Positions 1 to 58,687 of a stretch of 58,687 nucleotides of DNA are shown one piece after another. Numbering within the stretch: position 1 is the stretch's first letter; each line of letters opens with the position of its first letter. Position numbers and translations under genes: made by a program. Under the pieces are notes generated by a model, which did no database searches, had not been told where the DNA came from, and saw nothing but the letters and a program-made list of their open reading frames with translations. This DNA is from an uncultured Candidatus Saccharibacteria bacterium (GTDB taxonomy: Bacteria; Patescibacteriota; WWE3; CAZQFB01). The stretch is taken from positions 1 to 58,687 of the forward strand of contig CAZQFB010000005.1 of NCBI GenBank assembly GCA_964592525.1, read 5' to 3'.

Positions 1-62
1 ATATAGCAATAAGACGCTTACAACAAGAAGCAAAAATGAATCAATCAAGTTTATTAAAATAG
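1..62 (+). CDS. 3' end of a gene entering the window; probable site-specific (N4/N6) DNA methyltransferase C-terminus
   Basis: Frame from nt 3 reads IAIRRLQQEAKMNQSSLLK* (TAG 60-62). This resembles the (Y/F)xxIAxxRL helix ending beta-class MTases. It lies 4 nt upstream of an HNH nuclease. Only 19 codons are visible. Confidence 0.45.
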   Translation, partial: IAIRRLQQEAKMNQSSLLK

Positions 63-66
63 TTTT

Positions 67-660
67 ATGAAAAAGAATAACAACAATTTGGTCCAAAAGG
101 ATTTACTCATTGAGTTTTTCAAGAAAAATCCAAACAGAGATATTAAGCACCCCGAAGTCGTTGACTGGGTAGTTTCTACCTACAAGAAAAGAACGGGGAA
201 AGTTTTTCGCGATCCCGACAGGGCAATCCGTCAATTATCTCAAAGCGGGTTTTTGATAAAAATTGCGAAAGGGATTTACAAGTATGACCCTGACAAAGCA
301 TATAAAAGAGAGCTGGAAGATTTTACGGCCGCACAAAAGGAAGCAATTCTTAAAAGAGATGGCTACAAATGCGTAATTTGCGGACGAGGTAGGAAAGACG
401 GCGTTGACTTACACATTGACCATATCAAGCCAAAAGATTTTGGCGGCGAGGCCACTATTGAAAACGGCCAAACTTTATGCTCGCAACATAATTTCATTAA
501 AAAGAATTTGAAGCAAACCGAAACGGGCAAGAAAATGTTTATTCGTCTTTATGAATTGGCCAAAGCAGAAAAGAACGCTGAATTATTAAAATTTTGTACT
601 GATGTTTTGGAAACTTACGAAAAGCATAATATAAATGGGCATATTGTTTGGGAAAAATAA
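67..660 (+). CDS. HNH endonuclease with N-terminal HTH-like domain; putative restriction endonuclease
   Basis: RDGYKCVICG...LHIDHIKPKDFGGEATIENGQTLCSQHN is a canonical zinc-binding HNH motif. It follows the putative MTase end. Confidence 0.85.
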   Translation: MKKNNNNLVQKDLLIEFFKKNPNRDIKHPEVVDWVVSTYKKRTGKVFRDPDRAIRQLSQSGFLIKIAKGIYKYDPDKAYKRELEDFTAAQKEAILKRDGYKCVICGRGRKDGVDLHIDHIKPKDFGGEATIENGQTLCSQHNFIKKNLKQTETGKKMFIRLYELAKAEKNAELLKFCTDVLETYEKHNINGHIVWEK

Positions 661-663
661 TCT

Positions 664-849
664 ATGAAAAAGAAGGTTTCAAAAAAACAGAAGGTAGAAA
701 AACTTCTAAAATTGTATAAAAAATATAAAACTTTCAAAGAAGTTTCTGATTCGGTAACCAAAAAGAAATTGCCGCCTCTTACTTTGGACCAACAAATTGA
801 AAGTATAAATCCCTATTATATAAGAAGTGAAACCATAAAATATGGCTGA
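664..849 (+). CDS. small basic hypothetical protein (61 aa)
   Basis: Starts 3 nt after the HNH stop and overlaps the next start by 8 nt, which is operon-like packing. No family recognised. Confidence 0.55.
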   Translation: MKKKVSKKQKVEKLLKLYKKYKTFKEVSDSVTKKKLPPLTLDQQIESINPYYIRSETIKYG

Positions 850-1873
850 AGAAAAAGATAATATAAAAGAACCAGAGGTTTTGCCCTTACCGCAGGCACA
901 ACCCCAACAAAAACAAGTTAGCTCTTTTGAAGAGCCGTATTTTAATGTTTTAGAGCGAGAAAGACAGCAAAGCAAGAAAACTTTTGAAAATAGTAGACGA
1001 AATGCACGAGTAGAAAGAATCAAGGCAATTCAAGGGTTTAGAGAATCAAAAGTCATTGTGTATTACTCCATAGACACCCTAACAGGAAATGACGCTGAAA
1101 TTTTATTTGATCTTTTACAAAGCGTTGGGAAACAAAAGAAACTGGATCTATTTTTGTTAAGCCCGGGCGGATATGTTGACCCTGCTTTTAAAATGGCGAA
1201 GATGTGTCGCGATTTTGCGGAAGAAAAATTCGGAATAATTATTCCTCATTATGCAAAAAGTGCAGCAACTTTGCTTTGTCTTGGTAGCGATGAATTAGTA
1301 ATGGGTTCGGCTTCAGAGATTGGGCCGATAGACCCTCAAATTGAGATTATGGATGAATATGGAAGAAAGTTTAATGTTTCTGCAAATTCCGTGGAAGATG
1401 CCTTGGAAGTTATTGAAGAACATTCCAAGGGTGATCCCGCAAAATCGCTTAAATATATGCCGCTTATAGAAAAAATAAATCTTAATACGCTTGGTCAATA
1501 TCGGCGTGCGCTTGATAGTTCAAAGCAATACGCAAAAGATTTGTTAAAAGCAGGAAGTCTTCTAAAAGACAAAAAATCAAAGACTATTACAACCGTCGCC
1601 AATAAACTTGCGACTTCTTATCTTTCTCACGCTTACCCAATTAAAGCCGAAATTGCTGGTGGAGAACTCAAATTCAATATTGTTGACGCAACGCAAAATA
1701 AACAGTTATGGCAAGCAATGTGGCAGTTGCATAAACTTTATGACGCAATGATTAAAGAATCACGAGACGGAAAAACTATGATTACAACAATTTTTGAGGC
1801 AGAAGAATTTATCCTACCAATAACGAAAACCTTAATTCAAGATGAGCAATCTTATGAACAACGAAGAAAATAA
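842..1873 (+). CDS. SDH_sah-family ClpP/SppA-fold serine protease
   Basis: DLFLLSPGG...IIPHYAKSAATLLCLGSDELVMGSASEIGPIDPQ, with downstream SHAYPI. The Ser, Asp and His motifs of the family are present. Confidence 0.85.
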   Translation: MAEEKDNIKEPEVLPLPQAQPQQKQVSSFEEPYFNVLERERQQSKKTFENSRRNARVERIKAIQGFRESKVIVYYSIDTLTGNDAEILFDLLQSVGKQKKLDLFLLSPGGYVDPAFKMAKMCRDFAEEKFGIIIPHYAKSAATLLCLGSDELVMGSASEIGPIDPQIEIMDEYGRKFNVSANSVEDALEVIEEHSKGDPAKSLKYMPLIEKINLNTLGQYRRALDSSKQYAKDLLKAGSLLKDKKSKTITTVANKLATSYLSHAYPIKAEIAGGELKFNIVDATQNKQLWQAMWQLHKLYDAMIKESRDGKTMITTIFEAEEFILPITKTLIQDEQSYEQRRK

Positions 1874-2270
1874 AAAACAGGAGAATAAAACCGAACGACC
1901 AATTTTGCAGTTTTCGGTTTTGTGCGACGGTATCGCTACACCGCAAGAAATGGGGAATAAACCTGTTTTTATTGGAGTGTTCAATAGTTTATTGCGACCG
2001 ATGACTGTCCCACAATTTTTTATTGCCAATCGATGGATAAATGGGACAGGTGAACATACACAAGTGATAAAAATTTTAGACCCGGAATTAAAAGAGCTTG
2101 CGAAAACTAACCCCCAAAAATTTATTTTAGAGTCAAAAGTTAATTCTGCTGATTTGTTTAGCGCATTTGTGAATTTAAATTTTGCGAAAACTGGAGTTTA
2201 TTGGATAAAAGTTGAATTAGACGATAAACTGGCGATGTCATATCCTTTTCCAGTTTTTGAACAGAAATAG
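1842..2270 (+). CDS. DUF6941-like beta-sandwich hypothetical protein
   Basis: FSVLCD...GNKPVFIGVF...GEHTQVIKILDP...F..TGVYWIKVELDD pattern. The start may be at 1854. Confidence 0.55.
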   Translation: MSNLMNNEENKKQENKTERPILQFSVLCDGIATPQEMGNKPVFIGVFNSLLRPMTVPQFFIANRWINGTGEHTQVIKILDPELKELAKTNPQKFILESKVNSADLFSAFVNLNFAKTGVYWIKVELDDKLAMSYPFPVFEQK

Positions 2271-2465
2271 GCGGCGCGCCAACTTTGTTGGCACGAAATT
2301 CGGCGGCGGCGAAAGCGAGGGCGGGGCGGGCATTCATTTCCCCCCAACCCCCTTTTCTGCCCGCCCCGCCCGAGCGTTCTGTTTTGGTTTCTGCCGCGCT
2401 TTGCGCGGCAATCAATCGGGATTTTGTTCAAAAAAGGTTCGCGCTTCGTTCAGTAATTGCGACCA
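2271..2465. repeat. GC-rich multi-hairpin intergenic element (probable island end or REP/MITE-like element)
   Basis: Three perfect inverted repeats: GCCAAC-ttt-GTTGGC (2278-2292), GGGCGGGGCGGGCA-25 nt-TGCCCGCCCCGCCC (2319-2371) and TGCCGCGC-ttt-GCGCGGCA (2392-2410). Confidence 0.7.
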
Positions 2466-2990
2466 ATGAAAGATTTCTTTGATGCCAGCAAAATCGATCC
2501 CAACGAATACCTCGAGCTAGTTGATGAAAATGACGAGGTTGTTGGTCAAGCCCTACGAAAGGATATTTACGAACAAGGGCTTAGTAATTTCCGCATTGCC
2601 AATATCTTTATTTTTAACCAACATGGTGAAATACTCTTACCCACACGTAGTGACAATGTACCCACCCACCAAAACCGATATGATTTCTCCTGCAGTGAGC
2701 ATGTCAAAAGTGGCGAAACCTACAAAGAAGCAGCTCTTCGCGGGCTAAAAGAAGAATTAAATTTATCCGCAGCCGAAGAGGAGCTTGAGGAAATAGCCCA
2801 TTACGCACCACCGCTTACGGAAAATTTTATGAAAATCTTCAGACTGAATATAACCACAGTTATTAAACCCAATCCCGCAGTGGTCAGTAACAGCCACTTT
2901 TATCCCGTGATGGAAATTAAAGCGCTGCTCAAAAAGCACCGGGGGAAGTTTAGACCAGATACTGCTAAGGTTATAAATTTATTACTGTGA
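2466..2990 (+). CDS. NUDIX hydrolase (Idi/YfcD-like)
   Basis: LELVDENDEVVG...IFIFNQHGEILL..RS...HVKSGETYKEAALRGLKEELNL NUDIX box variant. ATG at 2466. Confidence 0.8.
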   Translation: MKDFFDASKIDPNEYLELVDENDEVVGQALRKDIYEQGLSNFRIANIFIFNQHGEILLPTRSDNVPTHQNRYDFSCSEHVKSGETYKEAALRGLKEELNLSAAEEELEEIAHYAPPLTENFMKIFRLNITTVIKPNPAVVSNSHFYPVMEIKALLKKHRGKFRPDTAKVINLLL

Positions 2991-3020
2991 GGAAAACCTC
3001 TCTATAAAAGGAGAAATAAA

Positions 3021-3428
3021 TTAGCGTTTGCTGAATTGGTGTGCACGGCGAGCTTTGTGTAGGTTATATTTCTTACGTTCCTTTTCCCGAGGATCCCGAG
3101 TTAACATGCCCCTTTTCCTTAAGATAAGTTGGTGTTCTTCATTATAAGCAGTAAGGGCTCTAGCCAGAGCTAACTTTATCGCCCCCAACTGACCAAAAAC
3201 ACCCCCACCGGATACTTTGATCGTACCATCAAATTTACCTTCATTAGCCGTGGCTATTAAGGGAGCCAGATAAGCCACTTCAGCATGAGCGGCACCTAAA
3301 AAATATTCTTTGATGGGCTTATTGTTTACTACCAACTCACCCTTACCCGCAAATAACCGAGCTGTAGCTGTTGACCTTTTGCGCCTACCAACTCCTTGGT
3401 AATAAGTGATTGTTTTTTTCCTAGCCAT
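3021..3428 (-). CDS. rpsI: 30S ribosomal protein S9
   Basis: GVGRRKRSTA, LTRDPREKERKK, QFSKR end. Confidence 0.98.
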   Translation of the reverse strand: MARKKTITYYQGVGRRKRSTATARLFAGKGELVVNNKPIKEYFLGAAHAEVAYLAPLIATANEGKFDGTIKVSGGGVFGQLGAIKLALARALTAYNEEHQLILRKRGMLTRDPREKERKKYNLHKARRAHQFSKR

Positions 3429-3431
3429 TTT

Positions 3432-3863
3432 TTATTTAGCCTCCTTAACAAAATGGTTACCATGTGGATGGCTCTCATTGGCATACACTTTTAATCTAGC
3501 TAATCGTTGTGCCCGCAGCCTGTTTTTGGGCAACATGCCAGAAACCGCTTCGCGGATAATTCTTTCCGGCTGCAGTGACCGCACCTCTTCTAACCTTTTT
3601 TCCTTGAACCCCCCAGGATAACCTGAATGGCGATAATATTTTTTATCAATTTCTTTATTACCCGTCACTGCTACTTTTTTAGCATTAAGAACAACGACAA
3701 AATCACCACAATCTAAATTTGGGGAATAATACACTTTATCTTTACCAATTAATAAACGGCTAACATCACTGGACAGCCGTCCCAAAACCTGACCTTGAGC
3801 ATCAAACAAATGCCAGTGTCTTTCAATATCTTTTGCTTTAGCCGAATAAGTACTACTTTTCAT
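3432..3863 (-). CDS. rplM: 50S ribosomal protein L13
   Basis: WHLFDAQGQVLGRLSS, DCGDFVVVLNA, YYRHSGYPGG. Confidence 0.98.
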   Translation of the reverse strand: MKSSTYSAKAKDIERHWHLFDAQGQVLGRLSSDVSRLLIGKDKVYYSPNLDCGDFVVVLNAKKVAVTGNKEIDKKYYRHSGYPGGFKEKRLEEVRSLQPERIIREAVSGMLPKNRLRAQRLARLKVYANESHPHGNHFVKEAK

Positions 3864-4329
3864 TCTTTACTTTCTTACTAAGTGGTGGCTTTTTTGCTTT
3901 GAGGTTAGTGGCTGCAGGAACCTCTTTTTTTGCCAACTGCGCTTTTTTCGTGGTCACAGGCTTAGCTTGGTTAATATCTGCCACAAACTCAAGTCGCGCC
4001 ATTTCTGCCCCATCCGAAAGCCTTTTTCCTAACTTTACTATTCTAGTATAACCTCCCGCTCGGTTAGCAAACTTAGGCGCTATCTGGAGTAAGAGCTTGT
4101 TTGCCAAATCTCGCTGATAAAAAAAAGCTAATAGTGCTCGTCTGGCTGTCAAATCACCCTTTTTTGCCTTAGTAATAATCCTTTCCGCCACTGGTTTAAC
4201 AGCTTTAGCTTTAACCAAAGTGGTTTCAATAGCACCATGCTCAACTAAAGATGACGTCAGATTACGATACAAAGACCGCCGGTGACTTGTAGTTCTATTA
4301 AGCTTTTTAACCTTAAGGCGGTGTCTCAC
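3853..4329 (-). CDS. rplQ: 50S ribosomal protein L17 with basic C-terminal extension
   Basis: MRHRLKVKKLNRTTSHRRSL, GGYTRIVKLG. GTG start. Confidence 0.97.
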   Translation of the reverse strand: MRHRLKVKKLNRTTSHRRSLYRNLTSSLVEHGAIETTLVKAKAVKPVAERIITKAKKGDLTARRALLAFFYQRDLANKLLLQIAPKFANRAGGYTRIVKLGKRLSDGAEMARLEFVADINQAKPVTTKKAQLAKKEVPAATNLKAKKPPLSKKVKNEK

Positions 4330-4343
4330 AACTTATCTCCTGG

Positions 4344-5300
4344 CTACTTCCAGTTTTCCTTTTTAATAAGTTCGTTAATTTGTTTAATAGAAGTTTCGCC
4401 CAAACCTCTAATGTTTAAGATTTCCTCTTCCGACAAACTGATTAAATCACCCAGCGTGTTTATTTTTGATTTCTTGAGGCTGTTAATAGTTCTAAGAGGT
4501 AAATCTAAATCTTCAACAGGTATACCAAAATCTTTGTCGCTTAGAGCTAATTCTTCTTGACTTGAACTCACAACCACAACCCTCTCCGGCAGTTTATCAT
4601 CAGTTACTGTTTGACCACTAATCCGGGCAAAGTAAGATACCAGCAAAGAAGATGCTTCGTTTAGAACTTCGCGAGGAGAAATAGAACCATCTGTTTTGAT
4701 CCTTAAGACCAGTTTATTGAGGTCAGTAGTTTCTCCCACACGAGTTTCCTCAACCTCATAAGAGACATGCACTACTGGTGAAAATATACTATCCACGGGC
4801 AAAACACCGATTTTAGGCTGCTCTAGCGCTTCCCGCGCCACATAACCATAGCCAGGCTCAACTAGTACTTGCGCACTAACCTTGGCTTTCTTGGTCGTTA
4901 GAGAGGCTAAATACTGATTGGGATTAATGATCTCCACCGAAGGATTAGGCGTAAAATCACCAGCAGTTACTTCTTTAATCCCCGAAGCTTCTAACTTTAA
5001 CACTACTGGTTTATCACCGTGCAAACGTACTCTAACTTTTTTAATATTAAGAACAAAACGTATAATATCCTCTTTCATACCCTCAACCGTTGCAAATTGG
5101 TGTGGCACCCCATCCATTCGTAACTCGGAAATAGCTGCTCCTTTAATTGACGATAAGAGCACTCGGCGTAACACATTACCTAAAGTGTAACCAAAACCAG
5201 TGGGGAGGGGGGACAGCGCAAAAACAGCTTCATTACCTAACTCACTCACAGTAGTAACGGAATAATCCATAAACCTTTTTATATTAGTATTATCATTCAT
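4344..5300 (-). CDS. rpoA: RNA polymerase alpha subunit
   Basis: PLPTGFGYTLGNVLRRVLLSS, DSIFSPV, C-terminal alpha-CTD. AAGGAG RBS. Confidence 0.98.
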   Translation of the reverse strand: MNDNTNIKRFMDYSVTTVSELGNEAVFALSPLPTGFGYTLGNVLRRVLLSSIKGAAISELRMDGVPHQFATVEGMKEDIIRFVLNIKKVRVRLHGDKPVVLKLEASGIKEVTAGDFTPNPSVEIINPNQYLASLTTKKAKVSAQVLVEPGYGYVAREALEQPKIGVLPVDSIFSPVVHVSYEVEETRVGETTDLNKLVLRIKTDGSISPREVLNEASSLLVSYFARISGQTVTDDKLPERVVVVSSSQEELALSDKDFGIPVEDLDLPLRTINSLKKSKINTLGDLISLSEEEILNIRGLGETSIKQINELIKKENWK

Positions 5301-5314
5301 TTCTTTACTCCTTA

Positions 5315-5914
5315 TTATCGCGAATAATACTCAACGATTAACTGTTCTTCAACAGGCTCCGTAATATCTTCTCTTTCCGGAAGACGGTTTACTTTAGCCT
5401 GCTTATTTTTCTTATCATACACTAACCAAGTAGGTTCTCGATCCTCTCGCACTAAGGTGATTTTTTCATCCGCAAATGATAACACATCTCCCACAGATAG
5501 TCTGATTGAAGGTGTTGTCACCAATTTACCGTTAAGCAAAATCTTTTTTTGTTGAATCATCTTACGCGAGTGCGCCCGAGAATGAGCTACACCTAAACGA
5601 AATAAGACATTGTCTAAGCGAGTTTCTAAAATTTGTAATAACTTTTCCCCGGACATTAAAGCATGTTTTTCAGCTTCCCGATAATATTTACGGAACTGGG
5701 CTTCCATAACACCATAGATTCGTTTCGCTTTTTGTTTTTCTCTAAGCTGTCGTCCATACGGCGACAACTGACGGTGGCTGTTGGCATGCTGACCAGGAGA
5801 TTGTTGACGCCTTAGTAGTGCACATTTAGTACCTTCGCAACGAGTACCCTTCAAAAAAAGGGGCACACCTTCCCGGCGACACAAACGACACTTGGGTCCA
5901 ATGTAACGAGCCAT
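5315..5914 (-). CDS. rpsD: 30S ribosomal protein S4 (Zn-binding form)
   Basis: MARYIGPKCRLCRREG, LETRLDN, IVEYYSR. Confidence 0.98.
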   Translation of the reverse strand: MARYIGPKCRLCRREGVPLFLKGTRCEGTKCALLRRQQSPGQHANSHRQLSPYGRQLREKQKAKRIYGVMEAQFRKYYREAEKHALMSGEKLLQILETRLDNVLFRLGVAHSRAHSRKMIQQKKILLNGKLVTTPSIRLSVGDVLSFADEKITLVREDREPTWLVYDKKNKQAKVNRLPEREDITEPVEEQLIVEYYSR

Positions 5915-5916
5915 AA

Positions 5917-6294
5917 TTAAACCTTTCTCCTATTCTTTTTACGACAACCATTATGGGGTATGGGAGTAATATCGGACAGAGAGATGATACCCAGCCCAGC
6001 TGCCTTGAGTGCCTTAACCGCAGCATCTCTACCACTACCTGGTCCCTTAATATAAACCGATACACGACGCATACCTAACTCATACACTTGCTTAGCCACT
6101 TCAGCAGCTGTCAACGTAGCCGCATAAGGCGTTGATTTACGAGAACCCTTAAAACCAGTAATACCGCAGCTTTTAGTACAAACAGTATTCCCTTCAAGAT
6201 CCGTTACGGTCACAATAGTATTATTAAAAGACGAGGTCACAATAGCCTTACCCACCTCCGGAACACTTACATTTCGTTTCTTTTTAATCGCCAT
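5917..6294 (-). CDS. rpsK: 30S ribosomal protein S11
   Basis: SFNNTIVT, GFKGSRKSTPYAA, DITPIPHNGCR. Confidence 0.98.
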   Translation of the reverse strand: MAIKKKRNVSVPEVGKAIVTSSFNNTIVTVTDLEGNTVCTKSCGITGFKGSRKSTPYAATLTAAEVAKQVYELGMRRVSVYIKGPGSGRDAAVKALKAAGLGIISLSDITPIPHNGCRKKNRRKV

Positions 6295-6642
6295 TTACTT
6301 ACGCTTTCCTTTCCTAGTCCGAGCATTAGTTCTCGTCCGTTGCCCCCGAGAAGGCAATCCTTTCATATGCCGACTACCTCGATACGATTTAATATCACGT
6401 AATCTTTTAATATTGGCGCTAATCGTTTTTCTTAATTCACCTTCAACCACAAACTTTCCTTCAAGCGCGGAGCGCAACTTCGCTAAATCATCAGCCGTTA
6501 AATCCTTTGCTCTAATATCGGGAGAGATCTGACAAATAACTAATATTTTTTGAGCTGTTTTTTGACCCACACCATAAATATAAGTGAGGGCAATTTCTAT
6601 TCTTTTATTATCAGGTATATCAACTCCAGCAACACGTGCCAT
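6295..6642 (-). CDS. rpsM: 30S ribosomal protein S13
   Basis: [28 protein letters not shown]. Confidence 0.98.
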
Positions 6643-6651
6643 ATTTTTCCT

Positions 6652-6795
6652 TTAACCTTGCCTTTGACGATGTTTGGGGTTATCACAGATAACTCTTAGA
6701 ACCTTGCCACCTTTTCGACCCCTACCCTTACTACGGTGTACAATTTTGCAGGTTTTACACTTTTTATATACTTTGACTGATGCTTTAACTTTCAT
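6652..6795 (-). CDS. rpmJ: 50S ribosomal protein L36 (47 aa, with internal insertion); absent from the ORF track
   Basis: Hand translation: [47 protein letters not shown]. Canonical position between infA and rpsM. Confidence 0.95.
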
Positions 6796-7072
6796 TTTTT
6801 TCCTCAACTGCTACTGTCTCTTCTTCTGTTTTCAACTCACCGATCATACTTTTGGGGCTGTGTCGGTAAATGATACGCCCTCGGGATTCGTCGTAAGGTG
6901 TCATCAATACGGTCACTTCATCCCCTGCCAGTATCCTTATGCGAAAACGACGCATCTTACCCGATATCGTCGCAATAATTAAACGACCATCCGCCAGCTC
7001 CACCCTAAACATGGCATTCGGTAAAGCCTCCACAACCACACCACCAATTTCCACTTCGCCTTGTTTAATCAT
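6785..7072 (-). CDS. infA: translation initiation factor IF-1 with acidic C-terminal tail
   Basis: [39 protein letters not shown]. Confidence 0.97.
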
Positions 7073-7820
7073 CTTTTGTCAATACTATGGGGTCTTTATT
7101 AGTAACCACCAAAGAGTGCTCAAATAGCGCTGCCATACTACCATCTCTGGTACTTATTGTCCACCGATCTTTTGGATCAACAACTATGGGGCTTTTTCCT
7201 TGCATGTAAATTACTTCAATAGCAAGCGCCTGATGATCTAATAAAGGTAGGTTATCACTAGACGGGTCGGGAAAACCAGGAATCTGTGGGTCCTCATGCA
7301 ATTCTCGCCCAATACCATGACCAACCAGATCCTTGGATACGTTATAGCCAGAGCCTTCTACAATATTGGTAATGGTACGCGAGATATCACCAACAAAATT
7401 ACCTACGCGTGCTACCGAAATAGCTTGGTAAAGAGCCTTTTCTCCCACAGCTAAAAAATTGGCCGTTTCAGCAGTTGTTTTTCCACCAACCACACTAGTC
7501 CAAGCCGAATCCGTATGAAAACCTTGATAAATTACCCCTAAATCAATGCTAAGAACATCCCCCGCAGACAAAGAGTACCCTGAAGGTACGCCATGAACAA
7601 CACCACTATTAACGTTAATACATGTTGCGTAAGGGTACCCGGATACAGTGGTAAAAGAGGGTTTTGCCCCTAATGAAGCGATTATCTCCTGGGCACGATG
7701 TTCTAAGTCAGATAGCTTGGTACCAACCTTAGCCTCTTTAAAAAGAGTGCTAATAGTCTTAGCGGTAATCTGTCCCCCCTTTCTTAACACTACAAGATCA
7801 GCTTTTGTTACCACACTCAT
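7065..7820 (-). CDS. map: type I methionine aminopeptidase
   Basis: [36 protein letters not shown]. Confidence 0.97.
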
Positions 7821-7821
7821 T

Positions 7822-8409
7822 TCACAAACCCAACTTTCGTTTTATTTCTTCTTGAACAGCTATAATCGGCTGTTCATTATTAATCGTGATTAACAACCCA
7901 CACTTATCGTATTCGGCAATCACCGGGTCAACCGATTGGTGGTATTGCCGTAAGCGTTCCTTGGCTGTATCAGACAAATCATCCTCCCGCACAGTTCCTT
8001 TTTCTCTGTCTTCCGTTATTCTTTGCGTTATTCTAGCCAAACAGCTTTCATCACTGGTTTTAAGATGTAACACCGCTTTCAACAGAAAGTTCTTTTGCGC
8101 TAACAAAGAGGTAAGTAGGTGCGCTTGGTTTATGGTGCGCGGAAAACCAGTAAAGATCACACCTTTATCTTCTGGCAAACCCTCCAAATATTTCTGGATT
8201 AGAGAGAAAACCAGGTCATCTGGCACCCACTTCCCTTCCTTGACATAACCAGACACCTCCCCAGCCAACTCACCCCGATTTCTAATTTCTGCTCTAAATA
8301 ATTCCCCAGTAGAAACAACCAAAAAGTCACCCAAAGCTTCAGCTAAATAGTTGGCTTGGGTATCTTTCCCACTACCTGATGGACCCAGAATAATATAAGC
8401 ACCACTCAT
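7822..8409 (-). CDS. adk: adenylate kinase (short-LID type)
   Basis: GPSGSGKDTQA P-loop, STGELFR, GFPRTINQA, REDD. Confidence 0.93.
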   Translation of the reverse strand: MSGAYIILGPSGSGKDTQANYLAEALGDFLVVSTGELFRAEIRNRGELAGEVSGYVKEGKWVPDDLVFSLIQKYLEGLPEDKGVIFTGFPRTINQAHLLTSLLAQKNFLLKAVLHLKTSDESCLARITQRITEDREKGTVREDDLSDTAKERLRQYHQSVDPVIAEYDKCGLLITINNEQPIIAVQEEIKRKLGL

Positions 8410-8410
8410 C

Positions 8411-8653
8411 TTAAAAACTAAACTCCCCCATTATTCCCTTAAGTTTTTTAGCTTGAGTCTTAAGTACCTCTTTTAATGCTTTGTCCAGGGCTTTTCTTAA
8501 ACGTTCATCTTTTTCGCCATCAACGGAAACCGCTAATACTTTATAATCCGCTCGGATTTTTAGTCTCACTCCTTCAGTCTCAACCTCGATAACTTCCTCT
8601 TGCAAAGCTTTTCTAGCAGCAAGAGCCTGTTTAATTTTATTTTTATCAAACAT
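8411..8653 (-). CDS. YbaB/EbfC-like nucleoid-associated protein
   Basis: Helix, then beta-strands (VEVETEGVRLKIRAD.KVLAVSVDG), then helix: the YbaB-like layout. 80 aa. Confidence 0.6.
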   Translation of the reverse strand: MFDKNKIKQALAARKALQEEVIEVETEGVRLKIRADYKVLAVSVDGEKDERLRKALDKALKEVLKTQAKKLKGIMGEFSF

Positions 8654-8672
8654 ATTTTAGATACCTCCTTTT

Positions 8673-9950
8673 TTATAAAAAGCCTTCATACTCTCTGGTA
8701 ACCATAAGAGCCTCTATCTGCCGTAAAGTGTCCAAGATCACACTCACCACAATTAACAACCCCGTACCACCAATAGACAAGGAGGCTATCCCAGTCATTT
8801 GTTGCGTGAGGGAGGGTAAGACGGCCACTAATCCTAAAAACAAACCACCTACCAAAGTAATTCTAGTAATAATGAAATTCAAATAATCTGCTGTTGCTTT
8901 TCCCGGGCGCATGCCAGGAACAAAGCCACCTCTCTTTTTTATGTCTTCCGCCATTTTGTCGGGATTGGAATAGATGGCGGTAGAAAAATAGGTAAAACCG
9001 AGGACTAAAAGGAAATATAATACATTATAGGTGATCGCATTGGGCTGAAAATGCTGCATGATAAAATTAGCTACTTTAACCAACGCCGGGTTAGAAGCTC
9101 GAGCTAAAAACTGACCTAAAAAAGAAGGCATTAGAATTAAGGAAATAGCATAAATAATAGGAATTACTCCTGCCTGATTAACTTTTAAAGGTAAATGGGT
9201 TTCCTGACCGCCATATAATCTATTTCCCCTTACCTTTCGGGCGTAACTAATAGGTATGCGACGAGCACCTTCATTAATCCGTACAATTAAATACACCACT
9301 AAAACTGCTACCACAGCAATACTAATTAACGGGAAAAGGTTTTCTGCACTAATCGTAAAGGCGGTTTGACTAAAAGTCCGTGGCAGAGAACTAACAATAC
9401 CAGCAAAAATAAGCAGTGAAACACCATTACCAATACCATATTGGGTCAGTTGATCTCCAAGCCAAAGTAAAAAGGAAGCACCCGCTACTAAAGTTACAAT
9501 TAACACTAATAAATCCAAAGTACTAAGATTGGAAACCAAACCTTGACTGGAAAATAAAAAGTACATCGCCAAAGCCTGAAAAGTAGCCAAAGGGATCGTT
9601 AAAAGACGCGTATATTGATTTATTTTTTCCCGCCCATACTCTCCTTCTTCCTTATACAGTCTTTCCAGCGCTGGTATAAAAGTCGTAAGCATTTGAATAA
9701 TAATCGAGGCAGTAATATAAGGTCCCAAACCCAAAGTCACTAATGAAAAGTTTTCCATCACTCCCCCGGAAACCACATTCAAAATACCCAGTAACTGGCT
9801 AGATTGGAAAAGCTGTCGGATTGCTGCCGGGTCGGCACCTGGCACAGGGATAGAAGCCACAAAACGAAAAATGGCAAAAATAAACAAGGTCACTAACAGT
9901 CTTTTTTTCAGTTCTGGAATAGCTAAAATATTAGAGATTGTTCGGATCAC
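8673..9950 (-). CDS. secY: preprotein translocase SecY
   Basis: LGLGPYITASII, GIGNGVSLLIFAGI, NQAGVIPIIYA, GTGLLIVVSV. Confidence 0.98.
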   Translation of the reverse strand: MIRTISNILAIPELKKRLLVTLFIFAIFRFVASIPVPGADPAAIRQLFQSSQLLGILNVVSGGVMENFSLVTLGLGPYITASIIIQMLTTFIPALERLYKEEGEYGREKINQYTRLLTIPLATFQALAMYFLFSSQGLVSNLSTLDLLVLIVTLVAGASFLLWLGDQLTQYGIGNGVSLLIFAGIVSSLPRTFSQTAFTISAENLFPLISIAVVAVLVVYLIVRINEGARRIPISYARKVRGNRLYGGQETHLPLKVNQAGVIPIIYAISLILMPSFLGQFLARASNPALVKVANFIMQHFQPNAITYNVLYFLLVLGFTYFSTAIYSNPDKMAEDIKKRGGFVPGMRPGKATADYLNFIITRITLVGGLFLGLVAVLPSLTQQMTGIASLSIGGTGLLIVVSVILDTLRQIEALMVTREYEGFL

Positions 9951-10384
9951 GCTACCGAACCCCCTGCTTGTTCAATTAATTGCTTAGCCTTAGCACTACA
10001 CTTACACCCAGAAACTTGGATCTTTTTAGAGAAGACGCCAGAAGAAGCTATCACTTTAACCCCCCGAACAGGTACAGAACTGATAACCCCAGCTTTTAAT
10101 AGCTCTTGGGGGGTGACTATCGTACCGGCGGGAAAAGAGTTAAGAGCTTCAAGTTTTACCGCAGCTGCTTTGGCTTGATATCGTCTAAAGCGAGAAAGAC
10201 GAGGTAATCTTTTTACCATAGGTACTTGACCACCCTCAAAGTAAGGGCGGATTTTGTTGCGCACCTTCTGACCTTTCGCGCCTTTACCAACAGTATGACC
10301 CCCTTTACCCGAGCCATAACCACGACCTATTCTTTTAGCTTTAGTTCGTCTCCCCGTTAAACGAGGGAGAGAGGATAATTTCAT
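9947..10384 (-). CDS. rplO: 50S ribosomal protein L15
   Basis: RIGRGYGSGKGGHTVGKGAKGQK, FEGGQVP. Confidence 0.97.
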   Translation of the reverse strand: MKLSSLPRLTGRRTKAKRIGRGYGSGKGGHTVGKGAKGQKVRNKIRPYFEGGQVPMVKRLPRLSRFRRYQAKAAAVKLEALNSFPAGTIVTPQELLKAGVISSVPVRGVKVIASSGVFSKKIQVSGCKCSAKAKQLIEQAGGSVA

Positions 10385-10869
10385 TTTTTCCCTCGCTCAA
10401 TCAATTTCATTTTTTTAAAGCCACTTACGGCTGCATGTACCGCACTAAAGGTATTTCTCGTTCCCAAATTTTTAATTGAAATATCACGGATACCTAATAA
10501 ATCTGCCAAATCCCTTAAAGCTCCTCCCGCCATAACGCCAGAACCTGCCGGAGCTGGTTTCATAATTAAATGAGCAGCCCCTTCTTGCACAATTAAACTA
10601 TGTGGAATAGAGTGTCCCGCCAAATTGATCAGCACCATATTTTTCTTTGCTTTGTGACTTCCTTTCTCAATAGCCGTACGTACATCTTTGGCTTTACCAA
10701 GTCCTAACCCAATTGAGCCTTTTTTATCACCCACAGCCACAAAGGCCGTAAAAGCTAAACTGTTACCTCCTTTGGTTTTTTTAGAGACGCGTTTTACCTG
10801 AAGCACTTTTTCCTCAATACTGGCTTCTTCGGGGTTGTTTGTTTTAATTATATTTACCTTATTAATCAT
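10381..10869 (-). CDS. rpsE: 30S ribosomal protein S5
   Basis: RVSKKTKGG, VGDKKG, KPAPAGSGVMAGG. Start moved to ATG 10869 to avoid overlap with rplR. Confidence 0.97.
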   Translation of the reverse strand: MINKVNIIKTNNPEEASIEEKVLQVKRVSKKTKGGNSLAFTAFVAVGDKKGSIGLGLGKAKDVRTAIEKGSHKAKKNMVLINLAGHSIPHSLIVQEGAAHLIMKPAPAGSGVMAGGALRDLADLLGIRDISIKNLGTRNTFSAVHAAVSGFKKMKLIERGKK

Positions 10870-10870
10870 A

Positions 10871-11224
10871 TTAATACTGCAAGCCACCTTTCCTGGCCCC
10901 ATCTGCTAAAGCTTTTACCCGACCCTGATAACGATAACCTCCCCGATCAAAAACAACCTTCGTCACTTTATTTTCCGCCCGCTCTGCCAGTAACACACCC
11001 ACCATAAAAGCACGCTCTGCTTTTGTTTTATCTTTACCGTCCGCCAAATAGCGATCGTCGGCACAGCAAATAGTAGTACCAGTGGTATCATCTATTAACT
11101 GGGCGTAAGTATACCGGTTTGAACGAAAAACACTCAAACGCGGTTTTTGCCTAGAACCTTTTACGGCAGCACGGATTCTTCTTTTAATTCGCTCTCGATT
11201 GGTTTTATATTTTTGATATTTCAT
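10871..11224 (-). CDS. rplR: 50S ribosomal protein L18
   Basis: PRLSVFRSN, VVFDRGGYRYQGRVKALA. ATG at 11224. Confidence 0.97.
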   Translation of the reverse strand: MKYQKYKTNRERIKRRIRAAVKGSRQKPRLSVFRSNRYTYAQLIDDTTGTTICCADDRYLADGKDKTKAERAFMVGVLLAERAENKVTKVVFDRGGYRYQGRVKALADGARKGGLQY

Positions 11225-11225
11225 A

Positions 11226-11777
11226 TTAAGCTTTCGCTGATTTACCGGCTCTCCGGCGTACCACTTCATTTTTATAACGTATTCCTTTACCCTTATAAGG
11301 TTCCGGTAAACGAATAGCTCTTATATCAGCTGCCACTTTACCTACTAAAGACTTATCAATACCTAGTACCGCAATCACATTTTCACGAACTTCAAACTTA
11401 ATACCTTCTGGTGCCGTAAAAACCATCGGATGACTAAAACCAAGACTAAGCTGCAATTTATCCTCACTTTGAGCTTGCACCCGATAGCCCACCCCCACTA
11501 CTTCCAATTCTTTTTTAAAGCCTTCAGAAACACCAATAATCTGATTATGTAATAAGCTTTTATACAACCCCCATTGCGCTTTAAGCATTTTCTCTTCTTT
11601 AGGCAACCCCGCTTTAGGTAACACTTTAACTGTATTATCAGTGACCTCAAGCTCAAAATTATGGGGTAAGGTTCCTGGTAAATCACCTTTGGGGCCACTC
11701 ACTACATAAGAGTTACCAGAGGGTACAATTTTCACTGACGTCGGCAAACTGATTAATTCTTTTCCTACTCTGGACAT
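11226..11777 (-). CDS. rplF: 50S ribosomal protein L6
   Basis: MSRVGK, GVGYR, LGFSHP, PEPYKGKGIRY. Confidence 0.98.
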   Translation of the reverse strand: MSRVGKELISLPTSVKIVPSGNSYVVSGPKGDLPGTLPHNFELEVTDNTVKVLPKAGLPKEEKMLKAQWGLYKSLLHNQIIGVSEGFKKELEVVGVGYRVQAQSEDKLQLSLGFSHPMVFTAPEGIKFEVRENVIAVLGIDKSLVGKVAADIRAIRLPEPYKGKGIRYKNEVVRRRAGKSAKA

Positions 11778-11783
11778 AGCTTA

Positions 11784-12179
11784 TTACCATATTTCAAATA
11801 AAACCTCGCCCCCTAAATTTTTCATCTTTGCTTCTCTGGCAGTCATTAACCCACGAGAAGTACTTACCACACGAAGACCTAATCCGTTATAAACATCTTT
11901 CATTTCTGTTTTGCGAAGATAAATCCGCTGTCCGGGTTTACTAATCCGACAAATATTAGAGATCCTGGCAGCACCAGCGGAATCATAAATTAAATCAAGA
12001 GCTAAATATTTAAACTTACTACCCTGTACCTTAAAAGTACGAACCTCCTTAAGGTAATTATTATCTTTCAACAACTCGGCTATACAGAGATTGAGCGACG
12101 AATGAGGTATCACAACGCTATCCTTGTTAACCGCCGTAGCATTTTTGATCATACTAAGCATATTGGCAACAGTATCCAT
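11784..12179 (-). CDS. rpsH: 30S ribosomal protein S8
   Basis: DTVANMLSMIKNA, ISKPGQRIY, VSTSRGLMT, GGEVL. ATG at 12179 preferred to TTG at 12191. Confidence 0.97.
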   Translation of the reverse strand: MDTVANMLSMIKNATAVNKDSVVIPHSSLNLCIAELLKDNNYLKEVRTFKVQGSKFKYLALDLIYDSAGAARISNICRISKPGQRIYLRKTEMKDVYNGLGLRVVSTSRGLMTAREAKMKNLGGEVLFEIW

Positions 12180-12184
12180 AGCAC

Positions 12185-12370
12185 TCACCAACTAGCCTTT
12201 CTGACCCCAGGAATTAAGCCTTTAAGGGACAGCTCTCGGAAGCAAATCCGGCACATACCGAATTTACGAAGGTATGAACGTGAACGACCACAAAGACAAC
12301 AGCGGTTGTAATACCGCACTGGGTATTTTGGTTTTCTTTTCTGTTTTTCTACTAAAGCTTTTTTAGCCAT
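12185..12370 (-). CDS. rpsN: 30S ribosomal protein S14 type Z
   Basis: [31 protein letters not shown]. Confidence 0.98.
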
Positions 12371-12914
12371 TAATGTTTTCCTTTACAAAAGGCATACCTA
12401 GTTTTTTAAGCAGCAAAAAGGCTTCTTGGTCCTTCACTTTAGCTGTTGTTACTAAAGTCACTTCCAAACTCTTACTTCTTTTCATTTTATTGGGGTCTAT
12501 TTCAGGAAAAACCTGATGTTCTTCAAGACCCATACTGTAATTTCCATGACCATCAAACGATTCTACACTAACGCCACGAAAATCCCTAACCCGAGGCAAG
12601 GCTACTTTAATCAACCGGTCTAAAAAATCCCACATCCTTGTTCCTCGCAAAGTCACTTGAAGACCAATAGTATCACCTTTTCTTAGTTTAAAACCAGATT
12701 CAGCTTTCCGCGCTTTATTAAAAACTGGCGCCTGCCCCGTAATACTTTGTAGTTCCGTAAACGCTTCAGCTAAAAAATCTTTATCTTCTTTGTGATTACC
12801 AACCCCCATACTTACCACAATCTTACTTAATTTAGGCACACTTAAACGGTTTTTAGCCTTAAGCTCAACCAGCAACTCGGAGATCACCTTATTTTCGTAT
12901 ACTTCCTTTAACAT
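12363..12914 (-). CDS. rplE: 50S ribosomal protein L5
   Basis: [35 protein letters not shown] at 12914. Confidence 0.98.
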
Positions 12915-12915
12915 C

Positions 12916-13242
12916 TTATTTCTTCTCCCGAACAGGGTAAGGCAAAACTTCGCCACTAATTTTACAAATTCTTAACTTCTCACCTTCCAAAAGCTTATAA
13001 CCAAGACGAGTAGTTTTTTTGGTTTTGGGACACAGAGCCATAACATTACTTACAGACAAAGGTCTAGATACTTCTACTATTTCGCCAGACTGCTTACCTT
13101 TTGCCTTTTGGTGTTTTTTATAAACATTCACACCTTCAATCACAATTTTATTGGCCTTAGGTAACACCCGAGTAATAATTCCCTCCCGGCCTTTATCTTT
13201 TCCTTTAATAATTTTTACTTTGTCACCTTTGACCAGTTTCAT
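12916..13242 (-). CDS. rplX: 50S ribosomal protein L24
   Basis: KGDKVKIIKGKDKG KOW motif, SNVM. Confidence 0.97.
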   Translation of the reverse strand: MKLVKGDKVKIIKGKDKGREGIITRVLPKANKIVIEGVNVYKKHQKAKGKQSGEIVEVSRPLSVSNVMALCPKTKKTTRLGYKLLEGEKLRICKISGEVLPYPVREKK

Positions 13243-13246
13243 GTTG

Positions 13247-13615
13247 TCACCATACTTCCTGGGCCATATTCACAATTTTAGTAAAACCCGAATCTCTTAA
13301 TTCACGAGCTACAGGACCAAAAATTCTAGTGGCTTTTGGTTTATTATCCTTATCAATTACCACCGCTGCATTATCATCAAAGCGAATATAAGACCCATCT
13401 TTACGCCTTTTTTCTTTACGGGTTCTAACAATAACCGCTTTCACAATCTGGTGATCTTCAACAACGCCAGTCGCAGAAGCACCACTAACAGAACAGGTTA
13501 CTATATCTCCCAAACCCACAAAGCGCTTTTTTGAAAATCCCGGTAAATTAAATACCTTCAGCAACTTCGCTCCCGAATTATCAGCTACCACTAATCTAGA
13601 ACCAGGTTGAATCAT
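13247..13615 (-). CDS. rplN: 50S ribosomal protein L14
   Basis: [27 protein letters not shown]. Confidence 0.98.
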
Positions 13616-13854
13616 TTGTTACCCCTTGTTGTAACTGTTTCTATAACAAACTTTTTTCTTTTGCTGCGGGGGGGAGACTCAACAATCCCAACACCATCAC
13701 CAACAGCAACTCCCAGATCATCGTGAACCAGATATTTTTTACTAGTCCGAAGCACTTTTTTATAAATAGGATGAGTAAATATCCTTTTCACTAAAACGAC
13801 TGCTGTTTTATGACTAACCCTAATTACTTGCCCCTCAAATTTTTTCTTTGGCAT
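13612..13854 (-). CDS. rpsQ: 30S ribosomal protein S17
   Basis: [28 protein letters not shown]. Confidence 0.95.
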
Positions 13855-14047
13855 CTTTGTTAAGCTCCTTTTCCTTAATGATCGTCAAGACTCGCGCAAG
13901 TTCTTTCTTAGTTTGCCTGATTTGGGCATAAGAGTTGGCATCCCCTTGTTTAGCTTTTATCCTCTCCTGCCCAAGCAACTCCCTTACCCCAGTTAATTTT
14001 TTAGTTAATTCCTCTAAAGTTAAGGCTCTCATTTCAGGCAGGTTCAT
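13835..14047 (-). CDS. rpmC: 50S ribosomal protein L29
   Basis: IRQTKKELARVLTII, and synteny. Confidence 0.93.
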   Translation of the reverse strand: MNLPEMRALTLEELTKKLTGVRELLGQERIKAKQGDANSYAQIRQTKKELARVLTIIKEKELNKDAKEKI

Positions 14048-14466
14048 TAGTCAGTACCTCCGGCTTGACTAAATTTGGTCGCAATCGGTAGCTTATGGGC
14101 AGCCAGCTCAAAAGCTCTTTCTGCCTCTGCTTGCGTGACCCCACTAAGCTCAAAAAGCACCCTACCTGGTTTAATCACAGCTACATAATGATCAACCGCC
14201 CCTTTACCCCGACCCATTCTAACCTCGTTAGGTTTTTTAGTAATCGGCTTATCCGGAAAAATTCTAATCCATAAACGACCATTTCTATTAAGGTGGTGCA
14301 CAATGGCCTTTCGCGCTGCTTCAATCTGTCTAGAAGTTAAAGAGGTTCTAGCTGCTGCTTTTAGAGCATAATCACCAAAAGAGACTTCTGAACCACGGTA
14401 GGACATACCTGGGTTTTTACCCTTAAATGTTCTTCGGTATTTTGATTTCTTAGGTACTAATAACAT
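14047..14466 (-). CDS. rplP: 50S ribosomal protein L16
   Basis: [27 protein letters not shown]. Confidence 0.98.
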
Positions 14467-14468
14467 CA

Positions 14469-15095
14469 CTAATCCTTATTTTCGCCACGGTATATCCAAA
14501 CTTTAATACCAACCGTGCCTTTTTTGGTATTAGCCGTAGCTAAAGCATAATCAATCTTAGAACGTATACTCTGTAAGGGCACCGAACCTAAAGAGAGCAT
14601 TTCACTGCGGGCTATTTTGGTACCCCCTATTAAACCCTTACACATAATTTTTACCCCCTTAGCGCCTTTAAGCATCACTTTTTCTGCGTTAAATTTCATA
14701 ACCCGGCGAAAAGGACGCCGACTCTCCAACTGATATTTAATATTTTGTGCCACCAGCTCAGCCGAAAGATCAGGTTCTTTAACCTCCAATACTTCCACTT
14801 CTGGTTTTAAACCTAATAACAACGCCAACTCTTCCCGTAACAATTCAATACCAGCACCACCCCTACCAATCACTACCCCAGGTCTAGACACAGACACAAT
14901 TATCTTAAGATCATTAAAGGAACGTTCAATATTAATCCGCTCTAACCCAGCACGGGCTAATTTGTTAGTAATCAACTCCCGCACCCGATAATCTTCAAGC
15001 ACTTTTTCTTTAAAGTTCTTATCGGCGTACCAGGTTGATAACCAATCCCGGTTAATACCTAGCCTAAAACCAATTGGATGTGTTTTTTGCCCCAT
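14469..15095 (-). CDS. rpsC: 30S ribosomal protein S3
   Basis: [29 protein letters not shown]. Confidence 0.98.
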
Positions 15096-15565
15096 TATAG
15101 TTTCTCTTTTTTATGCTCAATTAATTTTTTGTTTTTCCCTTTAGTTAAAGGTTTCCTTCTCGTCAACTGGGCAGTGGGCTTCTTTGTACCAGAATCATCA
15201 GGTACCGTCAATGACGCCTTTGGCGACACTTCTCGCTCACCTAGCCAGACAGTCATATGCGTCAATCGTTTACGAATTCGGTGTGCCCGACCCCGCGAAA
15301 CAAACCTAACCCTTCTTAAAGTGGGACCCTCATCCACAAGAACACGTGCGACATAAAGCGAAGCTATGTTTTTACCAGAATTATTTGTAGCATTAGCAAT
15401 AGCTGTATCTAAAACCTTAGCTAACAAGCTACCTGCTTTTTTATCGCTAAATTTGAGTCTTAAACGAGCTTCCTCAACCGGTAGACCTCTTATTAAATCA
15501 GCCACCAACCGTGCTTTACGCGCTGAAATTCGAATAAATTTGGCCGTTGCTTTAATTTCCATCAT
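15095..15565 (-). CDS. rplV: 50S ribosomal protein L22 with basic C-terminal extension
   Basis: [25 protein letters not shown]. Confidence 0.97.
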
Positions 15566-15855
15566 ACCCTCCCTGCAGACACATTAACCCTGACCCCTTT
15601 TCGGGTATGCATACGAAAAATCCTAGTAGGTGCAAATTCGCCCAGTTTATGACCAACCATGGCTTCAGTAATGAAAATTGGCAGATGCGTTCGACCATTG
15701 TGCACCGCAATAGTTAAGCCCACAAAATCGGGACTGACAGTCGAAGCTCTGGACCATGTCTTAATAGTCTGACGAGAACCTGTCTCTTTAGCCTGTTTTA
15801 CTTTATGCAACAATTTAGGGTCAACAAAAGCACCTTTTTTTGAGGATCTGCTCAT
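15562..15855 (-). CDS. rpsS: 30S ribosomal protein S19
   Basis: [25 protein letters not shown]. Confidence 0.98.
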
Positions 15856-15858
15856 GAT

Positions 15859-16686
15859 TTATTTTTCCCTTCTTCCTTTGATAATATATTTATTAGTATT
15901 TTTCCGACGACGGGTTTTCTTGCCTAAAGTTGGTTTGCCCCATGGAGTTCTAGGAGAAGGCATCCCCACACCAGCTCGAGCTTCACCACCACCATGGGGA
16001 TGGGCAGCTGGATACATCGCCACACCCCTAACCTTAGGTCTTCGACCCATCTTACGAGAACGCCCGGCTTTACCCAACTTAATGTTTTTCCAATCCATAT
16101 TACTCAACTGACCCAGCGTAGCCCGACAGGCACTTAACACCAATCTTCTTTCACCAGAAGGCATTTTAAGCTGAACATGTTTGTCATCCTTACTAACTAC
16201 TGTCGCAAAAGAACCGGCACTTCTTGCTAACTGACCACCGCGACCAGGATACAATTCAATGTTATGCACTTTTGAACCCGTTGGCATATTACCTAACTTC
16301 ATCGCATTCCCAACTGCTAACACTGTTCTCTCGCCCGAGATAACCTCATCCCCCACCTTTAATCCTTCCGGCGCAAGAATATAACGTTTCTCCCCATCTT
16401 GGTAATTTAACAGAGCAATATCAGTGGTACGGTAGGGATCATACTCAATAGCAGCAACCACCGCCTTGAGAGCAAGCTTATCCCTTTTAAAATCAATTTT
16501 ACGGTAACACCTTTTAGCACCACCCCCCCGTCTTCTCACAGAAATTACTCCCCGGGAACGACCACTTCTTTTCTCTCCTTTACAGATTAAACTATTTACG
16601 GTTGGTTTTTTCTGTGTTACCGATCTGCGCAAATCAGTTCGAAATCTCTTACCAGGAGTGCTGGGTTGGTGTCTTTTAATCGCCAT
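15859..16686 (-). CDS. rplB: 50S ribosomal protein L2
   Basis: [30 protein letters not shown]. Confidence 0.98.
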
Positions 16687-16970
16687 TATTTATCCCCCCC
16701 AATAGAAATACTTTCTCCTTTAGCTAATTGAACATAAGCTTTCTTCCAATCATCTAAGCGGGCATAGCGTCGGGTTCCAGAAACCCGACGTTGTTTACCA
16801 AGCAGACAAATAGTACGTACCGAAGATACTTTCGTGTGGTATGTTTTTTCTACTTCTTGAGCAATTTGTTGTTTGGAGGCTGAAACCGAAACAGCAAAAA
16901 CGTACACACCTTTACCTTCAACTGAAGCGCTTTTTTCACTTATTAATGGTTTAACTAAAATTCTTTTCAT
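16686..16970 (-). CDS. rplW: 50S ribosomal protein L23
   Basis: [25 protein letters not shown]. Confidence 0.96.
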
Positions 16971-17830
16971 AATTTACGTAAACAATCTAAAATCTCGTCA
17001 ACACTCGTTTTACCTAAGCCTTTAATAGCTAGTAATTCTTCGGGGGAAAGTAACCGCAATTCTTCAATATCGACCAATCCTGCTTTAGATAAAGCATTTA
17101 ACGACCGCGTAGACAAACCTAAAGAATCTAATAGCAGAGCACCAGCTGAAACTCCTGGGGTAGTCTTTTTAACCTTATCTTTATCGGGAGTGCCCCTCAT
17201 ACCAGTTTTGACCATCAAGCGCTGTTGGAGGGGCAACAGTGCTTCGGCACTTAGCAGAATATTATCATGCTGCATGATTAAAAAAGGGTTTAGTACCCTT
17301 TCTGGTACGATATTAACCAGGGGAAGATTTCGGACAGACAAAACTAAATCGGGTAAAGGTTCTTTAATAATAATTAAAGTTGAGCCCTTAAGTTCAGCTT
17401 TATCAATAAATTGCTGCATCAGCTTGACACTCTTATTTGTTTCAGGCACAGTTTGTAGCACCTTTAAATGGTTTTCGCTGACTCTTAGAGATAAAGAGTT
17501 TCGCAACGCAGCGCTAGTCATCTTTTTAGTCATTTTTAAAGCTTTAAAGTCACCTCTTGGACCATGTGTCACACCACCCCCAACCCATAATGGAGAACGG
17601 ATCGAGCCATGACGAGCGCGCCCTGACCCTTTCTGGCGCCACGGTTTTTTTCCGCCACCACGAACTTCAGCTCTCGTTTTAATAAACCCTCTGGCTTGTC
17701 TCCTTTTAGATAAAGCTACCCGTACCGCTTGGGTAAGTAATCCAAAATTGGGCGCTAAACCAAAAATGTTTTCCGGCACTTCCACTTGACTAACCAGCTG
17801 ACCTTGATTGTTGATGACATCAATTTTCAT
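16967..17830 (-). CDS. rplD: 50S ribosomal protein L4 fused to a C-terminal RNA polymerase alpha-CTD-like (HhH) domain, 287 aa
   Basis: L4 core KTRAEVRGGGKKPWRQKGSGRARHGS. A K/T/P-rich linker leads to LDSLGLSTRSLNALSKAG...SPEELLAIKGLGKTSVDEI. Start at ATG 17830. Confidence 0.96.
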   Translation of the reverse strand: MKIDVINNQGQLVSQVEVPENIFGLAPNFGLLTQAVRVALSKRRQARGFIKTRAEVRGGGKKPWRQKGSGRARHGSIRSPLWVGGGVTHGPRGDFKALKMTKKMTSAALRNSLSLRVSENHLKVLQTVPETNKSVKLMQQFIDKAELKGSTLIIIKEPLPDLVLSVRNLPLVNIVPERVLNPFLIMQHDNILLSAEALLPLQQRLMVKTGMRGTPDKDKVKKTTPGVSAGALLLDSLGLSTRSLNALSKAGLVDIEELRLLSPEELLAIKGLGKTSVDEILDCLRKL

Positions 17831-18281
17831 TAGCTTTGCCTTGTTGGTTATCAACTCCAATAAACACTTGAGTGCCCTTAGAACCAGGAATAGGACCCGA
17901 CACATAAAGATATGAATCTTCTTTTTGTAACTTAATCACTTTTACGCCCTTTCGGGTTTGGTATTGACCACCAAAGCGACCGGGCATTTTTTTCCCCTTG
18001 TAAACCCTCCCTGGAGTAGTGGTGCTACCAATCGAGCCGGGTTTCCTGTTCCAACCCGAACCATGAGTTGCTGGCCCTCCTGCAAATCCCCAACGTTTCA
18101 TCACTCCGGTAAACCCTCTCCCTTTAACCTTAGCTCTCAAACTTAAGCTGTCTCCGACGTTAAAAAGAGACAGGTCGTCTGTTTTCAACTGCACCACAGT
18201 GACTGGAATAACCACTCCTTCAGGAGAAAAAACCTGCGTCATAAAAATTTTTTTACCGATTAGCCAATTGTTTTTGTCCAT
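17820..18281 (-). CDS. rplC: 50S ribosomal protein L3, internally shortened (153 aa)
   Basis: IGKKIFMTQVF, KGRGFTGVMKRWGF, PGSIGS, PGRVYKGKKMPGR. ATG 18281 with AAAGGA RBS. Confidence 0.95.
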   Translation of the reverse strand: MDKNNWLIGKKIFMTQVFSPEGVVIPVTVVQLKTDDLSLFNVGDSLSLRAKVKGRGFTGVMKRWGFAGGPATHGSGWNRKPGSIGSTTTPGRVYKGKKMPGRFGGQYQTRKGVKVIKLQKEDSYLYVSGPIPGSKGTQVFIGVDNQQGKANEN

Positions 18282-18297
18282 TTTTCCTTTACTTACC

Positions 18298-18320
18298 AAA
18301 AAAGCGCCAAAACTGGCGCT
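18298..18320 (-). terminator. intrinsic terminator-like hairpin between rpsJ and rplC
   Basis: Minus strand reads AGCGCCA-GTTT-TGGCGCT-TTTTT: a 7-bp stem with a U tract. Confidence 0.6.
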
Positions 18321-18412
18321 AAAGACGACACCTAGTTTTGCCTTACGTTTTAAATACAACGTACATTGCTTTGCTTTTCATGCTGCTTCTTATTAATCAG
18401 CTGCTTAGACCA

Positions 18413-18724
18413 TTACATTTTAATCTCAATACCAACTCCAGCTGGTAAGGTCAGATGACCTAAATCATCCATAGTTTTGGCGGTCGGTTCCAAAATATCT
18501 ATCAGTCTCTTGTGGGTACGTATCTCAAACTGTTCTCGAGATCTTTTATCCACATGAGGACCACGGATCACGGTAAACCTTTCCACTCTAGTTGGCAGCG
18601 GAACAGGACCTGATACCTTAGCCCCAGTTCTTAAAGCAGTCTCAATTATTTTTTCGGCGCTTTGATCAATCACACGAGTATCGTATGATTTTAGCCGGAC
18701 TCTTATCCTGCCACCTTTAGCCAT
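18413..18724 (-). CDS. rpsJ: 30S ribosomal protein S10
   Basis: [31 protein letters not shown]. Confidence 0.99.
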
Positions 18725-18792
18725 GTTTTCCTTTCTCTTAAGTAACTAGGGGCTTTTTTCATAGTCCCCAGCCACTTCTTTAACCTTATGAC

Positions 18793-19983
18793 TTATTTAA
18801 GTACCTTAGTAATAACACCAGCCCCCATAGTATGACCACCCTCACGAATAGCAAACCTTAAACCTTCCTCTAAAGCTACCGGCGTCACCAACTTCACACC
18901 AAAATCAACATTATCACCAGGCATCACCATCTCCGTACCTTCCTGTAGCGTCACTTCTCCAGTCACATCAGTAGTCCGAAGGTAAAACTGTGGGCTGTAA
19001 CCACTAAAGAAAGGCGTATGACGACCACCCTCATCTTTACTAAGCACGTAAATTTGTGCCGCAAATTCTCGGTGTGGTGTTACCGAACCTTTTTTAGCTA
19101 ATACTTGACCACGTTCAACATCATCACGATTAATTCCCCGTAGTAAAATACCAACATTATCCCCAGCCTGACCTTCATCCAAAGCTTTCTTAAACATTTC
19201 CACCCCAGTCACCGTAGTAGTAACGGTGTCCTTAATGCCCACAATCTCTACCTCATCTCCTACTTTTACTATGCCTCTTTCAATTCGACCAGTAACTACC
19301 GTGCCACGTCCTTCAATAGAAAAGACGTCTTCAATAGGCATCAAGAAGGGTTTGTCTAACTGTCTTTCGGGGGTAGGAATATACTCATCAACCGCTTTAA
19401 TTAATTCTTTAACTGATGCAACAGCCTCCGCATCTCCTTCTAAAGCTTTAAGAGCTGAACCTCTAATAATGGGTATTTCCTCACCGGGATATTCATATTT
19501 AGTAAGCAGCTCTCTTAATTCCATTTCCACTAATTCGGCGATTTCATCTTTTTCAGAAGCGTCCAGCATATCCATCTTATTTAAATAAACAACTAAAGCT
19601 GGAACGTTAACCTGTCTCGCTAATAAAATATGCTCTTTTGTTTGAGGCATAGGACCATCAGCCGCAGAAACTACCAAAATAGCCCCATCCATTTGTGCCG
19701 CTCCAGTGATCATGTTTTTGATGTAATCAGCGTGACCAGGAGCATCAATATGAGCATAATGCCTCTTTTCTGATTCATACTCCACGTGAGCAATAGAAAT
19801 AGTAATACCTCTTTCTCGCTCTTCGGGAGCATTGTCGATTGAATCAAATTCTCTAAACTTAGAGGAACCTTCTTCGGCTAACACTTTAGTAATAGCTGAA
19901 GTAAGGGTTGTTTTACCGTGATCAACGTGACCAATAGTCCCGATATTCACGTGTGGTTTTGTTCTTTCAAATTTTTCGGCCAT
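18793..19983 (-). CDS. tuf: elongation factor Tu
   Basis: [27 protein letters not shown]. Confidence 0.99.
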
Positions 19984-20048
19984 TTTTTACTCCTTTTTTA
20001 TTTATAAGCCACAAGCGCCGACAATATAACATATTGAAGCGATATAGG

Positions 20049-22166
20049 CTATCTACTTTTAATTATTCCTTCTGCTACGTTGATAGGTACTTCCTCATAA
20101 TGAGAAGGCTCCATATTAAAACTGGCTCTTCCTTGAGTCATACTTCTCAAAGTAGTAGCATAACCAAACATCTCAACCAAAGGTACTAAAGCGGATACCT
20201 CACGTAAATTACCCCGTGGCACGGTGCCTTCAATCTGACCCCTCTTGCCACTAAAATCACCAATAACATCACCCATAAAATTCTCTGGGCAAAGAACACT
20301 AACGCTCATAATGGGCTCTAACAAGACTGGGCTGGCTGCCCGCACTGCTTTCTGCAGTGCTTCGGAACCAGCTATCTTGAAGGCTATCTCGGAACTATCC
20401 ACCTCATGAAAGGAACCATCCAGCAGGGATATTTCAATATCAACAAGGGGGTAACCCGCCAAAACCCCTCGACCAAGAGCTTCTTCAATACCAGCTTTCA
20501 CCGCTGGGATGTACTCTTTGGGAATTGACCCACCTGTAATTTTATCAACAAAGATGTAGCCTTCTCCTCTCCCTCGGGGTGCAATTTTAATCACACAATG
20601 ACCATACTGCCCCCGACCACCAGACTGACGGACATATTTTCCTTCTGCTTCCACAATATTACGGACTGTTTCTCTAAAAGCCACTTGCGGCTTACCTGTT
20701 GTAGTATCCACACTAAATTCCCGACGCATTCTCTCCGTTAAGACCTCTAAATGCAACTCTCCCATACCATAAATAACTGTTTCCCCGGTTTCACTGTTGG
20801 TACTAACTCTAAAAGTTGGATCCTCCTCTGCCAACCGTGCTATGGCCAGACCCATTTTTTCCTGATCCGCTTTTGTTTTTGGCTCAATAGCTACTGATAT
20901 TACCGGCTCGGCAAAACTGATAGACTCAAGAACTACGGGAGCACTTTCATCACATAAAGTATCACCAGTGGTGGTCTTTTTCAGACCCACAACCGCAACA
21001 ATCTCACCAGCTTTAGCTTCCTGTACTTCTTCCCGGTTATTCGCATGCATTAATAACAGTCGCCCCACCCTTTCCTTTTCCCTTTTAGTGCTGTTGTACA
21101 AATAAGAACCAGCTTTGATAGTTCCAGAATAAACACGAACGTAGGTTAACCGACCAACATATTGATCTGTTTGGATTTTAAAAGCTAACGCTGCTAAAGC
21201 TTTTTCAGAATCTACTTCCAACAACACCTCTGCTTCATTTTTAGGATTAATGCCTTTAACCGCAGCTACTTCCAGAGGAGACGGTAGATAGTCAATCACT
21301 GCGTCTAACAAAATTTTTACGATCGCACGACGACCATCACCCCCTAAATAAGGATAAAAAGAACCAGCTAAAGTCGCTTTACGAATAGCCCTCCTTAGCA
21401 AGAGAGGGGTAATCTCTTCTCCACTTACGTACTTATCTAATACCTCTTCATCACTATCAGCCACTAATTCCAGCAACTCCAAACGGTATTTTTGCAGACT
21501 CCCTTGGAGTTCCTCGGGCACAGCAATCTCTTGCCAATCCAAACCATCAGCATCAACATAGGCGTAGGCTTTCTGTTCCACTAAATCGATTGTCCCATGA
21601 TAATCATGCTCAATCCCTAAAGGCAATTGGAGAGGACCCACATTAGGAGATAAGCGCTCTCTAACCGATTCTAGGCTTTTATAAAAATCCCCCCCTAACA
21701 GATTTAGTTTGTTGGCAAAAATAATACGAGGAACATGGTATTTATTGGCTTGGTTCCAGACTGTTTCGGATTGAGGTTCCACCCCCATTTTACCATCCAA
21801 TACCACTACTGCTCCGTCTAATACCCGCAAGGAACGTTCAACTTCAGCGGTGAAATCAACGTGACCAGGAGTGTCAATGATATTGATGCGGAAATCATCT
21901 CCTTGCTCCTGAAGCCATTGCCTGGGAGACCAAAAACAGGTTGTGGCAGCCGAAGTAATAGTAATACCTCGCTCTCTTTCCTGATCCATCCAATCCATAG
22001 TCGCCTCACCTTCGTGCACTTCACCTATCTTATAGGAGCGACCAGTATAAAAAAGCACGCGTTCGGTAATAGTCGTTTTACCGGCATCAATATGAGCAAT
22101 AATGCCAATATTGCGAATTCTTTCTAACGGATATTCTTTAGTGATGGTTTTGTTATGTACGGCCAT
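20049..22166 (-). CDS. fusA: elongation factor G (non-canonical G4/G5)
   Basis: [41 protein letters not shown]4 is NKLN and the G5 region is GGDGR. Confidence 0.97.
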
Positions 22167-22250
22167 ACTTTAATAGTAACGATAAACAAAAAATCCCCAC
22201 AATTCCAAGGGATCTGAGCAGAGACTCAGTTGTTGACCCGAAGCGGATGT

Positions 22251-22278
22251 ATTTTAACAGACAAGTAACCTATGTCAA
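22251..22278 (-). promoter_or_regulatory. sigma70-type promoter for fusA
   Basis: TTGACA (22278-22273), 16-nt spacer, TGn-TAAAAT (22256-22251). Confidence 0.65.
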
Positions 22279-22302
22279 CAGATTAATAGCGTAAATATAA
22301 GC

Positions 22303-23496
22303 TTAACGGACCATAAGATTAATAGTTGTTGTGGTTGAATCTCCTCCCAAGTCATAAGCTACTGCTGTGAACACATGGCTACCACTTGAAGGCTTCTCGG
22401 TTAAAAAGTACCAGTTTTCCTCCACCTGTATCCCCGGACCCTCAAAACAAATCTCATGTTCGGTAAGATCGGATGACGTACGAACATCATAATAAGTGTT
22501 ATCACTAGCAAAAATATGAATGAACCCTAGATCAATTAAACAATCATCAACCACCCCAGACCAGTTACGATAATGGCGAAAGTTATAAGAGAAATTTTTT
22601 TCCATTACCTGTTTCTCTAACCACTGCCGACTGCTCTTACTCGCCTCTGATTGTTTTTGAAAATCAACCGCAACAGTATCACCAGACAAAGCCCTAGCAG
22701 ACACTACCCCAACTTCCCCACCATCAATAAAAAAATGGGTTGCCTGGACGTCTTCACCGGTAGCGAGTACCCTCGCTCTAAATTGCAGACCGTTTCCTCG
22801 CTGTTGCACTGAAAGGTAAAGCTCCGGACCCAACTCATCACTTTTAGCTAAAGGGCTAGCACCAGATATTTCGAGAGAAGCAAAAACCGTGTTTATGACG
22901 TCAGTATAATCATAATCATTGACGCTTAACAAAGCCTGAAAAAGGTAGGTTTGTTCACCATGAATCAAATAATAATCTTGTCGCACTATGTTTTCTTGGC
23001 TTTTTGGAGCTGCTGCCAAAAAGCGATGGTTGGTAAAGGTTGTAGAGGTCAAGGTCTCCACTTGTTCTGGTGCTTGTTGTTTAACCGTAATAATCAGTAC
23101 TGGTTGCGTACCAAGACGTAAATCATGCGTAGAATAAAAGAGATAATTAGCTTCGGGATATAGAGGATCGCTTGACCGCCTTTCCCAATAAGGCGGATAG
23201 TACAAGGTGGTTTCCTTACTAGCGCCAAATTCAAAGTGCTGCCAATTTTCTATTTTTGAGGGTTTACTTTCTAAGACACCCTCTTGGGCATTAACTAAAG
23301 TAACTGCCGCATCTATCTCTTTTCCGGTTTGCTGCCTAAATAGACCAATACCCAAGCCACAGGAAAAAAACAGTAAAACAAAAACAACACCATAAATCAC
23401 CCGCAACCAATTAATTGATCTTGAAAGGTTTAGGGGTGAAGTAGCAATAAACACCACCCTACGACCGGGTGGGAGTGCTTTCTTTCTTGTTGTCAT
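22303..23496 (-). CDS. membrane-anchored exported protein (PsbP-like segment plus Ig-like C-terminus) inserted in the str operon
   Basis: One N-terminal TM (VIYGVVFVLLFFSCGLGIGLF), a W..F...LYYPPYW motif, and a C-terminal GSHVFTAVAYD..G..TTTTINLMV Ig-like strand pattern. Confidence 0.6.
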   Translation of the reverse strand: MTTRKKALPPGRRVVFIATSPLNLSRSINWLRVIYGVVFVLLFFSCGLGIGLFRQQTGKEIDAAVTLVNAQEGVLESKPSKIENWQHFEFGASKETTLYYPPYWERRSSDPLYPEANYLFYSTHDLRLGTQPVLIITVKQQAPEQVETLTSTTFTNHRFLAAAPKSQENIVRQDYYLIHGEQTYLFQALLSVNDYDYTDVINTVFASLEISGASPLAKSDELGPELYLSVQQRGNGLQFRARVLATGEDVQATHFFIDGGEVGVVSARALSGDTVAVDFQKQSEASKSSRQWLEKQVMEKNFSYNFRHYRNWSGVVDDCLIDLGFIHIFASDNTYYDVRTSSDLTEHEICFEGPGIQVEENWYFLTEKPSSGSHVFTAVAYDLGGDSTTTTINLMVR

Positions 23497-23534
23497 GACT
23501 TTAATTCTAACAAAGAATTATCAGGTTACGGAGA

Positions 23535-24002
23535 TTACCAACGAAAATGGGAAAAGGCTCGGTTAGCTTCGGCCATTTTATAAGTGACTTCTTTTTTATG
23601 CATAGCCTCCCCAGTCTCTTTACTCGCAGCAAGCAGTTCTTGGGATAATTTAGTAGCTAAAGAGGCACCCTTTTTTTTGCGAACCGCATCAATAATCCAG
23701 CGTAAGGCCAATGCTTCACCACGATCCTGCCTAACCGGAACCGGTACTTGATAGTTAGCTCCCCCAACCCGTCGAGAGCGCACTTCCACCGAAGGAGTAA
23801 CATTAGCTACCGCTGTCTGCAATATTTGCAACGCTTTATCCTTATCTTGATCAAGCATCGCCAACGACTCATAGACAGCCTTTTGGGCAATGCTTTTTTT
23901 ACCAGCAACCATTAAATTATTAATAAACCGACTCACCAAACGAGAGTTATATTTTGGATCTGAAGAGAGTGGCTTTTTAGTGACTTTTCTACCTCTAGAC
24001 AT
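23535..24002 (-). CDS. rpsG: 30S ribosomal protein S7
   Basis: GKKSIA, VEVRSRRVGGANYQVP, MAEANRAFSHFRW. Confidence 0.99.
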   Translation of the reverse strand: MSRGRKVTKKPLSSDPKYNSRLVSRFINNLMVAGKKSIAQKAVYESLAMLDQDKDKALQILQTAVANVTPSVEVRSRRVGGANYQVPVPVRQDRGEALALRWIIDAVRKKKGASLATKLSQELLAASKETGEAMHKKEVTYKMAEANRAFSHFRW

Positions 24003-24008
24003 AAGCTG

Positions 24009-24416
24009 CTATTCCCTCCGAGTACCGTATTTAGAGCGAGAACTTTTTCGCCCCTGTACTCCAGATAAGTCATAATGACCCCTCACAATAGTATATTTAA
24101 TCCCCGGTAAATCTTTAACCTTTCCACCCCGAACTAACACAATAGAATGTTCTTGGAGATTATGTCCCTCACCAGGAATATAGGCTGTAATCTCACGACG
24201 GTTGGATAACCTCACTCGGGCAACCTTACGAATAGCTGAATTTGGTTTGGAAGGCGTCATGGTTTTAACTTGCACACAAACCCCTCTTTTAAAAGGAGAG
24301 CCAGTTCTAACCTGACGTCTTTTGAGTGTATTAAAAGAAGAGGACAAAGCTGGAGCTTCTTTTTTACCAGCTTTTTTCTTCCGATTACTATTCAGTAGTT
24401 GATTTATAGTTGGCAT
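24009..24416 (-). CDS. rpsL: 30S ribosomal protein S12
   Basis: [35 protein letters not shown]. Confidence 0.99.
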
Positions 24417-24418
24417 TT

Positions 24419-27400
24419 TTATGACTCTCCCACCTCATCTTCGGGTATAGGAGCAAAATCTCCCACAGGAATCCTACGCCCAATAATCACATTTTCTTTT
24501 AGACCGTGGAGTCGGTCCACTTTACCGGACATGGAAGCTTCCGTCAAGACACGCGAAGTTTCCTGAAAAGAAGCCGCCGCCAAAAAGCTATCTGTTCTTA
24601 ACGCTGCTTTCGTAATACCCATTACTAAAGGTTTCGCAGTTGGCAGTTTCTTATTTTTTAGTTTGGCGCACACTTTCGCAAAATCAGTTTTATTAACAAC
24701 ATCTCCCGGAATATAGCTAGAATCACCCAGATCATCAATAACAACCTTGGCAAACATTTGCCGCAAAATAACTTCGGTATGTTTATCATTTACGGCCACT
24801 CCCTGGCTGGAATAAACATTTTGAATTTCTTCCAACAGATAACGCTGGGTCTCCCGGATACCAACTTCTTTAATTAATATTTTCGGGTCAAGGTAACCTT
24901 CTGTTAAAGGCGTGCCTACACCAACTAAATCCCCATCCTTAACTTTCATATCTAAAATCTTCGGTAATTGATATTCAACGGGATCACCTTTTCCCTGTGG
25001 TTGGACAATCGCAAAAACCTCTCCTTCTTTTTCTTTAATCTTAACCACCCCAGCTACTTCACTAGTTACTGCTTTAAATTTAGGCGTTCTGGCTTCAAAT
25101 AATTCGGTTATTCTGGGCAAACCTTGAGTGATATCCTTACCGACAATACCACCAGTATGAAAGGTTCTAAGCGTAAGTTGAGTTCCGGGTTCACCTATAG
25201 ATTGTGCTGCCACCACCCCTATGGGGGTACCGATCCTTACCATGCGGCGATTAGCCAGATCAAGACCGTAGCACATACTACAAACACCCACTTCGGACTC
25301 ACAACTTATTGGTGAGCGGACTATGATCTCGTCTAAACCGGCTTGATCAATTCTCTCGGCTATCTCTGCGGTAATTAAACCATTCTTTTTAACTAGAATC
25401 TTACCGGTACCGTCCTTAACCATAGCAGCAGCCACACGACCAAACAACCTTTCCGCATAGGAAGAAAGGGCCACTTGCTGTTCTCGACGGACTTTATAAC
25501 CTTCATTGGTACCACAGTCGATCTCGGTAATTAATACTTCCTGTGATACATCAACCAATTTTCGGGTTAAGTAACCAGAATCTGCTGTTTTCAAGGCTGT
25601 ATCAGCTAAAGCTTTTCTAGCAGCACGCGCCCCGGTAAAATATTCCAAGCCACTAAGACCTTTTCTAAAGTTTGATTTAATAGGCAACTCAACCACATTA
25701 CCACTAACATCGTAGACCAGTCCCTTCATACCCCCTAATTGTTTTACCTGTTCTCGAGAAGCCCGGGAAGCTCCAGCATTAACAATTACTTTAACGTCAT
25801 TATCTTCATCTAATTCTTGCCAGGTTAGTTCGTCTAATTCACGTGTGGCACTCATCCAAACCCCTTCCAAAAGAGCAGCTTTCTCTTTTTTGGTGATTAA
25901 TCCTCTTTCGTAGTTTTTACTCACTTCCAAAGCTTTCTTCTCCGCTTCATGCAACACTTCCTCCCGCTTAGGGGAAATGACATTATCAAAAATTGAAACC
26001 GAAACCCCAGATAAGGTTGAATACTTAAAACCTAAATTTTTAATAGCATCAATAAATTTTACAGTAACATCCTCTGGCTCGGTCACAATGCTCTTATCCA
26101 CTAATTTTTTAATAACCTTCTTGTCAATCACGTCATTATAAAAACGTAAGGATTCGGGTATAACTTGGTTAATTAACACGCGACCTGGGGAAGTGTCTAA
26201 CAGCTCCTCTTGATAATACATTTTGATTTGCTGTTTAAGAAAAACTGCTTCACAATCAAGTGCCATTAATACCTCTTCAGGATCACCAAAAATAGAGCGG
26301 TGAGGTGTTATCTTTGGATCAATACTAGTCAAATAATAAGTACCTAAAGCCATCTCCTTAACCGGCACCGCAATAGGATCACCATCAGCTGGTTTAAGCA
26401 GGTTTTTGGCTGATAACATCAAGGTACAAGCTTCCGCCCGAGCTTTCTTAGACAACGGCACATGGACCGACATCTGGTCACCATCAAAATCCGCATTAAA
26501 TCCGGAACATACACAAGGATGTAGCTGAATAGCATTACCTTCAATTAAACGTGGGAAAAAAGCCAAGATACCCAAACGGTGTAAGGTGGGTGCTCGGTTT
26601 AATAAGACAGGATAATTTTGCACGACACGTTCCAAAGCATCCCAAACTTCTCGTGAGCGACCTTCCAAAAAATAACGGGCGCTCTTTGGGTTAGGAGCAT
26701 AGCCATCAAGTAATATCTCCCTAATCACAAAAGGCTTGAAAAGCTCTAGAGCCATTTCTTTCGGCAAGCCTGTTTCGGATAGAGCTAAGGAGGGACCGGG
26801 CACCACCACACTTCGACCGGAGTAATCAACCCTTTTACCCAAAAGGTTTTGCCTAAACCGACCTTGTTTACCTTTAAGCATATCGGTCAATGAACGCAGA
26901 GCCTGTTTACTGCGTCTGACGCGATAGCGCTGAACCTTACCACTATCTATCAAGGCATCTACCGATTCCTGTAACATTCTCTTTTCATTACGGACAATAA
27001 TTTCGGGAGCGCCAAGATCAAGAAGCCTTTTGAGACGATTATTTCTATTTATTACCGCCCGATACAAGTCATTCAAGTCAGACGTGGCAAAACGCCCGCC
27101 TTCCAGCTGCACCATTGGTCTTAAATCTGGGGGAATTATGGGTAAGACCGTTAGCACCATCCATTCGGGTCGTACTTGCCCTTCGCGTAGACTTTCTACT
27201 ACTCCTATCCTCTTGACCAACTTGGTTTTTTTCTGACCGGTAACCTTTAGCATTTGCTGACTTAATTCTTTTGCCAATCTATCAAGATTAATGCCTTCCA
27301 GAACCGTTCTCACTGCCTCTGCCCCCATGCCCACTTGAGCAAACTTTTCTAGCATTTCCGCTAGCATAAAATAATCTTCTTCTGCGAGAATAGAACGCTC

Positions 27401-28117
27401 TTCTATTTTCTCAAGAGAGTTAATCATCCCTTGATATGTATTTTCTATTTCTGCAGTCTCGTGTAAAAATTGTTCGTTTATTTCCGCTAATTTTTTCCGA
27501 GAATGGTGTAAGAGTTCTTCCTTAGCTAGTTCTAATTGTTCTTTATCGGTCACTTGAATCGCCTTAACCTTCTGTGAAGCTTCTTTCCTTTGTAAGTCTT
27601 CTCTTTCTTTATATTTAGCTTTTGCTGAAGCTAAAGTGCTGGCTAGCTCTTTTTCTAATTCGGCTACAACTTTAGCTCTTTTAGCATAATCAACCGCAAC
27701 TACCATATAACGAGAAAAGTAAATAACGCTCTCTAAAAGACGAGGAGAAATATCTAATAACAAGCCCAGTTTGGAAGGCACTCCTCGAAAATACCAAGCA
27801 TGGGCAACTGGTGCCGCAAGTTTTACGTGACCCATTCTTTCACGTCGTACCTTCTTCCTGGTCACTTCCACACCGCACTTATCACAAACAATACCCTTGT
27901 ACCGAATTCTTTTGTACTTACCGCAATAACACTCAAAATCCTTGGTGGGACCAAAAATTCTCTCATCAAATAAACCGTCTTTTTCGGCCCTAAAAGTGCG
28001 GTAGTTGATAGTTTCTGGCTTAGTCACTTCACCATAAGACCACGACAACACTTTTTCAGGTGAAGCTACTGAAATCTTAAGGGCTTCAAAATCTTTTAAC
28101 CTTTGTAGTTTATCCAT
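24419..28117 (-). CDS. rpoC: RNA polymerase beta' subunit
   Basis: [48 protein letters not shown]-terminal coiled-coil insert. Confidence 0.99.
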
Positions 28118-28123
28118 ATACAG

Positions 28124-31100
28124 TTATGAGGCAGCCTCTTCTGCCTTTTCTTTTTTGTTTTTTTCCCCCATATCTTCATCTTCTTCCCCATCTGACTCAA
28201 CTACCCCCAGGGGCTCAATATCAAGAACTAAACCATTCAATTCCCTCACAAGTAGTTTAAAGGATTCCGGGATACCGGGCTCCGGGACTGGTTGACCGGT
28301 AATAATTGCACGATAAGCCTTAGTTCTACCCACCAAGTCATCACTTTTTATAGTCAACATTTCTTGCAGTACAAACCCCGCACTGTAAGCTTCTAAAGCC
28401 CAAACCTCCATCTCACCAAACCTTTGACCCCCAAATTGCGCTTTACCTCCTAAGGGTTGTTGCGTAATCAAAGAATAAGGACCAGTAGACCGAGCATGGA
28501 TTTTATCCTCTGATAAATGTAATAGTTTTAAAATATGTGGATAACCAATAACCACATCCCTGTCAAACTTGTGACCTGTCCGTCCATCAATTAATGTCGC
28601 CTTACCACTCGTCGGTAAGGAAGCTTTCTTTAACTCTTCAAGCAAACAACTTTCATCAAACTGCTCAAAAACAGGCACTGCGTATTTTAAATTATTTTTC
28701 CGCGCTGCCAAGCTCAAGTGGTTTTCTAAAAGTTGACCAACATTCATGCGACCAATCACATTGACGGCGGGAATGATAATATCAATTGGCGTACCATCTT
28801 CTAAGTGAGGCATGTCTTCTACGGGTACTATTTTTGAAATTACCCCCTTATTACCATGCCTTCCAGCCAATTTATCACCGACCATAATTTTTCTAATTTG
28901 CGCTACCCGTACAGATATTTCTTTAATCACCCCAGCCTGTAGTTCTTCATTATCTTCTTTACTAATTTCCTTTATACCAATCACCGTACCATATTCACCA
29001 TGAGGCATTTTGAGGGAATTATCCCTCACTTCTCGAGCTTTTTCACCAAAAATCGCGCGGAGTAATCTTTCTTCCGCCGTCAACTCTGTTTCACCTTTAG
29101 GAGCAATTTTACCAACTAAAATATCTCCCGATTTGACTTTAGCGCCTAAATAAACAATACCAGTGTTATCAAGATTTCTAAGAGATTCTTCGGAAACATT
29201 TGGTATGTCACGCGTAATTTCTTCGGGACCAAGCTTCGTTTCTAAAACCTGAACAGTATGCTCGGAGATATGAATTGAAGAGAGCAGATCGTCTTGCACC
29301 GTCTTTTCGGATAAAATGATGGCGTCTTCATAACCATAACCATACCAAGCCATATAGGCACACAGTAAATTAGCGCCTAAGGCAAGCTCACCCTGATCGG
29401 TTGAGGGACCATCAACTAATAAATCGCCTTTTTTAATTTTTTGTTTTAAGGAAACCACAGGGTGTTGCGAAAATTCGGTATCATTATTTGTCCGGATATA
29501 TTTCTTTAGGAGGTAAGCATATTTTTTCCCTGATTTACCAAGTAATTCTACTTTAGCAGCATCAACATAAGTTATTTCCCCGTTTTCTGAAGCATAAATA
29601 TTAGCCCCTGTATTACGAGCAATATCCCTCTCCATCCCTGTCCCAACCAAAGGAGCGGTGGTTTTAATCAGAGGCACTGCTTGAGTCTGCATATTGGAGG
29701 CCATTAAGGCTCGCGAAGGATCATCGTGAGCGACAAAAGGAATAAGAGAGGACGAAGCACCTACTAACTGACGAGGCACCAGATCCATATAACTTGCTTC
29801 CTGCGCCTGACCAATGTAAAACTCACCTCTACGGCGTAAGGGGATGAGCGCATCAATTATATAACCTTGTTTATCAACGCGAATAGAAGCTTCGGTAATT
29901 GAATACTTACAATCTTCATACGCAGGTAAATAAACTACTTCATCAGTAACCCGCATATGCCCATTTTTTGCCTTTTCCAATTTACGGTAAGGCGTCTCTA
30001 AAAAACCATACTTATTAACACGAGCATAAAGAGCCAAGTAACTGACCAAACCAATTTTAGGCCCCTCGGGTGTTCTGATAGCACAAATACGACCATAATG
30101 TGAATAATGAGCATCTCGAACCGAAAAAGAAGCTCGTTCTTCAGACAACCCGCCTGGTCCAGCTACCGACAAACGTCGTAAGTGGTCCAAGCCAGCAAGC
30201 AAATTGGTTTGGTCATGGTATTGAGATAATTGATTAGAAGCAAAAAATGAATGAATCCGAGCCTCTACTGGTCGAGGGGAAATAAGAATAGCGGGCAGTG
30301 GGACCCCCTCTTCACCTGATTGTAAACTCATTCTTTCTTTAATATGTTTTTCCGTCTGTAATAAACCAACCCGCATCTCACGTTGGATCAGTTCCCCTAC
30401 CGTTTTAACCCTTCTATTAGCTAAGTTGTCAATATCCGAGTATTCTCCCTCGCCATTGTTTAATTTAATCACTTCTTTAATAACCCCAATCAGGTCTTCT
30501 TTTGAAAGCAGTTTCGCTTCTTCAGTACTTTCCACATTTAACGTTTTGTTCAATTTAAAACGACCAACCTCCCCCATGTTATAACGACGAGGATTAAAAA
30601 ACATATCCTGAATTACCGCCCGAGCATTATCTAAAACTAAAGGCTCTCCTGGACGCAACTTTTTAAATAATTCAATTACCGCTTCATCAACATTATGGGA
30701 AGGGTCTTTCTCCAAAGAAGCAGTAATATAATCTCGCTCCTCATTGGTATTAACATCAGCAAAAGTTTTCCTAATTAAATCATCATTTTCTAGCCCAAAA
30801 ATTCTAAGTAGCACCGTAGCAGAGACTTTACGATAACGATTCACCCTTACCGTTAAAATGTTCTTTTTGGAGGTGGAAAATTCCAACCAAGCACCACTTT
30901 TTGGTAATATTTTCGCTCGGGACAAGCGCCATTTAGTTACTGGATCAACCTCGCCTTCAAAATAAACTCCCTCGCTTTTTAATAATTGATTAATAATTAC
31001 CCTCTCCACCCCATTAATAATAAAAGTACCCCTTTCGGTCATGAGAGGTAACTCCCCCATATAGACAATTGAGGATTTAGCACTAGTACCGGGAATGTTT

Positions 31101-31405
31101 TTGGGATCTTTGGCTTTTAAAGTAGCTTTAAGTTGCCACGAAGCCGAATAGGTCAAACCCTTTTGCATCGCTTCTTCTAGAGAATATTTCTCCTTACCCA
31201 CTTTAGGTTCAGAAAAAGTCAATTCCCACCTCTTACCAGTATAATCCTCTATAGGATTAAACTCTTCCAGCACCTCTTTAATACCTTCAGCCAAAAATTT
31301 TTGGTAAGAGTCAGTTTGAACGCAGGCGAGATCAGGCAGCGGTAATATTTCGCGCTCTTTATTAAAAAAAATTCGCTCCTTCATTGAAGGCTGCTCTTTT
31401 TGCAT
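28124..31405 (-). CDS. rpoB: RNA polymerase beta subunit
   Basis: FIINGVERV, RALMASNMQTQAVP, GDKLAGRHGNKG, GGQRFGEME. Confidence 0.99.
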   Translation of the reverse strand: MQKEQPSMKERIFFNKEREILPLPDLACVQTDSYQKFLAEGIKEVLEEFNPIEDYTGKRWELTFSEPKVGKEKYSLEEAMQKGLTYSASWQLKATLKAKDPKNIPGTSAKSSIVYMGELPLMTERGTFIINGVERVIINQLLKSEGVYFEGEVDPVTKWRLSRAKILPKSGAWLEFSTSKKNILTVRVNRYRKVSATVLLRIFGLENDDLIRKTFADVNTNEERDYITASLEKDPSHNVDEAVIELFKKLRPGEPLVLDNARAVIQDMFFNPRRYNMGEVGRFKLNKTLNVESTEEAKLLSKEDLIGVIKEVIKLNNGEGEYSDIDNLANRRVKTVGELIQREMRVGLLQTEKHIKERMSLQSGEEGVPLPAILISPRPVEARIHSFFASNQLSQYHDQTNLLAGLDHLRRLSVAGPGGLSEERASFSVRDAHYSHYGRICAIRTPEGPKIGLVSYLALYARVNKYGFLETPYRKLEKAKNGHMRVTDEVVYLPAYEDCKYSITEASIRVDKQGYIIDALIPLRRRGEFYIGQAQEASYMDLVPRQLVGASSSLIPFVAHDDPSRALMASNMQTQAVPLIKTTAPLVGTGMERDIARNTGANIYASENGEITYVDAAKVELLGKSGKKYAYLLKKYIRTNNDTEFSQHPVVSLKQKIKKGDLLVDGPSTDQGELALGANLLCAYMAWYGYGYEDAIILSEKTVQDDLLSSIHISEHTVQVLETKLGPEEITRDIPNVSEESLRNLDNTGIVYLGAKVKSGDILVGKIAPKGETELTAEERLLRAIFGEKAREVRDNSLKMPHGEYGTVIGIKEISKEDNEELQAGVIKEISVRVAQIRKIMVGDKLAGRHGNKGVISKIVPVEDMPHLEDGTPIDIIIPAVNVIGRMNVGQLLENHLSLAARKNNLKYAVPVFEQFDESCLLEELKKASLPTSGKATLIDGRTGHKFDRDVVIGYPHILKLLHLSEDKIHARSTGPYSLITQQPLGGKAQFGGQRFGEMEVWALEAYSAGFVLQEMLTIKSDDLVGRTKAYRAIITGQPVPEPGIPESFKLLVRELNGLVLDIEPLGVVESDGEEDEDMGEKNKKEKAEEAAS

Positions 31406-31541
31406 AGCAGAACTAAATCTCCTCCATACTATCCGGTAGTATAGCTATAGTTGATAATTGTATTGTTTTGTGCAACCTGAAAATCCTATTACCCTAAAGG
31501 CCTTAGATTAATTAAGGTAGAGGTATTGCACGTGCTGGACA

Positions 31542-31570
31542 AACCTAACATAGCACTTTCCAGGTGTCAA
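31542..31570 (-). promoter_or_regulatory. putative sigma70 promoter for rpoB
   Basis: TTGACA (31570-31565), 17 nt, TGn-TAGGTT (31547-31542). Confidence 0.5.
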
Positions 31571-31616
31571 GATAATTTATTTACTCACTTAAAACCTATA
31601 TTAAAATACTTATAAC

Positions 31617-32456
31617 CTATAGGATGTGGCCTAGGGACTTGTCCAACTGGTACTTAATGTTAGTAGGGTGGAAAAGGGCTCGTGAATACTCAACTACTTC
31701 TACCGTTCTTTTATTTTTCATGTGATAGAGCTGGCACTTAAAACTAATTAAATCGATTAGATCCAGCGCAAAAGAAAACACTTTAAAATTCATCTGATTA
31801 GGACTGTTTACGCAATAATGCCTTTGCCAATTAGGAAAATAGCTCTTAAGTTGTTGGTTGCTATTGATAAAAGTTTCATAAGTTAACCTCTGGTTATATA
31901 CAGGTTTAAGTTGTGCTAATTCGTGTAACACATACGGAGAGTTGGTATTGAGGGCTAAATTGTCCGTACTTAACCAAATATTTGCACAGATCATATCCTC
32001 AATTTTATGGTCACTACGATACCAACCAAACAAGCGGAGAAAAAACACAATTAATGCTCTAGATAACCAGAGCCTACGAGGAGAAGTGATAATGAGTAAA
32101 TCAATATCGTCTTTTCTGTTAGCATTATTCATCGCCACTGATCCAGTTATCCCAACCATTTTTACCCAAGGAAGATAGCCAAAAAAACGAGCGGCTGTTT
32201 TAGCTCGGGATAATTTTAGAGGGGTACTTTTTTCTTTTTGAAGGCGCCAGGCTACTTTTTCTTGGCAAGAGGATAGTGCGTAATAACCGTGGTAGTAATC
32301 TAGCTTACCACGCGCAGTCAGGTGGGCTAAGGCTTTTTTTAACTGCGGCATAGAAATCGCTTCCGCTATTAAATATTGTTGAATTTCTTCCACTTTCAAG
32401 GGATATTGGAAAAAATCATAGTACCTGATAGAAGCAAGGATAGTCGCTAACTTCAT
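31617..32456 (-). CDS. conserved hypothetical protein with pol-beta-type nucleotidyltransferase motif
   Basis: GITGSVAM...DDIDLLII (GS plus DxD). N-terminal YYDFFQYPL..EEI..YL segment. Confidence 0.65.
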   Translation of the reverse strand: MKLATILASIRYYDFFQYPLKVEEIQQYLIAEAISMPQLKKALAHLTARGKLDYYHGYYALSSCQEKVAWRLQKEKSTPLKLSRAKTAARFFGYLPWVKMVGITGSVAMNNANRKDDIDLLIITSPRRLWLSRALIVFFLRLFGWYRSDHKIEDMICANIWLSTDNLALNTNSPYVLHELAQLKPVYNQRLTYETFINSNQQLKSYFPNWQRHYCVNSPNQMNFKVFSFALDLIDLISFKCQLYHMKNKRTVEVVEYSRALFHPTNIKYQLDKSLGHIL

Positions 32457-33136
32457 GGTGATAATTGAGCAGCGATTTTTGCCAGCACTAACTCAACACA
32501 TTCAGCTAAATTTAGGTTAGAGTTATCAAGAATAAAAGCTTGAGAAGGAACACGTAGCGGGTCAGCAGTTCTTTCTTTATCAAGTTTATCTCTTTTATTA
32601 ATCGCCTGGGTTATTTCTGCCAAGCTTTGCGGAGAAGCAGAGTGTTTTTGCTCCTTAAACCTTCTAAGTGCTCTCACAGCTATAGGTGCTGTTAAATATA
32701 CTTTCAGGGTCGCTTGCGGTACATAAGTTGTCCCGGCATTTCGCCCTTCCACTACTAAACCCTGCCCCTGGACCGTCTTAGTTAACTGACCCACTAATTT
32801 TTGTATTGTTTTATTTTGCGCCAATTGTGAGGCCTTCTCTGTCACCGCAGCTGTTCTCAACTCCTGACTAAGTTGAAGACCATCAACCAATACTTTAATT
32901 TCACCACCTCTTTTTTCAGGGGTATGCAAGCTGATCCGATTTTTTATTTCCTTAGCTGTTAATATCTTGTCTTTAGTCATATGAATAAAAGCAATAGCTC
33001 TAAAGATATGACCGGTGCTTAAAAAGGGCACTCTCAAGCTGTCAGCTAAAGCTTTCGCTAAGGAAGTTTTTCCGGAAGCTGCGGGGCCATCTATTGTCAC
33101 AGTTATTTTTGGCTTAATGGGCAAGAAGTTTTTCAT
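32453..33136 (-). CDS. cmk: cytidylate kinase
   Basis: IDGPAASGKT, STGHIFRA, VEGRNAGT, KVYLTA..VRALRR, RDKLD. Confidence 0.9.
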   Translation of the reverse strand: MKNFLPIKPKITVTIDGPAASGKTSLAKALADSLRVPFLSTGHIFRAIAFIHMTKDKILTAKEIKNRISLHTPEKRGGEIKVLVDGLQLSQELRTAAVTEKASQLAQNKTIQKLVGQLTKTVQGQGLVVEGRNAGTTYVPQATLKVYLTAPIAVRALRRFKEQKHSASPQSLAEITQAINKRDKLDKERTADPLRVPSQAFILDNSNLNLAECVELVLAKIAAQLSP

Positions 33137-33524
33137 TTAAGGCTTTATTGACCAAACTATCAGCAATTCTATTTTTTTCTCGCGGCACATGGTCATAGAT
33201 CACCTGGGGTATACTTTGGGCTAGATGCATAGCTTTTGCAGCTAAAACCTGAAGACGGTGGTTTTTAATGCGATATTGCCCTTGAAGTTGTTTGACGATG
33301 AGTTCCGAATCAAGGTAACAATTAAGTCGGGTTACGGGATATGTGGTAGCTATTTCCAGCCCTTTAATTAAAGCCAAGTATTCAGCTTCATTATTTGTTT
33401 TATGACCAATATACTCACTAAATTCACCCAGAATACTGCCATCCTGCTTTAAAAGTTGTCCGCCGACTGCTGCCGGACCGGGGTTCCCTCTTGAGCCACC
33501 ATCAGTAAATAAACAAGCCTCCAT
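33114..33524 (-). CDS. rnhA: ribonuclease HI
   Basis: TDGGSRGNPGPAA, TNNEAEY, DSELIVKQLQGQY, HVPREKN..AD. ATG 33524. Confidence 0.93.
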   Translation of the reverse strand: MEACLFTDGGSRGNPGPAAVGGQLLKQDGSILGEFSEYIGHKTNNEAEYLALIKGLEIATTYPVTRLNCYLDSELIVKQLQGQYRIKNHRLQVLAAKAMHLAQSIPQVIYDHVPREKNRIADSLVNKALNEKLLAH

Positions 33525-33525
33525 A

Positions 33526-34125
33526 TTAAGTACAATTGCCTTTAAAATAAGCACGCCCGCTCAAAAATAACAGGCCCACCAAAAAAGACCAGGCGGATCC
33601 CAGAGAAAGATATATCCACAGGGGCATTTTACCCATAAAAACTACTGGCGCACCAACAATTAAATAACGATAAGAGGACTCTCCATAATCTTGAGACATT
33701 ACAACTTGACCAACCTCCGCGACAATTTCGTTAAGCTGACTCGTGGCTGAAACATTATCTCTTCTAGTTAAAGAGACCTCCACCACATTAGTCGCTACTA
33801 CCTTAGCGGTAAGATCCTTTTTCAAGCTTTCCAATTCTTTTACCGAAAGTTCTGGGTAAAGACTGGCAAGTAAAGAAACGCTAGTTATCAAGGAAGACAC
33901 GTTATCAGCCATTCCTCGTCCTGCTAACTGGGCATAGTATCCATCGTAAGAAAAGTTTTCCGCCTCAAACTCGGCAGGGCGAGAAACAAAAACTGTTAAA
34001 TGAGCAGAGTAACTTTCTGGAATTACTTGGTACGCCAGGTAACCAAGCACACATCCTAATATTATTAAGGCCAGTAAGAAAGATCTAAAGCGAGTATAAA
34101 AAATAATGAGTTGACGAAGTTCCAT
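33526..34125 (-). CDS. Wzz/YveK-like polysaccharide chain-length or co-polymerase-type membrane protein
   Basis: MELRQL start, N- and C-terminal TM helices flanking a soluble loop, and a YSA..TVFV strand after TM1. Confidence 0.55.
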   Translation of the reverse strand: MELRQLIIFYTRFRSFLLALIILGCVLGYLAYQVIPESYSAHLTVFVSRPAEFEAENFSYDGYYAQLAGRGMADNVSSLITSVSLLASLYPELSVKELESLKKDLTAKVVATNVVEVSLTRRDNVSATSQLNEIVAEVGQVVMSQDYGESSYRYLIVGAPVVFMGKMPLWIYLSLGSAWSFLVGLLFLSGRAYFKGNCT

Positions 34126-34167
34126 TGTTTGTATCAATTTCTTGCATTGTCTAAAACACAGCCCGCC

Positions 34168-34196
34168 TTGTCAAACAATAAGGGCTCAACTATGAT
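34168..34196 (+). promoter_or_regulatory. sigma70 promoter for the epimerase-DUF4012 gene
   Basis: TTGTCA (34168-34173), 17 nt, TATGAT (34191-34196). Confidence 0.55.
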
Positions 34197-34230
34197 GAAT
34201 ACAGCTTTAGCTCTCCAAGCATAAAAGAAA

Positions 34231-37188
34231 ATGTCAGATAGTAACAGGAACAAGAGATCAGTAGTTGTGATCACAGGCAGTGCTCGTTTTTTAGGAGCAG
34301 CTGTGGCCAAAAAATTAAGCGATCAAAAAAAACAGTTAATTTTACTCGACAATCTGTCTGTGGGTGATTACCAAAATATCAGAATGCTCACTAGCCAAAG
34401 TAACGTTACTTTCATTAACACAGATATCACTAAAGGAATACCGCAATCAATCAGAGAGGTTGAGTATATTCTCCATTTAGCAGCCACTAATGTTAATTAT
34501 GGGAAGACTCCGCTCTCTAATGTTTACGACTTAAGTACTAATTCAACCGGAACGCAAAATTTATTGGAACTGGCGGAAAGAACAGGAGCTCGTTTTGTTT
34601 ATGCTTCCAGCATATTATTATATCGTTCACCTGTTGAAGATATTAGAAGAACGGTTAAGGAAGAAATATCTTTGTATGCTCACTTAGATGCCAAAAGATT
34701 TGGTGAGTCTTTAGTGCAAGAATATGGTGCTTTAAAAAATATAGACACCCGCATTGTCAGATTACCGCATCTTTATGGTTTAGGAATGAATTTGGCTAAC
34801 GACCAACCACTGGGCAGTATTCTTGAGCGATTAGTCCAAGAAGATGAGTTGGTTCTGCGGGGTGATGGCACAGATAAACATTATTATCTTCATATTAACG
34901 ATGCTGCAGACGGTTTAATTAGAGCCACCTTATCTCCCAAAGGAAAAGGTTTAATCATACCGCTAGTTACACCGAAGCAAGTAACACAACTCGATATCGT
35001 CAAAACGCTATCTGTTTTATTAGATAAAAAAATCATTGATGAGACCAAAGCAGCAAATTATCACGACCACTTCACGCCCATTGATAATCGAGAAACTTTA
35101 GAGATTATTGGCTGGGAACCAATTGTCTCTTTAAAAGAAGGTCTGACTGACACCATCAGAGATTTACAAAAAGCTAAGGCTGCCGATGAGTACTCAACTC
35201 CAGTAAAACAAATCACTGCAAAAAAAGAAAAACAGGCGAAATTTAAACCAACCTCTCTTTTAAAAATAAAAAAGCTCCCTAGTAACAAAATAAAGTTGCG
35301 CAAAGTACCGAAAATTAAAAGGGCAAAACTCTTACCCTTTTTAATTCTATCTTTTATCATAGGCTGTTTACTAGCACCTCCCAGCACCATTATTTACCAC
35401 ACGAGCAAAGGTGTTAAATATCTTACGGCAGCGCAAAATTCGCTGCAGGTTCTTGATTTTGACGAGGCTACCAATAAAGGAAACCTAGCCAAAAGTCATT
35501 TCCGCAAAGCAACCAAATCAGTGCAATTATTAACGAAAATAACCAATCCTCTTCATCGTTTTAACCAACTCCAGCTGACTAAGAGATTACTAACTGCCAG
35601 TAATTTGGCCGCCACTGCTTTAATCAGTAGCTGTGAGGGGGCTAGTATCATTACCGAACCATTACTGGCCACCCTACCAACGCTAGCCACCGGCACACCA
35701 CCAGAAAAGCCTATTACTTTAAGCAATATTCAAACGGCCAGCTCCCACTTGAAACTCGCAAAAAATAGTCTAGCTTTAGCGGAAGCCGAATTAAAAACCA
35801 TTAATTCTCAAAAATTACCGGAAATACTAGCAAGTAAGGCTGAAGAAACAGCTCAAGATATCTTAACCGCCAGACATCAAATAAGTAATTTCTTAACGAT
35901 AACCCAATCACTACCAGCTCTTCTAGGCTTTAATCAACCAACAACGTTATTGATCTTGTTACAGAACTCTAATGAGCTTAGAGCTAGTGGGGGGTTTATT
36001 GGTTCTTTTGCGCAAGTTAAGTTTGAAAACGGCTATATTGCCGAATTAAGAATAGACGATATTTATAATCCAGATGGTGCTTTAATTGAACAAGATATAA
36101 AAATTGATCCTCCAGAACCAATTAAGAATATTTTAGGCCAACCACGTTGGTTTTTAAGAGATGCCAATTGGGATGCTGATTTCACCGAAGCAGTAGAAGA
36201 TATTAGGCAATTTTATCTGTTAGAAACAGGTGTCTCTCTGGATGGTGTCCTCGCTATTGATTTATTCGCTATGGAAAACTTACTCAAGGTAATTGGTCCT
36301 TTAAAACTCTCCACGTACAACGAAGAAATTACGCAAGATAATTTATTTGAAAAAACAGAGCTTTATAGTGAAGCCGGTTTTTTACCTGGAGCAAACTATA
36401 AGAAAACCTTTATTGCTGCTCTTGGTCAACAAATGGTTAATGGGCTGGCTCAAATGGATAAGGTTCAGTATGCCCAACTAATATCCACTCTAAATCAAAC
36501 GCTCAATGAAAAACATATCCTCCTAAATTTTAAAATCCCAACACTCCAGACACTCGCGCTAGACAACAATTGGGCTGGAGAGATTAAAGGCATAAAGACT
36601 GATTTTGTCTATGTAGTGGATAGTAATTTAGGTGCTAACAAAGTGGATTATTACATTACCAGAACAAAAAGCTATGAGGTGTCACAAGATAGCCGGGAAG
36701 GAACCATGGCCGGAAAAATCATTTTAAATTATATTCATACTGGCACTTCAACTGCTTGGCCTGGTGGTAAATATAATAATTTTGTACGAATACTAGTACC
36801 GGAAGGAAGTCGTCTCACACAAGCTAGCCAGACGAGAAGTGATCTAGAAGAAAAAAATACAGATATCACTGAAACCATTACCATCAGCACGGAAGCAGGA
36901 AAAACTGTTTTTGCGCGCTTAATAGAACTTGATCCCGGTCAAAGCGTCACGCTCACACTCACTTACTTATTACCACCCCAGTTGGCAATAACCCCAGATA
37001 AAAAAGCCTATAATTTAACGGTGGTCAAGCAGCCAGGAATCAACGAGCAACCACTCTTAGTTACAATAATCACTCCTTTTGGTCGAGAAGTAAGTCAGAC
37101 TCTTCCCTCAATGGATAAGATAGGTAATAACTATCGATTATCTATTAACCAGAGGGAAGACTTGCAGTTATCCGTCGCATTAAACTAA
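34231..37188 (+). CDS. NAD-dependent epimerase/dehydratase-like domain, TM helix and extracellular DUF4012 domain (fusion)
   Basis: N-terminal extended-SDR features (VVITG, LLDNLSVG, ILHLAA, NSTGTQNLLELA). TM near aa 370. LLQNSNELRASGGFIGS, DIYNPDG and LRDANWDADF DUF4012 motifs. Confidence 0.8.
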   Translation: MSDSNRNKRSVVVITGSARFLGAAVAKKLSDQKKQLILLDNLSVGDYQNIRMLTSQSNVTFINTDITKGIPQSIREVEYILHLAATNVNYGKTPLSNVYDLSTNSTGTQNLLELAERTGARFVYASSILLYRSPVEDIRRTVKEEISLYAHLDAKRFGESLVQEYGALKNIDTRIVRLPHLYGLGMNLANDQPLGSILERLVQEDELVLRGDGTDKHYYLHINDAADGLIRATLSPKGKGLIIPLVTPKQVTQLDIVKTLSVLLDKKIIDETKAANYHDHFTPIDNRETLEIIGWEPIVSLKEGLTDTIRDLQKAKAADEYSTPVKQITAKKEKQAKFKPTSLLKIKKLPSNKIKLRKVPKIKRAKLLPFLILSFIIGCLLAPPSTIIYHTSKGVKYLTAAQNSLQVLDFDEATNKGNLAKSHFRKATKSVQLLTKITNPLHRFNQLQLTKRLLTASNLAATALISSCEGASIITEPLLATLPTLATGTPPEKPITLSNIQTASSHLKLAKNSLALAEAELKTINSQKLPEILASKAEETAQDILTARHQISNFLTITQSLPALLGFNQPTTLLILLQNSNELRASGGFIGSFAQVKFENGYIAELRIDDIYNPDGALIEQDIKIDPPEPIKNILGQPRWFLRDANWDADFTEAVEDIRQFYLLETGVSLDGVLAIDLFAMENLLKVIGPLKLSTYNEEITQDNLFEKTELYSEAGFLPGANYKKTFIAALGQQMVNGLAQMDKVQYAQLISTLNQTLNEKHILLNFKIPTLQTLALDNNWAGEIKGIKTDFVYVVDSNLGANKVDYYITRTKSYEVSQDSREGTMAGKIILNYIHTGTSTAWPGGKYNNFVRILVPEGSRLTQASQTRSDLEEKNTDITETITISTEAGKTVFARLIELDPGQSVTLTLTYLLPPQLAITPDKKAYNLTVVKQPGINEQPLLVTIITPFGREVSQTLPSMDKIGNNYRLSINQREDLQLSVALN

Positions 37189-37231
37189 GCGCTTTGCAGC
37201 AAGTAGTGAAAATGTTAAGATACCTCCCGCG

Positions 37232-37921
37232 ATGAACAAAACAAAAGTACAGGTTAGTAACAGAAAACTCGTTGGTAAAAAAGTAAAGCAACTCCGCAAA
37301 CAAAATCAAATCCCGGGGGTTATTTTTGGTATGGGAAAAAAATCAGAGCCAATTTCAATAACTAGCCAGGAGTTGAATCGACTTTACGAAACAGCTGGAG
37401 AAAGTGGTCTGTTAGAACTGGAGGTTAACGGGGGTCAGCTTGTTAATGCCATAATCTCCGAGGTGCAAAAACACCCTTTAACTGAACAACTAATCCATGT
37501 TAATTTCCGTCAAGTCAATCTGACCGAAAAGATAAGCACCAAAGTCCCGGTTGTCCTGGAAGGAGAAGCGCCTATTGTTAAAACGGGTGAGGGCATCGCA
37601 CTTCACCTGCTTAATGAAATTGAAGTTACTTGCTTACCTCAAGATATTCCGCATGAAATCAGGGTAGATATTACCACGCTTACGCAAATAGATGCTGCCC
37701 TCCAAGTAAAAGATCTCCCTATTGATCACACAAAAGTTCAACTTGAGGCCGATCCTGAAGATTTCGTAGTGAAAATTGATTATGCTCAACAACCAGAAGA
37801 AATAGAGGAGGCAGAGATAAGTGAGGCTGACCTGGTTGGTGGGGTGGAAGCAACCCGTGAAACCGCTCTAGACGGTGATGAGAACACCGCTGAAAGCGAA
37901 ACCCTAGAGAAGGAAAGCTAA
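37232..37921 (+). CDS. rplY: 50S ribosomal protein L25 / Ctc (long form, acidic tail)
   Basis: VKQLRKQNQIPGVIFG, VQKHPLTEQLIHVNF, VPVVLEGEAP, CLPQDIP. Confidence 0.95.
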   Translation: MNKTKVQVSNRKLVGKKVKQLRKQNQIPGVIFGMGKKSEPISITSQELNRLYETAGESGLLELEVNGGQLVNAIISEVQKHPLTEQLIHVNFRQVNLTEKISTKVPVVLEGEAPIVKTGEGIALHLLNEIEVTCLPQDIPHEIRVDITTLTQIDAALQVKDLPIDHTKVQLEADPEDFVVKIDYAQQPEEIEEAEISEADLVGGVEATRETALDGDENTAESETLEKES

Positions 37922-40180
37922 CTATAATTCTTTAGGCCAGGGAGAAACCATCAATAACTCACTGCCAAACCACTGGGGCAGATCGTTTTTAAAATCCTGA
38001 TACAAGCGCTCTGTTACATGTGGCATAAAGGGATGCAGTATTGAAAGTTGGTTTGAAAAAACCTTGACCAAAGTCCACTGAGCTGCACGGGCAGAAGCGT
38101 CTTCGCTTTTTAATCTAGCTTTAACTGCTTCCAGATAACTAGAGGCAAAGGTATTCCACACAAAATCATAGCTCTCTTGCAGGGCATCTGAAAGCTTGCA
38201 GTTCTCAAACAATTCTGTCGTGCTGTTAACAACCTTAGTACTTTCTGTAAGAATGACCTTGTCTTCTGCTGCTAGCTGCGGTGGCTCTGGGGGGAGATTC
38301 TCCGCAAGATTCATTCTGATAAAGCGAGCAATGTTATAAACCTTATTCACAAAATTTCTCATTCCTCTCACCTTAGCCTCTCCCAAAGTTTGGTCATTAC
38401 CAACCCCAGTACCATAAATCATCGCCATTCTTAAGGAATCGGCACCAAATTCCTCAATCAGTTCTAACGGGTCAATGGCATTATCTAAGCTTTTACTCAT
38501 TTTTCTCCCCTTGTCGTCTCTAATTAGACCGTGCAGATATACTTTTTTAAAGGGAACTTCACCAATTAAAAACCCCGACATTAAAATCATCCGCGCTACC
38601 CAGAAAAACAAAATGTCGTAACCGGTTTCAAGTACAGAAGTCGGGTGGTAAGTTGCTAACTCACTTGTGTTTTCTGGCCAACCCATGGTAGAGAAGGTCC
38701 ACAAACCACTGCTAAACCAAGTATCTAAAGTGTCTGGGTCTTGGACCACCTCTCCTCCACAATTAGGACATTGGCTAAGAGACTCTACACTAACTACTGC
38801 TGATCCACACTCATTGGCACCTGAATTTTTTGGATTGGTGCTTCCCTGTTTACAGTAGTAAACTGGGATCCTGTGACCGTACCAAAGTTGCCTACTAATA
38901 CACCAGTCCTTTAAATTATCAACCCAATGGAAATACTGCTTGGTAAACCTACCCGGCAAGATTTCTATCTGACCATTTTTTACCACCTCCTGCATAAGTT
39001 CCTTAAGAGTCACCTCATCGCCTTGTTTGAGATTATGTAACTTGGATTTTTGAATTTGAAATTTTTTATCCACGGAAATAAACCACTGTTCAAGTATCTG
39101 TGGTTCAATAAGACCACCACCTCTGGAATTAACCGCAATACGGTGCGTATAATCAGTTTCTGTTTTAACTAGAAGACCCTTTTCCCTTAATTTTTCAATA
39201 ATTTTAGGTCGGGCGTCCAAAATACCCATCCTTGCAAAATCACCCGCTACCGCCATTAACTTTCCTTGCTTATCAATGATCTGTTCTTTATCAAGCTGGT
39301 ATTTTTCGCTAAGCTGGAAGTCGGTTTCGTCGTGCCAGGGGGTTATTGTCATCACCCCAGTTCCAAAAGACATGTCAATTATTTCGTCTTTAATAACAAT
39401 AGCTTCAACTTCTCCATTAATCCAAGAAGCATTGATTTTTTGACCGTGTCGGTAGTCTTTATACCGACCATCTTGAGGGTGCATCACCACATACTTGTCG
39501 CCAAACTTAGTTTCTGGTCTAGCCGTAGCTATAGTAAAGGGTCCGTATTTTAGGTAATAAAGAGGAGTTTTTTCCTCAATGTATACAACCTCATCATCAG
39601 AAACGGTTGTTTGAAGTTTGGGATCCCAATTGACTATTCGTTTACCACGATAAATCAAACCAGCCTCGTACATCCTTTTGAAAGCTTCTCTAACCGCCAA
39701 AGATCTTTGCTCATCCAAGGTATAGGCTTCACGCGTCCAATCCAGAGAAGAACCCATTCTTTTAACTTGGTTGACTATGGTATTGTGACTAACAGAGGCA
39801 TATTTTTCCACTTTTCTGACAAACTTTTCCCTTCCCAGATCATCTTTAGTTTTTTTGTCTTCTTCCCATAAAATCTTTTCAACTTTAGCTTGGGTGGCAA
39901 TAGCTGCATGATCAGTCCCCGGCACCCACAGCGTTTTTCTACCCCGCATCCTGTTAAAACGAACCATGGCGTCCTCAATCGCCAACATTAAAGCGTGCCC
40001 GGTGTGCAGGGTACCAGTCACATTTGGTGGGGGAAGCACTATAGAAAAAGGTTCCGCCTCTGTTTGGGTAATCCCTTTTTCTAAGCATTTGTCGGGATTA
40101 AAATAACCACTCTGCTCCCAAAGCGAATAAATCTCGCTCTCAATCTCTGTTGGGTTGTATGGTTGATAGTCTTTATTCAT
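37922..40180 (-). CDS. valS: valine--tRNA ligase (no C-terminal coiled coil)
   Basis: PPPNVTGTLHTGHA, GTDHAAIATQ, DWCISRQLWYGHRIP, DTLDTWFSS, KMSKS. Confidence 0.97.
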   Translation of the reverse strand: MNKDYQPYNPTEIESEIYSLWEQSGYFNPDKCLEKGITQTEAEPFSIVLPPPNVTGTLHTGHALMLAIEDAMVRFNRMRGRKTLWVPGTDHAAIATQAKVEKILWEEDKKTKDDLGREKFVRKVEKYASVSHNTIVNQVKRMGSSLDWTREAYTLDEQRSLAVREAFKRMYEAGLIYRGKRIVNWDPKLQTTVSDDEVVYIEEKTPLYYLKYGPFTIATARPETKFGDKYVVMHPQDGRYKDYRHGQKINASWINGEVEAIVIKDEIIDMSFGTGVMTITPWHDETDFQLSEKYQLDKEQIIDKQGKLMAVAGDFARMGILDARPKIIEKLREKGLLVKTETDYTHRIAVNSRGGGLIEPQILEQWFISVDKKFQIQKSKLHNLKQGDEVTLKELMQEVVKNGQIEILPGRFTKQYFHWVDNLKDWCISRQLWYGHRIPVYYCKQGSTNPKNSGANECGSAVVSVESLSQCPNCGGEVVQDPDTLDTWFSSGLWTFSTMGWPENTSELATYHPTSVLETGYDILFFWVARMILMSGFLIGEVPFKKVYLHGLIRDDKGRKMSKSLDNAIDPLELIEEFGADSLRMAMIYGTGVGNDQTLGEAKVRGMRNFVNKVYNIARFIRMNLAENLPPEPPQLAAEDKVILTESTKVVNSTTELFENCKLSDALQESYDFVWNTFASSYLEAVKARLKSEDASARAAQWTLVKVFSNQLSILHPFMPHVTERLYQDFKNDLPQWFGSELLMVSPWPKEL

Positions 40181-40215
40181 AGAAACGGCTTGATATTAGC
40201 ATAGTACCTTAATAA

Positions 40216-40848
40216 TTAGTTAGAAAGTATTTTCACAAGTTCAACTGGTGAGTCAATAATCCAATCGGGTTGTTCCTTTTCCAGCAGAGTTCGTGAGTTG
40301 TATCCCCAAGTAACAGCTACTACCTTCACTCCTACTTTATGTGCACTAATAACATCTCGCACTTCGTCACCAACATAAATCATTTCAGACGTGCTCAAAT
40401 TATTACTTTCCAAGATGTTTTGAATTAAGGTTTCTTTTTCGAAGAAAGTATCATCTTGATAGACAAAATCAAATATTTCCAGAGCGTTTTTACGAAGGTA
40501 GCTTTCAATGGTGGCTTTTGCATTTGAGGAAAGGATGCCTAGTTGATAATTTGTATTTAGGGTGTTAAGGGCTTCCGTCATACCTTCAACCACCGGAAGG
40601 TCTTGTATTTTAGTGGCCATATTAGCTTGAAGCCGGGGGAGCATTATTTTCAAAGTATCCCCTGTCACACCTAGCTGATGTAAGTAAGCACCTATGCCCG
40701 CTGTCCTCGCAATTTCTAAATCCTCATCGGTTACCGCGCGGTAACGATAATCGGTACGAACTTCATTCCAAACCTTTTTAAGGAGAATGAAAGAATTGGT
40801 AACCACCCCATCAAAATCAAACAGCACCAATTTAATTTTGCTAGTCAT
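40216..40848 (-). CDS. HAD-family hydrolase (phosphoglycolate phosphatase-like)
   Basis: LFDFDGVV motif I, ILSSN, YVGDEVRD, VTWGYN. Confidence 0.9.
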   Translation of the reverse strand: MTSKIKLVLFDFDGVVTNSFILLKKVWNEVRTDYRYRAVTDEDLEIARTAGIGAYLHQLGVTGDTLKIMLPRLQANMATKIQDLPVVEGMTEALNTLNTNYQLGILSSNAKATIESYLRKNALEIFDFVYQDDTFFEKETLIQNILESNNLSTSEMIYVGDEVRDVISAHKVGVKVVAVTWGYNSRTLLEKEQPDWIIDSPVELVKILSN

Positions 40849-41081
40849 CAACCGCTAATGCTATCACATCAATGTAATTTTAGGTTTTACCTGATTACTC
40901 GGTTATTAAGTAGAAAGGAACAAAATATAATCTTTTGTTATCAGCTTCACCGACTCATAAACATTGTGCATCTGCGCTGTAATTTCTTTTTCTGGTTAGG
41001 AAAAACTTATCAAACCCAACAAACAAACATTATTGGGTTTTAATCGTGGAAGTAAAAAATCAAACCTTTCGTGTTATTATA

Positions 41082-41102
41082 TTAATTAATTAACTGGATT
41101 AA
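41082..41102. repeat. 21-bp direct repeat, copy 1 (putative operator)
   Basis: TTAATTAATTAACTGGATTAA, identical to 41623-41643. Confidence 0.9.
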
Positions 41103-41108
41103 TACAGA

Positions 41109-41552
41109 ATGACAAGAATATCTTCTCGAAAACTAAACCCCTATATTCAAGAAAAGGTTCAGGAAATGTTTTGGCATGCCATCGCCTCTACCAAAAATGA
41201 GGCGGAAGCAAAAGACCTCATTAAAGATCTCCTAACCACCACCGAGATGGTTATGCTCTCTAAAAGAGTAGCTGTTGCTTATCTCTTAAATAAAGGTGTT
41301 TCCTTTGAAGAAGTTGGCGAAATAATGAAAGTTAGCACCACAACCGTAGGTGCTGTTGCTTTAAGAATTAAAAACAAAGAGAAGGGTTTATCTAAATTTG
41401 TTTTCAAACTTGAAAAAAGAAGGGGTAAGGAAAAAACTATTGAAGAAATATTAGATATCTTTTCGCACCCACTTCTCTTTCCAGGATTAAATTGGAGTCG
41501 AATCCAGAAAGAAAGATTTAAACGTAAAATGGAACGACAAGAACCATTTTAA
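41109..41552 (+). CDS. TrpR-like / YerC-YecD family HTH protein
   Basis: DLLTTTEMVMLSKRVAVAYLLNKGVSFEEVGEIMKVSTTTV, matching the TrpR-family LLT..E...L..R...A.LL..G...HTH pattern. Confidence 0.85.
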   Translation: MTRISSRKLNPYIQEKVQEMFWHAIASTKNEAEAKDLIKDLLTTTEMVMLSKRVAVAYLLNKGVSFEEVGEIMKVSTTTVGAVALRIKNKEKGLSKFVFKLEKRRGKEKTIEEILDIFSHPLLFPGLNWSRIQKERFKRKMERQEPF

Positions 41553-41610
41553 CTTCACCAAAATTTATTAAGCTACTAACCAAGCTAAAGAAAGACCTAA
41601 GTAACCACAC

Positions 41611-41646
41611 CACTTAATCCAGTTAATTAATTAACTGGATTAAGTG
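41611..41646. repeat. perfect 36-bp palindrome containing direct repeat copy 2
   Basis: CACTTAATCCAGTTAATT|AATTAACTGGATTAAGTG is its own reverse complement. Confidence 0.95.
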
Positions 41647-41979
41647 TAAGTGTGGGGGTGGGGGTAGGTGTATATGAAAGGAAGAGAAATAAGATTCAAG
41701 AGAGAACCTAAAAAACGGGAAAAGTTAACAGCCGCCAGCAAGAAACATAAAGGGTATTTATTTTTCCAGGTGCATAATTAATTTCTGCACAAAACGATTA
41801 AAAAAACCCAAACTAACTTAAATAACCAAAGCAATTTCCGGAATCTTTAATAAATTAACACACTACCTATCAGACTAAATTTGGAGGGGTAAGGCCCTAC
41901 TGCAAGTTAGACAAGCTTTAAGTAATCGCACTAATAAGAATGCTAGTACCTTGTCAGGAAGTTAAACTACTAAAGCTGA

Positions 41980-42954
41980 TTAGAGGCTTAAACTTGGGTT
42001 GGTCTTAATATGTTCCCAAGAGACGACATTTTGGTTGAAATAAGCACAGGAAGCAATATATGCAGCATTATCTGTACACAGTGCAACCGGAGGAATACAC
42101 AGTTTATACTTATTTACCGCATATTCACCTAGCATTTCCCGCAGCCTTTGGTTAGCTGCAACCCCTCCCGCTAAAAGAATTGTGTTCGCCCCCTTTTCTT
42201 TTACCGCAGAAAGTGTCTTTTTAACTAATACTTCTGCTACCGCCTCCTGGAAAGAAGCGGCCACATCGGCAATATTTGCTCTGGGGTTTTCCTGAATATA
42301 AGTACGGACTGCCGTTTTAAGACCAGAAAAAGAAAAATCAAAATCAGCACTCCCCAACATTGGACGGGGAAAGTCAATGGCGTTGCGCTTGCCTTCTAAA
42401 GCCGTTTCCTGGATAGAGGGACCGCCAGGATAAGGTAGGTCCAACAATCTCGCCACTTTATCAAAAGCTTCACCAGCAGCATCATCCCTAGTGCCACCCA
42501 ACCATTCATAATCACCGTGATCTCGCAGATATACTAATTCGGTATGACCACCAGAGACAATTAAAGCCACAGCTGGTAATACGGGCTGTGATTCTGTTAA
42601 CCAATTAGCATAGAGATGGGCTAAGAGGTGATTTACTGCCAACAAAGGTTTTTGCCAGACATAAGATAAAACACGAGCAGTCTCTACCCCGATTAAGAGA
42701 GAGCCAATCAAGCCCGGACCTACAGTTACAGCAAAAGCAGCTAGTTCAACCCCTACTTGTGTTTTCATAACGGCTGATAAAACGGGGATGATTTCCTCAA
42801 TTTGCGCTCGCGCGGCTACCTCGGGCACAATGCCTTGGGTTTGTTGGTGTAAGGATTGAGAAGAAAATACGGTGGAGGAGCATAGTCTAACCCCATTTTC
42901 AACCACTGCCACCGCCGTTTCGTCGCAGGAAGATTCTATACCTAGTATTTTCAT
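41980..42954 (-). CDS. tsaD: tRNA N6-adenosine threonylcarbamoyltransferase TsaD
   Basis: ILGIESSCDETA, GPGLIGSL, VNHLLAH, TRDDAAGEAFDKVAR, FSFSGLKTA, CTDNAA. Confidence 0.98.
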   Translation of the reverse strand: MKILGIESSCDETAVAVVENGVRLCSSTVFSSQSLHQQTQGIVPEVAARAQIEEIIPVLSAVMKTQVGVELAAFAVTVGPGLIGSLLIGVETARVLSYVWQKPLLAVNHLLAHLYANWLTESQPVLPAVALIVSGGHTELVYLRDHGDYEWLGGTRDDAAGEAFDKVARLLDLPYPGGPSIQETALEGKRNAIDFPRPMLGSADFDFSFSGLKTAVRTYIQENPRANIADVAASFQEAVAEVLVKKTLSAVKEKGANTILLAGGVAANQRLREMLGEYAVNKYKLCIPPVALCTDNAAYIASCAYFNQNVVSWEHIKTNPSLSL

Positions 42955-44303
42955 TTAAGAGGGGCGATACCGTTACGTTTAATTAAATCCTGTAAGGTTT
43001 TTTGGGCTGTCGTTAAAGCTATTTGAGAATCACCACCATTTTCAATCACATTATTGATAATTTCCACATAGGGGTAATTACCTGCATAATCGGTAATGAA
43101 CCAGGTTACTGCGGTGGGAGCTCCCTGAACCAAAGGTCGTAAGTACTTATGCTCCGACAAATTAACCGCCATATCTTTACGGGGGTAAGGCTCACCAAAA
43201 GATCGTACTGATTCAGCCAGAGAAAAAAACTTCAACTGTGCTTCACGACTACTTAGATATTTAATAAAATCCCAAGCTACTTCAGGATATGCTGAATCCT
43301 TAGATACCGTTTCCATCCAAAAATTAGCCCAATTAACTGTTTGATCGGTGGTTGATGGCGGTTGCGGTACTGCTGTCGCACGCATATTTAAACCAGGATT
43401 CAAGTCTTGAATATCATGCAACCACCAGGAAGGTACAAATATCATTGCCACCTGTCCATTGATAAATGCATCCACCGAAGATTTAAAAGACCGATCCCAA
43501 ACTTGATCCTCTGTATAAAAACTACGGTAAACATCCAAGGCGTCGGCTGCACTTTGAGAAGATAGCTCCTCTAAAGTATCCACCCCCACCTGTGCCATCA
43601 TCAAACCCAAGATATCACTGGCATGGGGGATGTTTTGGCTTAGGCCAATCGCCGCCCCAGCCTGGATAATTTTTCCGGTAGCTGGTTTGCGCAAAGCTTT
43701 GGCTAATTCCGAAAACTCTAGCCACGTTAATTTATCCCCATATCCCGGAACAGCTACCCCAGCCTCATTGAAAAGATCAACATTAACCAATAACAACAAG
43801 CCTTCATACATCAAGGGTATCCCATAAAGATTATCTTTCAAATTAGCCTGGGCATAAGCTACGGGGTAATAGTTACTAGCGTATTCCTCGTTGTTCATAA
43901 CACTAGCAGGCAGTGGTGTTAATTCAGAAGAAAATTGGTACAACCAAGTGGAATGAACGCGCATAATATCCGGACCGGTATCACTACGTAAGCGGCTTAA
44001 TAATAATTCCCGGTGGTTATCCCAATGTTTCCTGGGGTCCCTCTCGGGACTATTGGAATACCTTTGTTCATAAGTGATTGTTAAAGTTGAGCCGGGATTT
44101 TGCTCTTCAAACAAGGAAACGTAATCGGAAATTAAAGGCGCCATAAATTCTTCCGATTCAAAAATACCCCAGTAAGTTAAATTGATATCCCTGACCTCTG
44201 GTTTTTTTTCTCGCTGTAAAAATTTAACTACTAATAACACAGCCAAAATCACAATCAGCACTAGCGGGATGATGATCAATAGATATTTTATTTTTTCACG
44301 CAT
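42951..44303 (-). CDS. membrane-anchored sugar ABC-type extracellular solute-binding protein
   Basis: N-terminal TM, LTYWG, GPDI, YGIPL...LLLVNVDLF.EAG, F.NGQVAMIF, AWDFIKYL. Confidence 0.88.
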   Translation of the reverse strand: MREKIKYLLIIIPLVLIVILAVLLVVKFLQREKKPEVRDINLTYWGIFESEEFMAPLISDYVSLFEEQNPGSTLTITYEQRYSNSPERDPRKHWDNHRELLLSRLRSDTGPDIMRVHSTWLYQFSSELTPLPASVMNNEEYASNYYPVAYAQANLKDNLYGIPLMYEGLLLLVNVDLFNEAGVAVPGYGDKLTWLEFSELAKALRKPATGKIIQAGAAIGLSQNIPHASDILGLMMAQVGVDTLEELSSQSAADALDVYRSFYTEDQVWDRSFKSSVDAFINGQVAMIFVPSWWLHDIQDLNPGLNMRATAVPQPPSTTDQTVNWANFWMETVSKDSAYPEVAWDFIKYLSSREAQLKFFSLAESVRSFGEPYPRKDMAVNLSEHKYLRPLVQGAPTAVTWFITDYAGNYPYVEIINNVIENGGDSQIALTTAQKTLQDLIKRNGIAPLK

Positions 44304-44309
44304 TATTTA

Positions 44310-45620
44310 TTAGTTTACACCACCAACGCTTTTATTAAACTCGGCTTGCGCCAAGCCAAACACTAAAAACATAAGCAGCAACCCTTGATTTAGAGATATT
44401 AAGTAATGATCAAACAAACCAATAATACTTATAGTTAATAAACTAAGAACCCCTACTTTAGTATACAGAGTACGTTGCCAAAAAAAACTCTGACCCACAG
44501 GTAATAAAAATAGCACCAGAATGAGCAAAGCCGTGACACCCCCCTCTGCACCCAGCAATAAATAGACCGAATGAACTGGTTGGGTAGAACGATAAACCTG
44601 AAAAGAATCACTATATTGCTGGGCAGCAAAAATGTAATTATTCAGGCCTATTCCTAATAAAGGTTCTTTTTTGATTAACGACAAAGCAGTGGTATAAGAA
44701 GAAAGTCTTTCGGTGACTGATGGGGTATTAAGCATCGCTAAGCCACCAGTCACCTGTAGGAGTATTATTAGCAGTAAAGGCGTTGCCCAAGCAGGGTATC
44801 TGCTTTTAGGGCGGGTTCTAAACATAAAGTAAACAAACAAAGAACCAAGCAAGGCGATAAGCGCCGAACGACTCATTGTTAATATTAAAGTAAGGCTTCC
44901 CAAAAACAGGGTCAATAAATACCAATAGCGCCAGAGCTTTTTTTTCTCAAGCCCCAACGAAAAATAAATTACTAACCAAGAAACTGCCAAAAAACCGGCC
45001 AACACATTGGGGTGGGGAGTAGTACCATAAGCCCTAATTAACGTCGTGTTAAAAAAAACACCTTTAGCGATACCAGCTGAATTGGCTAAAACAGTTTCAC
45101 CAAAAGGAAGATAGCCGAAAACTGACTGTTGCTGCACAACCTGGTAAATACCAAAGAGAGCTTGGCTAAACACTCCCACCGACAAGCCTTTAACCACAAC
45201 AGGGTAGGTACAAGATTTTAAGTGAAAAAGTAACCATAAAAACAGTAAGTATCCTTTAAACCATAACAACCATCCCCACCAAGCAGAAGAGCGGTTTATA
45301 ACTCCTAAATTTGGCATCAATATGATTAACAAAGTCAGTAACAGCACCGATTCTCTGTGACAAACTAATTGCCTAAATTTATCCCGAGCTGCTTTGTCTT
45401 GGTATAGCTCAAGCCCCCAGAAAAACAATACCCCCAGTAAAAACAAGTCCGTTAGGTAAAAGGTCGGTAGGTAATAATTGACCAAATAGCCATAAACATA
45501 AGAGTAAGGTTGGGGTAAGTGCCAGCCTAAATTACCAGGTAAAAATACTAACCATAAAAAAAACAGGGCTAATTGGCTGTTAATAATTTTTTGAGCGCGC
45601 GATTTCGTATGCTTTAGCAT
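44310..45620 (-). CDS. O-antigen ligase / Wzy_C family membrane protein
   Basis: Multi-TM protein, RAYGTTPHPNVLAGFL, TMSRSA, GIGLNNY, PVHSVYLL. Start uncertain. Confidence 0.85.
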   Translation of the reverse strand: MLKHTKSRAQKIINSQLALFFLWLVFLPGNLGWHLPQPYSYVYGYLVNYYLPTFYLTDLFLLGVLFFWGLELYQDKAARDKFRQLVCHRESVLLLTLLIILMPNLGVINRSSAWWGWLLWFKGYLLFLWLLFHLKSCTYPVVVKGLSVGVFSQALFGIYQVVQQQSVFGYLPFGETVLANSAGIAKGVFFNTTLIRAYGTTPHPNVLAGFLAVSWLVIYFSLGLEKKKLWRYWYLLTLFLGSLTLILTMSRSALIALLGSLFVYFMFRTRPKSRYPAWATPLLLIILLQVTGGLAMLNTPSVTERLSSYTTALSLIKKEPLLGIGLNNYIFAAQQYSDSFQVYRSTQPVHSVYLLLGAEGGVTALLILVLFLLPVGQSFFWQRTLYTKVGVLSLLTISIIGLFDHYLISLNQGLLLMFLVFGLAQAEFNKSVGGVN

Positions 45621-46329
45621 GGGCCCTCCAAGCCGTCTCATCATCCAACCCACTTAAAGTGTCCACCTTATAGTGGCGTTGTAAGGCTTTAAGTAACAAG
45701 TAATCTGTTAGATGGGGGTTTTTCGGCAACAACGGACCATGAAGATAAGTACCCAGAGTATTGTGCAGCACAATACCTTCTGTCCCATCTTCCCCGTTAT
45801 TACCAAAGCCCCATGCCACTTTAGACAAAGGTTGTGCCTTGTGACCTAAATAAGAACGCCCCCCATGATTTTCAAAACCTACTAAAGTAGCTCTTTTTAA
45901 ACCAGCTAAAAATAGCTGTTTAGCAGCAAAGTTACCAATTAAGCGTGGTTTATCTGCACCAGGATGAATGGTATGTAAATCAAAAATGCCCAAGCCTGGA
46001 ATTCTTTCCCCTGCTTCTAACTGGTAATAGTGACCAAGAAGTTGATAGCCTGCACAGATAAATAAACATGGTAAACCTTCGTTAATCGCTTCTGCTAATA
46101 GGTTTTTTTTGCTGTGTAAATCCTCCACAACTAATTTTTGCTGTCGATCTTGAGCACCACCCATAAAAATTAAGTCATACTCGGTGGGAAATTTATCAGC
46201 TATGGAAATGTTATGTACCTGCACAGAAATACCCCTATCCTGTGCTCTTTTAACTAAAGCTAACACATTACCACGATCACCATAAGTATTCATTAAATCT
46301 GGATATAACCAAACAAGATTAAGCTTCAT
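45580..46329 (-). CDS. gatD: lipid II isoglutaminyl synthase glutaminase subunit (CobQ-like)
   Basis: LYPDLMNTYGDRGN, ICAGYQLLG, GFENHGG, TYLHGPLLPKNP. Adjacent to murT. Confidence 0.92.
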   Translation of the reverse strand: MKLNLVWLYPDLMNTYGDRGNVLALVKRAQDRGISVQVHNISIADKFPTEYDLIFMGGAQDRQQKLVVEDLHSKKNLLAEAINEGLPCLFICAGYQLLGHYYQLEAGERIPGLGIFDLHTIHPGADKPRLIGNFAAKQLFLAGLKRATLVGFENHGGRSYLGHKAQPLSKVAWGFGNNGEDGTEGIVLHNTLGTYLHGPLLPKNPHLTDYLLLKALQRHYKVDTLSGLDDETAWRAHAKAYEIARSKNY

Positions 46330-47615
46330 AAGAGGGCTCTCCCCTGGACTAGCTTTCTAATAGCTAACATCGCAGAATAAGTTGCTAGTATCGGTATTTT
46401 TTGAGCAGGGTTCTGTTGTAATGTTTTGAGTAGCATGGAATAATCCTCAATTACTTGCTCCTTTAAAACCTTACAATCTAGGGCATATTCCACTCTCAAA
46501 GCCAAATCCCAAGCCCTAGTACCAGTGATATAAATGTGTTTATAGGAAGCTAAAAAATGTTCAAAATCAACATCCCACAGCCAAGAAACATCCCGGCCAT
46601 CCGGAATATTATCATTAAGGGCTAGCACTAAAACTTGAGGTTGGTACTCTAAAGCAGCAATTGTCGCTAAGGTTTCATTAAACCCAGTGGGATTTTTACT
46701 CAAAAATACATGTAGCTGTTTAGACCCCCAAGTTAAAATTTCTCCGCGACCAAAAACTGGCTGAAAATTAACCAACGCTGGGGTGATTGTCTTTTGGCTA
46801 TAGCCTAATTCCTGCAAAGCTAAGTAAGCTCCTGCGAGATTAGATTCATTAAATAAGCCCACTAAAGTATGTGGCATTTGACCTGCTTCTTGAGCTAGCT
46901 TGGGTCTAGTCAACTGACAGTAAGAACAGTACCAATCACCTAGATGGGCATAGTGAATCTGACGATAGTTTAGTTTTTGACCACAACGAGGACACCAATC
47001 ACTATCAGGTACATGGCGGTGGTTAGCGACTATCTTTTTGGTACCGATACCAAAATAGCAGACCTGATGTTTAGTGTTAATCCCCAAATAAGCTATGGCG
47101 GGATCCTCCCCATTTAAGATTAGCTTTGTCGGGCTTATTTTTGACAACGCTTCTTGCCACTTGTTGATTATTATTTCCACCTCGCCATATCTATCTAACT
47201 GATCTCTAAAAAGATTGAGAAGCAAAATAATCTTTGGTTTAAATTGCTTTAAAATTAATGGTAAGACATTTTCATCCACCTCAAGTACTGCCACATCAAC
47301 CACTAAACGTCCTCGCCAATCACAGTGCTTAATAATAGCTGATGCTATACCATTTAATAAATTGGCCCCACTAGGATTAGCCAATACCCTTAATTTTTGT
47401 TGGGTTAGAACATGAGTAATAATCGACGCCGTGGTGGTTTTACCATTAGTACCAGAGATAATTACCACACCCCCTGGGAGGTCTTTCAATTTTTTGGCTA
47501 TAAAGTGAGCATCTAGTAACAACACTAAGTGACCAGGCCAAGTACCACCAGAACCGAGATTCAAATAAGTAGCACTAAATTTAACGATTTTAGCCAACCA
47601 AAAAATCAATAACAC
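46326..47615 (-). CDS. murT: lipid II isoglutaminyl synthase Mur-ligase subunit (DUF1727)
   Basis: SGTNGKTTT, GANLLNG, NLFRDQLDRYGE, Zn ribbon CPRC...CSYC, DGRDVSWLWDVDFE, ATYSAML. GTG start. Confidence 0.93.
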   Translation of the reverse strand: MLLIFWLAKIVKFSATYLNLGSGGTWPGHLVLLLDAHFIAKKLKDLPGGVVIISGTNGKTTTASIITHVLTQQKLRVLANPSGANLLNGIASAIIKHCDWRGRLVVDVAVLEVDENVLPLILKQFKPKIILLLNLFRDQLDRYGEVEIIINKWQEALSKISPTKLILNGEDPAIAYLGINTKHQVCYFGIGTKKIVANHRHVPDSDWCPRCGQKLNYRQIHYAHLGDWYCSYCQLTRPKLAQEAGQMPHTLVGLFNESNLAGAYLALQELGYSQKTITPALVNFQPVFGRGEILTWGSKQLHVFLSKNPTGFNETLATIAALEYQPQVLVLALNDNIPDGRDVSWLWDVDFEHFLASYKHIYITGTRAWDLALRVEYALDCKVLKEQVIEDYSMLLKTLQQNPAQKIPILATYSAMLAIRKLVQGRALL

Positions 47616-47654
47616 ATCGGGATTATAACAACAACTAAACTTATAAGTATTAAA

Positions 47655-47906
47655 TAGAAGTAGTACTAGTAGTATAGGTGGATAAGGTGGATATCTCGTT
47701 TAAGTCCTAACTGACAACTAAAGCAGTTCATGCAATTGTGGGTAAACAGTAAGCTTTTAAGCTCAAGCTATTTTCGGTTAAGAAACCTTTTTTCGCCTTG
47801 TTTTAGGCTTTGATAATGGTGGATAACTGGGTTTTTTTGTGGGTAATCTTGTTGATATATTGACCTGTTATCAACATAACTTATAGTACTTTTTAGGTTA
47901 TACACA
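47655..47906. other. replication origin oriC (unwinding sub-region downstream of dnaA)
   Basis: DnaA boxes at 47677-85 (GGTGGATAA), 47686-94, 47737-45, 47818-26, 47838-46, 47868-76 and 47898-906 (TTATACACA). DnaA-trio run TAG AAG TAG TAC TAG TAG TAT (47655-75) lies next to tandem boxes. Strand G/C bias appears to flip here. Confidence 0.88.
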
Positions 47907-49253
47907 GACTTTTTCTTTGATAACGCTGATTTGTTTTTTTAGTAGTTCATCTTCGTGGCATTTATGGGTAATACTTCTAATGCCATGCATAATGGTAGTA
48001 TGGTCTCTGCCCCCCAGTACATCGCCAATGGCCATTAGAGGTAAATCTGTTAAATCGTTAATTAGATACATGGCGATTTGTCTGGGGTGGACAAAGTTTT
48101 TCTTACGGGAATTACCTTTTAAATCAGCTAAAGTGATTGAAAATATCTCACACACGTTTTTCATTATCTGTTGGGGTGTAACCAAAGTATTTCCTTTGTT
48201 CTGTATGGAATGCATCTGTAGTAGTTTAACGGCATCTTCTATGGTAATGGGTTGGTGTTGTGTTCTTTCGTAAGCCACAATTTGTTTATATGCTCCTTCC
48301 AGTTCGCGTACATTGGCTACGATATTATCAGCAATAAGGTTTCTGATTTCTGCGGTGAGCTGATGTTGGTATTGTTTTTCTTTGGCTTGGAGAATAGCCA
48401 GTCTTACTTCCGCGTCAGGGGCTTGCATATCAGCAATCATCCCAGCCGCAAATCGGGATCTTAAACGTTCTTCAATTCTTTGAATATCTTTGGGAGGTCG
48501 GTCCGAAGTAAAGACTATTTGCTTGTTAGCCATATAAAGAGAATTAAAGGTATTAAATAACTCTTCTTGGGTTGATTCTTTGCCAGCGATGGATTGAACG
48601 TCATCCACTAACAGTACGTCAGTATCCCGGAACCTTTTTTTAAATTGATGCTGTGTCCGGTTACGGATCGCGTCTACCAAATCATTCATGAAAGATTCCA
48701 TGGGCGTGTATAAAACCTGAATATTTTCATGCATTGCTCTGATTTGGTTACCAATGGCATGAAGCAGGTGGGTTTTACCCAAACCAACACCGCTGTGGAT
48801 GAAGAAGGGGTTGTACGAGCCCGGTTCTTCAGCGATACTAAGGGCTACTGCACTGGCAAGTTGATTATTACTACCCACAACAAAACTATCAAAGGTGTAA
48901 TGGCTATTAAGATTACTGGTATCTTTATTAGGTTTATTTTTCACAAGGGTGTTGGCAAAAATAGGACCTAATTCTGTATTATTTTCTGTTGTCTCTTCGC
49001 TAATGACACTGAAACACAACTCAATGGCTTCACCCATAATTTCTTCCAGACCTTCTTTGATAGGACCTTGAAATTTTTCTCTTAATCTTTGGGTGGTAAA
49101 AGGGTGGGGTGTTCCAACATTGATCCTGATAGGTTTATTAGTATGGTCAATACTCGTTATTTTAGTGTTGTGGAAAAAAGTGTTGAAATCAGTTGTTGGT
49201 ATTTTAAGCTGGATCTTTTCTAAGGTGGTTTTCCAAATTATGGCATTATTCAT
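47898..49253 (-). CDS. dnaA: chromosomal replication initiator DnaA
   Basis: YTFDSFVVGSNN, GVGLGKTHL, LLVDDVQ, RLRSRF, NVRELEGA, RQIAMYL, GGRDHTTIMH. Confidence 0.99.
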   Translation of the reverse strand: MNNAIIWKTTLEKIQLKIPTTDFNTFFHNTKITSIDHTNKPIRINVGTPHPFTTQRLREKFQGPIKEGLEEIMGEAIELCFSVISEETTENNTELGPIFANTLVKNKPNKDTSNLNSHYTFDSFVVGSNNQLASAVALSIAEEPGSYNPFFIHSGVGLGKTHLLHAIGNQIRAMHENIQVLYTPMESFMNDLVDAIRNRTQHQFKKRFRDTDVLLVDDVQSIAGKESTQEELFNTFNSLYMANKQIVFTSDRPPKDIQRIEERLRSRFAAGMIADMQAPDAEVRLAILQAKEKQYQHQLTAEIRNLIADNIVANVRELEGAYKQIVAYERTQHQPITIEDAVKLLQMHSIQNKGNTLVTPQQIMKNVCEIFSITLADLKGNSRKKNFVHPRQIAMYLINDLTDLPLMAIGDVLGGRDHTTIMHGIRSITHKCHEDELLKKQISVIKEKVCV

Positions 49254-49286
49254 GACTAACAGGTAGCAACAACCATATTAAAACAT

Positions 49287-49326
49287 TGTGGATAACTGTC
49301 AACAGCCCTCTTTTATTTGTGGATAA
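49287..49326. promoter_or_regulatory. two perfect DnaA boxes in the dnaA-rpmH divergent promoter region
   Basis: TGTGGATAA at 49287-49295 and 49318-49326, each followed by CTG. Confidence 0.85.
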
Positions 49327-49394
49327 CTGGGAAGAAAATTGACTATTCACGTGGATTCAATTACCATAAGCTCCGATATTACAAGAAGGTTTTA

Positions 49395-49556
49395 ATGAAA
49401 AGAACTTGGCAGCCAAAAAAACACAAAAGAATGAGAAAGCACGGTTTCTTGAAGCGGATGAAATCAGTTGGTGGGGTTAATGTTATCAAACGCCGTCGGA
49501 CTAAAGGTAGAAAAGTATTGGCAGTAAAAAGGACAAGTAAAGGGATAACGAAGTAA
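49395..49556 (+). CDS. rpmH: 50S ribosomal protein L34
   Basis: [22 protein letters not shown]...[10 protein letters not shown]. True ATG at 49395. Confidence 0.97.
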
Positions 49557-49557
49557 G

Positions 49558-49908
49558 TTGTCGCAGTCAAAGAAATCTGTTTTAGAACTTAAAGCGCTAC
49601 TGAAAACGGGTCGTCGGTTTAGCTTTCCTTTATTTGATTTAGTCATCAAGGAAAAAAGCCAAGCTAAAGCCAAGTTGTGGGTTATTGTGGCTAAAAAGGT
49701 ATCTGGCAAAGCGGTTGAGAGAAATAGAGTGAAAAGATTAATTAAGGAAGCCCACCGTCACTGCGGTATGGAGACTGCTCAAACCGACTTAGTTTTTATC
49801 GCCAAGCCGGGTATTGTTAATACCTCGTTTAGTGAGATGGTGTTGCTTGTGCAACAAGCTTTTGGAAAAATAAGACCAAATGAAAAAGTTTCTGTTACTG
49901 ATAATTAA
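49558..49908 (+). CDS. rnpA: ribonuclease P protein component
   Basis: IVAKKVSGKAVERNRVKRLIKEA (RNR motif). TTG start. Confidence 0.93.
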   Translation: MSQSKKSVLELKALLKTGRRFSFPLFDLVIKEKSQAKAKLWVIVAKKVSGKAVERNRVKRLIKEAHRHCGMETAQTDLVFIAKPGIVNTSFSEMVLLVQQAFGKIRPNEKVSVTDN

Positions 49909-50131
49909 AGGGTATCAAAAGTATTTATCTTTGGATAAACAAATTTTCCGCCCATTTTTCCCAGGGGGTGTTTGCCGATACTACCCGACCTGTTCCAGGT
50001 ATGCCCAAGAAGCAATTGAGAGCTATGGTGTGAGGCATGGTCTTAAACTGACTTTATTAAGGCTATGCCGTTGCCATCCTTTTGCTGCGGGGGGTTATGA
50101 TCCAGTACCAGAAAATAAGGAGAGCCAGTGA
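49880..50131 (+). CDS. yidD: membrane protein insertion efficiency factor
   Basis: CRYYPTCSRYAQEAI..YG, RLCRCHPF..GGYDPVP. Confidence 0.96.
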   Translation: MKKFLLLIIKGYQKYLSLDKQIFRPFFPGGVCRYYPTCSRYAQEAIESYGVRHGLKLTLLRLCRCHPFAAGGYDPVPENKESQ

Positions 50132-50895
50132 ATTTATTAGTCATTCCCTTTTTGAATCTGATTTTACTTTTTTACCACCTGTTAGGGGATAATTTGGGAT
50201 GGGCCATTGTCGCTATTACGGTAATAATCAATTTAATACTGTTTCCTTTAAATAAGAAAAGTATGGTTATGGCCAAGAAACAGCAGCACATAAAACCGCA
50301 ACTAGATGAGCTAAAGAAAAAATACCAGGATAACAAAACCAAGTTATTTGAAGAACAAAGTAAGTTATTAAAACAGGAAGGAATTAATCCTGCCGCTGGC
50401 TGTTTTCCGGCTTTGGTGCAGATTGGGATTATTATTATTTTGATTAGAGCTTTTAGCGGTGTGTTGAGCGGTAACGGGGATGTAATTTACACCCTTAACC
50501 AAGCGGCGTATCTTCCCGCACTGCAAATCCAAGGAGAGGTTTTTAACACTTATTTTTTGAGTTTTGATTTAACGCAAAGAGATGTCTTAGGTACTGTTGC
50601 GGGTTTTACGGTGCCTGGTTTTTTGGTGATTGCGGCGGCTTTTGTGCAATTTATTTCCGCGCAAATGATGTTGCCAAAAATGAGTAAAAAGAATGACCCT
50701 ACCACGGTGACGGAAACCAAGGTTGACGATTTAGCCATGGATATGCAGAAACAAATGGTTTATATTTTTCCACTACTCTATTTATGGTTTGGAACGATGT
50801 ATCCTTCTGGTTTAGCGCTCTATTTTTTACTCTCTTCTCTTTTTTCAATCTTGAGGTATTACACTGCCTTTGGTAGAGTAAGGTCCGTAAATTAA
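50128..50895 (+). CDS. yidC: membrane protein insertase YidC/Oxa1
   Basis: GWAIVAIT, QQHIKPQLDELKKKY, GINPAAGCFP, PSGLALY. Confidence 0.95.
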   Translation: MNLLVIPFLNLILLFYHLLGDNLGWAIVAITVIINLILFPLNKKSMVMAKKQQHIKPQLDELKKKYQDNKTKLFEEQSKLLKQEGINPAAGCFPALVQIGIIIILIRAFSGVLSGNGDVIYTLNQAAYLPALQIQGEVFNTYFLSFDLTQRDVLGTVAGFTVPGFLVIAAAFVQFISAQMMLPKMSKKNDPTTVTETKVDDLAMDMQKQMVYIFPLLYLWFGTMYPSGLALYFLLSSLFSILRYYTAFGRVRSVN

Positions 50896-50901
50896 GATAT
50901 T

Positions 50902-51360
50902 ATGGATATCAGTGAACAAGCAGCTTCTATTCTGAAAGACCTTCTGTCTAATTTAGGTATTGTGGGTGAGGTGGTGGTTAGTAAGACCGATGATACGACG
51001 GTTTTAACTATAGACTCGACCGAACGAGGCATGCTTATTGGTTATCATGGTGAAAATTTAGAAGCTCTACAGAGTATCTTACGCACTATTTTGTATCGAC
51101 AAACTAGTACTTGGTATCCAGTTGTGGTTGATACTGGGGGTTATCGTGCCGAGAGAGTCCAAAAATTACAGGAGATGGCGTCGCGAAGTGCTGACAAAGC
51201 CCGTTTTTTTAATAAAGAAATTGCTTTACCGCCAATGTCAAGTAGTGATCGTCGTGAGATACACCTAATTCTAGCCCAGAGGGAAGATGTGGTGAGTGAG
51301 AGTGTGGGGGACGCTTCTAACCGGCATGTGGTTGTTAAACCCGTTACTGCTTCGGCGTAG
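50902..51360 (+). CDS. jag: Jag/KhpB (EloR) KH plus R3H RNA-binding protein, short form
   Basis: GMLIGYHGENLEALQ (KH), LPPMSSSDRREIH (R3H), and synteny. Confidence 0.9.
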   Translation: MDISEQAASILKDLLSNLGIVGEVVVSKTDDTTVLTIDSTERGMLIGYHGENLEALQSILRTILYRQTSTWYPVVVDTGGYRAERVQKLQEMASRSADKARFFNKEIALPPMSSSDRREIHLILAQREDVVSESVGDASNRHVVVKPVTASA

Positions 51361-51385
51361 CTAGTAGTGTATAGTAAGAACCGAG

Positions 51386-52513
51386 ATGAAATTTACCTGT
51401 TTACAAAAACACCTCGCCCAAAAATTAATGGTTATTAACCGAGCGGTAGCCCCGAAGGCTACTTTGTCGGTACTATCCCATATCAAACTAACAGCGCAGC
51501 ATAACCGTCTCAAATTAAGCGCCACTAATCTGCAGTGGGGAATGGTTTCTTATTTAGGAGCAGAGGTGGAAAAAGAAGGCGAGCTTGCCGTACCGGGTTC
51601 TTTGTTAACTAGTTTTGTGAGTGCTCTGCCCGAAGATAGGCTGACTTTTAATGTGGTGCGCGGATCGCTGCAAGTTGAATCGGGTAGTGGCAAAGCTTCC
51701 TTAAGGGGCATGAGTGCTGAAGAGTTTCCAGCGATGGTGGAAGAAGGTGGGGAGAAAAAAGTATCTCTACCTGCTAAAAAGCTACGAGAGGCTTTGGCAG
51801 GAGTGACTTTTGCCTCGGCGGTTGACGAGAGCCGACCGATTTTAACTGGGGTGTTGTTTGCTTTAAATGGTGACACACTCACTTTAGTTGGCGTTGACGG
51901 CTTTAGATTGTCTGAATACAAGTTACCCTTGAAAAACACGGCTGGGGTGAGTTTTTCTCTTGTGTTACCTGCCCGTTCTTTACAAGAACTTTCTCGCTTA
52001 GCTGCTGCGGAAAAAGAAGTTTCTTTTTCTCAAGTTGATGCTATGTCACAAGTGGTTTTTGAAAGTGGTGATTCCGTTTTAATCTCTCGTATTTTGGAGG
52101 GGTCCTTTCCGGAGTATGAGCAAATAATCCCGACTGACTCCCCCAGTACGGTGCTGGTTCCTTTTGCTGATTTTAGGCAATCAATAAAATTATCGGCGCT
52201 CTTTACGGAAGGTTCGTCTAATGTAGTTAAACTATCCTTTGAGCCTAATGGTAGTGACTTGCGGGTTGAGGCAAAGGCGCAAGATGTGGGTACTAATGAA
52301 ACGATTATTAAAGTTAAAGCCAAGGGTGCTGGTGGTAGTATTTCGTTTAACGCCAAATATTTGGTTGAGGTATTAAATTACTTTGACACGGTTTTGGGTG
52401 ATGAACAGCAGCTGGAAATTAGAATTAAAGATGACGTTAGTCCTGGCTACTTTTGTGTGCCCGACAAAGAAGAGTATCGTCATATCATAATGCCGGTGCG
52501 GGTTCAGGATTAG
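51386..52513 (+). CDS. dnaN: DNA polymerase III beta clamp
   Basis: ATNLQ, DESRPILTGV, VDGFRLS, GSFPEYEQIIP, FNAKYL, IMPVR. Confidence 0.97.
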   Translation: MKFTCLQKHLAQKLMVINRAVAPKATLSVLSHIKLTAQHNRLKLSATNLQWGMVSYLGAEVEKEGELAVPGSLLTSFVSALPEDRLTFNVVRGSLQVESGSGKASLRGMSAEEFPAMVEEGGEKKVSLPAKKLREALAGVTFASAVDESRPILTGVLFALNGDTLTLVGVDGFRLSEYKLPLKNTAGVSFSLVLPARSLQELSRLAAAEKEVSFSQVDAMSQVVFESGDSVLISRILEGSFPEYEQIIPTDSPSTVLVPFADFRQSIKLSALFTEGSSNVVKLSFEPNGSDLRVEAKAQDVGTNETIIKVKAKGAGGSISFNAKYLVEVLNYFDTVLGDEQQLEIRIKDDVSPGYFCVPDKEEYRHIIMPVRVQD

Positions 52514-54353
52514 CTTGTTCTTCTACTCTCTGTTCAATAATAGCGCGTTGTCTTTCCGCTTCTTGGGCTAATTTTTCAGCCTGTTGTCTTTTGAGGATTT
52601 CTTCGGGGTTAGAGGTGATAATCTCATGTTCCTCTTCAGAAGCAACGACTTGCATTGCGACGTGATTTTTACCGGCAAAGAATAGCCCCTCCCCTACTCC
52701 TGCCGCCAAGAGCAATTGTTTTTCTCCCTCGGATAAGAAAAACACCTCGCCGATATAATCAATCGCTGCAGGATGCTGCTTGAGCAGGATTTGGATAGAA
52801 GAGTTAGTAATAATAGTTTTGCCATAATCATTTTTGAGAAAATCCTCAACTTCTTGGGTGATAGTGGTTAGACCTAAATAGTATTTTCTGGCTCTTTTGG
52901 CAATAGAGTATAAAAAAGTAGCCGATTCTTCAGTTTTCATAAGGTACCAAGCCTCATCAACAATGAGGATGCGCCGTTTTAGTTCCCGTCGGATTCTGTT
53001 CCAGATAAAATCAAGAATAATGTACATGGCAGAGGGTCTTAGGGCTTCTTCTAAATCGCGGGTGGAGAAGACGGTAAAGGTGTTGTCAATCTCCACAGTG
53101 GAGTATTGATCAAAAATACCAGAGAGTGATCCTTTGATATATTTCTCTAGTTTATCGGCCAGTATTTTGGCGGCTTCGTCCTCCATACCCAAAAAAGTTT
53201 TGTAAAGGTCTTCTAGTAAAGGTGGCTCATTTGCTTGTGTGCTGGGGTCTGGAGTAATACCTTTACCGGCGTAGGTTTTGATCAGTGCTCGGTCAAGTAA
53301 AGCTGTTTCTGTGGGACTCAAGTCCCCGAGCATAACCGTGAACAGAGTATGCAGAGCCATAATCTTCATCCCCAAAGTGTTTTCTCCTTCACTGTAAACC
53401 CCAGCTAAATCAAAGGGGTTAATTTTAGATGGGGAAGTTTGGGAAAATTTGATTAATTGCCCGCCGACGGACTCGCACAAAGTACCATATTCATTTTCAG
53501 GATCAATGACGATAATTTCGGCGCCAAACATTAATGAACGTAGCGCTTCCAGCTTAACTAGGTATGATTTACCGGCACCGCTTTTGGCAAAGATGACGGA
53601 GTTAGCGTTTTCTAGGGAAAACCGATCAAAAATAATTAAGCTGCCGTTATGTTCGTTGATACCGTATAGTATGCCTTCATTAGCGGTTAAATCTGATGAG
53701 GTGAAAGGAAAAGTACTCGCTAGTGAGGTGGTGTCCATGTTACGAGTGATGTTCAATTTATCCAGTCCCGTGGGGATGGATGATTGGAAAGCCTCCTCCA
53801 TTTGTAAGGTTGCATGTTTAGTTAAGATTAACAAGCTACCCAAAGTACCTTCTAAGTTTTTGGTAACCGCATTAAGCTCTTCCCTACTTTCGGCAGAGAT
53901 GGTGATGTAAAAAGAAAAGCGGAAAAACTTTTCAATGCCTTTGACAATCTGTTCTTGGAGGTCTTTAGCGTCTTCCAAGGCAGCGGTGACTGCGGGGTCA
54001 ATGACCTTGTTATTTTCCAGATCCACATTGATAGTGGCTTCTAGTTCAGCGATTTTGCGGCGCAGGTCAGCTAGAATACCCTTTGATTTTACTGGGTAAT
54101 AAAAAAAGGAAATGTTCATGGTGTGGTCATAGTTGACGATTGGTGAAAGCCAGTTGGTGCCAACAAACCGGGGATATCCAGTGGCAAACAAGGTACGATA
54201 AAAATAATTACCGATTTGGATGTGGTCAAAATCAACCTCCAGTGCGGAAGGAGCGATCACATCTTGGATGCTAAGTGTGCCCTCTTTTAGTTCTTGGGCA
54301 GGGTCTTGACCCTTGTTTTTAACTGGTTTCTTTTTTGATTTACCGAGTTTCAT
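52485..54353 (-). CDS. VirB4/TraC-like secretion ATPase
   Basis: Walker A AKSGAGKS, IDPENEY, INPFDL, Walker B IVDEAW, RKYYLGLTTITQ. ATG 54353. Confidence 0.92.
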   Translation of the reverse strand: MKLGKSKKKPVKNKGQDPAQELKEGTLSIQDVIAPSALEVDFDHIQIGNYFYRTLFATGYPRFVGTNWLSPIVNYDHTMNISFFYYPVKSKGILADLRRKIAELEATINVDLENNKVIDPAVTAALEDAKDLQEQIVKGIEKFFRFSFYITISAESREELNAVTKNLEGTLGSLLILTKHATLQMEEAFQSSIPTGLDKLNITRNMDTTSLASTFPFTSSDLTANEGILYGINEHNGSLIIFDRFSLENANSVIFAKSGAGKSYLVKLEALRSLMFGAEIIVIDPENEYGTLCESVGGQLIKFSQTSPSKINPFDLAGVYSEGENTLGMKIMALHTLFTVMLGDLSPTETALLDRALIKTYAGKGITPDPSTQANEPPLLEDLYKTFLGMEDEAAKILADKLEKYIKGSLSGIFDQYSTVEIDNTFTVFSTRDLEEALRPSAMYIILDFIWNRIRRELKRRILIVDEAWYLMKTEESATFLYSIAKRARKYYLGLTTITQEVEDFLKNDYGKTIITNSSIQILLKQHPAAIDYIGEVFFLSEGEKQLLLAAGVGEGLFFAGKNHVAMQVVASEEEHEIITSNPEEILKRQQAEKLAQEAERQRAIIEQRVEEQANPEPAPAL

Positions 54354-55008
54354 ATTTTTTTTCAGCTTCCACAAAGGGTGCTGTATAATCACCTGCACCT
54401 TGGGAGAGATGTTCTACTTTAGAGATAGTGGGGTTATAGATGGTGTAAAAAAGTTCCACCAAATCCTCCTCTTCTAAAATTGTGGCACCAACCCCCAAGC
54501 GCCCAATTTGTGAGATGATGTGATCTATTTTCGGATCCAACTGATCTTTGGCTCTAGCCGCTACGGCTTTACCATTAATTTTGGGGTTGGCTTTAAAAAA
54601 ACCTTTAGAAGATTGACCTAATAAGGCATCATAATAAGGCACCACTACATAAAAGTTCTTGTCCAAAATATCAGAGCGGGAAGCTAGACGATCAATATAC
54701 TCACGATAACTAGCAATCCGGTCTTTAAGAAACATATTAGATTGCCGGTTTAAGATCATATCAAGCTTAGTAAGGTATTCGGTGATATCGGTCCGGCGGG
54801 TATGGATGAGCACCTGGATGGGAAAGGTGATGGAGTTAAGTAATCCGGCGAAAGTATTGATTAGGGTTTCTTGTTCACCTTCGGACAGGAGGTCAAAGTT
54901 GACTGGGGAGGGTTGGATAATGGAGCAAGCACCTTGTTTCAGGATTACGTATCGATCTACGATGTCCACGATATCTAAATGGTCTTGGGTTGAGGGCAGC
55001 TGACTCAT
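54340..55008 (-). CDS. VirB4-associated conserved protein (TraE/TrsD-like)
   Basis: STQDHLDI..I, VNFDLLSEGEQ, LLNSITFPIQVLI, NFYVVVPY. Lies between prgI and virB4. Confidence 0.65.
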   Translation of the reverse strand: MSQLPSTQDHLDIVDIVDRYVILKQGACSIIQPSPVNFDLLSEGEQETLINTFAGLLNSITFPIQVLIHTRRTDITEYLTKLDMILNRQSNMFLKDRIASYREYIDRLASRSDILDKNFYVVVPYYDALLGQSSKGFFKANPKINGKAVAARAKDQLDPKIDHIISQIGRLGVGATILEEEDLVELFYTIYNPTISKVEHLSQGAGDYTAPFVEAEKKYETR

Positions 55009-55057
55009 AACTTAAACCTATTGTACTATGATCCGTACCTAATAGGGGAGGTTTGTC

Positions 55058-56656
55058 TTAGTGTGCGCTAATTTTAACTGGTGCTATTAGTTTTCCGGTA
55101 GCTTCTAGCTCAATAATATCAAAGGTCAGCTTTGGTTTTTGGACTTCAAGGCGATACTTACCGTTTGTGACTGGGGAAGTCATGCTAAATTGACCGGCCT
55201 TGTTGGTGCGGGAAGCCCATTTAGGGACATTAGCATTATCTCTGATTAGAATAATGGCATCACTAACCAACTCACCTTTAGCGTTGTAAACCACCCCATT
55301 AATCACGTTAGGCTTGTTTGTTAACGGTGGTATCTCTTGCGGGTGTATGGTGGTTGTATTTTTCGCTGGGGGTGTGGCGAGTTGTTCTTTTTCGGTAAGA
55401 AGTTGTTTTTCTAGGTCAGCTTGTCTTTGCTCAATAAGGTTTGGTGGGCTTGGTGTTATGGGGGTAGTAGCTTGCGGAGCTGGTTTATTAATTGGTTGAT
55501 CGGGTGTGGGTGGTTTTGTTAGCAGCTCGGTGGGGGTGTTAGTAATCTGGGCTAAGGTTTTCTTGGTTTGTTGGAGCTGGGTAATGATCTGTTGGTTTTG
55601 GGCTTGCAGGGTAGCCATTTGTTGGTTGTTGATCTCGGTGGGCGTGGGAGGGGTAATTGGTGGGGTAGGCACTTTAAGCTCGGCTAGGTTGCTGGTTGCG
55701 GGAGGTCTTGCGGGTTTGGTCTGGGTCAGTTTCTTGACCGACACTTGTTTTGGTTGTTTAGTAATGGCTTGGGCGACCTCGGGGAACTTTTGAGGATTAA
55801 TAATTGGGGTACCCCCGGCTGTGTTGTACTCTTTTAAAGAGTTAATAATTTGTTTCACCTCGGTTAATATTTGTTCGTTGCGTTGGTTAGCAATGTGAGC
55901 ATCTTCAGGTTTGGCTGGTTTGAGGTTGGGCAGTGTGGTGGTTGGGGGGGTTGGTTTATTGGCTTTGAGTTGTTGTTTTAAAATTACCGGATCAGGCGGT
56001 TTAGCTTGAGTGATGGGGTTGCGAAAGATAGTGCCTTGTCGGGTGGTCTGGATTGGTATGGCGGTGGTGGCGTAATTTATTTTACTGGCTAAGGTTTGAG
56101 GTTCCGCTTCCACCTTTTTATAGGCGATACTGGTTAGGGTGGTGGCGGGTGGTATGGGGTGGGTGGTGGTTGGGGTACCGGTTTCGCTGATAATCAGAGA
56201 ATTAATTTGGTGTAACATTTTTTCTTCCGAGAGATCAGCAATGGTTTGCGGCAGACCTGTTTTTTTAGTGCTAAGGTAGGTTAGCAACCTAGTATCGGCT
56301 TCTTTAGTTTCGTTTTTCTTTTGTTGCTGGTGGGTTTTTAGATCCAGATAATAAAAATCAGGGAGGTGCCCTTGTTTGGTCCATAGGCGGCGTTGGGGTT
56401 TGTAGATCGCGCGAAAATAATTAATAAACCAGATATCCAGACTGCGATCGTCAATAGGATAGAAAGCAAAAAAGACACCCGCTGCGCCAAGGAATACGGC
56501 TAAAGGTAACCGGATAATACTAGCTAGCGGTGCGGTAAAGGTGATATAAGCTAGTCCCATACCAACGGCGACATAGGCAAACTGCCGTAAGGTCAGGTTA
56601 CCAATCAGCTTGAACTCAACATCCATAATGTTTTGGGGTATGGGGTGGTTGATCAT
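55058..56656 (-). CDS. PrgI-family membrane protein with long P/T/Q-rich linker and C-terminal carboxypeptidase-regulatory-like beta-sandwich
   Basis: HPIPQNIMDVEFKLIGNLTLRQFAY plus two TMs (PrgI). C-terminal INGVVYNAKG...TNKAGQF...GKYRLEV. Confidence 0.85.
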   Translation of the reverse strand: MINHPIPQNIMDVEFKLIGNLTLRQFAYVAVGMGLAYITFTAPLASIIRLPLAVFLGAAGVFFAFYPIDDRSLDIWFINYFRAIYKPQRRLWTKQGHLPDFYYLDLKTHQQQKKNETKEADTRLLTYLSTKKTGLPQTIADLSEEKMLHQINSLIISETGTPTTTHPIPPATTLTSIAYKKVEAEPQTLASKINYATTAIPIQTTRQGTIFRNPITQAKPPDPVILKQQLKANKPTPPTTTLPNLKPAKPEDAHIANQRNEQILTEVKQIINSLKEYNTAGGTPIINPQKFPEVAQAITKQPKQVSVKKLTQTKPARPPATSNLAELKVPTPPITPPTPTEINNQQMATLQAQNQQIITQLQQTKKTLAQITNTPTELLTKPPTPDQPINKPAPQATTPITPSPPNLIEQRQADLEKQLLTEKEQLATPPAKNTTTIHPQEIPPLTNKPNVINGVVYNAKGELVSDAIILIRDNANVPKWASRTNKAGQFSMTSPVTNGKYRLEVQKPKLTFDIIELEATGKLIAPVKISAH

Positions 56657-56819
56657 GAGTTAATTATATACGAACAGATACTGTTAACTAAAGTTGTTGG
56701 CGTTGTATTTGATGATAGTTAAGCTTGTATAGCTTGGGTATGTTCACCTCTTAATTATTACCTACGGGCAGAACACTTGTTAGCTGTGGGCATCTCAACC
56801 AGCCTTATTTACGTGAGTA

Positions 56820-58687
56820 TTATGACTTAGACCTCGGTCTTAATGTGGCAGATGTTGGTAACTCTACGCCTCCGGCGGATCTTCCTGTTCTTCGCGCTTC
56901 TGCCTCTTTTTCTTTTTGCTCCTGCTCTCTAGCTGCTTGGCTCCCTTTTGGTAGTGCCACGCCTCCTTGGGTTGTAGTTTCGGTGGTTTCTGGCTGACTG
57001 GCAGGTGCGGTTGGAGCTGGTGTAGTTGGTTGTGCTGGTGGGGTTGGCGCCACTTCTTCAGCCTCAACAGAGGGTGGTACATAAAGACCGGAAGTGGTTT
57101 GTCTTGCCGGTCCTCCTGGACCGCCGGTAGCTGGTCCAGCGACCCGAACTGGTCTGCTACTAGTTCTTCTCGCTGGTGTTGGCTGTGGGGAAGCTGGTGC
57201 TGCTGCGACACCCGTTGTTCGGGGGCTAGTCGTAAAAAATCGCTCCCGTAGGTTAACATCTGACCCCCCCCTCTTAAACTTACGATCTGCTCTTAACCCC
57301 GCTTCTTCTTCTAAAGTTTTCCTAGCTTTTTCTCGAGCATCATCTATGTCTCTAACTGTTATCGCTTGATCCCCCAACGCTTCTTCCCTAGCCCTTAAAA
57401 TTTCTGCCACTTCTTGGGCATATAGATGCTGAGCGATTTCTCTTTCTATATTTGCGGTAGTAACATTTTCATCCCTAGCCTCTAAAGAGGCTATTGCCTT
57501 TGCCCGGTTTGCTTGAACAGTTCTTTCCCACAGTTTATCAGCGTCATCTTTTCTTGATTTATACTGCCCCCGCACCTGCTCTAGAGTACCTTTTCCTGCC
57601 TTAAGTTTGTCTTTTTCTCTTTTTTCCCTCGCTTGTACTTGATCCTTGGCTTTGAGCATTAGGTTGGGTCTTATGGTTCCTAGTGCAGATTGTACCCCAG
57701 TGGGTAGCCGACGGACGATTGGCGCTGTAACCCCATAATGACCCCCATCAGTTAGACGCGAGTCTCGAACTTCTCTCACCACATTTACTGCAGACCTAGC
57801 TCCAGAGGCGGCTGAAGTGGCTCCGGAGTACACGCGAGATAAATTATCTTTCGCGCCCCCGATGATGTTGCTGGCCATACCAGAAAGAAAAGAGCCACCT
57901 ACAAATTCAGCACCCAGGTTTTCCATAATCATTTTGGGTGTTTTGGCGATAAAGCTAAACAACCCCAAAGTGAAGATGAACAATATGGCGGGAAGAGCAT
58001 TGATGAAAGCAAAAGAGGCGACCAGATCAATTAAACCATCACCACTACCCCAAACACCAATTTGCAGATTTAACAAGAAAATAAAAGACAGCACCATTAG
58101 TAGTTGTATGGCGGGAAAGACGATTGAACAAGACAACACATAACGTAGCCAGTCAAATTTGAGGTGGCTTTTGCCGGGCAAGGCGCTAAGAATAAGAATG
58201 AGTGGGGCAAAAATGACGGACATATACAGACCTACCAAAGCTTTGAGCATGGCAAAGAGGAGCTTGAATAAATAATAGGCGCCAGCGATTAAGAGGATAA
58301 GACCCATAAGTAAGGCAAAAATAACTACCAAGCCCCCTGAAAGAACAGCGTTTAGAGCAAAGACAGCAAATAAAGTGGTGACTCTGGCGATTAACTCTGG
58401 CCAATCAGTGCCCATAACCAGCATCGTTTGCTGACCAGTATTGCGAAACAGATTTATGGTTAAATCGGATATGGCCCAACCGATATCCCACACAAAAGAA
58501 GCGATAAATAAACTAAATATGGCAAACATCAGCGCAGAAAATATTTTTGGCAGGGCAGAATAGATGGTGACTTTAAAGCCACCGTTAATGAAAGAAAAAC
58601 CGCTAAACATAATGGCAAAACCAGTGGCAATCAGGATTAGTAAGGAAAGACCCAGGGCGATGTTAAGTGAGGTTTTCCAGAAATCAC
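56820..58687 (-). CDS. VirB6/TrbL-like polytopic membrane protein with long low-complexity tail (5' truncated by the window edge)
   Basis: The frame stays open to the window end (DFWKTSLNIALGLSLLILIATGFAIMF...). Multiple TMs, IFAPLILILSALPG...W.R motif, and position upstream of prgI-virB4. Confidence 0.7.
   Translation of the reverse strand, partial: DFWKTSLNIALGLSLLILIATGFAIMFSGFSFINGGFKVTIYSALPKIFSALMFAIFSLFIASFVWDIGWAISDLTINLFRNTGQQTMLVMGTDWPELIARVTTLFAVFALNAVLSGGLVVIFALLMGLILLIAGAYYLFKLLFAMLKALVGLYMSVIFAPLILILSALPGKSHLKFDWLRYVLSCSIVFPAIQLLMVLSFIFLLNLQIGVWGSGDGLIDLVASFAFINALPAILFIFTLGLFSFIAKTPKMIMENLGAEFVGGSFLSGMASNIIGGAKDNLSRVYSGATSAASGARSAVNVVREVRDSRLTDGGHYGVTAPIVRRLPTGVQSALGTIRPNLMLKAKDQVQAREKREKDKLKAGKGTLEQVRGQYKSRKDDADKLWERTVQANRAKAIASLEARDENVTTANIEREIAQHLYAQEVAEILRAREEALGDQAITVRDIDDAREKARKTLEEEAGLRADRKFKRGGSDVNLRERFFTTSPRTTGVAAAPASPQPTPARRTSSRPVRVAGPATGGPGGPARQTTSGLYVPPSVEAEEVAPTPPAQPTTPAPTAPASQPETTETTTQGGVALPKGSQAAREQEQKEKEAEARRTGRSAGGVELPTSATLRPRSKS

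Follow-up and report, generated by a model that had tools for sequence, protein, structure and literature searches.

Ribosomal protein uL4 fused to a paralogue of the C-terminal domain of the RNA polymerase alpha subunit in a CPR/Patescibacteria-like bacterium

The rplD gene described here encodes a genuine ribosomal protein uL4 to which a paralogue of the C-terminal domain (CTD) of the RNA polymerase alpha subunit is tethered. The gene occupies positions 16967..17830 on the minus strand of a stretch of DNA of 58,687 nucleotides, termed the window in the following. uL4 is found universally and joins the ribosome early in its assembly, and the alpha-CTD is the main mobile module by which bacterial RNA polymerase contacts DNA and activators. 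A ribosomal protein equipped with a copy of the alpha-CTD would be a new physical link between translation and either transcription or DNA, and possibly a simple feedback or assembly-targeting device in very small genomes with few regulators. The domain architecture that the fusion gives to this universal protein is new and apparently undescribed: literature searches for the fusion itself, PF03118 architectures, alpha-CTD-like domains and features of CPR ribosomes returned no description. Automated Pfam annotation has already marked both domains on the fusion proteins, and their source label reads “50S ribosomal protein L4”.

The window rplD is a complete uL4 gene extended by one C-terminal domain. 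The listed open reading frame around it spans 16967..17905 (minus strand), and alignment with homologues places the start codon at position 17830 (MKIDVINN), which yields a product of 287 amino acids plus the stop codon. The uL4 core (aa 1-209; 17204..17830, minus strand) matches the Ribosomal_L4 family (PF00573) over aa 16-203 with an E-value of 1.1e-48, covering profile positions 1-189 of 190, and finds bacterial uL4 chains as its top structural matches in Foldseek. It includes the tunnel “tentacle” loop, KPWRQKGSGRARHGSIRSPLWVGGG, and shares with its homologues the invariant loop residues KTR..VRGGG.KP..QKG.GR.R.GS.RSP.W.GGG. The core is followed by a linker, GMRGTPDKDKVKKTTPGVSAGA (aa 210-231; 17138..17203, minus strand), which is predicted to be disordered (pLDDT <50 in AlphaFold2), and by an alpha-CTD-type (HhH)2 domain (aa 232-287; 16970..17137, minus strand, or 16967-17137 with the stop codon). 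In the AlphaFold2 model this domain is undocked from the uL4 core.

Sequence, fold and key residues all place the C-terminal domain in the alpha-CTD homology family. Pfam assigns aa 234-285 to RNA_pol_A_CTD (PF03118) with 50.6 bits when the full-length protein is scanned and 55.1 bits when only the tail is (cut-off 23.8 bits), while the generic helix-hairpin-helix model HHH_5 reaches 22.9-26.4 bits, under its own cut-off of 27. In BLASTP the domain aligns without gaps to the RpoA protein of the same window at 20 of 53 identical residues (38%, E 2e-9), and a gapless alignment with residues 257-307 of Escherichia coli K-12 RpoA yields 20 identities in 51 positions (39%). The alignment equates R242, N245, G273, K274 and S276 of the fusion protein with R265, N268, G296, K297 and S299 of E. 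coli alpha, and E302 (E. coli numbering) is kept as well; T275 lies at the position of K298, and hence one DNA-contact lysine is replaced.

The predicted structure agrees with this assignment. AlphaFold2 models the domain as a five-helix bundle with a pLDDT of about 80-88 over the helices, and Foldseek superimposes it on solved alpha-CTDs with TM scores of 0.77-0.82 and an rmsd of 1.1 Å, for instance on 7vpd_S (TM 0.82/0.91, rmsd 1.1 Å) and, over 54 residues and at the same rmsd, on the DNA-bound E. coli alpha-CTDs 1lb2_B and 3n97_B. All significant sequence matches in the PDB are RpoA chains. The second-best structural class consists of RAD51-type (HhH)2 domains; the N-terminal domain of RAD51/DMC1, HHH_5, ComEA and TfoX_C share the general (HhH)2 fold class with the L4 domain, but their profiles score far lower on it. 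The hairpin and helix 1 carry the alpha-CTD signature, LxLSxR...GxGxKS.

The initial annotation, made from the letters alone, had divided the protein into an L4 core, a K/T/P/G linker and a 56-aa alpha-CTD-like domain with 20/53 ungapped identities to the RpoA CTD of the same genome. Pfam, the PDB matches and the AlphaFold2 model bear this division out, BLASTP reproduces the identity count exactly, and the linker coincides with the 22 disordered residues. The retention of the equivalents of R265, N268, G296 and S299 likewise holds against the fetched E. coli K-12 sequence. The checks proposed at that time are also in favour of the assignment: RNA_pol_A_CTD scores far above DUF4332, ComEA and generic HhH models (23-26 bits), and the predicted structure fits solved alpha-CTDs at 1.1 Å.

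The L4-fused module is a paralogous domain and not an alpha subunit, since it adjoins Ribosomal_L4 and the real rpoA is present as a separate gene. The latter, with all domains of a genuine alpha subunit, is located at 4344..5300 (minus strand), its own CTD at about 4359..4517, and a six-frame HMM scan finds only these two alpha-CTD-type domains, in RpoA and L4, in the window. The L4 module shares with the CTD of alpha the two-HhH helical fold and the attachment through a flexible linker, yet it sits on uL4 rather than on the alpha N-terminal dimerisation domain (PF01193/PF01000).

Both L4 parts are embedded in a ribosomal super-operon on the minus strand, which runs in the order tuf, rpsJ, rplC, rplD, rplW, rplB, rpsS and continues to secY, adk, map, infA, rpsM, rpsK, rpsD, rpoA and rplQ. 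Upstream, the 3' end of rplC (L3; 17820..18281, minus strand) overlaps the rplD start by 11 nt; rplC likely starts at MDKNNWLIGKK, and the list of open reading frames holds an alternative TTG start further upstream at 18359. Downstream, the ATG of rplW (L23; 16686..16970, minus strand) overlaps the rplD stop codon (ATGA). This 4-nt overlap implies translational coupling, and thus the CTD belongs to the L4 cistron of the operon. The 58.7-kb window contains neither a second L4 gene nor a nusA gene. The gene for S5 is directly followed by that for L15, without L30, as in CPR/Patescibacteria, and the host is a CPR/Patescibacteria-like bacterium. The absence of uL30 from CPR bacteria has been documented (PMC9297842). 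Basic tails are also found on L17 and L22 of the window.

Such an unusual gene might stem from a chimeric assembly, from a mis-called gene joining two open reading frames or from a recent copy of the 3' end of rpoA that has no function. This explanation is effectively refuted and must be considered highly improbable. Over rplC-rplD-rplW, junction included, three independent assemblies from three sequencing runs show 100% identity with the window, and thus the assembly artefact which the initial annotation had named as a refuting outcome did not materialise. The rplD reading frame is continuous, with no stop codon or frame change, and its translation is coupled to that of rplC and rplW. The GC content is unremarkable (L4 CTD 36%, RpoA CTD 31%, window 41%). 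A recent intragenomic copy of the rpoA 3' end was rejected: the two CTDs are 38% identical as proteins and only 46% identical as DNA, values that indicate an old rather than a recent or chimeric copy. Consistently, in its similarity to the L4 CTD the RpoA CTD of the same genome does not stand out from those of unrelated genomes, which reach 37% on average and 45% at most. By these sequence comparisons, the fusion is old. A neutral or artefactual origin could still draw on the fact that most carriers are singletons from metagenome assemblies and that one of them, P0216, has a degenerate domain below the Pfam match. Against this stand the recurrence of the same architecture in about 15 lineages, the L4 cores of which are only 27-66% identical, and the nine of ten other CTDs that remain above the Pfam cut-off.

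The fusion is rare and occurs in few uncultured lineages. In a search of a set of 5.8 billion proteins, 4 of the best 120 L4 homologues examined combine PF00573 with PF03118, namely the window protein, P0002, P0030 and P0082, the last of which is annotated only as L4 in a metagenome-assembled genome of Candidatus Dojkabacteria. A profile search of 1.84 billion representatives of 50%-identity clusters retrieved 3,363 L4-like proteins (E<=1e-30), and 12 among the best 150 of these cover the full profile to its end. Altogether, alignment and an independent HMM check yield about 15 divergent L4 proteins with the fusion; counted another way, the carriers are about 14 of the cluster representatives and 3 additional proteins. 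Accordingly, a survey of rplD, which had been called for along with the caveat that a widespread fusion would be less novel, finds about 15 carriers among more than 3,000 L4 clusters, i.e., the fusion is not widespread. The tails of 9 of 10 proteins tested exceed the RNA_pol_A_CTD cut-off (35-67 bits), P0216 being the degenerate exception, and P0126 bears two tandem CTDs on one L4. All four contigs of fusion homologues that were examined harbour a canonical S10 operon with the same gene order as the window. A scan of GTDB species genomes with the full-length L4 recovered 80 ordinary L4 loci, whose identity did not exceed 42% and all of which lacked the CTD, and a CTD-only profile built from four sequences found just four matches in the 5.8-billion-protein set. 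No split L4/CTD pair was among these four: of the two matches looked up, P0122, to which P0124 is 85% identical, is an rpoA 3' fragment adjoining rplQ, and P0123 is a small open reading frame in a phage-like run of tiny genes.

Comparison of the L4 cores reveals a Dojkabacteria-type clade (P0030, P0082, P0125, P0126 and P0127), every sampled member of which is fused, and a looser group that includes the window protein, P0002 and P0129, with 48-55% identity between their CTDs. P0128 and P0130 are isolated carriers with nearest L4-core relatives (60-66% identity) that lack the domain, and the L4 core of the carrier P0224 groups with Firmicutes-like L4s. This patchy distribution points to repeated gain or loss, as judged from the close relatives without the domain and the one Firmicutes-like carrier. 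The mean identity among the L4-CTDs is about 37%, equal to that with RpoA CTDs. A single clade comprising all L4-CTDs is unsupported, and only sub-clades are recovered; with its 55 residues, the domain is too short to separate a single from multiple origins. In the Dojkabacteria-type clade, the fused rplD is directly preceded, with an overlap, by an inserted and conserved open reading frame for a membrane-anchored coiled-coil protein.

An alignment of 16 L4-CTDs with 121 RpoA CTDs (E. coli numbering throughout) indicates which parts of the domain have been constrained on uL4. The hydrophobic core (L260, L262, L270, I275, L281, I292, I303 and L307) is kept in both groups, with L260 in 16/16 and L262 in 15/16 of the L4-CTDs. 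The “265 determinant” of the alpha-CTD contacts the DNA minor groove and backbone. R265 is found in 15/16 L4-CTDs and 98% of RpoA CTDs, G296 and a Ser, Ala or Thr at position 299 in all 16 L4-CTDs, and E302 in 12 of them. K298 is present in 13/16 L4-CTDs and 93% of RpoA CTDs; the other three L4-CTDs, including that of the window, have K297. N268, an important residue for the contact of E. coli alpha with UP elements, is retained in 8/16 L4-CTDs, among them the window protein, vs. 98% of RpoA CTDs, and position 294 is Gly in 15/16 L4-CTDs and Asn in 83% of RpoA CTDs. The most variable positions of the L4-CTDs are 259/261 and 283-291, where one clade has a deletion of one residue; these are the positions through which E. 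coli alpha contacts sigma and CAP. The alpha-CTD surface constrained across the fusions is thus the nucleic-acid-binding face, and the sigma and activator patches are not conserved. In part, the conservation of R265, G296 and S299 could result from fold constraints of the HhH hairpin.

The linkers of the fusion homologues range from 13 to 45 aa in length and from -8 (P0224) to +8 in net charge. Such variability in length and charge speaks for a flexible tether and against an extension that is ordered on rRNA.

Taken together, the conserved 265 determinant, the lack of conservation in the sigma and activator patches and the variable linkers lead us to favour, tentatively and at somewhat less than even confidence, a role of the L4 CTD as a mobile, leashed nucleic-acid-binding module, most likely for duplex DNA. 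Among the roles raised in the initial annotation, only DNA binding gains indirect support, through the conserved 265 face. In this model, the CTD would move on its leash as the alpha-CTD does on RNA polymerase. The globular domain of uL4 is located on the solvent side of the 50S subunit (PMC4598080, PMC10931766), and the CTD would extend from there as well as being present on free L4. The module would bind duplex nucleic acid with low sequence specificity, DNA being the likeliest ligand, and might hold free L4 or early pre-50S particles near transcribed DNA. L4 is among the earliest assembly proteins to bind 23S rRNA (PMC10931766), and as a speculative last step, the tether might aid the co-transcriptional assembly of 23S rRNA or mediate feedback from ribosomal proteins to transcription. 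Two observations run counter to DNA binding: N268 is kept in only half of the L4-CTDs, and the window protein has Thr at the position of K298. Since HhH-like domains can also bind RNA, as exemplified by uS13, rRNA is another possible ligand.

An rRNA ligand also figures in an alternative that we regard as rather unlikely, namely that the linker and CTD are a structural extension which binds rRNA or a neighbouring ribosomal protein on the 50S solvent surface. The CPR ribosome is reduced, being devoid of uL30 and in many cases of bL9, and the extension would stabilise it or help in its assembly. A precedent is the C-terminal extension of eukaryotic uL4, which is needed for assembly, crosses the solvent side and touches eL18, uL30 and ES7/ES15 (PMC4598080). 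Like the CTD, it is an addition to the C-terminus of uL4, on the globular domain at the solvent side; however, the two are non-homologous, and the eukaryotic extension is elongated and ordered on eL18, uL30, ES7 and ES15, whereas the fusion described here combines a disordered linker with a compact globular domain of the DNA-binding type. The loss of uL30 in CPR bacteria (PMC9297842), reflected in the window by the adjacency of S5 and L15, would fit such a structural role, but uL30 is missing from all CPR bacteria and the fusion is confined to a tiny minority. Similarly, several fusion linkers are Lys-rich, and basic tails occur on L17 and L22 of the window as well as, in Lys-rich form, on many CPR L4s without the CTD; yet neither the length of the linkers (13-45 aa) nor their charge, which falls to -8 in P0224, is conserved. 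An ordered extension is also at odds with the undocked position of the CTD in the AlphaFold model, with the carrier of two tandem CTDs and with one carrier that is apparently non-CPR. If a structural role were nevertheless true, bacteria would have a counterpart of the eukaryotic uL4 extension, and a DNA-binding fold would have been re-used on the ribosome.

The occurrence of Lys-rich C-terminal tails on many CPR L4s that lack the CTD is an observation in its own right, and the C-terminus of uL4 may simply be a permissive site for extensions at the ribosome surface.

While leashed nucleic-acid binding is the reading we prefer, the alpha-CTD is also known as a hub of protein interactions, and the L4 CTD might instead bind NusA, a transcription factor or another partner of the alpha-CTD, or else a lineage-specific protein, and thereby recruit it to the ribosome or titrate it away from RNA polymerase. 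This corresponds to the coupling and competition put forward in the initial annotation. We consider such an adaptor or decoy role unlikely. The fold matches do include complexes with CAP, Spx, RpaA, GlnR and sigma region 4 as well as NusA-containing paused complexes, and the membrane-anchored coiled-coil protein encoded upstream of rplD in the Dojkabacteria-type clade is a candidate for a clade-specific partner. Its open reading frame is absent from the window, however, and the positions that contact sigma and activators (259/261 and 285-290) are the least conserved in the L4-CTDs. The phylogenetically narrow distribution of E. coli-type L4 attenuation (PMC10931766) further weakens this reading. 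A related proposal, in which the paralogue on L4 is a DNA- or factor-binding decoy that shares promoter-proximal DNA or partners with the alpha-CTD of RNA polymerase, is improbable in our estimate. If true, it would amount to protein-level feedback or physical coupling between ribosome supply and transcription in bacteria with reduced genomes, and would imply repeated recruitment of the rpoA tail onto rplD.

The idea of a regulatory L4 has a precedent in E. coli, where L4 controls the S10 operon by NusA-dependent attenuation and translational repression (PMC10931766). This system sets an example of extraribosomal action of L4 on the transcription machinery, but it employs the ordinary L4 globular domain together with a structured S10 leader and no fused domain. 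The initial annotation had invoked it as an analogy, and here the comparison turns out to be weak: NusA-dependent L4 attenuation is confined to some gamma-proteobacteria (PMC10931766), an Rfam scan of the whole window reveals no family at gathering score and no S10 leader, and a hairpin nearby is not tied to the fusion. The spacer between tuf and rpsJ measures only 68 nt.

That hairpin is a terminator-like structure in the rpsJ-rplC spacer, and it was rejected as an attenuator marking L4-CTD genomes, given that CPR genomes lacking the fusion have it too. Within the genomic context, no feature tracks the fusion specifically, and the hairpin is a CPR-wide element: it is present in the window and in the loci L001 and L002, as well as in 7 of 13 CPR loci that lack the fusion, and is rare outside CPR (about 2 of 58 loci). 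It shows compensatory changes between the window and L001.

The genuine RpoA CTD of this genome (window positions 4359-4517, minus strand) contains a second HhH hairpin that reads GLGETS, corresponding to the substitutions N294G, K297E and K298T in E. coli numbering. Among the 121 RpoA CTD sequences compared, this variant is common only to the window lineage and its four closest RpoA relatives (P0275-P0278). With this hairpin, the real alpha-CTD of the lineage may bind DNA in an atypical manner.

Within the Dojkabacteria-type clade of L4-CTD carriers, one L4 homologue (P0126, locus L084, 10001-11077) harbours two alpha-CTD-like domains in tandem, which are separated by a Lys/Glu-rich spacer and recall the pair of CTDs present in the alpha dimer. 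In this clade, rplC and rplD are separated by a conserved ORF of 181-185 aa, which overlaps the rplD start and is found at positions 5028-5573 of locus L002, 9463-10020 of L084 and 3705-4250 of L085. The encoded protein combines a transmembrane helix at its N-terminus with an acidic coiled-coil downstream of it; a Pfam search with it returned nothing significant, and the window contains no counterpart. Its product may be a partner of the fused L4 that is specific to this clade. A stand-alone alpha-CTD/HhH-like protein of 97 aa (P0123, locus L092, 1160-1453) was retrieved with the CTD-only profile and is flanked by a series of very small unannotated ORFs of phage-like appearance.

Several ribosomal proteins of the window genome end in low-complexity Lys-rich tails, including L17 (3853-4329) and L22 (15095-15565). 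Similar Lys-rich, low-complexity tails also terminate many L4 proteins of the candidate phyla radiation (CPR) that are devoid of a CTD (among them P0011, P0170, P0196 and P0222), and the C-terminal end of L4 seems, in general, to be a hot-spot where extensions are added.

The 131-nt rpsJ-rplC spacer of the window contains a terminator-like hairpin followed by a T-run (AGCGCCAGTTTTGGCGCTTTTTT, approximately 18296-18320, minus strand), and comparison with locus L001 reveals compensatory changes in this hairpin. Of 13 other CPR loci, 7 have a similar hairpin directly after rpsJ, compared with only about 2 of 58 loci from outside the CPR; the structure may represent a CPR-wide attenuator within the S10 operon.

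Further ORFs of the window include an 80-aa ORF in the secY-adk gap of the spc operon region (8411-8653, minus strand) and a 397-aa ORF that lacks any Pfam match and lies between rpsG (S7) and fusA (EF-G) in the str operon (22303-23496, minus strand). Finally, a 985-aa protein (34231-37188, plus strand) shows an unusual architecture, in which an N-terminal NAD-dependent epimerase/dehydratase domain is joined to DUF4012.

Follow-up and report, generated by a model that had tools for sequence, protein, structure and literature searches.

The stretch of DNA analysed here, referred to below as the window, comprises 58,687 nt of contig CAZQFB010000005.1 from an uncultured Candidatus Saccharibacteria bacterium (assembly GCA_964592525.1). 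The genome amounts to 0.85 Mb on 10 contigs with a G+C content of 42.5%, and the host is a candidate-phyla-radiation bacterium of the WWE3-type class. On the minus strand of the window, a fusA-tuf-rpsJ unit is followed by a large ribosomal-protein operon with the gene order rplC-rplD-rplW-rplB-rpsS-rplV-rpsC-rplP-rpmC and onward. The two are separated by a spacer, which is treated here as the leader of the rplC operon. The features of this region, in the order in which they would be transcribed, are as follows.

22166-20049, minus strand: fusA, first gene of the fusA-tuf-rpsJ unit
19983-18793, minus strand: tuf, between fusA and rpsJ
18724-18413, minus strand: rpsJ (S10), last gene of the fusA-tuf-rpsJ unit, stop codon TAA at 18415-18413 (from the list of open reading frames)
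18412-18282, minus strand: rpsJ-rplC spacer, or rplC leader, 131 nt (from the sequence)
18381-18343, minus strand: putative leader mini-ORF of 12 codons, MKSKAMYVVFKT, with its ATG at 18381 and its stop codon UAA at 18345-18343 (read from the sequence)
18363-18344, minus strand: hairpin UACGUU-GUAUUUAA-AACGUA, in the 3' half of the mini-ORF and overlapping its stop codon, present in every predicted fold
18340-18328, minus strand: 5' strand of the predicted antiterminator, CAAAACU-A-GGUGU, beginning 2 nt after the mini-ORF stop codon
18319-18308, minus strand: 3' strand of the predicted antiterminator, GCGCC-AGUUUUG, made up of terminator 5' arm, loop and 2 nt of the 3' arm
18320-18303, minus strand: terminator hairpin AGCGCCA (18320-18314)-GUUU (18313-18310)-UGGCGCU (18309-18303), 7 bp of which 5 are G-C (from the sequence and a terminator scan)
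18302-18297, minus strand: U-tract UUUUUU, ending 15 nt before the rplC AUG (from the sequence)
18289-18285, minus strand: Shine-Dalgarno sequence AAGGA of rplC, unpaired in both predicted folds
18281-17820, minus strand: rplC (L3, in a short form of 153 aa), first gene of the operon, ATG at 18281-18279 (from the list of open reading frames)

A promoter scan detected no sigma70-like promoter inside the spacer of the window, and the candidates found there by eye are poor; for example, a TTAATA lies 9 nt before the mini-ORF ATG and has no -35 element. A promoter with the sequence TTGACA-16-TAAAAT is present ahead of fusA at 22278-22251. Since the spacer is without an evident promoter of its own, read-through from upstream is assumed, and the leader is probably transcribed from the fusA promoter. 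The leader of fusA in the window is also terminator-like; it contains no ATG and is therefore not a second copy of the mini-ORF design described below. The AAGGA of rplC is accessible in both folds of the spacer, and the switch thus appears to act on transcription and not on the translation of rplC.

The 131-nt spacer and, on its minus strand, a terminator of the form AGCGCCA-GTTT-TGGCGCT-TTTTT had been pointed out in an earlier note on this DNA, and both are present where that note placed them. The terminator does lie just before the rplC ATG, as the note had it, at a distance of 15 nt from the end of the U-run instead of the 'about 17' given there. Its folding energy is -11.6 kcal/mol (ViennaRNA). 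In a terminator scan, this hairpin was the top-ranked terminator-like site in 16 kb. The same 16-kb region holds 10 terminator-like sites compared with 13.3 ± 3.9 in shuffled sequences, i.e. no enrichment, and the fold of the whole spacer has a z of only -1.39, so that as a single copy the hairpin does not stand out from chance. It is conservation in relatives that lifts it above chance. Within this genome, GCGCC..GGCGC followed by a T-run occurs once, in the rplC leader only, and the stems of approximately 180 other terminator-like hairpins are unrelated to GCGCC/GGCGC. The three other GCGCC..GGCGC sites of the genome, on contigs 1, 2 and 9, match no Rfam family.

For the comparison, rpsJ and rplC were located in 60 class genomes from 18 families (61 genomes with the present one), and the regions downstream of rpsJ and upstream of rplC were aligned. 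The S10 protein of the window is 54-80% identical to those of the class relatives. The length of the spacer, which the earlier note had considered unusual, is indeed unusual with respect to bacteria at large, in which a short rpsJ-rplC gap is the norm, but a spacer of at least 100 nt is the rule in this class. In about 48 of the 61 class genomes, an automated scan found a perfect-stem G+C hairpin with a T-run upstream of rplC, at a usual distance of 5-40 nt from the start codon, and in nearly all relatives a T-run follows the hairpin. The stem itself is conserved in sequence, reading GCGCC...GGCGC in most families and GCCGC...GCGGC in the family designated f6. A search of the 61 genomes with the pattern GCGCC-N3-8-GGCGC-N0-3-TTTT returned 34 distinct sites, 17 of which are directly upstream of rplC. 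Sixty genomes from approximately 58 other families of the same phylum yielded a hairpin at most 36 nt from rplC in 13 genomes (12 families), and no terminator-like site was found between rpsJ and rplC in approximately 45 loci from bacteria outside the candidate phyla radiation (Verrucomicrobiota, Planctomycetota, Bacillota and others).

In eleven genomes the two genes are apart, with 1-6 kb of inserted genes between them or each on a contig of its own. Without exception, these genomes have the hairpin before rplC and not after rpsJ, which assigns the element to the rplC operon as its 5' leader and not to tuf-rpsJ as a 3' terminator. In family f6, a conserved sigma70-type promoter (TTGAAC/TTGCTA-17-TATCAT/TATTAT) lies approximately 100-160 nt upstream of the T-run, the unlinked cases included, and was confirmed by promoter scan in one genome.

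The second part of the leader is a helix that competes with the terminator. CAAAACU (18340-18334) can pair with AGUUUUG (18314-18308) and, beyond a bulged A18333, GGUGU (18332-18328) with GCGCC (18319-18315), giving a helix of 12 bp in which two pairs of the GGUGU/GCGCC part are G-U. Both folds use the 5' arm and the loop of the terminator and are thus mutually exclusive. The antiterminator is predicted to be the more stable of the two (-13.2 versus -11.6 kcal/mol, ViennaRNA), and in the ensemble of the free leader its pairs have probabilities of 0.97-0.99, compared with about 0.01 for the terminator. The sequence and these energies confirm what had been claimed for CAAAACT(A)GG, namely that it pairs across the loop and arms of the terminator in a fold that excludes it. 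The smaller TACGTT/AACGTA hairpin described in the same place is likewise present, at 18363-18344.

Many families have, 4-30 nt ahead of the hairpin, a strand complementary to the loop and the upper end of the 5' arm, and this strand changes when the loop does. The pair of upstream strand and loop is CAAAACUAGGUGU / GCGCCAGUUUUG in the window and GAUUUGGU / GCCAAAUC in four genera of family f5; further relatives have UUAGGUGC / GCGCCUAA, CAAGGG / CCCUUG, UCUGGG / CCCAGA and UAAAGGGUU / GGCCCUUUA. When the antiterminator was tested against shuffles in each genome singly, the signal was weak (mean z = -0.83, with p<=0.05 in 25% of leaders), since many of the shuffled sequences can also pair with the G+C-rich arm. 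It was therefore replaced by a swap test on the loop segment, in which each upstream region was paired with its own loop-centred target and with the targets of the other 33 genomes. Own pairs averaged -8.0 kcal/mol, swapped pairs -6.2 kcal/mol. The summed energy lay 5.8 sd below that of random re-pairings (z = -5.8), a value reached by none of 20000 permutations. In family f6 the complementary strand is located much further upstream (approximately 90-150 nt), directly after the promoter, where it forms a 9-bp helix. In a MAFFT alignment of ten f6 leaders, this helix was paired in 94.4% of cells, with compensatory changes at two positions (CG/UA/GC and UA/CG); none of 500 shuffles reached the observed values, and slid registers gave at most 41%.

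The check by folding and covariation across relatives that the earlier note had called for thus came out in favour of the switch, both through the upstream strand that covaries with the loop and through the compensatory pairs of f6. Class-wide conservation, linkage to rplC, covariation and folding energies together uphold the view that an attenuator lies after rpsJ rather than before it. As judged from these sequence comparisons, the spacer is very probably a genuine transcription attenuator of the rplC operon.

The third part, a mini-ORF that ends just ahead of the antiterminator, was absent from the first description of the locus. In the window it has a second in-frame ATG at 18366, from which the peptide would be MYVVFKT, and upstream of it lies at most a weak Shine-Dalgarno-like AAGAAG. 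Most of the mini-ORFs in relatives are also without a convincing Shine-Dalgarno sequence. ATG frames of at least 5 codons were mapped in 36 genus-level representatives by the distance of their ends from the centre of the hairpin. In 28 of these genera, such a frame stops 29-45 nt ahead of that centre. Dinucleotide shuffles gave 6.2 ± 2.3 genera, with a maximum of 15 in 1000 shuffles, other intervals of 17 nt gave 1-7, and the antisense strand gave 1. The interval of 29-45 nt had been picked after the data were seen, and it was therefore tried on 12 further WWE3-type genomes that had played no part in its choice; 11 of these 12 have such a frame.

The position of the mini-ORF is conserved relative to the antiterminator as well. 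In 23 leaders from families other than f6, the start of the antiterminator strand follows the mini-ORF stop at a distance of 1-14 nt, which is within the stretch covered by a terminating ribosome. In two genomes, the end of rpsJ takes the place of the mini-ORF, with the rpsJ stop codon at the equivalent distance. In family f5 the frames end 2-7 nt before GAUUUGG and encode MGIDIFDS, MRINIFDS, MEIFDL, MILRIFDS and MGNLDP, and in family f14 frames of 6-14 codons are present in many genomes. The closest relative found, with an S10 that is 80% identical, also has a 12-codon frame, of unrelated sequence. Details vary by family, and in f6 the best antiterminator strand sits on the start codon of the frame and not after its stop. 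A comparison of the mini-ORFs (MKSKAMYVVFKT, MGIDIFDS, MINIKI, MFKRLTFERLTKDKP and others) revealed no shared peptide sequence and no run of a single codon. In other classes of Patescibacteria with the hairpin, a mini-ORF accompanies it in just 5 of 13 cases, and for that reason the mini-ORF model is claimed for the present class only. Hairpins within the mini-ORF, comparable to that at 18363-18344, were seen by eye in two other families; in the window, this hairpin could serve as an RNA polymerase pause hairpin.

Taken together, the intrinsic terminator, the antiterminator helix that competes with it and the 12-codon mini-ORF suggest a mechanism in which the position of a ribosome on the mini-ORF is the trigger of the attenuator, a reading to which a probability of roughly 55% is assigned. 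On a leader without a ribosome, the antiterminator would fold first and be the more stable structure, and RNA polymerase would read into rplC-rplD and beyond. If a ribosome stood at the mini-ORF stop codon while the polymerase was at the U-tract, its footprint would mask CAAAACUAG. A ribosome footprint extends approximately 13 nt past the A-site codon. With CAAAACUAG masked, the terminator hairpin would fold and transcription would stop. Transcription of the operon would fall under conditions of ready initiation and elongation and rise when the capacity for translation is scarce; in the predicted direction of the response, efficient translation would thus lower transcription of the operon. The weak start site would make the mini-ORF a gauge of free ribosomes. 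Since the mini-ORFs share neither sequence nor codon runs and mostly have no Shine-Dalgarno sequence, the sensor would respond to general translation and not to one amino acid.

Masking was modelled by holding 28 nt around the stop codon single-stranded. For the window, the predicted probability of the terminator is 0.08 for the free leader, 0.94 with a ribosome at the stop codon and 0.19 with a ribosome 4 codons earlier. For family f6, it is predicted to rise from 0.00-0.05 to 0.9-0.99 with a ribosome at the start codon. For approximately 24 of 32 relatives the model shows no switch, and even the unmasked leader is predicted to favour the terminator at equilibrium. The antiterminator could act only kinetically in these relatives, a role that is possible because it forms before the 3' arm of the terminator has been made.

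The same leader might instead respond to a protein. A free ribosomal protein encoded by the operon (L4, L3 or S8) would bind the leader and favour the terminator, in the manner of the S10 leader of E. coli or the rplJL leader of B. subtilis. The position before rplC-rplD suits such control, and the layout of terminator and antiterminator is typical of ribosomal-protein leaders of Firmicutes (PMC4538822). An archaeal L4 r-leader candidate is also located upstream of rplC (PMC7247131). The GCGCC/GGCGC stem is specific to rplC and kept across families, much as the terminator stem of the rimP-leader is also conserved in sequence (PMC2965389), and its conservation could mean that a protein recognizes the stem. 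Yet a check for rRNA mimicry that covered the other GCGCC..GGCGC sites of the genome gave no rRNA-like motif, these sites falling in no Rfam RNA, and no r-leader of Rfam matched any of 10 leaders. Beyond the hairpin, the families have no sequence or structure in common that would fit a shared protein site, and the conserved position of the mini-ORF would be left without an explanation. The L4 of the window carries a C-terminal alphaCTD fusion, from which the earlier note had proposed a self-contained L4 feedback circuit. This proposal found no support when the class was surveyed: nothing observed implicates L4, and the fusion is present in 1 of 61 class genomes compared with about 48 of 61 for the leader. 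Searched against the 60 relatives, the C-terminal domain of L4 matches rpoA and unrelated genes, never a gene adjoining rplC. A link between fusion and leader was accordingly rejected, the fusion being unique to this genome among the 61; the two are not a co-evolved circuit, and the leader, to judge from its distribution, is far older and more widespread than the fusion. Control by a ribosomal protein as the primary trigger is considered unlikely, and an additional input from L4 or another ribosomal protein may exist beside the ribosome.

A simpler possibility is a constitutive, partly leaky terminator that sets the ratio of EF-G/EF-Tu/S10 mRNA to the mRNA of the downstream ribosomal proteins, with the upstream strand and the mini-ORF having no regulatory role. 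EF-Tu is needed in excess over ribosomal proteins, rplC in the window depends on read-through, as no promoter is evident in its spacer, and the predicted dominance of the terminator at equilibrium in most relatives is in keeping with a passive element. Against this, the hairpin remains with rplC and not with rpsJ in the 11 unlinked genomes, and in several families with their own promoter upstream it would end a transcript that has just been started. Neither an antiterminator that covaries nor a mini-ORF conserved in position would be expected of a passive terminator, and this explanation is regarded as rather improbable. Least credence is given to another signal altogether, such as a small-molecule riboswitch, NTP-sensitive pausing or a NusA/NusG-dependent attenuator, with a mini-ORF that only protects the leader from Rho or decay. 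The trigger proposed here is a prediction from sequence, and the leader peptide of B. subtilis rplJL blocks Rho rather than choosing between folds. Against this stand the shortness of the leaders (~60-130 nt), which have no conserved core resembling a ligand pocket across families, and the finding that no Rfam riboswitch matched them; moreover, the fixed spacing of stop codon and antiterminator strand points to the position of a ribosome. Ribosome position on the mini-ORF is retained as the preferred trigger.

To our knowledge, next to nothing has been described of how ribosome production is balanced where genomes are tiny and regulators few, as in the candidate phyla radiation. The ribosomal-protein leaders of E. 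coli are narrowly distributed. With the rplC operon of approximately 15 genes behind it, a conserved attenuator would rank among the main points at which these organisms control the synthesis of ribosomes. Should the ribosomes themselves be the sensor, the leader would amount to a simple homeostat, of a type not known from ribosomal-protein operons, by which the ribosome pool would adjust its own production directly through transcription. It is tentatively proposed that, in the WWE3-type class and some neighbouring classes, a free-ribosome sensor replaces or supplements the protein-by-protein autogenous control of the S10/spc operon, with occupancy of a mini-ORF lacking a Shine-Dalgarno sequence masking the antiterminator and aborting transcription of the operon. 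With a leader and, in some families, also a promoter of its own, the operon would leave rpsJ free to drift away. The leader would also explain the archaeal-like layout, in which rpsJ is next to tuf and the big operon begins at rplC.

Among the closest known systems, one that acts on the same operon is the S10 leader of E. coli, studied by Zengel and Lindahl, which reportedly combines L4- and NusA-dependent transcription attenuation with translational control. That leader is upstream of rpsJ, has neither a leader ORF nor an antiterminator and is restricted to some Gammaproteobacteria. The two elements share a terminator hairpin with a U-run a few tens of nucleotides before the first gene of an operon encoding L3 and L4, and feedback control of the same gene set, which is proposed here. 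In contrast to the E. coli leader, the present element comes after rpsJ, stays with rplC where the two genes are apart, and includes both an ORF and an antiterminator.

The rplJL leader of B. subtilis consists of anti-antiterminator, antiterminator and terminator, and L10(L12)4 binds the anti-antiterminator; its leader peptide is encoded downstream of the terminator and acts against Rho (PMC4538822). It resembles the rplC leader in controlling a ribosomal-protein operon by attenuation through alternative RNA folds and in the presence of a leader peptide. The ORF of the rplC leader, in contrast, is upstream of the terminator and abuts the antiterminator. In Archaeoglobi, an L4 r-leader candidate is found directly upstream of rplC-rplD-rplW-rplB (PMC7247131). 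The archaeal gene layout is the same as that of the window, with rpsJ beside tuf and a large ribosomal-protein operon starting at rplC, whereas the candidate itself belongs to another domain of life, has another structure and is not a terminator/antiterminator with a mini-ORF. Occupancy of a leader ORF by ribosomes also decides between folds in the antibiotic-responsive attenuators of erm-type methylase and ABCF-type genes in Firmicutes (PMC6851288). Like the present leaders, these have a short, poorly conserved leader ORF and respond to general translation stress. They differ in that a ribosome stalled inside the ORF is needed to open the antiterminator and that the genes controlled confer resistance; here, the target is a ribosomal-protein operon and the predicted default is read-through.

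In a search of Rfam 15, no family matched the region of the window at E<=10 or nine related leaders at E<=1, and a literature search brought up neither a ribosomal-protein operon controlled by a leader-ORF attenuator nor any account of leaders in Patescibacteria. As far as the searched literature and Rfam show, the element is undescribed, and its logic is that of the known leader-peptide attenuators. Those of Proteobacteria (trp, his, thr, leu and pheA) likewise combine a short ORF in the leader with an intrinsic terminator and an antiterminator that competes with it. The rplC leader has the intrinsic terminator, the mutually exclusive antiterminator and the suitably placed short ORF of this class of regulators, and lacks the regulatory codon run. 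There are several differences: the target is the main ribosomal-protein operon and not a biosynthetic operon, the mini-ORFs mostly have no Shine-Dalgarno sequence, and with neither regulatory codon runs nor a conserved peptide they would sense general translation and not one charged tRNA. In addition, no obvious 1:2 anti-antiterminator is present here, and lack of translation is therefore predicted to cause read-through and not termination. In the known attenuators and, as is proposed here, in the rplC leader, a ribosome at the stop codon of the leader ORF masks the antiterminator strand and leads to the terminator, and a hairpin in or at the end of the ORF could pause the polymerase.

The rplC leader, comprising the mini-ORF, the antiterminator and the terminator hairpin, is associated with rplC rather than with rpsJ. 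In 11 of the 60 class genomes (G005, G009, G014, G022, G025, G029, G030, G037, G038, G042 and G048), rpsJ and rplC are split, either by 1–6 kb of inserted genes or by location on separate contigs, and in these cases the leader remains with rplC. These splits thus mark the junction as a recurrent insertion site.

The stop codon of rpsJ itself lies 32–41 nt before the hairpin centre in two genomes, G008 (leader L038) and that of leader L222, a distance equal to that of the mini-ORF stop in other genomes, and in these two rpsJ translation may stand in for the leader ORF. In the closest relative found (L091), a 12-codon mini-ORF begins just 7 nt past the rpsJ stop codon, so putative re-initiation after rpsJ could provide for its translation.

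The leaders of family f6 (L035, L046, L052, L056, L060, L064, L068, L072, L075 and L078) open with an invariant T.ATG approximately 10 nt downstream of a conserved -10 box, a position from which the mini-ORF is predicted to start on a leaderless or almost leaderless mRNA. This mini-ORF reads M[FLPV]KR... and spans 15–33 codons; in three genera it has exactly 15 codons and ends in Pro-stop. A hairpin within it displays compensatory changes (CCUUCG/CGAAGG and CCUUCA/UGAAGG).

The gene downstream of the leader was also compared with its relatives:

Window 17820–18281: rplC, encoding a short L3

The short L3 has about 145–155 aa, with about 55 internal residues missing, and is common to the entire class and to two more families in the phylum, f49 and f71, which likewise carry a terminator-like hairpin before rplC. 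L3 is full-length in most other Patescibacteria.

Four alpha-CTD-like domains were found in the genome of the window, in rpoA, in the tail of L4 and within two further open frames, approximately 366 and 479 aa long. The matches are:

Window 16967–17170: alpha-CTD-like match
Contig C9, 11885–12061: alpha-CTD-like match
Contig C1, 100179–100334: alpha-CTD-like match
Contig C5, 4359–4517: alpha-CTD-like match

Most relatives also have one to three such matches besides rpoA, and the fusion to L4 occurs in this genome only among the 61 genomes. Contig C9 also holds, at 17354–17367 (L172), a palindromic sequence of very high G+C content, GCCCCGCCCGGCGCCAGTGGGCGCCGGGGACGGCGG, the genome as a whole having 42% G+C; comparison of this sequence with Rfam at the gathering threshold gave no matching family.

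A further leader was read from the sequence ahead of fusA:

Window 22184–22278, minus strand: fusA promoter and leader region

The near-consensus promoter (TTGACA-16-TG-TAAAAT) is followed by a leader of about 80 nt, containing a terminator-like hairpin (ATCCC...GGGGAT) and then TTTTTTG. Unlike the rplC leader, this leader contains no ATG before fusA, and it may therefore represent a second attenuator on the translation-gene cluster, different in design from that of rplC.

Follow-up and report, generated by a model that had tools for sequence, protein, structure and literature searches.

The fusA gene of the genome studied here encodes an elongation factor G (EF-G) in which asparagine stands in place of the guanine-reading aspartate of the NKxD (G4) motif. 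The substitution belongs to a block of about 140 residues (residues 148–288) which, on the combined evidence of trees, topology tests and divergence profiles, is inherited as one unit. By the same protein comparisons, this block, called here the G4–G′–G5 cassette, is distributed in a way that contradicts both genome taxonomy and the remainder of the gene. EF-G of this kind (N-type) is, judging by genome scans, a lineage common to roughly a third of Patescibacteria. To our knowledge, the field regards the Asp of NKxD as an almost universal signature of guanine recognition, and we know of no translational GTPase that works without it. A full-text search of the literature found no description of a CPR or Saccharibacteria EF-G lacking this residue; the behaviour of the cassette is a new result of this work.

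A first-pass annotation of the window (the whole analyzed stretch of DNA, 58,687 nucleotides) had pointed to the altered G4 and G5 motifs. The clade-wide spread of the variant, the 140-residue block, and the probable exchange of this block between genes were absent from it.

Identity and genomic context of fusA

The host is an ultra-small bacterium, and its genome comprises 852 kb in 10 contigs and is 95% complete. The relevant genes and EF-Tu motifs of the window are:

20049..22166, minus strand: fusA, ORF of 705 aa, five-domain EF-G, the sole EF-G of the genome
18793..19983, minus strand: tuf (EF-Tu), 65 nt downstream of fusA, canonical pocket
19570–19581, minus strand: G4 motif NKMD of EF-Tu, read in the ORF
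19447–19461, minus strand: G5 motif GSALK of EF-Tu, read in the ORF

The gene order is rpoC–rpsL–rpsG–(397-aa ORF)–fusA–tuf–rpsJ, with the extra ORF separating rpsG from fusA. The 705-aa protein scores 1040 bits with TIGR00484, the EF-G equivalog model (curated cut-off 659.4), and the Pfam domains GTP_EFTU, EF-G_D2, EFG_III, EFG_IV, and EFG_C all exceed their cut-offs. The models of EF-G2 are missed by a wide margin (NF009377, 529.5 bits against a cut-off of 890; NF058620, 445.9 bits against 1000). HMMER aligns the protein with the EF-G of T. thermophilus over the full length (896 bits). In the AF2 model (pLDDT 83.9, pTM 0.78), the G5 loop has a pLDDT of about 90, and the strands and helices of the G′ subdomain are modelled confidently.

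A search of the 95%-complete host genome with TIGR00484 found no second EF-G, the remaining matches being LepA, IF2, and EF-Tu. A protein query of 40 genomes of the same class found one EF-G in each and no second copy; nor was a second EF-G found in three N-type genomes that are complete or nearly so, that of Ca. Minimicrobia vallesae IHU2 among them. The non-EF-G matches in these searches are LepA-, TypA-, or IF2-like. The first-pass annotation took this gene for the only visible EF-G, in the canonical str position, and both statements stand: the gene adjoins tuf, its score is that of an EF-G equivalog, and a canonical fusA elsewhere is absent from the 95%-complete genome. By these scores, context, and copy number, the ORF at 20049..22166 is a bona fide, single housekeeping EF-G (EFG I).

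The EF-Tu of the window keeps NKMD (19581–19570) and GSALK (19461–19447), as annotated previously. Elsewhere in the genome, LepA has NKID and SAK, IF2 has NKID, and Obg has TKGD. The G4 Asp is thus kept in the host EF-Tu, IF2, LepA, and Obg, and the G5 Ser-Ala in EF-Tu and LepA; since these four GTPases retain the Asp, the cell runs on GTP.

Base-pocket and catalytic motifs

The motifs of the EF-G and the limits of the cassette map as follows:

22074..22097, minus strand: G1 P-loop AHIDAGKT, residues 24–31, canonical
21957..21971, minus strand: switch I RGITI, residues 66–70, canonical
21861..21875, minus strand: G3/switch II DTPGH, residues 98–102, with the catalytic His, canonical
21303..21725, minus strand: N-type cassette, residues 148–288 (G4 loop, G′, and G5 loop), delimited by the divergence profile, trees, and AU test
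21702..21713, minus strand: G4 motif NKLN, residues 152–155, from the ORF translation and HMMER alignment
21357..21689, minus strand: G′ subdomain, approximately residues 160–270, of the N-type lineage, from the G′ trees and AF2 model
21330..21344, minus strand: G5 loop GGDGR, residues 275–279, with GGDG (residues 275–278) at 21344–21333
21356–21297, minus strand: 20-residue string around G5, from the ORF translation

The NKLN (21713–21702) and GGDG motifs noted in the first pass are therefore both present in the ORF at the residues given above, and GGDGR reaches position 21330. In the HMMER alignment, N152-K153-L154-N155 corresponds to N137-K138-M139-D140 of T. thermophilus, so that Asn155 stands at the guanine-reading Asp (D140), and G276-D277-G278-(gap)-R279 corresponds to G261-S262-A263-L264-K265. 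The G5 loop has thus undergone replacement of Ser by Asp277, of Ala by Gly278, and of Lys by Arg279, together with the deletion of one residue. Both MAFFT and HMMER place Asp277 at the G5 Ser, while the register of the one-residue deletion is ambiguous. The P-loop, switch I, and switch II are invariant in 64 variant-type sequences. As far as the alignments indicate, the catalytic machinery (P-loop, switch I, and the switch II His) is unchanged, and the rewriting is limited to the base-pocket loops and G′. Among EF-Gs in the PDB, no N-type pocket was found; all those aligned to the cassette are of the NKMD/GSA type.

Two types of EF-G in CPR

The pooled set comprises 222 full-length CPR EF-Gs, 151 of the variant N-type and 71 canonical (D-type); the proposed check of the clade distribution by alignment of CPR EF-Gs thus yields two types. 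N155, G159, G276, D277, the deletion, and R279 occur in all 151 N-type sequences. D155 occurs in all 71 canonical sequences, of which 67 have Ser or Thr at the G5 position. Intermediates with a mixed G4/G5 pocket were not found among the 222 proteins. The early observation that G5 changes accompany the G4 Asp-to-Asn substitution therefore extends to strict coupling (151/151 against 0/71). Conservation of this degree shows strict constraint on residues N155, D277, and R279. The same division is seen in the best 120 homologues: 64 combine NK[IL]N with G-D-G-(deletion)-R, 56 combine NK[LM]D with G-S/T-A-L-K, and none has a mixed form.

In the 40 genomes of the same class, whole families have a single type, except for GTDB family f14, which has both; here, the N-type and D-type fusA genes occupy the same position, rpsG–fusA–tuf. 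The G4 pattern is present in 166 of 401 evenly drawn Patescibacteria genomes, against 33 of 401 for the reversed-pattern control, yielding an estimate of about 35%. Scanning GTDB species genomes with the pattern NK[LIM]NxxGG[DN]F matched at least 118 stretches, and approximately 105 among the 118 matches listed are EF-Gs with GGD[GSN]R. The listed N-type matches are mostly from Saccharibacteria, one of them from the complete genome of Ca. Minimicrobia vallesae IHU2, and Berkelbacteria, Doudnabacteria, Dojkabacteria, and WWE3 are represented as well. Of the listed matches with non-CPR labels, some arose by chance in unrelated ORFs, and the others are EF-Gs on contigs 3–20 kb long that have probably been binned wrongly.

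EF-Tu is canonical in 45 of the 46 N-type EF-G loci where it is readable. The exception is the EF-Tu of a Dojkabacteria locus (L140), which lacks the G4 Asp (NKFG) and has VNAL, with no Asp, at G5. A relocation of Asp in this protein, parallel to the one proposed below for EF-G, was considered and set aside: the parallel is only partial, as G5 reads VNAL and not GDAL.

The same coupled change in 151 of 151 variant homologues rules out a sequencing accident or chance. We assign a negligible probability to an assembly artefact and to the gene being a paralogue that has degenerated or moonlights: identical residues recur across 151 independent assemblies, the P-loop and both switch motifs are invariant, the protein exceeds the equivalog cut-off while falling below those of EF-G2, and it is the sole copy in the host, in the 40 genomes of the same class, and in the three complete or near-complete genomes. 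Nothing in support of this explanation was found.

Phylogeny and divergence of the G4–G′–G5 cassette

On a tree of the 222 sequences built without the motif columns, five changes of type are needed. The numbers differ strongly between parts of the protein:

113 G′ columns between G4 and G5, motif columns left out: 1 change of type
All columns outside G′: 10 changes of type
N-terminal part only: 7 changes of type
Domains II–V only: 11 changes of type

For 60 representatives, the IQ-TREE phylogeny of the G′ columns has a single N/D split (SH-aLRT 79). The rest of the gene unites a 10-sequence clade around family f14, consisting of six D-type and four N-type proteins, and the AU test on G′ columns rejects this clade (p = 0.005); a second group, P0020 + f5, is not rejected by the same test (p = 0.34), both groups having been chosen post hoc. 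Conversely, a single clan of N-type sequences is rejected by an AU test on the rest of the protein (567 columns, residues 145–300 removed; delta-lnL 444, p = 6e-5). In the G′ tree rooted on T. thermophilus, the N-type is one derived clade (n = 151, support 95), and its sister is a canonical clade of the Woykebacteria type. The cassette hence appears to have arisen once inside CPR, by a G′ tree that is rooted on one outgroup sequence.

Pairwise identities show the same trend. For pairs of the same type, G′ identity grows from 0.48 to 0.90 as identity elsewhere rises; for cross-type pairs, it stays at 0.41–0.45 even when the rest of the protein is 80–85% identical, where same-type pairs have 0.69. 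The N-type P0020 and the D-type P0040, sisters by the whole gene, are 89% identical in the N-terminus, 37% in G′, and 77% in domains II–V, and the G′ of P0020 is 60% identical to that of the N-type P0003. In matched cross-type pairs, excess divergence is observed only within residues 148–288, with sharp edges at G4 and G5, and it is evenly distributed across residues 163–274.

The incongruence, seen at the protein level, suggests in-situ exchange of the cassette, through homologous recombination, between the fusA genes resident in str operons; recombinants parting the G4 changes from those in G5 are not observed and presumably do not survive. On this reading, G′ would hitch-hike because a crossover between G4 and G5 would give a mismatched pocket, and its hitch-hiking with the loops would be evidence of strong epistasis between G4 and G5. 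The association of G′ with the motif type might, on the other hand, result from repeated D-to-N switches with convergent co-evolution of G′, or from an incorrect rest-of-gene tree. No part of EF-G evolves faster than G′, the alignment of G′ is short (113 columns), the N/D split has an SH-aLRT of just 79 in IQ-TREE, and the AU test for P0020 + f5 is not significant. However, this would need at least 5–10 repeats of five coupled motif changes, an indel among them; the G′ of P0020 is not merely diverged but resembles that of the other type, being closer to P0003 than to its sister P0040; the evenness of the excess divergence and its sharp edges are hard to reconcile with convergence; a single N clan is rejected on the 567 other columns; and both types occur inside one GTDB family, f14. 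We therefore regard convergence or tree error as quite unlikely.

Nucleotide specificity

The reading that we prefer, with belief and doubt about equally balanced, is that the N-type pocket has been rewired with compensation and that GTP is still its substrate. The base-reading carboxylate would now be supplied by the G5 loop instead of the neighbouring G4 loop, with Asp277 reading guanine N1/N2. Asp277 would occupy the site of the G5 Ser, oriented by or paired with Asn155; Arg279 would assume the stacking role of Lys; and the protein would still bind and hydrolyse GTP on the ribosome. In canonical GTPases, the side chain of the G5 Ser touches the G4 Asp (Ras S145–D119). Guanine is commonly read by a carboxylate outside NKxD: the "D/E plus" pattern accounts for 20.5% of 298 solved complexes (PMC11594714). 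NDK (PF00334) is present in 13 of 21 N-type and 14 of 19 canonical genomes of the same class, that is, without association with the EF-G type. Three considerations count against retention of GTP by relocation. A full takeover by Asp277 should let position 155 drift, and the invariance of Asn155 might thus be an objection; given the ambiguous register of the G5 deletion, Asp277 may lie off the Ser site; and the precedent of SpoIVA and engineered Era, with their preference for ATP, is, by analogy, one that points in the opposite direction.

A preference of the N-type EF-G for ATP, or the use of ATP and GTP alike, in translocation is a tenable reading, albeit a doubtful one; here, too, the cassette would pass whole from lineage to lineage. 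Asn155 would form a hydrogen bond with adenine N1, and Asp277 or the backbone of the shortened G5 loop would accept one from the N6 amino group. The invariance of both Asn155 and Asp277 is expected if both contact the base, and the Dojkabacteria EF-Tu without the G4 Asp suggests a loosening of guanine reading in CPR elongation factors. On the other hand, we know of no ATP-using translational GTPase, the other GTPases of the genome that were examined are canonical, so GTP is available, and the presence of NDK is not linked to the EF-G type. SpoIVA became an ATPase by losing the G4 Asp and acquiring an acidic G5 residue, and Era engineered with the same two kinds of change prefers ATP (PMC7952092), so that both reached ATP by changes of the kind seen here. 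Still, the N-type EF-G retains the G4 Lys that SpoIVA lost, and its acidic residue is at the Ser position, on the N1/N2 side, rather than at Ser+2 as in the SxE of SpoIVA. In 85.6% of complexes, it is the main-chain NH of the G5 Ala that recognizes guanine O6 (PMC11594714), and the replacement of this Ala by Gly beside a deletion would again favour ATP. A natural switch toward XTP (or ITP) is very improbable. The Asp-to-Asn substitution is the same as in the XTP-specific mutants EF-Tu D138N and Ras D119N, as cited in PMC7952092. The analogy, drawn in the first-pass annotation, fits poorly, however: the engineered switches alter the Asp alone, a single substitution being sufficient, whereas here five coupled changes are fixed and a new invariant carboxylate lies nearby. 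Moreover, cells are not known to maintain pools of XTP or ITP. Xanthine nucleotides are mostly anionic at neutral pH, and a carboxylate beside Asn would be expected to disfavour them.

Implications

A substantial fraction of a major bacterial radiation, including cultivable Saccharibacteria, has an EF-G without the NKxD Asp as its sole, essential EF-G. Should GTP still be the substrate, nature would have redesigned a nucleotide pocket with full compensation, a case useful for understanding and for engineering the specificity of G-proteins; if ATP is used, a textbook rule of translation energetics is overturned. The cassette provides a clean natural example of epistasis, in which two ligand-binding loops would have to stay together and so constrain where recombination cuts a core gene, and fusA should be treated with caution in CPR, being a mosaic phylogenetic marker.

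Comparison with known systems

Canonical EFG I (TIGR00484; T. thermophilus 1EFG/1DAR, S. aureus 2XEX, E. coli 7N2C) and the N-type EF-G are alike in the five-domain architecture, the P-loop, switch I, the switch II His, and the tip of domain IV, as well as in the adjacency to tuf, the position downstream of rpsL–rpsG, and the single copy. They differ in G4 (NKLN instead of NKMD) and in G5 (GDG-R, shorter by one residue, instead of GSALK). The N-type G′ is a separate lineage, with about 42% identity to the canonical CPR G′ whatever the relatedness elsewhere.

The engineered XTP mutants (EF-Tu D138N and Ras D119N), as cited in PMC7952092, share the Asp-to-Asn substitution at the fourth position of NKxD. 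They are single laboratory substitutions in an otherwise unchanged pocket, while the N-type is natural and fixed in a large clade, and its G4 change is strictly coupled to four G5 changes, one of which introduces an Asp. SpoIVA and the engineered Era-ATPase (TRAFAC; PMC7952092) resemble the N-type EF-G in the loss of the G4 Asp and the acidic gain in the G5 loop. In SpoIVA, the G4 Lys is also lost (NSxR) and Glu is found at Ser+2 (SxE), while the N-type keeps the Lys and has Asp at the Ser; furthermore, SpoIVA is a cytoskeletal ATPase (PMC7952092), whereas EF-G is a ribosome-dependent factor.

Non-standard G-domain motifs are also found in EFG II/EF-G2 and in the spd-type EF-G (PMC3150367). 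These paralogues occur alongside a canonical EF-G and make up whole-gene subfamilies of their own (PMC3150367), whereas the N-type is the only EF-G. It scores as an EFG I equivalog and departs from canonical EF-G only in the G4–G′–G5 block.

Mosaic housekeeping genes formed by homologous recombination are known, e.g., the pbp mosaics of pneumococci and neisseriae. The likeness here lies in a sharply bounded internal block with its own history; however, the N-type block is ancient, its divergence being at the amino acid level, it resides in a core translation factor, and its boundaries seem to be determined by the epistatic coupling of two ligand-binding loops.

Variation of the G5 loop

The G5 loop of N-type EF-Gs, usually GDG-R, has the form GD[F/Y]-R in the GTDB family f3 (loci L032–L034, L039–L041, and L043), an aromatic residue occupying the position of the canonical Ala. 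Canonical EF-Gs from family f14 (L016, L020, L022, L024, and L027) have GSALGNIG, GASLSNVG, and GASLANIG, as opposed to GSALKNKG; in some of these unusual loops, Ser is displaced by one position.

N-type CPR EF-G genes are also contained in MAGs that carry the labels Bordetella, Methylococcaceae, and Gammaproteobacteria (L062, L112, and L116). The contigs bearing them are 3–20 kb long, and are probably mis-binned.

Genes adjoining fusA and NDK homologues

The following open reading frames are considered here:

Window, 22303-23496, minus strand: 397-aa ORF between rpsG and fusA
G000 (the genome holding the window), C7:17222-17734: NDK homologue with a two-piece Pfam match
Dojkabacteria MAG-123, JAHDCA010000032.1, start offset 7076, minus strand: EF-Tu ORF of locus L140, adjoining an N-type EF-G

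The 397-aa ORF has a hydrophobic helix at its N-terminus. Profile searches against Pfam and NCBIfam yield no match for it, and a tblastn search of 29 relatives from the same class yields no homologue at their fusA loci; it looks like a lineage-specific insertion in the str operon.

In G000 and about 20 same-class genomes, the Pfam model of NDK (PF00334) is matched in two pieces, positions 1–52 and 58–135, by ORFs of 180–240 aa, which points to an internal insertion of roughly 30–40 residues in the NDK of this class.

The EF-Tu of L140 has NKFG instead of NKxD at G4 and VNAL instead of GSAL at G5, and therefore carries a carboxylate at neither position.

Follow-up and report, generated by a model that had tools for sequence, protein, structure and literature searches.

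What is a TrpR-like gene doing between two copies of the same sequence? In the 58.7-kb stretch of DNA that we analyzed (the window, as we call the whole of it), the 21-mer TTAATTAATTAACTGGATTAA ends shortly before the start codon of such a gene and recurs exactly, again on the plus strand, at 41623-41643, within a perfect palindrome of 36 bp (Table 1). A first-pass annotation of this DNA had reported the 21-mer pair, the palindrome, the -10-like element TG-T-TATTAT, the ATG, and a G-run, and when we reread the sequence by hand, all of its coordinates were correct. It offered three explanations: an autorepression operator with a second operator downstream, a mobile one-gene cassette, or an RNA hairpin that pairs with the gene's own 5' untranslated region (UTR).

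A regulator gene bracketed by one sequence

The 21-mer also matches the minus strand at 41614-41634, as expected from the palindrome around its downstream copy. With up to three mismatches allowed, we found 3 matches where 0.03 were expected, and none of 100 shuffles reached 3. The palindrome is also the sole long perfect palindrome in the window. As another view of the same pattern, we compared the 5' and 3' flanks of the 57 open reading frames (ORFs) in the window: the longest word shared by both flanks averages 8.3 nt (standard deviation, 2.1), versus 21 nt for the TrpR-like gene, which is the lone outlier. A weak third copy at 41759-41782 (75% match) is probably due to chance.

Table 1. 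Features at the locus of the TrpR-like gene (positions in the window; a slash marks the center of a site)
Feature	Positions	Strand	Basis
Extended -10-like element, TG-T-TATTAT	41072-41080	+	Read from the sequence; putative promoter
5' site, TTAATT/AATTAA-CTG-GATTAA (three of four hexamers)	41082-41102		Exact repeat of the 21-mer; ends 6 nt before the ATG
TrpR/HisR-family gene, 147 amino acids	41109-41552	+	Match to Pfam PF01371; ATG at 41109
Bulged extended stem: CCACAC, palindrome, TAA bulge, GTGTGG	41605-41655		RNA fold
3' site, CAC-TTAATC-CAG-TTAATT/AATTAA-CTG-GATTAA-GTG (four hexamers)	41611-41646		Perfect 36-bp palindrome
G-run, GTGTGGGGGTGGGGGTAGG	41650-41668	+	Bases 1-6 pair in the outer stem

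The 3' site, which begins 58 nt past the stop codon, has four hexamers, three of which are retained in the 5' copy. The -10-like element directly adjoins the 5' site and replaces the absent fourth (outer-left) hexamer; the sequence that the 5' site adjoins is TGTTATTAT. The consensus promoter scan, which demands a -35 element, did not list TG-T-TATTAT. At the 3' site, the stem goes on beyond a 3-nt bulge (CCACAC at 41605-41610 pairs with GTGTGG at 41650-41655), and as RNA, the 22-bp stem has a predicted folding energy of -35.6 kcal/mol (z = -5.6). The bulged extension was absent from the first-pass annotation, as were the four-hexamer sites, the paired changes that keep the dyad, and the class of palindromes at other gene boundaries that we describe below.

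We considered several other roles for the palindrome. We rejected an intrinsic terminator: the palindrome gives an A+T-rich stem with no loop, the sequence after it is GTGTGGGGG, the terminator scan made no call, and the 3' sites of homologues lack T-tracts. More generally, neither a G-run nor a T-run was found in the 15 nt past the homologues' 3' sites, so the G-run is not a family feature. A protelomerase (telomere-resolution) site also seems unlikely: the palindrome lies within a housekeeping region that is continuous in the window, and genes across the whole family have two such sites each. The window palindrome has stop codons in all six frames, but this is not a defining property, as just 24.5% of the family's sites have them, versus 11.5% of mirrored shuffles. 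Nor do the arms act as extended -10 promoters in general, as a strict -10-like hexamer is at a suggestive position in just 15 to 18% of sites. No Rfam family reached the gathering threshold in the window, and around the locus there was noise alone at E values up to 10; tRNA and tmRNA scans of the window had no match. The gene's neighbors in the window encode a HAD hydrolase, valyl-tRNA synthetase (ValRS), and TsaD. As the first-pass annotation had stated for trp genes, we saw no trp or his genes among the window ORFs examined.

The protein is a member of a TrpR/HisR subfamily

Judging by its sequence, the 147-amino-acid protein is a member of a large, Patescibacteria-specific subfamily of TrpR/HisR (YerC) dimeric helix-turn-helix (HTH) repressors. 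Its match to Pfam PF01371 (residues 19-98, 47.5 bits versus a cut-off of 27, E = 1.9e-12) confirms the TrpR-like identity proposed earlier. The closest relatives are YerC/HisR-type proteins; the match to the NCBIfam model for YerC/YecD (TIGR02531) scored 30.7 bits, below the equivalog cut-off of 42.2. The AlphaFold model (pLDDT 86.8) has a TrpR-like, all-helical fold in which helices D and E form the HTH. Foldseek's best matches for this model were 3G1C, 3FRW, and 3KOR, followed by Escherichia coli TrpR (TMt 0.70-0.85; TM-score of 0.85 to 3G1C), and the profile match to 3FRW had E = 4e-13.

The protein is longer than HisR or TrpR (about 147 versus fewer than 110 amino acids) because of a conserved C-terminal extension. 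This extension of 50 amino acids is specific to the family and includes a long helix (residues 92-118), a P-x-G-x-NW motif, and a basic helix (129-143). No catalytic domain was found in the 147 residues: the TrpR-type HTH and two helices account for the protein. When clustered at 50% identity, the homologues comprise 1137 cluster representatives, all of about 147 amino acids. Neither the word-index protein search nor the genome-collection scan returned anything but the query itself: the organism is a singleton in the database. HisR and TrpR have palindromic operators and are frequently autoregulated (PMC9413887).

Most homologous loci have their own bracket

Using a locus search with a 10-sequence alignment, we collected 76 homologous loci, all from Patescibacteria. 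The first-pass annotation had proposed examining whether each homologue has a gene-specific 5' motif that is repeated as a 3' palindrome, and the result was clearly positive: a word of 14 nt or longer occurs in both the 5' and the 3' flank of 78% of the 76 loci, versus 1.8% of 279 neighboring genes. A one-off local duplication, which the annotation had named as the fallback, is refuted, because homologues from the candidate phyla radiation (CPR) carry paired motifs of their own. On average, the longest word shared by a gene's own flanks is 18.2 nt, versus 9.0 nt for mismatched flanks.

The palindrome is specific to each locus. The 5' and 3' half-sites of one gene differ at 2.4 of 12 positions, versus 6.3 of 12 for non-self pairs, and divergence of the protein correlates with divergence of the site (r = 0.48). 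There are several paralogues per genome, and within one metagenome-assembled genome (MAG), every paralogue is bracketed by a palindrome that differs from those of the others. The placement is regular: in the homologues, the 5' palindrome ends a median of 12 nt upstream of the ATG, and the 3' palindrome of the same sequence starts 0 to 20 nt past the stop codon (median, 7 nt). As most relatives share the bracketed layout, each with its own palindrome, the TrpR-like gene probably has binding sites of its own on either side.

The 3' site is present next to 61% of convergent downstream genes and 80% of co-directional ones. We rejected the 3' site as a general operator of the downstream gene: in 33 of 78 loci, that gene is convergent, and 61% of these loci still have the site.

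Hexamer sites, paired changes, and copies at other genes

Across the family, each arm contains two hexamers about 8 bp apart, and the internal period of the arms is 8 bp (z = 12.8). The symmetry continues through the center in about 70% of sites. It is also maintained as sites diverge: we found 12 paired changes in both arms that keep the dyad symmetry, as compared to 0.27 expected. Paired changes would not be predicted if half-sites were recognized independently; they suggest that the arms pair in a hairpin or cruciform or that one arm is corrected by the other. G.T and A.C mismatches were similar in number (9 versus 7), with no strand bias.

For one specificity class, we found about 95 orphan copies of the palindrome in 71 distinct contexts, all of them intergenic. 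Most orphan copies adjoin stop codons (in 51 of 86 cases, the center lies within -10 to +19 nt of one), and their orientation classes are as in random intergenic placement. Among the orphan sites, the arms are complementary at positions +-9 in 70 of 71 and at +-12 in 65 of 71. More broadly, a locus's own palindrome recurs in extra copies with a 24-fold enrichment over foreign palindromes, at a low density near the gene (about 3 per 100 kb); at two loci (L064 and L079), a third copy punctuates a neighboring gene. Since at least some lineages reuse the same palindrome at the boundaries of other genes, the protein probably acts on more than its own gene. For the organism of the window, a wider regulon is unproven because the window holds no further copy.

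Candidate operators and the alternatives

We think it moderately likely that the 21-mer and the 36-bp palindrome are cognate operators of the protein, with the 5' site serving for autorepression and the 3' site as a boundary or auxiliary site. The sequences show the conserved and locus-specific bracket, the separate sites of paralogues, the hexamer register, the fixed placement, and the orphan copies; we infer binding, repression, a roadblock or looping, and the oligomeric state. With the 5' copy placed between the -10-like element and the ATG, a bound protein would shut off its own promoter. Two hexamers per arm leave room for more than one dimer on a full site, as in the tandem binding of TrpR. 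The complete 3' copy would be the far end of the transcription unit: protein bound there, possibly with help from a hairpin of the palindrome, would form a boundary or an auxiliary operator and block transcription leaving or entering the gene. The 3' site may also be bridged to the 5' site, perhaps via the C-terminal extension.

The interpretation in the first-pass annotation is supported in part, and of its three explanations, a pair of operators fits best. Several results count against an operator role, among them the paired changes in both arms and the lack of covariation specific to the recognition helix. We found no helical phasing in the spacing between the 5' and 3' sites (Rayleigh p of 0.17-0.33); the hexamer register in the window is 9 bp, not 8; and the scan for more copies that the annotation had suggested found none elsewhere in the window.

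A rather unlikely alternative is that the palindromes are dispersed hairpin elements akin to REP sequences, either as 3' stem-loops that end or stabilize transcripts or as cruciforms or single-stranded DNA hairpins, and that the gene is associated with them as RAYT genes are with the REPs that flank them: the protein would act on, maintain, or regulate the elements instead of using them as classical operators. The paired changes in both arms keep pairing, as does the complementarity of the orphan arms; the orphan copies are intergenic, clustered near stop codons, and oriented as if placed at random; there is a third copy at a neighboring gene in two loci; and the stem in the window extends for 6 bp past the bulge, which an operator would not need. 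However, the would-be loop is symmetric in about 70% of sites, the 8-bp hexamer repeat in the arms serves no role in a hairpin, and the mismatches show no strand bias. Also, no U-tract follows the 3' sites, the 5' copy is at the promoter and the 5' end, the protein lacks a catalytic domain, and the 58.7 kb that we have of this genome contains no extra copies. Hairpin elements and cognate operators are not fully exclusive readings.

That the gene is a mobile cassette, with the 21-bp direct repeats or the terminal palindromes as recombination sites, seems very unlikely. A single gene does lie between repeats, there are several paralogues per genome, and the genomic surroundings differ among family members (88 of 154 neighbors are singletons), but the neighbors are core housekeeping genes (at other loci recA, gyrA, dnaB, and others) that are kept within sublineages, and no recombinase gene is evident beside the loci. 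Paralogues in a single genome have different palindromes, so no one host recombinase can act at all of them. The empty sites or circles that the first-pass annotation had suggested looking for did not appear: in three metagenome runs, analyzed as contigs and at a depth of just 3-8x, there were no excision or empty-site joints at the locus. Contigs from these metagenomes do break at the palindrome, and the read joints at 42344-42452 reflect cross-mapping inside the conserved TsaD gene. Relatives of the protein are absent from viral contigs, and there is no phage or defense signal: the PADLOC and PHROG matches were marginal, HTH- or sigma-like noise. Even less probable is base pairing within the mRNA between the 3' hairpin and the 5' UTR of the same gene, in circularization or in an antisense-like manner. 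Identical palindromes are mutually complementary, and the 21-mer might lie in the 5' UTR if transcription starts just past TATTAT, but such pairing needs complementarity alone rather than palindromic sites, and it leaves the hexamer register and the orphan copies unexplained. A weaker variant, chance duplication in AT-rich DNA, is excluded by the expectation of 0.03 for the 21-mer and by the shared flanks of homologues.

A more far-reaching reading is that each private palindrome of the family is a protein-dependent "punctuation mark" at gene boundaries, which brackets its own gene and has been copied to the ends of other genes. The complex, or a hairpin recognized by the protein, would terminate or insulate transcription where classical terminators and regulators are scarce, and this would be a partnership like that of REP and RAYT, with a repressor fold in place of the transposase. 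We put this forward as speculation that is probably wrong as a whole.

Comparison with known systems

The fold and the HTH of HisR (YerC of Bacillus subtilis) and TrpR (PDB entries 3G1C, 3FRW, 3KOR, 1TRO, and 1TRR) are the same as those predicted for the window protein, and they have palindromic operators and, frequently, a site before their own gene, as the candidate sites at this locus would suggest. The outer ends of the window palindrome, CACTTAAT...ATTAAGTG, resemble the HisR consensus cacTTTA...TAAAgtg. TrpR has an 8-bp half-site register and binds in tandem (PMC9413887; title of entry 1TRR). The HisR operator is a 20-bp sequence, cacTTTAnnnnnnTAAAgtg, upstream of genes for histidine biosynthesis or transport (PMC9413887), whereas the candidate sites here are 28 to 36 bp with four hexamers and flank the regulator itself. 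Also unlike HisR and TrpR, most members of the family have a second site of the same sequence past the stop codon, and there are several paralogues per genome, each with its own site, and no his or trp genes nearby.

The arrangement might also be compared to a promoter-proximal operator with a second site downstream (about 480 bp away here, center to center). Auxiliary downstream operators and DNA looping occur with lac O1-O2, gal OE-OI, and lambda OL-OR around cI. In contrast to those systems, the second site here is just past the repressor's own stop codon, is often more perfect than the first, lacks helical phasing, and recurs singly at the ends of other genes.

REP elements flank RAYT genes (as REPINs), and RAYT is a HUH/Y1 transposase like those of IS200/IS605. 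The similarity lies in dispersed intergenic palindromes by stop codons and in a protein gene flanked by two copies. In our data, flanking by two copies was seen, and dispersed copies were seen for one specificity class, at low density near other loci, and not in the window. But the small HTH protein here lacks a HUH/Y1 nuclease domain, and the palindromes are perfect through the center, built from hexamers, and low in copy number. The "stoperators" of mycobacteriophage L5 are roadblock sites for a protein and, like the candidate sites here, are placed at gene boundaries; stoperators are asymmetric and orientation dependent, whereas these palindromes are symmetric and placed irrespective of orientation.

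A natural library of candidate protein-operator pairs

The CPR (Patescibacteria) is large and almost wholly uncultivated, and its regulation is essentially uncharted. In this abundant family of regulators (1137 clusters), the likely site of each member is written twice beside its gene. This would be a natural library of specificity pairs for a simple HTH fold, and it is open to assays in vitro or in E. coli with no need to grow the source organisms. From the conserved site past the stop codon, and from the orphan copies located at the ends of genes, we suspect a role as a boundary or insulator, which is undescribed for TrpR-family proteins; if true, it would matter for how minimal genomes set the limits of their transcription units.

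We also looked for covariation between the palindrome and four positions of the recognition helix. There was no signal beyond phylogeny (partial Mantel r = 0.08, with controls equal or higher), and the support for a pairing between the recognition helix and the palindrome is anecdotal. When proteins were picked solely because a AATGATTTAAATCATT palindrome is adjacent, they had in common the helix pattern VS-x-[AP]-T-[IV]-[AT]-[SG]-V at 27 to 41% overall identity. In a contrasting case, a 61%-identical protein with glycine at a position of this pattern has a palindrome with TTCGAA at its center.

The encoded protein

The gene at 41109-41552 encodes a protein of 147 amino acids. It belongs to the TrpR family by both its Pfam score (Trp_repressor domain, PF01371, at residues 19-98; 47.5 bits against a cut-off of 27) and its fold. 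The AlphaFold model (pLDDT 86.8) predicts the TrpR helices, a long helix at 92-118, and a basic helix at 129-143. In Foldseek and profile searches, the nearest structures were of the YerC type (3G1C, 3FRW, and 3KOR, with TM-scores of up to 0.85), and E. coli TrpR ranked next; PDB 1TRR was among the fold matches. Nothing in 3G1C, 3FRW, 3KOR, or the E. coli TrpR structures corresponds to the last ~50 residues.

A fast protein search returned the query itself as the sole match; exhaustive HMMER searching gave 1137 cluster representatives, nearly all of 140-155 amino acids, that align end to end at 42% identity or less. These proteins conserve the TrpR core (LLTPTEK-MLAKRLAIA..KG..I...LKVS..TI) and a C-terminal P-x-G-x-NW motif. 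YerC corresponds to HisR, a repressor that depends on histidine and acts at palindromic operators of 20 bp (cacTTTAnnnnnnTAAAgtg); in about half of genomes, it regulates its own gene (PMC9413887). Our protein is an equivalog of neither HisR/YerC nor TrpR: its scores do not reach the NCBIfam cut-offs for YerC/YecD and TrpR, the putative operators of its family are longer, and unlike those regulators, the family has an extra C-terminal module and no his or trp gene context.

The focal locus

The first-pass annotation described this gene as bracketed by identical repeats, and our reading of 40700-42100 bore out all of its coordinates (see the table). With up to 3 mismatches allowed, the 21-mer matches only at these places in the 58,687 bases (chance expectation, 0.03), and none of 100 shuffles reached three matches. 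The 20-nt palindrome core has no further copy in the window, in which 41611-41646 is the only long perfect palindrome.

Features of the focal locus and its surroundings
Feature	Position	Strand or orientation	Remark
Extended -10-like element, TG-T-TATTAT	41072-41080		Read from sequence
5' 21-mer, TTAATTAATTAACTGGATTAA	41082-41102		Read from sequence
Start codon (ATG) of the focal gene	41109		Read from sequence
Second copy of the 21-mer, TTAATTAATTAACTGGATTAA	41623-41643		Within the perfect palindrome 41611-41646
G-run	41650-41668		3' of the palindrome
HAD hydrolase and ValRS	Upstream of the focal gene	Opposite strand	
TsaD	Downstream of the focal gene	Convergent	Beyond a 427-bp gap
rpmH-like ORF, 53 aa	49395-49556	+	Just upstream of rnpA; under the ORF-size cut-off of the window map

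The palindrome consists of four hexamers (TTAATC-CAG-TTAATT/AATTAA-CTG-GATTAA). The 5' copy retains three of them, and the -10-like TATTAT fills the fourth position. Beyond a 3-nt bulge, the stem is extended by CCACAC (41605-41610) pairing with GTGTGG (41650-41655), which gives 22 bp and -35.6 kcal/mol as RNA (z = -5.6). The palindrome (centre, TTAATTAATTAA) has stop codons in all six frames, as do only 24.5% of family sites and 11.5% of mirrored shuffles.

The gap between the convergent TrpR-like and TsaD genes (41553-41979) is long for a compact genome. It has no annotated gene and no Rfam or tRNA match; it does contain the G-run, a basic 37-aa ORF with a GTG start (41668-41781), and, at 41759-41782, a weak match to the site (75%). 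The window is a core chromosomal region, with a ribosomal-protein cluster, rpoB/C, and dnaA-rnpA-yidC-dnaN 6-10 kb from the focal locus.

Paired palindromes across the family

A degenerate-peptide scan, with one genome per species, identified 80 family loci, all from Patescibacteria (Gottesman-, Levy-, Curtiss-, Roizman-, Woese-, and Shapirobacteria, and some Parcubacteria); several MAGs have two paralogues. For 77 loci, we compared each gene's 150-nt upstream flank with its 400-nt downstream flank. Their longest shared exact word averaged 18.2 nt (maximum, 37), versus 9.0 ± 1.75 nt (99th percentile, 16) if flanks were mismatched between loci. When both flanks were set to 150 nt, a word of at least 14 nt was shared in 78% of 76 family genes, compared to 1.8% of 279 other genes from the same loci; related loci are not phylogenetically independent. 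Among the window's 57 ORFs, the focal gene is the single outlier by this measure.

At almost every locus, a palindrome ends a median of 12 nt before the ATG (gene starts in the homologous loci are model based), and a palindrome of the same sequence begins a median of 7 nt past the stop codon. The arms have a median length of 11-12 nt and reach 19 nt. The sequence is specific to the locus (for instance, TGTTATCATGTTTTAAAACATGATAACA, CGCTACAATGTATTAATACATTGTAGCG, or GCTTTAATGATTTAAATCATTAAAGC), and paralogues within one MAG have different palindromes. The 5' and 3' half-sites of one gene differ at 2.4 of 12 positions, versus 6.3 of 12 for non-self pairs, and site divergence correlates with protein divergence (r = 0.48). 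Thus, the co-evolving pairs that the first-pass annotation had predicted exist, and the brackets are not a one-off local duplication, the outcome that it had allowed for otherwise.

Read from the centre outward, the arms are strongly self-similar at 8 bp (match fraction 0.53 versus 0.32, z = 12.8). A hexamer occurs twice in direct orientation in every arm (examples are AATACA-TT-AATACA and GATACA-TC-GATACA), and A2, C5, A6, T7, and A11 are conserved across the family. The focal site has the same plan in a 9-bp register. E. coli TrpR is known to use half-sites in an 8-bp register and to bind as tandem dimers (PMC9413887). In about 70% of sites, the symmetry runs through the exact centre. Arm mismatches (9 G.T versus 7 A.C) show no strand bias, and no T-tract was found after the 3' sites of homologous loci.

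Starting from the adjacent AATGATTTAAATCATT palindrome alone, we found 19 full-length proteins that have the helix pattern VS-x-[A/P]-T-[I/V]-[A/T]-[S/G]-V in common, and some of them are just 27-41% identical overall. Locus L048 encodes a protein that is 61% identical to that of locus L037, yet it has glycine at that position of the helix pattern and a TTCGAA centre instead of TTTAAA. The locus- and paralogue-specific sites, the correlated divergence, the shared helix pattern, and this contrast indirectly support recognition of the palindromes by the encoded protein. Residue-level covariation is suggestive: in a partial Mantel test, the four recognition-helix positions were not singled out over control positions (r = 0.08).

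Copies away from the gene

We scanned metagenome contigs for the Levybacteria-type site TTYAATGATTTAAATCATTRAA, which is one specificity class and comes from genomes other than the focal organism's, and obtained at least 120 loci. Among the matches listed, about 25 have the family gene with both copies; in about 95, the site is a single orphan copy, and the stretch retrieved around it contains no family gene. The listed orphans are all intergenic, in 71 distinct contexts, and their flanking genes (49 co-directional, 12 convergent, and 9 divergent) fit random intergenic placement. In 51 of 86 listed cases, the orphan's centre lies between -10 and +19 nt from a stop codon, with a second peak 20-28 nt upstream of a start codon (20 of 79). 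Similarity between the listed orphans extends to ±14 and no further, which makes the element a palindrome of 28 bp. Many orphans provide the stop codon of the ORF upstream or lie directly against it.

A search unbiased by site selection agrees: loci chosen by protein have 3.0 extra copies of their own palindrome per 100 kb, versus 0.125 for foreign palindromes (10 of 64 loci). Two loci have a third copy beyond the neighbouring gene, which is a NUDIX hydrolase in L064 (copy at about 1930) and a 139-aa ORF in L079 (copy at about 1830), so that one element punctuates consecutive genes. Another locus, L043, has two extra copies downstream (3110 and 3316). The 58.7-kb window has no extra copy.

The arms are complementary at variable positions far more often than base frequencies predict: among the listed orphans, in 70 of 71 at ±9 (0.62 expected) and in 65 of 71 at ±12 (0.45 expected). 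Between the 5' and 3' sites of the same locus, which are presumably seen by the same protein, we counted 12 paired changes in both arms and 10 single-arm changes; independent arms would give 0.27 paired changes. The paired changes lie at spacer positions 8-10, and some are common to related loci, which leaves about seven independent events. Independent half-site recognition does not predict them. They could reflect selection for hairpin or cruciform pairing, arm-to-arm correction within palindromes, or an oligomer's strict requirement for symmetry. The 6-bp stem extension in the window points the same way.

Possible roles of the palindromes

The conservation, specificity, placement, and hexamer architecture of the palindromes, and the orphan copies, are direct observations. 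From these sequence patterns, we think it fairly probable that the encoded protein has the palindromes as its cognate sites. Autorepression would be mediated by the 5' copy, which lies between the -10-like element and the ATG. The 3' copy would be another cognate site, located where the unit ends, and would act as a boundary (a roadblock or terminator-like) or, alternatively, as an auxiliary operator, perhaps with the family-specific C-terminal helices bridging it to the 5' site. Some lineages would re-use the site at other gene boundaries. The double bracket is reminiscent of auxiliary-operator looping (lac, gal, and lambda cI). It is also reminiscent of REP-flanked RAYT genes, and the main rival, a REP-like element that acts as a nucleic acid structure with the protein as its partner, is possible if rather unlikely, and is partly compatible with operator function. 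RAYT systems are defined by an HUH nuclease, however, which our protein lacks. We found no description of a bracketed TrpR-like gene in the searchable literature. Pairing of a 3' hairpin with the 5' UTR, which the first-pass annotation also proposed, is highly improbable, as is chance.

The proposal of a mobile one-gene cassette also fared poorly, and we consider it improbable. Family genes recur beside recA, folD, NUDIX hydrolase, metG, cmk, gyrA, glmS, dnaB, and tatD, and because these neighbours are kept within sublineages (and only there), they suggest stable chromosomal genes. No relatives were found in viral contigs, and searches of defence and phage families gave no meaningful matches. 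In three wastewater metagenome runs (window depth, 3-8x), the Logan unitigs stop exactly at the palindrome (41612-41643), an assembly break typical of palindromes; no excision joints were seen, and the only variant over 40200-43000 is C>T at 42894 in one run.

The genes on either side of family genes are oriented at random: of the downstream neighbours, 45 are co-directional and 33 convergent, and the upstream counts are 37 and 39. The 3' site accompanies 80% of co-directional and 61% of convergent downstream genes, so it is not simply the next gene's operator.

Other observations

The dnaA gene (47898-49253, minus strand) is flanked by clusters of DnaA-box-like 9-mers at 47615-47906 and 49254-49330. 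One flank has GGTGGATAA and TGTGGGTAA twice each and TTATCAACA; the other has TGTGGATAA twice; and GTGGATAACTGGG is common to both. Because the cumulative GC skew also reaches its minimum there (at about 47-48 kb), this region, 6-8 kb from the focal locus, is likely to be the oriC region.

An intergenic block at 2270-2456 is strikingly G+C-rich compared to about 40% GC elsewhere in the window. It matches no Rfam family, and it holds a 22-nt inverted repeat (2311-2332 and 2358-2379; 86% complementary; GGGCGGGGCGGGCA ... TGCCCGCCCCGCCC) as well as other GC hairpins. The block may encode a structured RNA, or it may be a strong terminator.

Many MAGs with homologous loci (L005, L006, L008, L013, and others) are titled "uncultured Gammaproteobacteria" or "Pseudomonadales" (TPA assemblies), yet they have a Patescibacteria-type gene in Patescibacteria-like contexts. 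These taxonomic labels are probably wrong.
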